Positions 1 to 32,000 are shown, numbered from the stretch's first letter. The stretch: 32,000 nucleotides of DNA from Candidatus Thorarchaeota archaeon (GCA_048882505.1 JBHLRO010000002.1:120001-152000), one strand, 5' to 3'. Notes: generated by a model not told the origin, from the sequence alone. A program made the numbers and translations.

Positions 1-1
1 T

Positions 2-700
2 GAACTCATTGAACAGGGTAAAAGGGCAGCAGCCATCCAGGCGGTCGAAAACCATATTGAGCCCGGGATGGTGATCGGCATAGGCAGTGGTTCGACCGTT
101 GTTCATGTTGTTAAACAGCTGGCTGCTTTGAACCAAACGAAGGATTTGGCTCTAAAATGTGTTCCAACCTCATATCAAACTGAAGATCTTATTATTGAAC
201 ATGGTTTACGATTGGCATCCTTGGATGAGTTTCCAACTATTGATATCGCTATCGATGGTGCAGATGAGATTGATCAACATTTGAATGCGATCAAAGGGGG
301 TGGTGGATGTTTGGTTCGAGAAAAAATTGTCGCAGCAAGCGCAAACAAGTTCATTTTGGTAGTTGATTATCGTAAACACTCGCAGGCTCTTGGGGAGAAG
401 TGGAAAAAAGGGGTTCCTATCGAAATCATTCCATTTGCACGGAGCCCCCTAATCGAAAGGTTGCGTGGGCTAGGAGGAAAACCAACACTTCGACAGGCAC
501 AAGTTAAAATGGGCCCACTTGTTACTGACAATGGAAATTTTATCATTGACGTGGATTTTGGGATCATTAACAATCCCAGCGAACTGCATCAATCCTTACT
601 TGCTCTTCCAGGCGTAGTGGATGTCGGTCTCTTTATTGGGATGGCCTCGGCCGCCTACATTGGCCAACAGGATGGAACGATTCTGGTACTCTGTAAATAA
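2..700 (+). CDS. rpiA: Ribose-5-phosphate isomerase A (5'-truncated by window edge)
   Basis: Motifs GIGSGST, DIAIDGADE and IKGGGG..REK. The frame is open to position 2 (ELIEQGKRAAAIQAVENHIEPGMVIG...), so the real start lies upstream of the window. Confidence 0.97.
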   Translation, partial: ELIEQGKRAAAIQAVENHIEPGMVIGIGSGSTVVHVVKQLAALNQTKDLALKCVPTSYQTEDLIIEHGLRLASLDEFPTIDIAIDGADEIDQHLNAIKGGGGCLVREKIVAASANKFILVVDYRKHSQALGEKWKKGVPIEIIPFARSPLIERLRGLGGKPTLRQAQVKMGPLVTDNGNFIIDVDFGIINNPSELHQSLLALPGVVDVGLFIGMASAAYIGQQDGTILVLCK

Positions 701-716
701 CGTAACCTCTGATAAT

Positions 717-1193
717 TCACGGCCCCATCATTGTAAACCTAGACCCAAATACATAGAATAGGATGTAAACCATTATAAGAATGCCAGATATTGCCATTAT
801 GATGTACATGGGATTTTTCATGAAGAATTGAGGTCCTGACATGCCCATACCCATCCTTCTCCTCCTCCTTTCTACTCTCCTATAAGAGGGCCGATATGAA
901 TTAGGTTCGAAGGTGGAGATAGGTTCGGATTCAATAGTCCGCGTAGTGGAGGCTGTCCTAGTAATTGCGGGTGTCTCAGTATTGACTTCTCCTCTTAATA
1001 CTCTCTTGAAAGAAATCGGAATTTCGGGAAACCATTCGAATGGTGTATCGCAATAGGGACATTTATTTACCCCAGCTTGGAAAGATTGCCTGATTGAGTC
1101 CAAACAATATTTTCTTCCACATTCGGGGCAAGACGCACCCTCTATCTGTTCATGATGGCTTGTTTCACACAATCCACAATAATATTTAGCCAC
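717..1193 (-). CDS. RING-like (C4C4-type) zinc-finger protein with C-terminal transmembrane anchor
   Basis: N-terminus has C-x2-C-x12-C-x2-C-x4-C-x2-S-x11-C-x2-C. It is followed by a Thr/Ser/Pro linker, an Arg-rich patch and a hydrophobic helix PMYIIMAISGILIMVYILFYVFG near the C-terminus. Confidence 0.7.
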   Translation of the reverse strand: MAKYYCGLCETSHHEQIEGASCPECGRKYCLDSIRQSFQAGVNKCPYCDTPFEWFPEIPISFKRVLRGEVNTETPAITRTASTTRTIESEPISTFEPNSYRPSYRRVERRRRRMGMGMSGPQFFMKNPMYIIMAISGILIMVYILFYVFGSRFTMMGP

Positions 1194-1542
1194 CTTTACT
1201 TCCCTCGGATCTAAAAAGTACTCTATATGCCTCCAATGTAATATGCTCCTTAGTACTGGCAGCTAACGCTTTAATGTAGAGTTGGTGGCACCTCGATTAT
1301 AAATACATTATGGTGACAAACAATACTCAATATCAATGAGGTACATTCCTTCTTTAAAAATACGTTATTAAATCGCAACGAATGCAAGTTCAAAGAATAA
1401 TCGGCTAGTTTCTCTTTCTGAGGATATTCGTGTTTACCTGCTTGAGGAAATATCAAATTTTCTAAAAAACGGTATTCTGAATGCAAGTCTGTATTCTCGA
1501 ATTATTTCGAGGACTGTTATGAATGGGAAAAATTGTACCTAA

Positions 1543-1746
1543 TTGTTGCAGTCTCATCAGCCCACACAACGAAATTGGGCTCTATTTACGATAATAGCGG
1601 AACTACTTCGTTTTTTGCCGTATTTGCCATTGATTTTTGGTTTGCATCAAAAACCTGAAGCTCTTATTGGTTTAGCGTTTCCTTTTGCCTTGATTTTTTG
1701 GTTGGGTTGGGCTGCTTTGGTCTCCTTTAAAATAAGAACCAGTTAA
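1543..1746 (+). CDS. Possible small membrane protein or gene remnant (67 aa)
   Basis: Two hydrophobic segments, TTG start, no recognisable family. It sits in an otherwise unexplained AT-rich gap. Confidence 0.3.
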   Translation: MLQSHQPTQRNWALFTIIAELLRFLPYLPLIFGLHQKPEALIGLAFPFALIFWLGWAALVSFKIRTS

Positions 1747-1807
1747 GTCTTAAGGATGCCCCGAAAAGCGGCGAGTTCGGCGCTTGAACAAAAACCTTAG
1801 CAGATAG

Positions 1808-3748
1808 CTATTGGCTTGTCTTCATATAGTACTGATATACGTCATTCCAGTCCGAAATGTCGTCTACATCCATATCTTCTCTAATATACAAAAATCGAGC
1901 ATTTCGTAAAGAAAATTTATCCTCTCGTCTCACAATGCCTAAACTATCAATGGTGATAACGATTTGAGGGTCTACGGCAAACCCCCAGCTTTCTTTTAGC
2001 TGTGTAAAACGTCCCCGAGATTCGATATCTGTCCTTAAATCCATTAATTGCGCATTAGGAGGAATCAGTCCATTAGATAGAATAATCTCAGCTAATCTTG
2101 ACCCTGCACGTACATCTAGTCCACGAATCATCCCCAAATTTGTATATCCTTCTTCACGTCTCACAGCATATCTGAGTCCCCATACCCTCAGACGAGCATT
2201 TTCTTGTATGGGAATAATTCCTGTGATTGTCACATCTAAAGTTTCTTTTGGTTTTAGCTTATACCAATGTTTTGACCGTTTTCCTAACTCATATACTCCT
2301 TTCGGGAACTTAACAATGGCGCCTTCATGTTTTGTATCTATAAAGTTATTGTAGGCCCGAATGAGTTCCAAATTATTCTTTGCAAATACTGTTTGAACCT
2401 CACGGATCTCTAATCCATTAATAGGGCCTCGAGCTTTCATTGCAGAAACTAATTGATGACGAATTTGTATTCGATTCTCATACGGTAGGTTAATTGTCTC
2501 GACACCATTTAGGTACAAGACGTCAAATACGACATAAATTGGTCTAACTGACTCCATTCCGTATTTTACGGCTTCATGGAGTTCATAGACATTTAAATAA
2601 CGAGGGCCTTCTACGGTCCATTGCTGTGCGGTGATTTCTCCGTCTAAGATAGCAGAATATGCAGGAATCCGATTTAATAGCTGTGTTATAACCGGGTATT
2701 TGTATGTATAATCCTTTCTTCTTCTAGAAAAACAGCCAATCTTATTTCCAAGTTTATGGATTAATAGTCTCACTCCGTCATATTTTGCTTCTGCGTAAAC
2801 TGGAAATTTCGCTTGTTTTTCCCATTTTTCGGCCAGCATCGGCTTGAAAGGGCGAAATGGAAACAACCGTTCGAATTGCTGAAGAACTTCATTATTTTGA
2901 ACTAATTGGGCTATATCGGTAAAAGAATGCATAGAAATAAGGCGTTCAAGCATTTTATACTCAATATCAAAAGCTTTTGAGAATGCACGAACTAAACTCG
3001 ATGTTCTTGATATCTGGTCATGAAACCTGTTTACTTGGGAAGCTAGAAAGAAGACTTCGATTTTTCCCATCTGTTCCAAGAGTTCAGAGAAAACTGCCAT
3101 TTTAATTGAAGTTTTTGAGTCTTCAGCCAAGGCATCACCGACTGCTAAAACCTCAGCGGTCGTTAAATTTCCCCGTTCCTTGTTGATGAATGACGCTACA
3201 GCCGCTGGCCATTCCCCGTATAGTTCTCCTAGCCTTCTTCTTTCTATTTCAGTCGTGGTTGCTTCGATGTTTACTCGCTTCAGTGCTTGCTCAAAACGCG
3301 TACGTCCTATTCCCATCCGGTTGAAACTCGTTTCTCCCTCTAAAATACTAATCTTCTGTGTTAACGTTAAGCCATTATCATGCTTTAAGTACCATTCTAA
3401 CCGTTCGTCGGTATTTTTAAGATGTGGATAGTTTAGATTGAAGAATTTACGGAATGTAAATGCTTTATTCTTGTACGGCGTAAGTATGTCCCGACAAATC
3501 GCATAAAAGCTTACTGAAGATAAATCGGTAAATGAAAGCGTCTGATTTTTTTTGAGAGCCTGAATAATCACGTATGCGAAATGCAATGGGAGTTGATAGG
3601 AATTTGCTACTTCGAAATATGAATTGAGATCCAGTTCCTTTAGATTGGTGATTTGTTTAATCTCTGCTTGTAAATTGGCAAATTCCTCATCCGATTCAAT
3701 AACGGATCTTTCATATGAAGTAAGAATCATTTTGGCATTTATTCCCAA
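1808..3748 (-). CDS. lig: ATP-dependent DNA ligase, divergent paralog (DBD + adenylation + OB domains)
   Basis: Motif I EAKYDGVR, III ILDGEI, IIIa YVVFDVLYLNG, IV EGAIVK, V WYKLKP, and a motif VI-like SLRNARFLYIREDM. A DBD-like helical region (RMGIGR...LTTAEV...) is present. The start is TTG 3748 or ATG 3730. Confidence 0.9.
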   Translation of the reverse strand: MGINAKMILTSYERSVIESDEEFANLQAEIKQITNLKELDLNSYFEVANSYQLPLHFAYVIIQALKKNQTLSFTDLSSVSFYAICRDILTPYKNKAFTFRKFFNLNYPHLKNTDERLEWYLKHDNGLTLTQKISILEGETSFNRMGIGRTRFEQALKRVNIEATTTEIERRRLGELYGEWPAAVASFINKERGNLTTAEVLAVGDALAEDSKTSIKMAVFSELLEQMGKIEVFFLASQVNRFHDQISRTSSLVRAFSKAFDIEYKMLERLISMHSFTDIAQLVQNNEVLQQFERLFPFRPFKPMLAEKWEKQAKFPVYAEAKYDGVRLLIHKLGNKIGCFSRRRKDYTYKYPVITQLLNRIPAYSAILDGEITAQQWTVEGPRYLNVYELHEAVKYGMESVRPIYVVFDVLYLNGVETINLPYENRIQIRHQLVSAMKARGPINGLEIREVQTVFAKNNLELIRAYNNFIDTKHEGAIVKFPKGVYELGKRSKHWYKLKPKETLDVTITGIIPIQENARLRVWGLRYAVRREEGYTNLGMIRGLDVRAGSRLAEIILSNGLIPPNAQLMDLRTDIESRGRFTQLKESWGFAVDPQIVITIDSLGIVRREDKFSLRNARFLYIREDMDVDDISDWNDVYQYYMKTSQ

Positions 3749-4848
3749 AACTTGGCCGGAAACTGATGATCGCTGGGTTGCGTAGGATCCGGACGTATCA
3801 TTCCATTATCATCGAACATAATTTTTACCGGGAAGTCTAATGTATGACACACTTTGGAGCGCGCATTAATCACGGTAATTTTCTCACGATATTGGGATCC
3901 CCAGATCTCAGCTTGCGCTTTAGACGCCATAGACATTTCTGAGATATGTAATGCTACCTCACTGGTATGAAACAACGCCTCGCCACCTTGTGGCTGTCCA
4001 GTGTCCTTAACCTGACCTATAACAACACAGGTTATCCCTTTTTCGTGGTTATAGGTTTTTAACGCATTAAGATTATCTACAGTGTTTAATTTTGACGGAT
4101 CCAACATATTTATTGAATCTATGATGGTAAATCGGCATTCTAACTCCTCAACAGCGTATCGATAATCCCGGATAAATTCCTCCCAGCTTTTCCCTTTATG
4201 ATATTGATTCGGGATCACAATGTACATATCATCATATTTCTGCCTGAATTTCTTTTCTGATAGTCCTGAAATTATTTCAGCTATTTTCAAGAACCGAGAG
4301 AACAAATCATTTCTGCCAGACCCTTTATCGTCAAAAAATCCTTCCTCTGCCACAACATAGGCCGTTTTGATATCATTCATGACTGCATGGACTATCATTT
4401 CCAATGCAGATCTGGTTTTGCCACTATAAGCGGGTCCAGTGAGTGTACAGGTACAGCCTTTTGGGATCCCCTCCAAGGGCATATTATCATCGTTCAAAAA
4501 CAGTTTAGCATAAAGTGGATGAACATTCAGCCCTTCTTGAGCGACTATCCCCCTTTCCAAGGTTTTTGGCAGTATAATATCATGGGGAACCGCTTCCACG
4601 ATTTCTTCGGTCTGTTGGAATGGACTCGAACTGTCCCATTGGCCTGGCATTGCTCCAGCACTCATCATTGACTGCATCGTTTGCATCATTTGTGTCATTA
4701 AAGCCATCTGGTCAGGAATTCCGGAGGGGGCTTGAGGGGGTGAAACCTGAGGGATTTCCTCGGTTGAACCTGGAGGATAAGACGAATCAGGTATAGTATC
4801 TTCTTCAGTTTTTTCATCAAAAAACGATGCTTTCTTTTTCTTTGCCAT
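3739..4848 (-). CDS. RecA-superfamily KaiC-domain (aRadC-like) ATPase with disordered N-terminal extension
   Basis: Walker A GPAYSGKT, catalytic EE (VVAEE), Walker B TIIDS, and GQ..GGEALFH. The C-terminal insert pattern resembles AF_0795-type single-domain KaiC proteins. The first ~85 aa are low-complexity. Confidence 0.8.
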   Translation of the reverse strand: MAKKKKASFFDEKTEEDTIPDSSYPPGSTEEIPQVSPPQAPSGIPDQMALMTQMMQTMQSMMSAGAMPGQWDSSSPFQQTEEIVEAVPHDIILPKTLERGIVAQEGLNVHPLYAKLFLNDDNMPLEGIPKGCTCTLTGPAYSGKTRSALEMIVHAVMNDIKTAYVVAEEGFFDDKGSGRNDLFSRFLKIAEIISGLSEKKFRQKYDDMYIVIPNQYHKGKSWEEFIRDYRYAVEELECRFTIIDSINMLDPSKLNTVDNLNALKTYNHEKGITCVVIGQVKDTGQPQGGEALFHTSEVALHISEMSMASKAQAEIWGSQYREKITVINARSKVCHTLDFPVKIMFDDNGMIRPDPTQPSDHQFPAKFWE

Positions 4849-5083
4849 AAGCCGTTCAACTATTGATGGTGTTTTTCCTGTCTTTAATACGTGAGACTTA
4901 CAATTACCTTAGGTGGTATTATTTTAATCGGATCGATTTCAATTTTATTGCATTATTTTCTAATAAAATTTCAGTCTTCCGTTGAATTAAGCTCAGAAAG
5001 GTAATATGAGTGATCACAGGCATGGTCAATAGCAATTCAAATTTGACTCTTCCCCTTCTTTCGTGTGGAGATTTGACTTTTAG

Positions 5084-6112
5084 ATGAGTGAAATTGTAGA
5101 AATCGATGGAACAATTGGTGGGGGATCTGTCCTGCGATTGGGAATTCCTCTAGCTATCGCGTTAGGAAAAAGTTTACGTGTGACCAATGTTCGTCAAGTC
5201 AGAGAGAGAAGGAAGGGATTACAGGTACAACATCTTACTGGATTGAATTTTCTCTCTCAGTTGACTGGAAGTCAATTGCTGGGAGCTTCAATCGGATCTT
5301 CGGAAATTTACCTCACGCCTGGAACAAATTCGCCCCCAATGGATTTCCTGCCCAAAATTCAAATTCCAACCGCTGCAGCGGTCTCATTAATTATACAAGT
5401 CCTTTCTAATTTTGTTTTTGCTTCCAAAAAGCCATTGGCTTTTGAATTTGAGGGTGGTGGCACCCATGTGGCCCATAGTCCCAATTTTGATATTTTAATG
5501 CAAGTGAATAAGCCACTATTCGAATTGTTCGGTTTACGAATGCATATTCAACTGCGTAGACCAGGCTTTTATCCGAAGGGAGGAGCAAAGGGACGAGTTT
5601 TATTCGAACCTGTGCCTTTCACAAAAACAATCCTTAGAACAGGTGATGTCAAGGAAATTGAAGTCATAGGTAGTGCTTCAGCCTCATTACGATCTCAAAA
5701 AATCGCAGAAAGAATATTAAGTGGATATCGGTCCATTATTCCACCTAATAAGGAATTCGCTGGATATGCTGAGGCGGATAACCCAGGATATGCCTGTAGC
5801 GCAATAATAAGATATGACGGAAATTCCCTTAAGGGACTAGCATGTGTGGGTAGTCAAAACAGTACGCCAGAAGACATCGGAAAAGAAACCGCGTATATGG
5901 TGAAGGAGGAACTAGAGAATAACGCAACGGTGGATGAACAATTGGCTGATCAATTAATCTTGCCCCTTGCTTTGGCCCCACGCGGGTCGTCTTACACTTT
6001 TGATAAATTGTACGAACACGTGGAAACCAATTTGAAGGTAATAAAGCATTTACTGGGGGATGTGCTTGATCTCCAAGAAAAAAAGAAAATGTACCGGCTT
6101 ATAAAGACATAG
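5084..6112 (+). CDS. rtcA: RNA 3'-terminal phosphate cyclase
   Basis: IDG..GGG..LR, GLQVQHLT, GFYPKGG, VDEQLADQLI, and the adenylated His in EHVETN. Confidence 0.92.
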   Translation: MSEIVEIDGTIGGGSVLRLGIPLAIALGKSLRVTNVRQVRERRKGLQVQHLTGLNFLSQLTGSQLLGASIGSSEIYLTPGTNSPPMDFLPKIQIPTAAAVSLIIQVLSNFVFASKKPLAFEFEGGGTHVAHSPNFDILMQVNKPLFELFGLRMHIQLRRPGFYPKGGAKGRVLFEPVPFTKTILRTGDVKEIEVIGSASASLRSQKIAERILSGYRSIIPPNKEFAGYAEADNPGYACSAIIRYDGNSLKGLACVGSQNSTPEDIGKETAYMVKEELENNATVDEQLADQLILPLALAPRGSSYTFDKLYEHVETNLKVIKHLLGDVLDLQEKKKMYRLIKT

Positions 6113-6226
6113 TCAGCATGGCAAGCTTCATCAAATTCCTGGAAGTGAGCCATGAAACGAAAACCATGAGAAGAAATTATTTATAGATACAAACTGTGAG
6201 GGAGTTGATTTTTTTAAAATTCAGAG

Positions 6227-6550
6227 GTGAATTATGAAATGGCTGGAGATTTACCATTAATAGAAATTGTACCACTAGCTACCGCAATACTAACAATAAT
6301 TATAGCAGTTTTCGCTCTCTATAAATATATTAGGATAGAAAAAAAACAAAGCGATTTAGTAATCGGGATAGCGTTTCTATTATTAACATTGGCAATGGTG
6401 GTCTTGTTTATAGAAGTATTCAACTCCTCCTTCTTTTCTGATATGGGATTAGGTGGATTGGACGTTTGGTTAACGTTTCTAGGATTCTTGGTATTCCTAA
6501 TTACGATTGAGCCTATGAAAGTAATCAATCATTTTCGAGAGAATAGATAA
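6227..6550 (+). CDS. Small membrane protein, about 3 TM helices
   Basis: Three hydrophobic stretches, an upstream GAGG, and a T-tract immediately after the stop. Confidence 0.65.
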   Translation: MNYEMAGDLPLIEIVPLATAILTIIIAVFALYKYIRIEKKQSDLVIGIAFLLLTLAMVVLFIEVFNSSFFSDMGLGGLDVWLTFLGFLVFLITIEPMKVINHFRENR

Positions 6551-6563
6551 CCCCTATAATTCC

Positions 6564-6576
6564 TTTTTTTTTCTTT
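6564..6576 (+). terminator. Archaeal oligo-T terminator candidate
   Basis: TTTTTTTTTCTTT 13 nt after the 6550 stop codon. Confidence 0.5.
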
Positions 6577-6630
6577 ACGATTTTATGCCTTATCCATCAG
6601 AAATGATCATAGTGCTCAATTTTTCTCGGA

Positions 6631-7305
6631 TTAATATAGGAAGGTATTAATCGATATGAGGATGCCTTGTATTTCTGGTATTTCTCACCAAAAGCTTTTT
6701 CCAAAAGATCCTCCTCATATTTCAACCGTTTTTTAAATATCCAAAGATTTAAGACAAATGTTATCAACGAAACAAATATTGATTGGCTTATCAAGGCAAA
6801 CCCTATTACACCAAAGAGAGTACCTGAATACATAGGATGACGGAGATATTTGTAAAGTCCTGTGGTTACCAATTCATGATTTTCCCTTACTACTAGAGTA
6901 CCCGTCCCCTGTCTCCCCAATTAATCCTTGCCATTACAACAATAATTGCGGCTATTAAATAGGCAAACAATCCAGTCCAAGAAAGAACATCCAATCGTGT
7001 ATCGAATAAAATATTGTGCTCTTCAAGTGCCAACACGAAGAGAAAAGGATTTGCTAAGAATAAAAAGACGAAAAAAAAGCATCATTTCCTGCTTCCCTTT
7101 CTTGTTTTTCTAAAGGTCGTACCAGGGTATCAATACTACCTGCCACATACAAGATCATGATATAGGCCAAATAGAAAAAGTCGCGAAATATTACTGGTTT
7201 GAAGAAGAAAAAAACCAGATTATAATAAATCACATAAAAAAAGGTTATGAAGAATGCCTTTCGCAGAACAGTGTCTGGATCCGTGAGAGAAACACCAAAT
7301 TTCAC
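6631..7305 (-). pseudogene. Isoprenylcysteine carboxyl methyltransferase (ICMT/Ste14) family protein, split by three -1 frameshifts
   Basis: The C-terminal fragment has HELVTTGLYKYLRHPMYSG and EEDLL..FGEKY..YK. The N-terminal ORF 7054-7305 and a middle frame (FVFLFLANPFLFVLALEEH...MARIN) join if one T is added at each of three sites, giving 225 aa ending LIPFLY*. Confidence 0.85.
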
Positions 7306-7534
7306 TAGGAGTTAGTTATTTTATAAGTTCTAAATCAGGATCATTCAGCTCAGCTTTTGCCTTATTGACTCTATATTGAACAAAATCGATTTCAAAGAAT
7401 TTTACATATCTAAATCGTGTTTCAACTAATTAAAAATTACCTACCCGATTTTTTCCATGTATACTTAGAGAAGATCGGAATAAATAAAAAATTTTTGATC
7501 CTCTGCTTAAGTAATACATTAAAGGGGTTCTAAG

Positions 7535-8977
7535 ATGAAATCGGCAGACAGTTTGGACTTAAACACTCAAACCAGAGTAATTCTTTGGCAAAAATTATCA
7601 AATCTTATTGAAGAATATATCACTGGTGTATCTCAAACTCGGGTTGCTCCTGAATTAGACGTTCAGAAGATTAGATCATTCATACAATCTGTGTCCTTTG
7701 ATAATCCTATCAATCCATTAGACGCCCTAGATTTTGTTTATCGTGCACTGTGGCGATACCAGGTTCACACCCCTCACCCTCGGTATTTTGGATTGTTCAA
7801 TCCTGCCTCTACGACGATGAGCATTGTAGCTGATACGCTTGTTGCGACTTTCAATCCCCAATTAGCAGCATGGAGTCATAGCCCCTTTGCAGCCGAAGTT
7901 GAACGCAATTTAGTTCAAACCTTAGGAACGCAGTTTGGATATAAGACGAACGATGTTGATGGAACTTTTACCACGGGGGGCGCAGAGGCAAACTTTACTG
8001 CAATACTTACCTCTCTAACTCATAAATTTCCTGAATTTAATTCCAATGGGATTAATGGTCTTAATACACAACCAATTCTTTATGTTTCTTCAGAAAGTCA
8101 TCATTCTTTGGTAAGGGCGGCCCGTATGTCAGGGATAGGTAGTAACGCAGTCCGAAGCGTGCCTGTGGACGAATCATTGAAAATGGATTTGGATTTTCTT
8201 GTTAAACTAATTAAAAAGGATGTTAATGCCGGACAAACGCCTTTTCTGGTTGTCGGCACCGCAGGTACGACAAATGCTGGAGTAATTGACCCTATTTCTG
8301 CTATTGCTGAAGTCGCTGCTCAATACAATCTTTGGTTTCATGTAGATGCGGCCTGGGGTGGTGCAGCAGTTTTCCTTCCAGAGCTTCGTTTTGTCCTTCA
8401 AGGTATAGAATATGCGGATTCTATTACATTTGATACTCATAAATGGTTATCCGTATCTATGAGCGCTGGACTTTTTCTTACTCGTCATAAAACCATACTA
8501 GAAGACACTTTTAAAATAAAAACAGATTATATGCCGAAAGATGCAAAGGGACTACCCGTTATTGACCCTTATAGTCATTCTGTCCAATGGTCTCGACGTT
8601 TTATCGGATTAAAGGTTTTTATGTCCCTTGCTGTTGCTGGATGGGAAGGATATATCAACGCAATTCGAAATCAGGTATCAATGGGGAATCTTCTCCGTCG
8701 AGAGCTTGAAAAAACGTCGTGGCAGGTCGTAAATAAGACTGAATTACCTGTAGTATGTTTTATGGATAATAGTGTCTCAACTGAAAACCATGATAAATTC
8801 ATAAAGACTATGGGTGATAAAATTATTTCATCTGGAAAAGCGTGGATTTCCACAACGTATCTTAACAGCAAATTACCAGTATTACGAGCATGCATAACAA
8901 ATTATAGAACCGATACTGAAGATGTACTAGCTTTAGTAAATATTCTCGAAGAAACAAGATTAAATTTGCAACAATAA
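7535..8977 (+). CDS. PLP-dependent group II amino-acid decarboxylase (aromatic-L-amino-acid/glutamate/DABA decarboxylase family)
   Basis: GTFTTGGAEAN, GTAGTTNAGVID, HVDAAWGG, and the PLP lysine in DSITFDTHKWL. Confidence 0.92.
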   Translation: MKSADSLDLNTQTRVILWQKLSNLIEEYITGVSQTRVAPELDVQKIRSFIQSVSFDNPINPLDALDFVYRALWRYQVHTPHPRYFGLFNPASTTMSIVADTLVATFNPQLAAWSHSPFAAEVERNLVQTLGTQFGYKTNDVDGTFTTGGAEANFTAILTSLTHKFPEFNSNGINGLNTQPILYVSSESHHSLVRAARMSGIGSNAVRSVPVDESLKMDLDFLVKLIKKDVNAGQTPFLVVGTAGTTNAGVIDPISAIAEVAAQYNLWFHVDAAWGGAAVFLPELRFVLQGIEYADSITFDTHKWLSVSMSAGLFLTRHKTILEDTFKIKTDYMPKDAKGLPVIDPYSHSVQWSRRFIGLKVFMSLAVAGWEGYINAIRNQVSMGNLLRRELEKTSWQVVNKTELPVVCFMDNSVSTENHDKFIKTMGDKIISSGKAWISTTYLNSKLPVLRACITNYRTDTEDVLALVNILEETRLNLQQ

Positions 8978-9380
8978 GCAGATGCTTCGATTACGTGCTT
9001 TTTCCTTAATTCATTGCCCTCATAATTTTGGAGATATAATGAAAACGATTATCCTATGTCGTCAAAGGCTCGTTTGACGAAGTATGATCATGACAGAGTC
9101 TCTGAAAATGCATTGTCGTATAATCCCCCCCTTCATTGAGGAAACAACCGTTTTCAAAACATATCAGTTAGGATGATTTTTTTCCCTTTTACTAAGACAA
9201 ATGATCATCAATTTTCACGGGTTCCAATTTTGAGTAGGTATGCCACGAAATCTGGTTGGGCTTCTCGATAAAAAACAGGTGACAAGTTCTCAAATTCATG
9301 AGGCACCTTATTTAGTGAGGGCAATATTTAAGAAGGGAGAGATAGGTTTGTTCTCAAACAGAGTTACAAGTTGTGTAGAA

Positions 9381-10304
9381 ATGGCGAAAAAAAAACGACG
9401 CTACGTTGCTGGGCTAGCCCAACTTGATTTTCAACCCTCTTATGACTGGGAAATAGAGGAAGCGGAACAGCTCTATACTGATGTCCAGCATTCCATACCC
9501 ACCGAGGAAATCCACTACAGGGACTGTGTCGTGGGCATGCAATCCTTACCCGACAGGTGTATCGACCTCGTCATAGCCGATCCTCCGTTTGGTATAGATT
9601 TTAGTGGAAAAGAAGCTCAATATAATCGAAAAAGTGAATTCGTGGCGGAAGGATATTCAGAAATCACCGAAGATTATGATAAGTTTACTGATGATTGGGT
9701 TAACGAACTTCCGCGAATTATGAAGGAGACCGCTTCCGCTTACATTTTTTCGGGGTGGACCAACCTTTCAGATCTACTGGTAGCCGTTGATAAGAGCCCA
9801 CTGACGTTAATTAACCACATTATCTGGAAGTACCAGTTCGGAGTGTTTACCAAAAAGAAATATGTCACAAGCCACTATCACTGTTTGTATGTAGTTAAAA
9901 ATCCCAAGAAATATTTCTTCAACAAAATCGAACACTATCCTTTGGATGTTTGGGACATCCCCAGGAAATATATTCCAGGTCAGCGAAAAAACGGGACAAA
10001 ACTCCCAGAAGATGTGATAATACGGGCTCTTGATTTTAGTTCTCGTCCTGGAGATCTGATCTTCGATCCGTTTATGGGAAATGGGACAACAGCTGTGTGT
10101 GCCAGACTAACTTATCGGCATTATTTTGGATTCGAAATCAACACACAAATGCGAGACATCATTAATGATAATCTGGCCACCGTGACATTGGGAGCAAGAT
10201 ATCAAGCATATCATACCTTGTTACCAACTCCAGAGGAGCTTGCAAGGAAATATCCTGGAGTCAGACGGAAGTTAGAAACGAATAAAACTCCTGAGAATCA
10301 ATAA
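9381..10304 (+). CDS. Orphan amino-DNA methyltransferase (N6-A/N4-C, beta class)
   Basis: Motif IV DLVIADPPF precedes motif I DPFMGNGTT, and HxTxKP-like NGTKLPE is present. The start is probably ATG 9381 (MAKKKRR) rather than 9240. Confidence 0.9.
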   Translation: MAKKKRRYVAGLAQLDFQPSYDWEIEEAEQLYTDVQHSIPTEEIHYRDCVVGMQSLPDRCIDLVIADPPFGIDFSGKEAQYNRKSEFVAEGYSEITEDYDKFTDDWVNELPRIMKETASAYIFSGWTNLSDLLVAVDKSPLTLINHIIWKYQFGVFTKKKYVTSHYHCLYVVKNPKKYFFNKIEHYPLDVWDIPRKYIPGQRKNGTKLPEDVIIRALDFSSRPGDLIFDPFMGNGTTAVCARLTYRHYFGFEINTQMRDIINDNLATVTLGARYQAYHTLLPTPEELARKYPGVRRKLETNKTPENQ

Positions 10305-10333
10305 AAAGTTCATAAAAGAGACTACATTAAGTT

Positions 10334-11056
10334 TTAGCGGTGTTTCGTAACTCCGATTTGCTGGCATACGTCATTAATGACGCATTGGCTGCATTTTGGG
10401 CTAATGGGAGTACAAATGTTTTGTCCATATCGGACGAGGATATCATTGATCGGGATCCACCATTTTTCTGGAAGAATTTTACGTAACATCATTTCTACGC
10501 TGTCAGCATCCCGATATACAATTTTGTCCTCTTTTACTCCTTTTATCGGGACAATACCAATACGTTGGGTTATCCTTGCGACGTGGACATCGACGCAAAT
10601 TCCAGGTTTTCCGAATCCCATCGTAACCACTAGGTTGGCAGTCTTGCGGCCAACCCCTTTGAACGATAGTAACTCGTCAAGCTCATCTGGGACCTGTCCG
10701 CTGTACTCTGTAATCAATCGCTGGCATATTGCCCGAATGGTTTGCGCCTTTCGCCGATAAAATCCTACAGGATAAATGAGCTGTTCGAGGACTTCCTCAG
10801 AGAGAGCTAGAATTTTCTCTGGAGTATCGGCTTGAGCAAACAACTCTCGACTTGTTTTATACGTCACCTCATCCTTCGTTCTGAGGCTTAAAATGGTTGC
10901 AATCAAGATTTGAAATGGATCTCTTTTCTTCTTAGAGATATGAGTCACTAAAGGGTCATTGAAAGTCTTTCGTGTCTCAAATAGTTTCGTCAAGATTCTA
11001 TCAAGCTGTTGGGAGGTGAAAACCTGATTTTCCTGTATATGAGCTACTGATGTCAA
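10334..11056 (-). CDS. nth: Endonuclease III (HhH-GPD glycosylase/AP lyase, 4Fe-4S)
   Basis: LIATILSLRTKDE, HhH FKGVGRKTA (catalytic Lys), VDVH (catalytic Asp), and C-x6-C-x2-C-x5-C. Confidence 0.95.
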   Translation of the reverse strand: MTSVAHIQENQVFTSQQLDRILTKLFETRKTFNDPLVTHISKKKRDPFQILIATILSLRTKDEVTYKTSRELFAQADTPEKILALSEEVLEQLIYPVGFYRRKAQTIRAICQRLITEYSGQVPDELDELLSFKGVGRKTANLVVTMGFGKPGICVDVHVARITQRIGIVPIKGVKEDKIVYRDADSVEMMLRKILPEKWWIPINDILVRYGQNICTPISPKCSQCVINDVCQQIGVTKHR

Positions 11057-11127
11057 GATGATACCCTGAAAAACTACGTCATAAATCAGCTTCTTATCGG
11101 TTATTGTTCGAATAGGTTTGGTTACGA

Positions 11128-11343
11128 ATGGTTAACAAAGACCTTTTCCGTACAATGGTGAAAAAGCTACTGGAGCATCCTGATCGATTCGAAAGGATTT
11201 TTGCAGCCCAGTACCTTGCCCGATACACGCGTGAACGAAGCGAGAAATTCCTCTATGAGGCCCTTGCAGATCCAGATCCAGAAGTTGTCGCATGCGTTCA
11301 GCACCTGCTTGGAAAAATCCAACAAGGTAGAAAAGAACCTTAA
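11128..11343 (+). CDS. Small HEAT/PBS-lyase-repeat protein
   Basis: ERIFAAQYLARY and LYEALADPDPEVVACVQHLLGKI fit HEAT-like repeats. Confidence 0.65.
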   Translation: MVNKDLFRTMVKKLLEHPDRFERIFAAQYLARYTRERSEKFLYEALADPDPEVVACVQHLLGKIQQGRKEP

Positions 11344-11413
11344 AAATCGTCTCTGCTAACGCTCACTGCCTCTTAGCGACAACTATCCCCCGCATGGATC
11401 AGAGTTAGCATTT

Positions 11414-12232
11414 TTATTCGTTTTTAACATCAAAGCTGCGGCTAGCATCTGAAAAGGTCTTGATGCCAAAGCGCCAGCGAATTTTTAGACTGAGTCGTCT
11501 CTCCGGGAGGTCCTTGAAGAGTTTTTGTTGAAGTTGCCGAAGCATTGGGAGATCTGACAAGGCTTTAGATATTGCACGAACAGTAGCAAACTCTGATGTC
11601 TCATTTTGAACATCTTCGAGAAAGACAGCTTGATTTAATTTCTTTAAAGAAAATACCATTGATTGGTTTTTATAGTGTTTCTGGTCATCTGGTGATACCA
11701 TAGTCTGAAAAGAAAACGCATGGTTTAATACTGGAGGAATTATACGATCTAGGCTTGCAAATACTTGAATCAGTTGCATAGGATCTATTATTTCTTTTGA
11801 ATTTATCTGTACGTGTTTTTTACATAATGCCAGTTCAATGAACTTGGAGGAAACGGGGAATGGTGGTAATAAATCGAAATCATTGGCGGTTAGTAGACGA
11901 TCCTCCTCCATGTTAACCGTGCCGTTTACAAATGGCGCAATAAAATATTGAGCAGTCTTCTCGTTGTAATAATCTGGATCTATCAGAAGAGTATGTGTTT
12001 TGATACCTTTTCTTCCCCATTTGTCTTCTATGTCTTCAAAAACAAAACGGAGACCGATGGCACCTGTATTATGAATGAATTTGGTTAGAAAAATCCGGTC
12101 GAACTCGAGCGGAATGACAGAGGGTAGATAATAGGAAATATCATGCAGTTGGCTTCTTCCCAAGGTTGATGCGACCACATCTAAACCTGTTTCATGCCGA
12201 TTTTGTACGATAACTTGATGTAGATCTCCCAT
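11414..12232 (-). CDS. Hypothetical protein with GAP1-N2/GAP1-M-like (uDENN/cDENN-like) domains
   Basis: The D-x2-GR-x-G-x4-H-x-L motif (EDKWGRKGIKTHTLLI) and helix-IPP-x4-FSFQT motif match my recollection of GTPase-associated protein 1 domains. It lies 24 nt downstream of the GTPase gene. Confidence 0.55.
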   Translation of the reverse strand: MGDLHQVIVQNRHETGLDVVASTLGRSQLHDISYYLPSVIPLEFDRIFLTKFIHNTGAIGLRFVFEDIEDKWGRKGIKTHTLLIDPDYYNEKTAQYFIAPFVNGTVNMEEDRLLTANDFDLLPPFPVSSKFIELALCKKHVQINSKEIIDPMQLIQVFASLDRIIPPVLNHAFSFQTMVSPDDQKHYKNQSMVFSLKKLNQAVFLEDVQNETSEFATVRAISKALSDLPMLRQLQQKLFKDLPERRLSLKIRWRFGIKTFSDASRSFDVKNE

Positions 12233-12256
12233 TCTAGGTACTCTTCTATCTAATAA

Positions 12257-12904
12257 CTAACCATACAATGCCTGTTTTGCCTTCTCAAATATACCATCAA
12301 TAAGCTCATAGGGGGATTCATGAACGCTGATAAAGTCCTCGATGAACGTGGAAAAGGGAAAAGTCATTTTGTAATCTTGAACTACTACGTTGAAGTTCTC
12401 TAAAAACATTCGGGCCTTTTTCTCGTCGTAGTCGATATTATCCATTTTGTTCACAATAAAAAAGAAGAGAGATCGTTTTTTCTGAGCCTTTTTGTCCGCT
12501 TTGTCTGGATCCAAGCTGAGAGAGTCCAAGAAGTAATTGAACGAATCCTCCATAGCTATGCGCTGGGCTTCCACATCCTGAGAGGGGTCCAGCATGAATA
12601 GGATCCCATCGGTTTTATACTTCCGCATTGCCTCTCTCCACTGACGACGAAGTTTGAAATCTCCTGGATTATCGACTGCAACGACGTTATATTTACGGTA
12701 TCTCTCCAAAGAAAGCTTCGAATGATCCTGCGCCGATAAAAGCGTGATTTTTTTCTTTTCTACGGTAATTTCCAAGGTTTTTTCGACTTCAGTGGGATCT
12801 TCTCCCTTTAAACGTTTGATCAAACTAGTTTTACCTACCCCTGTATGCCCTAAGATGGTTAATCTGATATCCCGATCCAAAATTGATTTTAACCTAAAAA
12901 CCAC
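12257..12904 (-). CDS. Small Ras-superfamily GTPase, Arf-like
   Basis: G1 GHTGVGKT, G2 Thr (EKTLE), G3 DNPG followed by the Arf-like K-x-R-x2-W, DGILFMLD strand, G4 NKMD, and a short amphipathic N-terminus. Confidence 0.9.
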   Translation of the reverse strand: MVFRLKSILDRDIRLTILGHTGVGKTSLIKRLKGEDPTEVEKTLEITVEKKKITLLSAQDHSKLSLERYRKYNVVAVDNPGDFKLRRQWREAMRKYKTDGILFMLDPSQDVEAQRIAMEDSFNYFLDSLSLDPDKADKKAQKKRSLFFFIVNKMDNIDYDEKKARMFLENFNVVVQDYKMTFPFSTFIEDFISVHESPYELIDGIFEKAKQALYG

Positions 12905-13539
12905 ATAAAAAACTTCCCTTTCTTACTTGCATTAGGACTAAAAATTGGAAATGAAATCGTACTTTTTAAAATCATACTAATATTCCCCATCAGATTAGAT
13001 GGGATACAAGAGATAGGACAACGCAATTTCTAGGATAATCATACTCATTTTCCATAGCAGTCAATTTTAAGATTCATGATACATCACTGTACTTTATCTT
13101 TGGGCGCATACTTTATCTGTCACACTCCAGCCTGACTCTAACTGCCAATCCTAAGAATGAAAGGAACACTCCATTATGTACTATCAATATGCATGATAAA
13201 TGGTTACCCAAAAGCGTATTATCTTAATTGGGGTTCCCAGAACGTGTTATGCGTGTTTCACTGCAAGTTGCATCTGAGCTCCCACACTTTCGGGAAGCCA
13301 CAAAAACCGCGTTTTGTCGAAAGAAATGAGCGGTTTTGAGGCAAAGGGTTAGCTAACTTTCTTCCGGAAGGAAAGGGTTTTCATGGACGAATAATAAAAA
13401 TCCTTAAATATGAGATTTCTGGGATTCTTCGTGTCAATTTTAATTTCTCTTTCCCAGAAAAACCAACTAAAACAAAGAAAACCTTTCTGTAATATGATAA
13501 AATAAAAACTCACCTGCCTTGTGGAGGACAAGAAAAGTT

Positions 13540-13959
13540 ATGTCTGCCGTGACAATTGCAAAGATGATACAACTACAAGAATCCAAACCGATCAGCCTTC
13601 CTGCTGATTTTCTCGAAACCCTTCGGCCCAAAGATACGACTGATTCTTCGGCCGTGATGATTCTAGCACCCTCGACCAAAATCATCCGTATAATTCCGAC
13701 TAAAAGCCCTGAAGTCGTTAAAGTAGCCATAGAAATTGGAGAACTCTCCCCTGATTTCCTCCAGGAATTAGGGGTCGTGTTTATGCGATCCAAAATTAAA
13801 ACCCTATATAGTACTGGGCTCTGTTTCACACAAGATTCCTGTACCTATGAAGGTTACCTGGACAGTTCCGATCTCACCATCTCTCAAGATCAACTACGAG
13901 ATGAGCTGGCTGAGATTAAAGGGGTCAGTAAGGTAGATATTACTACACTGACCGCCTGA
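13540..13959 (+). CDS. Small protein with N-terminal AbrB/SpoVT-like segment and C-terminal ACT-like domain
   Basis: ISLPADFLETL plus strands at the N-terminus, then a beta-alpha-beta-beta-alpha-beta pattern ending ELAEIKGVSKVDI. GGAGGA lies upstream of ATG 13540. Confidence 0.6.
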   Translation: MSAVTIAKMIQLQESKPISLPADFLETLRPKDTTDSSAVMILAPSTKIIRIIPTKSPEVVKVAIEIGELSPDFLQELGVVFMRSKIKTLYSTGLCFTQDSCTYEGYLDSSDLTISQDQLRDELAEIKGVSKVDITTLTA

Positions 13960-13975
13960 GATACAACGATTTACC

Positions 13976-13989
13976 TTTTTTCCTTTTTT
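13976..13989 (+). terminator. Oligo-T terminator candidate
   Basis: TTTTTTCCTTTTTT 16 nt after the 13959 stop. Confidence 0.5.
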
Positions 13990-14068
13990 ATCGCTTTTTA
14001 ACTCCATTTAGGGGTATGTCGCAGGGCGGGGGCTATAGCTATTGAACAGAAGAACTTGAGGTAGGTTA

Positions 14069-14575
14069 ATGCGTTATTGTCTTAATTGTGGAACAAAACT
14101 GCCTGCTGAGAGCCGTTTCTGTCCGGATTGTGGTCGGGAGGTTTCCCAAAGCTTCATGAGTCCGACAAGTGAGTCAGTCTCGATTCAACCAGCCCAATTT
14201 TCTTCGAGGTACATGGGAGGAAGACCACTTTACATCAGACCAGCGGGAATCACATTCATCACTGTATTAGTAGGATTGGGTGCCTTTTTGAATTTTCAGG
14301 ATGGAATTTCAGGTGTTTCGCTCAATATTTGGCTGGCACTGTTTAGTATCGGGATGGCAGTGTTCCAGGTTTTGGCGGCTTACGGATTATGGTATATGAA
14401 GGCATGGGGTGGGATAACAGCCATCATATTGTATATAGTGAATATTATGGTATCTGGATTCATGGCATTTTTGGTTCCAAACGCTTTGATAATCACCAGG
14501 TTCATAGGATCCATCGTGACTGGGAGTATCATCATCTATTATGTTAATTCAAAACGGGATCTATTCACCAATTAG
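14069..14575 (+). CDS. Zinc-ribbon membrane protein (two CxxC pairs + about 4 TM)
   Basis: CLNCG...FCPDCG at the N-terminus and four hydrophobic helices at the C-terminus. Confidence 0.8.
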   Translation: MRYCLNCGTKLPAESRFCPDCGREVSQSFMSPTSESVSIQPAQFSSRYMGGRPLYIRPAGITFITVLVGLGAFLNFQDGISGVSLNIWLALFSIGMAVFQVLAAYGLWYMKAWGGITAIILYIVNIMVSGFMAFLVPNALIITRFIGSIVTGSIIIYYVNSKRDLFTN

Positions 14576-14857
14576 CGATTTGAGCGGAAAACTTACTTGC
14601 ATAACCCGATTTTTTCTTTAATAACATTTAGGGTTTCACTTTGGAGAAAAGATTTATGAAATCTTAGATGGAGGATGAATGGATATCCTTAACTTATTTG
14701 GTCCAAAAGGTATAGAAAAAGCGTGAAGAATGATTACGATCAGAGGATTTATTTATGAGATACGAATGAGTTCTCTTGATCGCTGGACAAACCTCACTCA
14801 TCTTAATAATTTCTGTCCTATTACCGTATAAAAGCTCTTATCGCTTAAGGTGATGTT

Positions 14858-15553
14858 GTGGCCTTTACTGCCGAAGAACCTGAAAATTTAAGTTTGCTTT
14901 TACATCCCTTACGTCGCAAGATTTATTCCATTCTTGCAGAAAACCCAGGGTCTTATTTTTTTGATCTTGCAAAATACCTAGAACTTCCGCAAGGCACCCT
15001 TAACTGGCACCTAAAAAGACTCGAATCGGATAACTTGATTAAATCCCTTAAATTTGCGGGAAAACGCATCTACTATCCCGCGGGACTCAGATCTGCGGAA
15101 GCTGAACGGATTTTTACTGTGCTTAGACCACAAACAGCTAGGAAAATTTTCACTTATGTACTAAACCGGCCAGGAGCGTTTCAAAGCCAGATTGCAGCTG
15201 GCATAGATCCGCCCGTTCATCATGACACGGTCCGTTATCATTTAACCCGACTAGAAGGTGTAAATTTAGTCACAACGAAACGCAGTGGGCGTACAGTTAA
15301 GATTTTCCCAGGTGAAGTAGCAGAAAACTTACAAAACGGATCTCTCAACGTTATTTCCGATTCGTACGTCAGATTTTTGCTGGCAAAGCTTCGAGAGGGC
15401 TGTCTACATCCTGAGGTTGTAACAAAATCTAAAAAGCAGCTTGTCTTGAGGATAGAATGTCCAGATGGGGAGGATATGATCTTAAATCTAAAAATGTCAG
15501 ATTGGGACATTTTTGATATCAACGAAGAGACTGAGGCATCCCTATCCAGCTGA
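14858..15553 (+). CDS. Tandem winged-HTH transcriptional regulator (ArsR-like, COG3398-type)
   Basis: Two wHTH repeats: LHPLRRKIY..LAENPG....LA..L......L.WHL..LE and RKIF..VLNRPG....QIA......HDTV.YHL..LE. Confidence 0.85.
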   Translation: MAFTAEEPENLSLLLHPLRRKIYSILAENPGSYFFDLAKYLELPQGTLNWHLKRLESDNLIKSLKFAGKRIYYPAGLRSAEAERIFTVLRPQTARKIFTYVLNRPGAFQSQIAAGIDPPVHHDTVRYHLTRLEGVNLVTTKRSGRTVKIFPGEVAENLQNGSLNVISDSYVRFLLAKLREGCLHPEVVTKSKKQLVLRIECPDGEDMILNLKMSDWDIFDINEETEASLSS

Positions 15554-15588
15554 GTTCCTCTCAAGATAAAATCTAGGAGACTCGGCGC

Positions 15589-16851
15589 ATGGCTACAAGA
15601 TTCGATCCGAAAGAGTATTCTCGGCAGCGTATTTTAACCCTCTGTGCCAGGTACCTCCCCAAGGATCTAATTGGTATCAACGTAGGACGGAAAGGATTTC
15701 GTCTTGCGGACAGTATGGTTACTCTAATTGAGCTGTCCGAAGATATTGTAGCAAAAGCCCAGGAACTAGAAGAGATTATTCCTGATTCCACAGCCATTGT
15801 ATTTCGCTATGGAGTAGCGCTTCGAAATATCTTTCAGAATGTAGAGGATTACTTAACCGTATCGCAGCTAAAGTCTTATTCTCGACGGGGTCGCCGTAAA
15901 GAGCTAGGGATTACAGAGTTTGATCTAAAAAAAGTAGAATATGCTTTGAAACGGAGTCCAGAACCTCCCGTGAAGACACAGAAGGATGAAAAACTAGTTA
16001 AGGACGCCCAAAAAACTTATCAAAAATTATTACAAGAAGAAAAGTATCAGCTTATACTAGAGGATGTCCTGATTAAACAAGATCTCTTTGTTGTGGACGA
16101 TTCAACAGGGAAAAAGTTCTTTAAAACTGTTAATCGTTTGATAAGCCGCTTAAAGGACAAAACCCAAGAAAAAGAACAGACTTTAGAGAACCTGGAGGCC
16201 AATCATAAAGAAATCAGACAGCTAGAAGATCAGATAACCAAAATTCAATCTCAGCTACCTGGGCTTAAGCGTCAATTGGAGGAATTTCGTCAAGAACGGG
16301 GAGTATTTGATGCTCTAGAGGAAAAAGAACGTCTTTTGGCTTCCCCTCTGCTCTCATTATTCTTGAAAATAATAACGAATAGTCTTGAGCGTTATGTGAA
16401 ATGGGTTGAACGCAGAGAGCAACGTATCGTGGAAAACAAGGATGCTTTCATGGGAATGATACTCGAACCAAGTAAATTCAATGGATTAAACGAAGAATTG
16501 TGGAGGGAAATCGTATATATTATCGAGAATAATGGAATTGACTTGCTACATAACAAGGATTGGTTTGAATTCAATAAAACAGAAGAGCTCAGGACATTCA
16601 TAACTAGAAAAGATGTCCTTCAGGATTTTGCCCGATTACGTGAAATCGAGATCCAACTTGATGAAATTGAAAACCAATTGCAAAAAGATCCACAGTATCT
16701 ATCTTTGATCGAGCAGCTTAATGATTATGATGAACAAACCATGAGATTGGAACGATTACAGCAAGAGATTTCAAACATGACCGAATACATAGGTATTCTC
16801 TCCCAGGAGTTGGCAGAGGTGGAAGATGAAGTTGTAAGGACTTTGGATTAA
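15589..16851 (+). CDS. Hypothetical long coiled-coil protein (420 aa)
   Basis: Long ORF with Glu/Gln/Lys/Leu heptad segments flanking a globular middle. GGAG lies upstream, and the start is 35 nt after the wHTH gene. Confidence 0.8.
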   Translation: MATRFDPKEYSRQRILTLCARYLPKDLIGINVGRKGFRLADSMVTLIELSEDIVAKAQELEEIIPDSTAIVFRYGVALRNIFQNVEDYLTVSQLKSYSRRGRRKELGITEFDLKKVEYALKRSPEPPVKTQKDEKLVKDAQKTYQKLLQEEKYQLILEDVLIKQDLFVVDDSTGKKFFKTVNRLISRLKDKTQEKEQTLENLEANHKEIRQLEDQITKIQSQLPGLKRQLEEFRQERGVFDALEEKERLLASPLLSLFLKIITNSLERYVKWVERREQRIVENKDAFMGMILEPSKFNGLNEELWREIVYIIENNGIDLLHNKDWFEFNKTEELRTFITRKDVLQDFARLREIEIQLDEIENQLQKDPQYLSLIEQLNDYDEQTMRLERLQQEISNMTEYIGILSQELAEVEDEVVRTLD

Positions 16852-17618
16852 CGGTTACTAAGAATTTCAGTTAATACTTCGGCAGCGACTGCCTTCTTTT
16901 TGCGTTCAGTCTTCATTTTTTCGATTTGAGATTTCATCCCTGATTCTCCAGCTCCTTCAATTTCTCCACGAACTTTTGCTTGCTCAATTTTTGTATCTAA
17001 GCCCCTTGCATCCTTTTGTAGGTCAACCAACCAACGTTTCGCCTTTCTGGTCTCAGTGGCAGCTTTTTGTTGAACGGAGGATAACTCTGTTGCGTACTCG
17101 TCCCGTAACGATGCATACACTTCCTTGGACAAAGCCTGAGCACGATTTTTCTCCTCGAGCTTTTCGAGCCGCTCTTGCCACTTTTTCTCCTTCTCCGTCA
17201 ATGCTTCCAGTTCGAACGGTTGGAGCTTCAATTCCCCTTTCTCTTTTTGAAGGGCCGAAATCCTGCTTTGAAGCTGGTTGACTTGCTGGTTGGAATCTTC
17301 CTCATCAATTAGGCCAATTTCTACTTTCTTCGAAAGTTCGGAAATCTCCTCCAGCATTTTCTCTAGTTCTTTCTTTATTTGATCATTTCTTCGCCTTGCA
17401 TACAGGTTCTCCACGATTTCATCCGGGATTTTTTCTGCTGCCACAGGAGCAGCGGGGGCTGGCATCCTCGGAGTAACCTGTTGAGGTTGAGGTGCTGATC
17501 TCTCCGCTTCTGCACGTGAGCGGCTCGCTCTCGATCTTACGGGTGTCCCACAGAACCGACAAAACCGAGCTGTGCTACTTATCTGTTTTCCACAATTTAC
17601 ACAGTAGGTATTGGACAT
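16848..17618 (-). CDS. Zinc-ribbon protein with CdvA-like coiled-coil C-terminal region
   Basis: CVNCG...FCRFCG, a Pro/Ala/Gln linker, then helical repeats (KVEIGLIDEE; LEEKNRAQALSKEVYASLRDEY; AKVRGEIEG). AAGGTGG precedes ATG 17618, and the stop overlaps the convergent gene (TTAA). Confidence 0.7.
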   Translation of the reverse strand: MSNTYCVNCGKQISSTARFCRFCGTPVRSRASRSRAEAERSAPQPQQVTPRMPAPAAPVAAEKIPDEIVENLYARRRNDQIKKELEKMLEEISELSKKVEIGLIDEEDSNQQVNQLQSRISALQKEKGELKLQPFELEALTEKEKKWQERLEKLEEKNRAQALSKEVYASLRDEYATELSSVQQKAATETRKAKRWLVDLQKDARGLDTKIEQAKVRGEIEGAGESGMKSQIEKMKTERKKKAVAAEVLTEILSNR

Positions 17619-17846
17619 GAATTCCACCTTTTATGGCTGATGTGATTGAGAAAGACACCCGTTTAACGAATGGTGGTATCTGACATTGGTACGAAGAGTG
17701 TAGATATCTGACATGCTCTTCCACCGTCTGTCTTTGTGTTTACGACGCCCTTTTTAAAGACTTCAGATGAGGAATGAAAATAGTGCTTACATGCGATAAT
17801 TAAGTTATTTGAGGGCCTAATCAGGTTTTTTCCGAGGAAAAGTAAA

Positions 17847-17952
17847 TGGACCGAGTGGGATTTGAACCCACGACCTCCTGCAATTTAGATTGAAACCTTA
17901 TCGATTTCAAATTTGCCAAGCAGGCGCTGCTACCAAGCTGAGCTATCGGCCC
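17847..17952 (-). tRNA. tRNA-Ala(GGC) with 31-nt canonical intron (17883-17913) at position 37/38
   Basis: Acceptor stem GGGCCGA/TCGGTCC with discriminator A, anticodon stem CCTGC/GCAGG, loop TT-GGC-A^T, and T-arm GTGGGTTCAAATCCCAC. The BHB central helix is TTGG/CTAA with 3-nt bulges. CCA is not encoded. Confidence 0.95.
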
Positions 17953-18457
17953 TGCCGATATTCACCTCATTTTTCAACATAATCCGAATGCGTGAATTTT
18001 GTATCAAGAGTGTGGAAAAAATTGTGATAATTTATGTTTTCCCTGCTGTTCTATCCGCCGAAACAGTACCGATCGGCGAACAGGGGGTGAAATCTCACTA
18101 TTATTCACCGTTTTTAGAGAATTAATAATAGAAAAGGAAATTGATAAAAAAGAATGTTATAAATTTTAAACTGACAAGAATTGCCTGTTTTGATCTATGA
18201 ATTTCTGCCGAGGTCAGCCACAATAGAAAGGGGTGAGAAAATCCCCTTAACTAGTATCTTTAGACCGGACAGGCATTATTCTTCTCCATCATCACCCTCG
18301 ATTAAGCTAAAAAATTATTGAATGGCTAATTAAAACAGAAGAATAATTCTGAAGAAAAAGGAAAATTGTGTTTTCAGGATAGTATATCAAGAATCGGCTT
18401 ACAGAGGAAATAGCGAATTAGATTAGTCTAACTAAACTTGTTAATGGAGACACATAA

Positions 18458-19024
18458 ATGATCACAGAGATCCGAATTCTTAGCAGAGGTGGACAAGGCG
18501 GTGTATTGGGTGCAAAGCTGTTGGCTTATGCTGGACATACTGATGGCAAGTTCGTTCAGGCTATCCCGAAGTATGGAGCCGAACGAAAAGGGGCACCAAT
18601 TTTTGCGGACGTCCGAATTGGAGATGAACATGTTAAAACCCATGCACCCGTAATTGCCTCCAATGCCCATTCATGGATTGTTTTCGAACCTTCCCTGGTA
18701 AACAACATACCCTTTGATGAGTTAAAACCTGGAACGATAATTATCGTAAATTCAGAGGAAATCCCCTCCGCCCTCAAAGGGCGTGAGAATTTGAAAGTGG
18801 GGACAGTAGATGCTGTGACGATTGCCAGAAAGTGCGGATTGATACGATCAGGAACAGTTCTGGTCAGTACAACTATGCTTGGAGCATGGGCAAAGGCAAC
18901 TGGTCTTGTTTCTTTAGAATCACTTAATAAAGCTGTCAAATATCAGTTTGGTGAAGGTAAGTTGACCGATGCTAATATTAAATCCATTAAAGACGCTTAT
19001 GAGAAGTTTAGATTTCTTAATTGA
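18458..19024 (+). CDS. porC: 2-oxoacid:ferredoxin oxidoreductase gamma subunit
   Basis: EIRILSRGGQGGV, YGAERKGAP and MLGA motifs. Confidence 0.93.
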   Translation: MITEIRILSRGGQGGVLGAKLLAYAGHTDGKFVQAIPKYGAERKGAPIFADVRIGDEHVKTHAPVIASNAHSWIVFEPSLVNNIPFDELKPGTIIIVNSEEIPSALKGRENLKVGTVDAVTIARKCGLIRSGTVLVSTTMLGAWAKATGLVSLESLNKAVKYQFGEGKLTDANIKSIKDAYEKFRFLN

Positions 19025-19054
19025 AAATTTGATAACACAAGGGGTATTTTAGAA

Positions 19055-19333
19055 ATGAGCGATGAAAAAGAATTGGCCGATCCAGTTTTTCCATTGGGAA
19101 AACCGACAATTGGTTCCGCTGGTAACACAGGGGATTGGCGAACGGAAAAACCCGTCCTAGCAGAAGAAGCTTGCACCAAATGCTACTTTTGCTGGCTAAA
19201 TTGCCCAGAAGATACTATTCGTGTTGATGGTCCAGATGAATATCCGTATGTGGATTATCAATATTGTAAAGGATGTGGGATCTGCGTCGAAGTATGTCCT
19301 AAGGAGAAAGCACTCTGGATGGAGCCAGAGTAG
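19055..19333 (+). CDS. porD: 2-oxoacid:ferredoxin oxidoreductase delta subunit (2x[4Fe-4S])
   Basis: TGDWR..KP plus two CxxCxxCxxxCP motifs. Confidence 0.93.
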   Translation: MSDEKELADPVFPLGKPTIGSAGNTGDWRTEKPVLAEEACTKCYFCWLNCPEDTIRVDGPDEYPYVDYQYCKGCGICVEVCPKEKALWMEPE

Positions 19334-19347
19334 GTGATGAAGGCAAA

Positions 19348-20496
19348 ATGGTGCAATCACTAGAAAAACCTGGTGCAATGAAAACCGAGCTCATGACGGG
19401 AGGAGAGGCCGTAGCTAGAGCGATCAAACTCTCCCGCCCTCAAGTCATCGCAGCCTATCCGATCACTCCACAAACACCCATTGTTGAATCTCTTTCGGAG
19501 ATGGTTGAGTCAGGAGAGCTAGATGCAGAATATATTGCGGTCGAAAGCGAGCATAGTGCCATGGGTGCGTGTATTGGGGCGTCTCTCGGTGGTGTCCGGA
19601 CTGTAACGGCCACTAGCTCCCATGGTTTGCTGTATATGGGCGAATTATGTTTTTGGGCTGGCATGACAAGAGTGCCTATAATCATGCCAGTTGTAAATCG
19701 ATCATTAAACCCGTGGAATATTTGGCCCGATCACCATGACTCAATGGCCTTTCGTGATGCTGGCTGGATTCAATTGTATGCCAAAAACAATCAGGAAGTG
19801 ATGGACCTTACTATCTGCGCCTTTAAAATTGGTGAACATCCGAAAATTTCCATGCCTGTCATGGTGTGCCTAGATGGATTTGTTCTTAGTCATACCTCTG
19901 CTCAGGTCGAAGTGCCTACTCAGAAACAGATCGATGATTTTTTACCTCCGTTTAAGCCATTAGTTTTACTCGATCCTGATGCTCCATTTGCTCATGGCTC
20001 CCTAACAAATGCCGAGGGAATATGGGAACAGAGAATGTCATTGATCGCGGGCTTTGAAAATGCAAGGGTTCTGATTCCCGAAATCTTTGAAGATTATGGC
20101 ATGAAAATAGGGCGCCTCCGACGAGAAATGATTGAAGTAACAGGAAATATCGAAGAAGCAGAAATAGGTATTATGGCCCTTGGAACACTTGGTGAGGAAG
20201 CTGAAAATACATTAGACCTACTATCTGAGAAGGGAGTCAACGCTGTAGTCATTCGTCCACGAGTATTTCGTCCATTCCCTAAAAAAGAACTAACTAGGTA
20301 TTTACGAAAAATCCCGAAGTTACTGGTGATTGATCGGGCTGTTTCATATGGAAACGCTGGACAGCTGGCGATTGAGGTCCAGGCAGAATTGTTCCTTCAG
20401 AAAATAGACCTAGAATTCCATCAAAAGATCTTGGGACTTGGTGGAATGAATGTGACTCACGTAGATATCGCCAAAGAGGTTGAAAGTATTATATGA
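19348..20496 (+). CDS. porA: 2-oxoacid:ferredoxin oxidoreductase alpha subunit
   Basis: AAYPITPQT, VESEHSAM, TATSSHGL, LDGFVLSHT and RVFRPFP. Confidence 0.95.
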   Translation: MVQSLEKPGAMKTELMTGGEAVARAIKLSRPQVIAAYPITPQTPIVESLSEMVESGELDAEYIAVESEHSAMGACIGASLGGVRTVTATSSHGLLYMGELCFWAGMTRVPIIMPVVNRSLNPWNIWPDHHDSMAFRDAGWIQLYAKNNQEVMDLTICAFKIGEHPKISMPVMVCLDGFVLSHTSAQVEVPTQKQIDDFLPPFKPLVLLDPDAPFAHGSLTNAEGIWEQRMSLIAGFENARVLIPEIFEDYGMKIGRLRREMIEVTGNIEEAEIGIMALGTLGEEAENTLDLLSEKGVNAVVIRPRVFRPFPKKELTRYLRKIPKLLVIDRAVSYGNAGQLAIEVQAELFLQKIDLEFHQKILGLGGMNVTHVDIAKEVESII

Positions 20497-20521
20497 TGTA
20501 GACACATAGGAGGAATCGAAA

Positions 20522-21412
20522 ATGGCTGTCAATATCAAACAATTGGTGGAAAATGATCCTGGAGTGCTACTCCGAGGGAATTTCGCATGTTCTGGGTGTG
20601 GACTCACAATCGCTTATCGACACGCCATCGCGGCCATTGAACGGCCCATAGTGGTAATCCCCGCTTGTTGCGCATCGGTAGTTCAAAGTACTCATCCCCA
20701 TGTGACCTATGGCGTACCCACCTTAAACATTGCATTTGCTGCTCATGCCAGTGCGGCCTCTGGGATAGCTCGTGCGAAAAAAATGCGAGGTGAGAAGGCC
20801 ACTGTTGTTGTATGGAGCGGAGATGGCGGTACATACGATATTGGACTTGCAACATTGTCCGGAGCGGCGGAGCGGAACGAGGATATTATTCATGTATGCT
20901 ATGATAATGGATTTTACTCAAACACTGGAGCCCAAAGATCTGGAGCTACCCCTCGTGGAGCAGTAACTACAACTACACCTAAAGGTAAGAAGGAAAGTCG
21001 TAAAAGCATCACACGGATAATGGCGGCTCATGACGTTCCTTATGTTGCCACCGCTACAGCAGGATATCCTCGCGATCTAATCGCAAAAATTCGGAGAGCC
21101 AACAGCATGTCAGGATATCGATTCATTCTTATTGATGCACCCTGCCCGACAGGTTGGTATTCTGATCCTGCTTTAACCCCAAAGCTGGGGCAATTAGCAG
21201 TGAAAACAGGATATTTTCCTATGTATGAGATCGAAAACGGGACCCTAACTTTTACTAAAAAATTTGCCAAATACAGTGATCCCGAAAAGCGTGTTCCGAT
21301 TAAAGAATATTTGAAACTCCAAGGTCGGTTTGAAAGTATGTCTCCTCAACAAATTGAGGAATTGCAGGCAGATTTACAGCATGAATGGGACATGCTTGCT
21401 CGGTTAGAGTGA
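20522..21412 (+). CDS. porB: 2-oxoacid:ferredoxin oxidoreductase beta subunit (TPP-binding)
   Basis: ACSGCG, GDGGTYDIG, YDNGFYSNTG.QRS and PCPTGW. Substrate specificity (pyruvate vs branched-chain) cannot be fixed from motifs. Confidence 0.95.
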   Translation: MAVNIKQLVENDPGVLLRGNFACSGCGLTIAYRHAIAAIERPIVVIPACCASVVQSTHPHVTYGVPTLNIAFAAHASAASGIARAKKMRGEKATVVVWSGDGGTYDIGLATLSGAAERNEDIIHVCYDNGFYSNTGAQRSGATPRGAVTTTTPKGKKESRKSITRIMAAHDVPYVATATAGYPRDLIAKIRRANSMSGYRFILIDAPCPTGWYSDPALTPKLGQLAVKTGYFPMYEIENGTLTFTKKFAKYSDPEKRVPIKEYLKLQGRFESMSPQQIEELQADLQHEWDMLARLE

Positions 21413-21513
21413 AGGACTGAGGCATAGGATCCTCTATCCATATTACCTGTCGGGGGATAGTTTTTTCTCCCTGATTTATGGTGGGATTCGATAACAATAA
21501 CAGATAAATTAGA

Positions 21514-23172
21514 TCATTTTAACATTTTTCCCATATAAACGCCATCAGTCTGAAATCCAAGTTTTCTATAATAATTTCGAACTCCAAGACCAGATGTGAC
21601 CAAAATTTTTTCAAATCCCCTTTCGATGGAAATTTCTTCAGCTTTAGAAATCAACTTCTTTCCTATTCCTCTATGTTGCCAATCAGTCACATTACGGGGA
21701 AATCTTCCGAGACCAACCAATCGGCCGTAAACATGCAGTTCACGAATAATGCTAGTGGGAATACTTCGAATTTCTGACCTAAACGCATCGATGGATGGCT
21801 CACGTAGACGGAGAAAGCCAAATAAGGTCTCGTGATCCGTGGTTTCGTAAGTAATGAAATGTTCGATTCCTTCTGAAGCTGGATATTCATAAGTGTGCAG
21901 GGATTTGTCTTTTTCTATCCATTCAAGATTCCCAAGATTGGTTTGATGCCCCACCTCCCTACATCTGATGCACAAGCAGCGCTGATTGTTTTGTTTAAGT
22001 TTAAACTGGGCCATTTCTCGGAGGTTACCCCGACTAACTCCATCCAGAATAAGGTAAGCGGGGATATCACGTTGCACACGTTGAATACGCACAAATGGAG
22101 GAGTAATGGCTTTGATTTGAGCGATGACATCCACCATTTTATCTGTATCATACGGGAGGTATTCCTGGGTCTGCCAAAGCTTATGTAGGTAGGTGTTTTC
22201 AAGAACCAATGTTGGGTAGATCTTAACCGCATCAGGGATAAAACGGGGATCAGAGTACAATTGTTCAAACATTGTAACATCGTTTTCAGGAGTATGAAAC
22301 AGATTAGGCATCATATGGACTGCCACCTTCAATCCGCCGTCCCGAGCACTCCTTATAGCCACTTCCACATCTTTTAGTGTATGATGTCGTTTTACTTTCT
22401 CCAACACAGGTTGTGATAAGGTTTGAACCCCAATCTCAACAAACGTACCACCAAGCTCAAGGATTCGGTTGACGTGTCGTGGGGTACAGTAATCAGGACG
22501 AGTTTCGATAGTAATACCTACATTTCGTTGTTTGCTTATTTCAGCGAGCTTTTGCGCTTCCTCAAGGGACTTCGATTGGATTTTCGTGATTCCATCTAGA
22601 CATCCTTTTATAAAATACTCCTGATAGTCCTTAGAAGTAGCTAGAAACGTACCCCCCATTATTACTAAATGAATCTTATCCAACTGGTGCCCAATGCTAT
22701 TTAACTGAGACAAACGGGTATGAACTTGTCTTTCTGGATGAAAATCGTTTTGGGCTCCCCGCATAGCCGCAGGCTCTTTACCTGTATATGCTTTGGGCGC
22801 TCCATCTACATCTGGGCAATAAATACATTTGCCTGGACAGGGTAGCGGTTTGGTCATTACTGCAACCACTGCTATGCCACTAAGGGTTCGAACCCGACGT
22901 ACTTTCAGAAGTTCGATCAGATTCTCTTTGTCTCGCTCACTGAACAGATCGGATTCAACCACGTGTTCAATGATTTCGGAATTTCGGACAAAGCGGTTGA
23001 GACCATACCGTTTAGCTATACTTCTCTTTAAAGCTTCCATTTGAGACTTGTCCAAACTGGGATCACGGACGATCGTTTGGGCTAACTCCGTTAAAGCTTT
23101 TGATAATGTTGTTTGGACGGCCACTATGTTCACATTTTCATGAAGGTTTTTTCTAGTATTGCATGGAATCAT
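21514..23172 (-). CDS. elp3: tRNA uridine(34) acetyltransferase Elp3 (radical SAM + GNAT)
   Basis: CPGKCIYCP, ETRPDY, VEIGVQT, KIYPTLV, RELHVYG, WQHRGIG and SGLGVRNYY. ATG 23172 overlaps the aglH stop (ATGA), which is preferred over the 23292 ORF start. Confidence 0.95.
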   Translation of the reverse strand: MIPCNTRKNLHENVNIVAVQTTLSKALTELAQTIVRDPSLDKSQMEALKRSIAKRYGLNRFVRNSEIIEHVVESDLFSERDKENLIELLKVRRVRTLSGIAVVAVMTKPLPCPGKCIYCPDVDGAPKAYTGKEPAAMRGAQNDFHPERQVHTRLSQLNSIGHQLDKIHLVIMGGTFLATSKDYQEYFIKGCLDGITKIQSKSLEEAQKLAEISKQRNVGITIETRPDYCTPRHVNRILELGGTFVEIGVQTLSQPVLEKVKRHHTLKDVEVAIRSARDGGLKVAVHMMPNLFHTPENDVTMFEQLYSDPRFIPDAVKIYPTLVLENTYLHKLWQTQEYLPYDTDKMVDVIAQIKAITPPFVRIQRVQRDIPAYLILDGVSRGNLREMAQFKLKQNNQRCLCIRCREVGHQTNLGNLEWIEKDKSLHTYEYPASEGIEHFITYETTDHETLFGFLRLREPSIDAFRSEIRSIPTSIIRELHVYGRLVGLGRFPRNVTDWQHRGIGKKLISKAEEISIERGFEKILVTSGLGVRNYYRKLGFQTDGVYMGKMLK

Positions 23173-24191
23173 GCGGAGTAAATTGGTAGAGAGAGAAGGA
23201 AAACAATGGTAACAATAATAGCATGGGCTAATAAAAGGAGTAGAACGTTTTTTCGTTCTCCTATATTTTTCAAGTAATATGGGAGTAACCAATACACGGT
23301 GAAGGGACTAGGAGCCACTATATTGCCTTTATTATCGATCGAAGCAATTTTTTCTGTTTGTCGTGTATAGAGGTAACCTAGAAACAATAGAAAGTTCACG
23401 AAATGAAGTCCAAATATACCGAGGGCTAAACGATCCATGTTCCCAATGATTATTGCAACGATAATTCCTGTTCCTAGGGTTAATGTACCCGTATCCCCTA
23501 TTAAGGTACGGGCAGGATACCAATTAAACCATAAGATAACAATAAATCCTCCTAAAAGCGCTGAGCTAAATAAAGCCACAATTGGATCTTCTACAATAAA
23601 TGATAACAGTAGAATGGCGAATAATGAGATAGTACCATTTCCTGTTTCTAGTCCATTAAATCCAGCAAACATGTTGAATGAATTGAAGGCAAAATTGACG
23701 GCAAGTGGGATTATTATCAAACTATAAAGATTTAAGGTGCCAAAGCGGAGATCGAGGACACCAAAAGGGCCAAGACCTACCGTACTCTTTCCTACCTCCA
23801 AGGCCATAAGTGGAAAAGCAGGTAAAAACCCCAGTAGCAACTTTGCCCGCCAGCTAATACGAAATACATCATCTAAGAAGCCTATGAGGCCTGCAGTGAC
23901 CACACTCAGTAGTCCCGCCAAAAGGGGTTGAAATACTTGAGGATCAGGCGCCAATTCCGGAGTGATATACTCCCAAGAAAAAACTAGGATTAGAATCGTG
24001 AAAATGGTTGCAAGCAACGGAGCTAATCCTCCAGGTTCGGCAATGATGGGCTTTTCTGGTTTATGGGCATCTATCGTTGTGATATCACGATTTAAAGAAG
24101 CTCTTATGACCCAAGGAAGGAGAAGACGAGATAAAAATCCTGAAATCACGAAAGCTAGGAGTGCAAGGCTGAGAACAGCAAATGAAACCAT
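23169..24191 (-). CDS. aglH: UDP-GlcNAc:dolichyl-phosphate GlcNAc-1-phosphate transferase (AglH/Alg7, MraY-like family)
   Basis: EPGG, GFLDD, NSFNMFAGFNGLE, FNWYPA...GDTG, and about 10 TM helices. Confidence 0.88.
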   Translation of the reverse strand: MVSFAVLSLALLAFVISGFLSRLLLPWVIRASLNRDITTIDAHKPEKPIIAEPGGLAPLLATIFTILILVFSWEYITPELAPDPQVFQPLLAGLLSVVTAGLIGFLDDVFRISWRAKLLLGFLPAFPLMALEVGKSTVGLGPFGVLDLRFGTLNLYSLIIIPLAVNFAFNSFNMFAGFNGLETGNGTISLFAILLLSFIVEDPIVALFSSALLGGFIVILWFNWYPARTLIGDTGTLTLGTGIIVAIIIGNMDRLALGIFGLHFVNFLLFLGYLYTRQTEKIASIDNKGNIVAPSPFTVYWLLPYYLKNIGERKNVLLLLLAHAIIVTIVFLLSLPIYSA

Positions 24192-24362
24192 AATGGTTAC
24201 CTAAATTGGCTTTTTATTCCACAAATAGAATCTTAGATGAAGCTATTATCAAGAAGTGGTAAAATAAAGAGTTTTGAATAAAAGTTTTGATGGGAGGATG
24301 ACACCCGCGGCTGATTTTGACTCAATAGAAATCGAAGGATGCCAGGTATTGGAGTGAACACG

Positions 24363-25385
24363 ATGCGTTGTATTATTCCTGCGGCAGGAGCTGGAACTCG
24401 GTTACGCCCTCATACACATACTAAACCTAAGGCTCTTCTCACGTTGGCAAACAAACCAATCATATCACACATTATGGATGACGTTTTGGATGCGGGTATC
24501 AATGACTTTGTTATTATAGTTGGTTATGAAAAAGAGAAACTAATCGCCTACGTAGAAACCAACTACGAGACTGTGTGTTCAGTGAAATTCATCGAACAAA
24601 ATAAAAGGTGTGGCTTGGGCCATGCAATTTATCTCGCTGGGGATTATCTAGATGGAGACCCGGTTCTCATTGTTCTAGGTGATAGTCTGTACGAGAAACC
24701 TTTTCGGGCAATGATTACTGATTTCAATCAGTATCCAGAGTTAGTTGGTGCGATTACAGTTAGATCGGTACCAGATCCTCAAAATTATGGGATAGCAGTC
24801 ACGCAGGAAGGATCTAATCTCATAGAACGATTAGAAGAAAAACCAAGGAATCCTAAATCTTCAAATGCTATCACAGGGGTTTATTTTATCCGTAATTCCT
24901 TGGCATTGAAAGAATGTTTAAAGGAGCTTGTTAAACAGAATCAAAGAGGTACAGGAGGAGAACTACAATTGACAGATGCTCTTCAAATGATGATAACTCG
25001 AGGATTTCCCTTTGGATCAGTAGATTCAGGACAGTGGTTCGACTGTGGCAGGAAAGAGGCACTCTTAGGTGCACATGAGTACGTTCTCAACAAAAACCGT
25101 CAATCGTCTATTGATAGTGAGGTGGACAATACAATAATTATCCCTCCAGTCGCCATTGATTCCGATTGTCAAATCGTAAATTCTATAATCGGCCCCTATG
25201 TGAGTATTGCAAAGGGTACAGAGGTTAATCGGGGAATTATTTCGTCATCAATCGTTGGGATGTTCTCTAAGCTTAGGAATGTTAGTATTCATGATTCGGT
25301 GATTGGAGACGAAGTTAGGATGGTTGGTGGACTCTCTGATCTCAACATCGGAGATCATTCATCAATTTCCTTTTACAACTCTTGA
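24363..25385 (+). CDS. Sugar-1-phosphate nucleotidyltransferase (RmlA/GlmU-like, with C-terminal beta-helix)
   Basis: IIPAAGAGTRLRPHT..KPK, GLGHAI, EEKP, ELQLTDAL and WFDCG. GGAGTG precedes ATG 24363. Confidence 0.92.
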   Translation: MRCIIPAAGAGTRLRPHTHTKPKALLTLANKPIISHIMDDVLDAGINDFVIIVGYEKEKLIAYVETNYETVCSVKFIEQNKRCGLGHAIYLAGDYLDGDPVLIVLGDSLYEKPFRAMITDFNQYPELVGAITVRSVPDPQNYGIAVTQEGSNLIERLEEKPRNPKSSNAITGVYFIRNSLALKECLKELVKQNQRGTGGELQLTDALQMMITRGFPFGSVDSGQWFDCGRKEALLGAHEYVLNKNRQSSIDSEVDNTIIIPPVAIDSDCQIVNSIIGPYVSIAKGTEVNRGIISSSIVGMFSKLRNVSIHDSVIGDEVRMVGGLSDLNIGDHSSISFYNS

Positions 25386-25409
25386 AGAGATCTAACAGGA
25401 GACAACCCA

Positions 25410-25709
25410 TTGATACAGAAAACGATTCGACAGTTCCAAACACTAATGTCAGACCTATATCTAGAGCGGGATCGTAAACGTGGACTTGAACGAAGTTTGA
25501 TCTGGCTCCAAACCGAAATCGGTGAATTAATGAAAGCTTATCTTGAAGGAAATTCCTACGGAATTCGAGAAGAAGTTGCAGATGTGTTTGCCTGGCTCTG
25601 TTCAGTTTCCAATCTTCTTAATATTGACTTAGAGGACGTCGCATGGGAAAAATATCCAAATCAATGTCCACGATGTGATGAAAATCCCTGCAAATGCTCT
25701 TTCATCTAG
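25410..25709 (+). CDS. MazG-like nucleotide pyrophosphohydrolase
   Basis: EIGEL...EEVADVFAWL..V.N and a C-terminal CPRC..NPCKC. Confidence 0.88.
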   Translation: MIQKTIRQFQTLMSDLYLERDRKRGLERSLIWLQTEIGELMKAYLEGNSYGIREEVADVFAWLCSVSNLLNIDLEDVAWEKYPNQCPRCDENPCKCSFI

Positions 25710-26440
25710 TCATTCCTTGACTGGTATTCTTCTTGTTTTTGATCATATTCTTCTCGGGTCATAAGAAGCCGTGCGGGGGTTCCCATCACTACCTGGCCAT
25801 CTGGTACATCCTTTGTAACAATAGATCCAGCAGCTACAACTGCATTTTGGCCAATAGTTATCCCAGCCATGATTAATGCCCCCATTCCTATGATAGCCCC
25901 GTTTTCAACTTCGGTACCAATCAAACGAGAACTTACAGGGTATTTGTCATTGGCAAATCGTACTGCTGGCCCTACGAAGACGTCTCGACCCAGCCTCACT
26001 TTCGGAGGTATGAATGTACTTGATTGGATCCTGGCGTTAGCTCCAATGTGAACACCGCTATCCAATATGCTGCCACTGCCAATGATGCTGTTGGCCCCGA
26101 TGTAGCAGTCTTCCCTGATCGTCACATTCGTACCAGTCTCAACCTCATCCTCGAGACAAGAATCCTCGTACACCGTGGTAAACGCCCTAATGTGGTTGTT
26201 ACTTCCGATAGTTGCTCCTGATGAGATCTGATCAAATAGTTCTTCCAGGGATTCGGTTCGTTGTTTTTGGGCCATCATTTTCTGCGTTTTTGTTCGTATT
26301 GGATAACCAACGATGACAAAAGGGTCTAGAATCGAATTTTTTCCGATTGATGACGGCCCAATCAAAAGGACGTTGGCAGCAATAAGTGAGGAATGTACGC
26401 TTGCTCGCTGGGAGCGATATCCATTACTCAGGTGAACCAA
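25706..26440 (-). CDS. Hexapeptide-repeat (LbH) acyltransferase, probably a sugar N-acetyltransferase
   Basis: Many [LIV]G-x4 repeats, VFVGPAVRFANDKYP, and GAVVAAGSIVTKDVP..VVMGTPAR. Confidence 0.88.
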   Translation of the reverse strand: MVHLSNGYRSQRASVHSSLIAANVLLIGPSSIGKNSILDPFVIVGYPIRTKTQKMMAQKQRTESLEELFDQISSGATIGSNNHIRAFTTVYEDSCLEDEVETGTNVTIREDCYIGANSIIGSGSILDSGVHIGANARIQSSTFIPPKVRLGRDVFVGPAVRFANDKYPVSSRLIGTEVENGAIIGMGALIMAGITIGQNAVVAAGSIVTKDVPDGQVVMGTPARLLMTREEYDQKQEEYQSRND

Positions 26441-26446
26441 TTGATA

Positions 26447-26725
26447 TTACCCCTCGTGTACCTTATTTTCATCTTGTGTTGGCTCAAGTGCCCCATCATT
26501 GTCCTGGGGTAGAAATAGGTAGAATATATATGATAGGATAATGATTGCCCCAAAGGAAACATAACCCATTACTCCATCAAAAATATTTATGGGTAATAAG
26601 GGGGAGAAGATAAAGAGTACAAACGCTGTTACAAATGCAGCAAGTATCGCGATGATAATTCCTCGAAGACCAAAACGACTCCGATATCCCGTTTTAGGGT
26701 ACAATACATTCTCTGGAGAAGACAT
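26447..26725 (-). CDS. Small membrane protein, 2 TM
   Basis: Two hydrophobic helices, 6 nt upstream of the acetyltransferase gene on the same strand. Confidence 0.65.
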   Translation of the reverse strand: MSSPENVLYPKTGYRSRFGLRGIIIAILAAFVTAFVLFIFSPLLPINIFDGVMGYVSFGAIIILSYIFYLFLPQDNDGALEPTQDENKVHEG

Positions 26726-26916
26726 CTTTGTGCACGTTCTTGAATTTATGGTAGGGAATGGGAAAAAGCCCCCTTTCTCTAAAAATCTGTAGATTTTTCA
26801 TCCTTCTTTCCTTGTGAGGTTTATGATATGACGCGACGATTCAGGGAAACATCATGTGCTTATTCCATAATAATTGTGAAGAAATTATAAATTTCTTCGC
26901 ATCCACATCGGATCCT

Positions 26917-27594
26917 ATGCAGGTTACCTGTCTCGTCTCGGGGGGGAAGGACTCCATTTTTGCGCTAGGTTTGGCGCTCCTCCAGTTTGAAGTGACCTCG
27001 ATCATAACCATAAGATCGTCCTGCGATGAGAGCCAGCTCTTCCACCTCCCTAACTGTCAACATGTTCAACTAATTGCAGAAATGCTTGATATTCCACATC
27101 AATTCGCATGGATAGATAGTTGTGATGTAGACGAAGAGATTCAAGGCCTTACTAATGCCCTGATTAAAGCTGAGGCAGAAGCAGTGATTACAGGGGGAAT
27201 CCAGTCAGAGTTTCAGAGGTATAAATTCAATCTTTCCGCGCAACGGGCTGGGATGCGATGTTTTAATCCCTTATGGCGAGTGGCACCTCAACAATTAATG
27301 TTGGAATTGCTTGATCATGATTTCCATATTATTTTTACGGCCATAGCTGGTATGGGACTGAAAAAGGACTTATTAGGGACAAAATTGACCTCTAAAATCC
27401 TTGATAGACTGAAAGTTACTTCTCATGGGAGCGAAATCGCCATAACAGGAGAGGGAGGATCCTACGAGTCCTTTGTATTGGATGCTCCGTTCTTTCCAGC
27501 ACGTATTCTGATAAAAGATTCTATCATTCATTGGGATCGATATCGAGAGGAGGGGTATTTGGAAATTCTCAGAGTGGAAACTGAGCAAAAATAA
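26917..27594 (+). CDS. dph6: Diphthine--ammonia ligase (Dph6, PP-loop ATPase)
   Basis: SGGKDS, QLFH.PN, G.I.S.FQ, PLW and GEGG.YESFVLDAPFF. The start is probably ATG 26917. Confidence 0.88.
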   Translation: MQVTCLVSGGKDSIFALGLALLQFEVTSIITIRSSCDESQLFHLPNCQHVQLIAEMLDIPHQFAWIDSCDVDEEIQGLTNALIKAEAEAVITGGIQSEFQRYKFNLSAQRAGMRCFNPLWRVAPQQLMLELLDHDFHIIFTAIAGMGLKKDLLGTKLTSKILDRLKVTSHGSEIAITGEGGSYESFVLDAPFFPARILIKDSIIHWDRYREEGYLEILRVETEQK

Positions 27595-27635
27595 AAGATG
27601 AGATTAAAAGGCCAATGAAAAGATAAGCCCTTCTA

Positions 27636-28529
27636 TTAAGGCTGGTATGTCAAAAATATCCTCACAATATCCCAGGACTTGGGGCTGTTCCGATCTTTTA
27701 GAGTGATGAATATTTGATACACAGCACTTGGAACAGCGCGAACAGGGTCTGCATTAACTTTGATGTTTACGCCTGATAACGAGTTGTTTTGGTATTTCTG
27801 CAGTGTGGCAGGAAGGGAGCCTTGACTCGAATTTGTACCATCGATTGTGAAAAAAATATGGCTAGGTGAATCTGAAGTGATTTCTAACAATAAATTTAGG
27901 TTGGTACTCCCGTTGTTTACAATATTCATCGTCAAGTTGACGCCATTAGTATCAAATTCCGTTGATGGAGTTTGTGCTGTAAGATAAACAGGGCCCAATG
28001 TATCTCCTATCGCTAGAAGATCTGATCGAAAGATTCGGGCCTCTTGATCTGTGAATCTACTCCCTTCTGGATAGACTGTGACGTGAACATAGATAGTATC
28101 GTTTTCTGGAACCAACTCGGTTGCACTGGGGATATTTCGATCTAAAGATATTGGTAAGGTGAGAATCTGTAATGGCCTTAGAGGAATCAGGTCTTGAGTC
28201 AGATTTAGTCTCCATCCTGGCATAACGCTCCGGTTTTGATCGCGAACTTCAAATGCATCAGCCCTCTGTATCAAAACAACAGAAGATTCTGTGTTCTGTA
28301 AAGCTACCCTAAATCTATCTACAAGTATATTATTGTCAGTTGATTCGAATTCAGAAATACCTATAACATCCACGTTTATTGGAGTTGGTGTAGCTACTGT
28401 TCCAAATATTACCAATGCGATTCCTAGACCTGCGACCACAACCAATCCTATCATCAAAACAGTTGCTATAACAGGGGAAATCGCTCGCATTCGAGATTGT
28501 TGCCGGCCTAGATCCCAAAATCTTACCAT
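27636..28529 (-). CDS. Archaeal type IV pilin-like protein (class III signal peptide)
   Basis: RMRA^ISPVIATVLMIGLVVVAG class III signal peptide, followed by a beta-rich Ig-like region with seven N-x-S/T sequons. Confidence 0.85.
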   Translation of the reverse strand: MVRFWDLGRQQSRMRAISPVIATVLMIGLVVVAGLGIALVIFGTVATPTPINVDVIGISEFESTDNNILVDRFRVALQNTESSVVLIQRADAFEVRDQNRSVMPGWRLNLTQDLIPLRPLQILTLPISLDRNIPSATELVPENDTIYVHVTVYPEGSRFTDQEARIFRSDLLAIGDTLGPVYLTAQTPSTEFDTNGVNLTMNIVNNGSTNLNLLLEITSDSPSHIFFTIDGTNSSQGSLPATLQKYQNNSLSGVNIKVNADPVRAVPSAVYQIFITLKDRNSPKSWDIVRIFLTYQP

Positions 28530-28832
28530 TAATGGACTCTCCGATGTATCATGACGGCCATAAAGGGTATCCTTGTCACCAGATTGTAGGATAGTGTTTG
28601 TGGGGTAAATTTCCCCTATATCGTCCTTGTCTTAATAAAACGGGCCTCTTCTTTAAAAATATAGGGATACCTACGGAGCAAGAAATGACCGAACTCTCAA
28701 CAAAGATTTCAGCAACAGCTTTTCTACTATTCCGGACGGCAACAGCATCATTGCAGCGGGGAGACCTCAGCTGACCGATACAATAGCAGTCTTTGGAGTT
28801 CTTTAGTCTTTTGCACCGTGGAATAGAACATG

Positions 28833-30713
28833 CTACCATCGAGAAAACCCTATTCCACAAATTTCTGACACATAAAGTAAAAATAGAGCGATTTCTTCCA
28901 TTTCTTGATTGTCTTCGCGACAAACAAAAACGACTCCTTCGCCTTTCTTTAGGGGCTGGAGTAAGCGCCATAAAATCTCATCCTGCGCCGATGCTAGACT
29001 CCAAAGGGATTCCTGTTCAAATTGCCTCCTAAGATCAACTTCACGGACGAACGTTTTAAACTTCGTTGGGATTTTTTCTCTAATAAATTCTCGTCTGGGG
29101 GGGATTATTAGAATTGATCCTTTTTTGGGGATTTGGAACATCTCGGGAAGGGGATGCAGATTCAACTGTACTTGAGTTAAGTACTCGACGATTCCTAGCC
29201 ATAACAATGAACGGAGCATTTCTCTTTCTTTTTCTAGTGGTCCCTCGATGAGTACGTAATCATCTTGCAAGCGAGCTTCTCCTCCCACTCGAACAGTTAG
29301 ATCTTCCAGGGAATCTTTTAGCGCAGGGAGGCGATCGATGGCCGTATAAAGATGAATCGAAAAATAACGTTGATCTCCTGAAAAAGTACTAATAACAACC
29401 TGATTTTTATCAAAGGGAAGATTGGGAGCCTTCGCCAAATTAATTTTAGAGGGGGATGTATCAAGAGTTACAGGGATAGATTTAAACTCATATGCTAAAC
29501 CACTAAAACGCTCTTTTTCTAATAACTCCATAACGGCGGGATCAAGATCTACCGAAGTAGCACGCGTTATGGGAGTTATTGTGGGAGTGGCTAAGACATT
29601 ATTGTCAGTAGGAATCGCATCAGGTTCGGCAGCCAACTCAATGGAAGCATCTGAAAATGTCTTTGGGGTGGAAGCTGCGGTAAGGGGTTTATGAGTTCCG
29701 GTTTCAGAAGGCTGTACTGTGAGACCTTCAAGATCTGGAATTGCCACTTCAGTCTTTTCGGAGGGAGCCGACCTCGCCAAATCCCTCATTTTTTGCATCA
29801 CTGGGGTTGACAAAGTTACTAACACGTCTTGCCCTGGATGCAGCACCGTCGTCAAGAGAATATCCGTTCTAACGAATTCATCTTCAGATCGGGGAAGTTC
29901 AGTTATTGACTGGGCGATCTCTTTTGCCTCCTCGTTTGCAATGAAAGTACCCATCTTTGCAGCATTTGATTGTTCGCCAAAAATTCGACTTACAACATCA
30001 TATGTAGATTCACCTGATATAGCCGAGAAGTATTGACGAAGTGGTTCCTGCAATCCAAAAATAAGTACATTAGGACTCTCCATCGCATTAGGAAGCGGCA
30101 GAAACGAGATAACACGGCCTTTTTTTGCCAATTCTGTTGCTGCAAATACGTCACGAGGATCTTGAGGATTCACGAATACTATATTGGAGGCCACTTGATG
30201 GATACCAAACTGCAGATCATGGGCAACCGCAGTTAGAATAACAAGAGCGGTTAGAATTCCTTCTGATGTACGAGGGATAACGACATGAGCTTCTCGCGGA
30301 GCTGAAAAAATCTGAAAAAAGCAGTCTAATTGGCGGTTTTGGGCATCAATAATCTCTCCAGACAGGAATTCAGTTAACATTTGTAAAATAATGTTCATAA
30401 GGGGGATAATTTGACGTGCACTGCGATCGATGGGAATAAGAACAGTTGCTACAAGACTCTTATCCTGTGAGAATAGGAATATCATACGATGGTTTGAAAA
30501 TCGGATGAAATGTACCTGTTCTCCTTCTGCGATCCTTTGTGAAAATAAATCGAGAGCCTGGGTCATTTGGGCACTTATTTTCGAGTTCTGAGTCAATTGC
30601 CCATCCCCAGAACTGAATATGATGCGAGGGGAACCGCCGCTTTGATGGATCACGAGTATGTCGTTGAAATTGGGAAGTGCTGGTACGCTCTCCGAGTTTG
30701 GCAAGAAAGTCAC
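28833..30713 (-). CDS. Hypothetical multidomain protein: N-terminal longin-like + cDENN-like domains, Pro/Thr/Ala linker, unknown C-terminal domain
   Basis: Residues ~15-115 show the longin order b-b-a-b-b-b-a (ILVIH, RIIFS, helix, VHFIRF, RMIFLF, LVATVLI, helix). The following alpha/beta block resembles the DENN core. Assignment is by pattern only. Confidence 0.55.
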   Translation of the reverse strand: MTFLPNSESVPALPNFNDILVIHQSGGSPRIIFSSGDGQLTQNSKISAQMTQALDLFSQRIAEGEQVHFIRFSNHRMIFLFSQDKSLVATVLIPIDRSARQIIPLMNIILQMLTEFLSGEIIDAQNRQLDCFFQIFSAPREAHVVIPRTSEGILTALVILTAVAHDLQFGIHQVASNIVFVNPQDPRDVFAATELAKKGRVISFLPLPNAMESPNVLIFGLQEPLRQYFSAISGESTYDVVSRIFGEQSNAAKMGTFIANEEAKEIAQSITELPRSEDEFVRTDILLTTVLHPGQDVLVTLSTPVMQKMRDLARSAPSEKTEVAIPDLEGLTVQPSETGTHKPLTAASTPKTFSDASIELAAEPDAIPTDNNVLATPTITPITRATSVDLDPAVMELLEKERFSGLAYEFKSIPVTLDTSPSKINLAKAPNLPFDKNQVVISTFSGDQRYFSIHLYTAIDRLPALKDSLEDLTVRVGGEARLQDDYVLIEGPLEKEREMLRSLLWLGIVEYLTQVQLNLHPLPEMFQIPKKGSILIIPPRREFIREKIPTKFKTFVREVDLRRQFEQESLWSLASAQDEILWRLLQPLKKGEGVVFVCREDNQEMEEIALFLLYVSEICGIGFSRW

Positions 30714-30851
30714 TCCGCGTTATTTACGAAGAATCCTAATTACTTAATATATGCAACTCATCACTCTATATCATTCATCATTATCTTTAATAAGTTTCAG
30801 GTATTAAATACACCTCATCACTCAGGGCTCTGCAAGGGGTTGGCAATATCT

Positions 30852-31523
30852 TTAGTAAATTTCAGAGAGCCTCTCGAATACCCTTTGAGGGTTAAATCCG
30901 CCACGACGAATCACCACGGGATTGGTGGGATTACTAAGATCTATGATGGTCGAGGGTTTATTCGGAGGAAGGTGTCCTGCGTCAATCGTTAACGGGATGT
31001 CTTCGGGTGAGAAATCCTGGTACACGCCTTCAAGGTTATAATTTACTGGTGCCCCTGTTTTATTTGCAGATGTTCCAATGATAGGACATCCTGCCTTCTG
31101 GATGATTTTCACAAGAACTTCATAGGATGGAACACGAAATGCGATTCTAAGGGGATCGTTTATGTTGAGAAGGGGAGAAATCTCCTCTTTCTGACATTTT
31201 AAAATCAGAGTAGGACTCGATTCGGAGAGTTGCCAAATTTCATGTAAGAAAGTATAGAATTGCGGGTCTGCATCGATATATTCCGGGATCATCTCTTTTG
31301 AAATCAGAAGACTCAAAGGCAAATCCAACGGACGCTCTTTAAGACGGAAGATACGGTATACATTATCACTATTCCACTTTAGCCCGCAGCACCCCAGACC
31401 ATAGCAAGTATCCGTTGGAAAAACCGCAATTACTCCTTTCCTCAAGGCCTCGGATGCTAAAGATACAATCTGCGGATTTGTTATTGCAATTCTTATGGGA
31501 AAGTTTCCCAATGCCAAAAGCAA
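30852..31523 (-). CDS. sua5: Threonylcarbamoyl-AMP synthase (Sua5/YrdC/TsaC)
   Basis: AVFPTDTCYGLGC, KERP...PLS, IAFRVP, GTSAN and PSTIID. Confidence 0.93.
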   Translation of the reverse strand: MLLALGNFPIRIAITNPQIVSLASEALRKGVIAVFPTDTCYGLGCCGLKWNSDNVYRIFRLKERPLDLPLSLLISKEMIPEYIDADPQFYTFLHEIWQLSESSPTLILKCQKEEISPLLNINDPLRIAFRVPSYEVLVKIIQKAGCPIIGTSANKTGAPVNYNLEGVYQDFSPEDIPLTIDAGHLPPNKPSTIIDLSNPTNPVVIRRGGFNPQRVFERLSEIY

Positions 31524-31567
31524 CTTTCACCTAACAAACTGGGAACTTATGGTTGCAGTGAACAAAG

Positions 31568-31999
31568 TTAAGCTTGTTGCTTCATCATTAAAACAATGAT
31601 ATCCCGAATGAGGCCTTCTACAGGTTTGATTACGCGAGAAACGCTCGCCGGTCTATATTCCTTTTTCAATTTGCCATCAACATCAACAATCTTGGTACGA
31701 TCTCCTGTAGAGAGAAGGACCTTTAGATCATCACGAGCTTCAAGGCAAGAAACTTCAACCATTCTAGCCGCCGCGTCACGAAGGTTTGCCGCCACACCTG
31801 ATTCGCTTAGTAATTTTCCCACCTCTAACGCAGAAATCCGTTGTTCTCTTGGTAAATCCATCTTGTTCAAAAGCAACTGAAAAGGAAGGACTCCATTGGA
31901 AAGCTTATCCCCAGCTAGATCATTAATCTCTTTCAAAGCATGTTTATTCTCTTCCCATCGTGACTTCTCCGAGTCAATGACCACAACAAGACCATGCGC
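31568..31999 (-). CDS. Small GTPase, MglA/Rab-like (C-terminal half; 5'-truncated by window edge)
   Basis: The frame is open to the window end: AHGLVVVIDS..SRWEEN..AL (cf. MglA DGIVFVADS..R...N), G4 LLNKMDL and G5-like EVSC. G1-G3 lie outside the window. Confidence 0.75.
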   Translation of the reverse strand, partial: AHGLVVVIDSEKSRWEENKHALKEINDLAGDKLSNGVLPFQLLLNKMDLPREQRISALEVGKLLSESGVAANLRDAAARMVEVSCLEARDDLKVLLSTGDRTKIVDVDGKLKKEYRPASVSRVIKPVEGLIRDIIVLMMKQQA

Positions 32000-32000
32000 A

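Follow-up and report, generated by a model that had tools for sequence, protein, structure and literature searches.

Large modular repertoires of E3 ligases are regarded as a hallmark of eukaryotes. Among eukaryotic membrane-bound ligases, the ER proteins RNF5 and RNF185 combine a canonical C3HC4 RING with two transmembrane (TM) helices. In active RING E3 ligases, a basic linchpin residue after the eighth zinc ligand (C8) locks the E2~Ub conjugate in the closed state. Another type of zinc-binding unit is represented by the retroviral-type CCHC zinc knuckle, C-x2-C-x4-H-x4-C, which is a mononuclear mini-domain. In humans, the members of the RNF183 family (RNF183, RNF186, RNF182, RNF152) are composed of an N-terminal RING and one or two C-terminal TM helices (PMC7313026). 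In Asgard archaea, a cascade consisting of E1, E2 and RING E3 has been reconstituted in vitro (bioRxiv 10.1101/2023.07.25.550441). Asgard RING E3 ligases are already known, and the solid result of the present analysis is a ligand-swapped RING family that has radiated in one Hodarchaeales-type genus; no paper describing this RING variant or its radiation was found in the literature. The smallest member of this genus-specific RING-variant radiation is a protein of 158 amino acids (aa) from a Heimdall/Hodarchaeales-type Asgard archaeon, the gene of which lies in the window, i.e., the whole stretch of 32,000 nucleotides that was analysed.

The closest family by descent is represented by the Asgard and archaeal RING-H2-type fingers (zf-RING_2). 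The domain described here follows the same spacing, C-x2-C-x12-C-x2-C-x4-[H/C]-x2-[H/S]-x10/11-C-x2-C, and also has the CPxCG knuckle, the central helix and the CPxC motif in common with them. It differs from these fingers in a fifth ligand that is Cys rather than His, a Ser at the position of the sixth ligand that is apparently replaced by His13, the loss of the helix Trp, an Asp at the linchpin position, a sub-threshold Pfam score, and the restriction of the subfamily to one genus. The mid-domain spacing C-x2-C-x4-X-x2-X is shared with the NSE1/PHD-type C4HC3 fingers and with the C4C4 finger of CNOT4 (PDB 5hvq, 2ct0, 1ur6), and two of the best local superpositions are those on NSE1 (2.1 Å over 52 columns) and on CNOT4 (Z 4.3, rmsd 2.2 Å over 51 residues). 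However, the eight ligands of NSE1 and CNOT4 occupy canonical positions, whereas ligand 6 appears to have moved to position 13 in the present domain. The likeness to CNOT4 on which the original prediction was built holds as a fold match, but CNOT4 is not the best match. For the proposed grouping of C6, C9 and H13 on one zinc ion, the CCHC knuckle offers a precedent by analogy only, in that a C-x2-C pair and a nearby His bind the same zinc, although in the knuckle this occurs outside any cross-brace.

With regard to overall architecture and size class, the protein resembles the RNF183 family, in which a RING at the cytosolic N-terminus is likewise connected through a linker to a C-terminal membrane anchor, but there is no specific sequence relationship, and the RNF183-type RINGs are canonical C3HC4 domains of animal lysosomal and ER ligases. 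With RNF5 and RNF185, neither of which is among the sequence or fold matches listed, the protein has in common a RING at the N-terminus and a membrane anchor close to the C-terminus. The resemblance to the RNF183 family and to RNF5/RNF185 is one of convergent architecture.

The coding sequence of this tail-anchored RING-like protein extends over positions 717..1193 on the minus strand, with a GTG start at 1193 and a stop at 717-719, and homologs begin at the same N-terminal start residue. In five full-length homologs, with identities of 56-92%, every ligand, the other motif residues and the TM segment are invariant, and the length is kept. The ortholog in a sister species is 94% identical and syntenic, being flanked by a divergent DNA ligase gene and a convergent rpiA gene. 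Comparison of codons 1-60 (the zinc domain) with this ortholog gave a dN/dS of 0.09 based on few substitutions, a test of low power because the sister genomes are approximately 94-96% identical even in intergenic DNA. Taken together, the comparative sequence evidence indicates that ORF 717-1193 is a real gene.

The upstream intergenic region (1194..1532), which is bordered also by a small divergent ORF and is 94% identical to that of the sister species, contains the A/T-rich elements ATATAG and TTTTTAG approximately 20-35 nt before the GTG codon, as read from the sequence, and presumably harbours a promoter of its own for the RING gene. The small divergent ORF (1533-1746, plus strand) encodes a hydrophobic product and is distributed over two frames as a result of single-base indels, which suggests a possible frameshifted gene for a small membrane protein; its counterpart in the sister species is intact and encodes 98 aa (L033 948-1244, minus strand). 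Further upstream, 614 bp from the RING gene and on the same strand, there is a gene for a KaiC/RadA-like ATPase that overlaps with the beginning of a gene for a divergent ATP-dependent DNA ligase (1808-4848, minus strand), and synteny of the ligase gene extends to the sister species. A functional tie between the RING gene and this ATPase/ligase pair is not evident. Beyond the sister species, no conserved neighbours were found and no operon partner can be named; a metagenomic homolog with 68% identity sits among metal-transport genes.

The characteristics of the zinc domain, residues 1-58 (1020..1193, minus strand), were assessed with an AlphaFold2 (AF2) model, Foldseek, the VIA fold search and hhalign. 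The family set was obtained from an exhaustive phmmer search reduced to 38 representatives at 50% identity, which were aligned as A2; these representatives have residues 2-65 in common and are completely different downstream. With the A2 alignment, residues 1-58 were modelled at a pLDDT of 88.9 and a pTM of 0.73. All of the top 50 Foldseek matches in the PDB are RING, U-box or PHD domains with a probability of approximately 1.0, including TRIM37, TRAF6, RING1B, NSE1 and RNF12, the last of these superposing at 2.4 Å over 50 columns. The VIA search, which is independent of Foldseek, ranked PHF7 and APC11 highest (Z 5.8), followed by the p300 RING, Slx1, RNF213, LTN1 and Nse1 (Z 5.2-5.5). Z values of about 5-6 are modest yet normal for a domain of 55 residues, and the list of matches is homogeneous. 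In the Atlas fold search, RING, B-box and PHD clusters were recovered at TM scores of 0.55-0.64, while the leads of the Atlas feature search, all below 0.9, are all of the RING class.

Profile comparisons led in the same direction. Searching the A2 profile against the PDB identified RING1B (1.4e-6), RNF4 (1.7e-6), TRIM21 (7.8e-5) and BRE1 (1.1e-4). When A2 was compared by hhalign with an alignment of the six zf-RING_2 domains encoded by the same genome, a probability of 95.4% and an E value of 1.7e-8 were obtained over 50 columns, with the eight ligand columns in register: C6, C9, C22 and C25 pair with Cys residues of the same number, C30 and S33 with H30 and H33, and C45 and C48 with C44 and C47. 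At the level of the single sequence, the zf-RING_2 model (PF13639, gathering cut-off 27.3 bits) gave a sub-threshold 12.1 bits (E 0.25), the other Pfam matches are sub-threshold as well, and only 7 of the 38 family members are matched by zf-RING_2 at E<=0.1. The hhalign register and the fold matches indicate a divergent offshoot of the Asgard C4H2C2 RINGs rather than two ribbons, and the choice posed by the original prediction between a cross-brace RING and two independent ribbons falls to the former on the combined evidence of the model, the fold searches, the PDB profile and the alignment to the genome's own RINGs. Residues 1-58 are accordingly modelled as a RING-type cross-brace finger, with the two hairpins and the central helix of this fold and with two predicted zinc ions.

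Two other identities were considered and rejected. The TRIP4/ASC-1 finger zf-C2HC5 (PF06221, cut-off 25.8 bits) is attractive because the ligand pattern is C2HC5, which fits formally, but no match in the genome reaches the cut-off and the ORF itself is unmatched. For FYVE domains, in which PI3P binding depends on the motifs WxxD, R(R/K)HHCR and RVC, there are weak matches only and no PI3P-binding motif. Elsewhere in the window, an ORF at 16848-17627 (minus strand) encodes a protein of 259 aa in which a zinc ribbon at the N-terminus (Zn_Ribbon_1, 34 bits) is combined with a linker rich in Pro and Ala and an extended charged region resembling a coiled coil; this zinc-ribbon protein also weakly matches zf-C2HC5, which indicates that the Pfam model is unspecific.

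The zinc-binding residues of the domain are distributed over three motifs: the pair C6-x2-C9, followed after 12 residues by CPECGRKYCLDS (C22, C25, C30, S33) and, after a further 11 residues, by CPYC (C45, C48) with D49 directly behind it. The first knuckle, CGLCETSH (1155..1178, minus strand), contains C6, C9 and H13, of which the last is implicated by family conservation and covariation. The segment CPECGRKYCLDS (1095..1130, minus strand), placed by its register with canonical RINGs, would provide C22 and C25 for site 2 and C30 for site 1 and has S33 at the ligand-6 position, while CPYC (1050..1061, minus strand), recognised by family conservation, would contribute C45 and C48 to site 2 and carries P46 of RING loop 2. 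Measured against the general RING spacing C-x2-C-x(9-39)-C-x(1-3)-H/C-x(2-4)-C/H-x2-C/H-x(4-48)-C-x2-C, seven of the eight canonical ligand positions are filled; the exception is position 6, where Ser33 stands, and the conserved His13 is the probable eighth ligand. The invariant or near-invariant columns of A2 are C6 (37/38), C9 (38/38), H13 (36/38), C22, C25, C30, C45 and C48, giving a C2-H-C5 pattern, whereas Ser33 is present in 33 of 38 members and is replaceable. The C4C4 label taken over from CNOT4 fails, because one ligand is a His at a noncanonical position; the set consists of seven Cys plus His13 (C2HC5), and position 33 is Ser. As the original prediction had read directly from the sequence, Ser stands at the sixth ligand position and Asp at the linchpin; of the two His residues that it offered as substitutes for the missing ligand, His13 is borne out by conservation and covariation, but His14, found in 14 of 38 members, is unconserved.

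The relationship between positions 9, 13 and 33 was followed in the family domains from the genome itself and from 30 loci of the genus. Position 13 is His in all 27 sequences that have Ser, Ala or Gly at position 33 or Asp at position 9, and Tyr, Lys or Arg in all eight sequences having both Cys9 and Cys33; neither of the two sequences with His at position 9 has another His at position 13, and one paralog has Asp at position 33 instead. The sole member of A2 with Cys33 is also the member with Tyr13. These counts overstate independence because the sequences share ancestry and group into a small number of clades. Even so, the pattern supports the view that the three positions are alternatives for one zinc site, as would be expected if a four-ligand site 1 were conserved. 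Site 1 would then be formed by C6, C9, H13 and C30, and site 2, in canonical fashion, by C22, C25, C45 and C48, with His13 probably standing in for the sixth ligand lost at Ser33, a substitution that rests on covariation among related sequences. Alternating sets of site-1 ligands (CCCC, CCHC, C(D)HCC, CHCC, CCCD) are also displayed by the paralogs.

Downstream of the zinc domain, a Thr/Ser/Pro-rich linker (residues 70-119; 837..986, minus strand) is predicted to be disordered (pLDDT <50) and varies among homologs in both length and sequence. It includes an Arg-rich juxtamembrane patch (residues 101-113; 855..893, minus strand), and the net charge over residues 101-127, the 27 residues before the helix, amounts to +8. 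A single C-terminal TM helix follows at residues 127-153 of 158 (735..815, minus strand), with a Kyte-Doolittle peak of 2.65 and a tail of five residues; in the full-length AF2 model, a helix is placed at residues 128-152 with a pLDDT of 83-87. Both the single TM helix near the C-terminus behind an Arg-rich patch and the tail-anchored architecture, as originally proposed, agree with these features, together with a zinc domain that is leaderless, there being no N-terminal hydrophobic leader in the 158-aa protein. Because of the positive-inside rule and the need of the domain for reduced cysteines, the RING side is assigned to the cytoplasm; the protein is thus probably an N-in tail anchor with its zinc domain facing the cytoplasm. 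Just before the TM helix, the motif FFMKNPMY is conserved, with F123, N127 and M129 invariant in homologs. That this motif is better conserved than the linker suggests that the helix does more than anchor the protein.

The distribution of the family is narrow. Among the 22 species-level genomes of the genus, two (its own and that of one sister species) yielded the full-length protein, as did a handful of metagenome sequences, while the His13-type domain subfamily is present in 22 of 22 genomes of the genus with 3-9 copies each. When the phylum was sampled evenly, the subfamily was detected at E<=1e-6 in nine of nine genomes of the genus and in only 1 of approximately 191 others. The His13-type family therefore appears to be essentially confined to one genus, as a recent lineage-specific branch. 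Metagenomic relatives carry the domain together with arrays of LRRs, with TPR repeats or with membrane segments, and some of them are tail-anchored in the same way. The genome itself encodes eight family domains at E<=1.5e-5, including those of a TPR protein, of membrane proteins with a C-terminal finger, of large proteins with an exported domain and TM segments, and of a PCI-like tandem protein; a WD40-TM protein and a UFL1-like protein beside the Ub-E1-E2 cluster on contig 18 are among the more distant relatives. Such combinations of the domain with LRR, TPR, WD40 or membrane modules resemble the way in which RING E3 ligases are built.

The paralogous RING-like domains of the genome are located, by contig, at C37:1111-1485, C1:153324-154139, C14:89481-92174, C2:373110-374984, C20:16759-18147, C11:51889-53130, C1:263771-264919, C18:6390-8189 and C4:47571-49691. 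Their architectures comprise TPR, multi-TM, large exported domain plus TM, PCI-like tandem, UFL1-like, and WD40 plus TM. A membrane RING paralog of the genome that has Ala at the ligand-6 position and a His behind the second Cys also proved to belong to the family.

The genome also encodes a complete ubiquitin-type system, as the original prediction had expected of an Asgard archaeon. In the assembly (4.3 Mb, 94.6% complete), there are three ubiquitin-like genes, four UQ_con matches, five ThiF-type (E1) matches and six zf-RING_2 matches. Three of the UQ_con proteins, on contigs 11, 9 and 18, have the catalytic Cys, and three of the ThiF-type genes lie within the Ub/E2 clusters on the same contigs, so that three ubiquitins, three catalytic E2s, cluster-linked E1s and six canonical RINGs can be counted. 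The nearest homologs of the E2s are labelled Hodarchaeales, Heimdallarchaeota and other Asgard groups. The most canonical E2 (contig 11:19139-19651) keeps the catalytic Cys, the loop 4 Phe (F62 equivalent) and the SPA loop, and has HVN where Asgard and eukaryotic homologs have HPN. The fourth UQ_con protein (contig 11:37144-37902) is a Cys-less UEV in which the fold is followed by a coiled coil, and is similar to the UEV-Vps23 proteins that have been reported from Asgard archaea (10.1101/2023.07.25.550441). The RING gene itself lies on contig 2, away from all Ub clusters, and no Ub, E1 or E2 genes were identified by phmmer with the genome's own proteins in flanks of approximately 1.5 kb around this gene and about 38 related loci of the genus.

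Several readings other than a functional RING protein of the genus can be weighed on these data. That the ORF is a chance frame or a decaying fragment with no functional gene behind it is scarcely conceivable: it has a GTG start, and dN/dS carries little weight beside intergenic DNA that is 94% identical to the sister genome, but homologs down to 56% identity retain the length, all ligands and the TM helix, and the domain is modelled with confidence. It is improbable that this is a membrane-anchored protein unrelated to ubiquitin, carrying either two independent zinc ribbons or a finger of FYVE-like or zf-C2HC5-like type that binds nucleic acids or lipids. Weak Pfam matches to FYVE (17/38), to zf-C2HC5 (12/38, best 1.7e-5) and to several zinc ribbons would fit such a finger, and the spacing C-x2-C-x4-C-x2 is common to FYVE and PHD domains. 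However, the domain is modelled as a cross-brace that contains the central helix of RINGs, no FYVE or ribbon domain occurs among the top structural matches, C22 is preceded by EGAS rather than by the basic R(R/K)HHCR motif, and the zf-C2HC5 model never reaches its cut-off, also matches plain zinc ribbons and is positive in 6 of 14 control genomes. The suggestion of the original prediction that the protein could be a proto-ERAD membrane ligase, which would make it an archaeal forerunner by descent of the ER ligases RNF5 and RNF185, is highly improbable. It draws on the architecture of an N-terminal RING plus a C-terminal TM helix and on the Asgard host, and it fails because of the distribution and the nearest relatives: the full-length protein was found in two of the 22 genomes of the genus and the subfamily is essentially limited to the genus, the nearest solved RINGs are RING1B, RNF4, TRIM21 and BRE1 rather than RNF5-type domains, and the closest relatives are the C4H2C2 RINGs of the same genome. 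Neither orthology with RNF5/RNF185 nor a broad distribution from Asgard archaea to eukaryotes was found. The protein is most probably no ancestor of the eukaryotic ERAD ligases, and the family has no bearing on their descent.

Within the RING interpretation, the main question concerns catalysis, and an even chance may be given to the candidate role of an active E3 ligase at the membrane. The points in its favour are the conservation of Leu8 and Pro46, the ubiquitin system of the genome, the E3-like architectures in the family and, as a precedent, the reconstituted Asgard cascade. Leu8 (C1+2) and Pro46 (C7+1) occupy the two loop positions at which E2s are contacted in solved complexes; the Leu8 column is L, M or F in 36 of 38 members, and Pro46 is kept in 31 of 38. 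The claim that the E2-contacting positions are retained holds for these two residues but not for the equivalent of the central-helix Trp that contacts the E2 in the genome's own canonical RINGs, which is Ser37 here and Ser or Ala in most family members. On the other side, it is possible, if doubtful, that the protein is a non-catalytic RING-like adaptor that has kept the RING fold and lost E2 activation, either tethering a cytoplasmic partner to the membrane or pairing with an active RING in the manner of BARD1, BMI1 or MDMX. Such an adaptor would agree with the loss of the helix Trp, the lack of linkage to Ub genes, the very small size of the protein, in which no substrate-binding module is recognisable among the 158 aa, and the presence in the genome of other membrane RING proteins available for pairing. 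It would also agree with the acidic linchpin, since the residue in column 49 is Asp49 rather than a basic one (D in 22/38 members, basic in 2/38), but in this genome the linchpin carries little weight as an argument, since K or R stands there in only two of the six canonical RINGs and the absence of a basic residue is not diagnostic. The conserved Leu8 and Pro46 on the E2-facing loops and the fusions to LRR, TPR and WD40 modules, which are typical of active E3s, also speak against the adaptor. A complex prediction for the RING domain (A2) with the contig 11 E2 (19139-19651) returned a score of 0.00, which is no evidence either way.

In the most likely mechanism, the zinc domain would bring a charged E2 from one of the ubiquitin-type systems of the genome to the inner side of the membrane. 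The protein would then be a minimal membrane E3, or would supply the RING subunit of such a ligase, and the conserved juxtamembrane and TM segment would select membrane partners. A broader reading, which is tentative and on balance unlikely, is that the genus evolved its own RING-ligase radiation on the His13 site and that the 158-aa member is a minimal membrane E3 marking membrane proteins for ESCRT- or Cdc48/proteasome-dependent turnover; in that case, archaea would have arrived independently at the RNF183/ERAD-type solution.

Here, an archaeon closely related to eukaryotes has diversified a RING variant into LRR, TPR, WD40 and membrane forms on top of its canonical RINGs. The ligand swap would widen the known plasticity of RING zinc sites. 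If the protein is inactive, it would mark a RING-derived adaptor family; if it is an active E3, substrate-specific and membrane-localised ubiquitylation would already have been explored in Asgard lineages.
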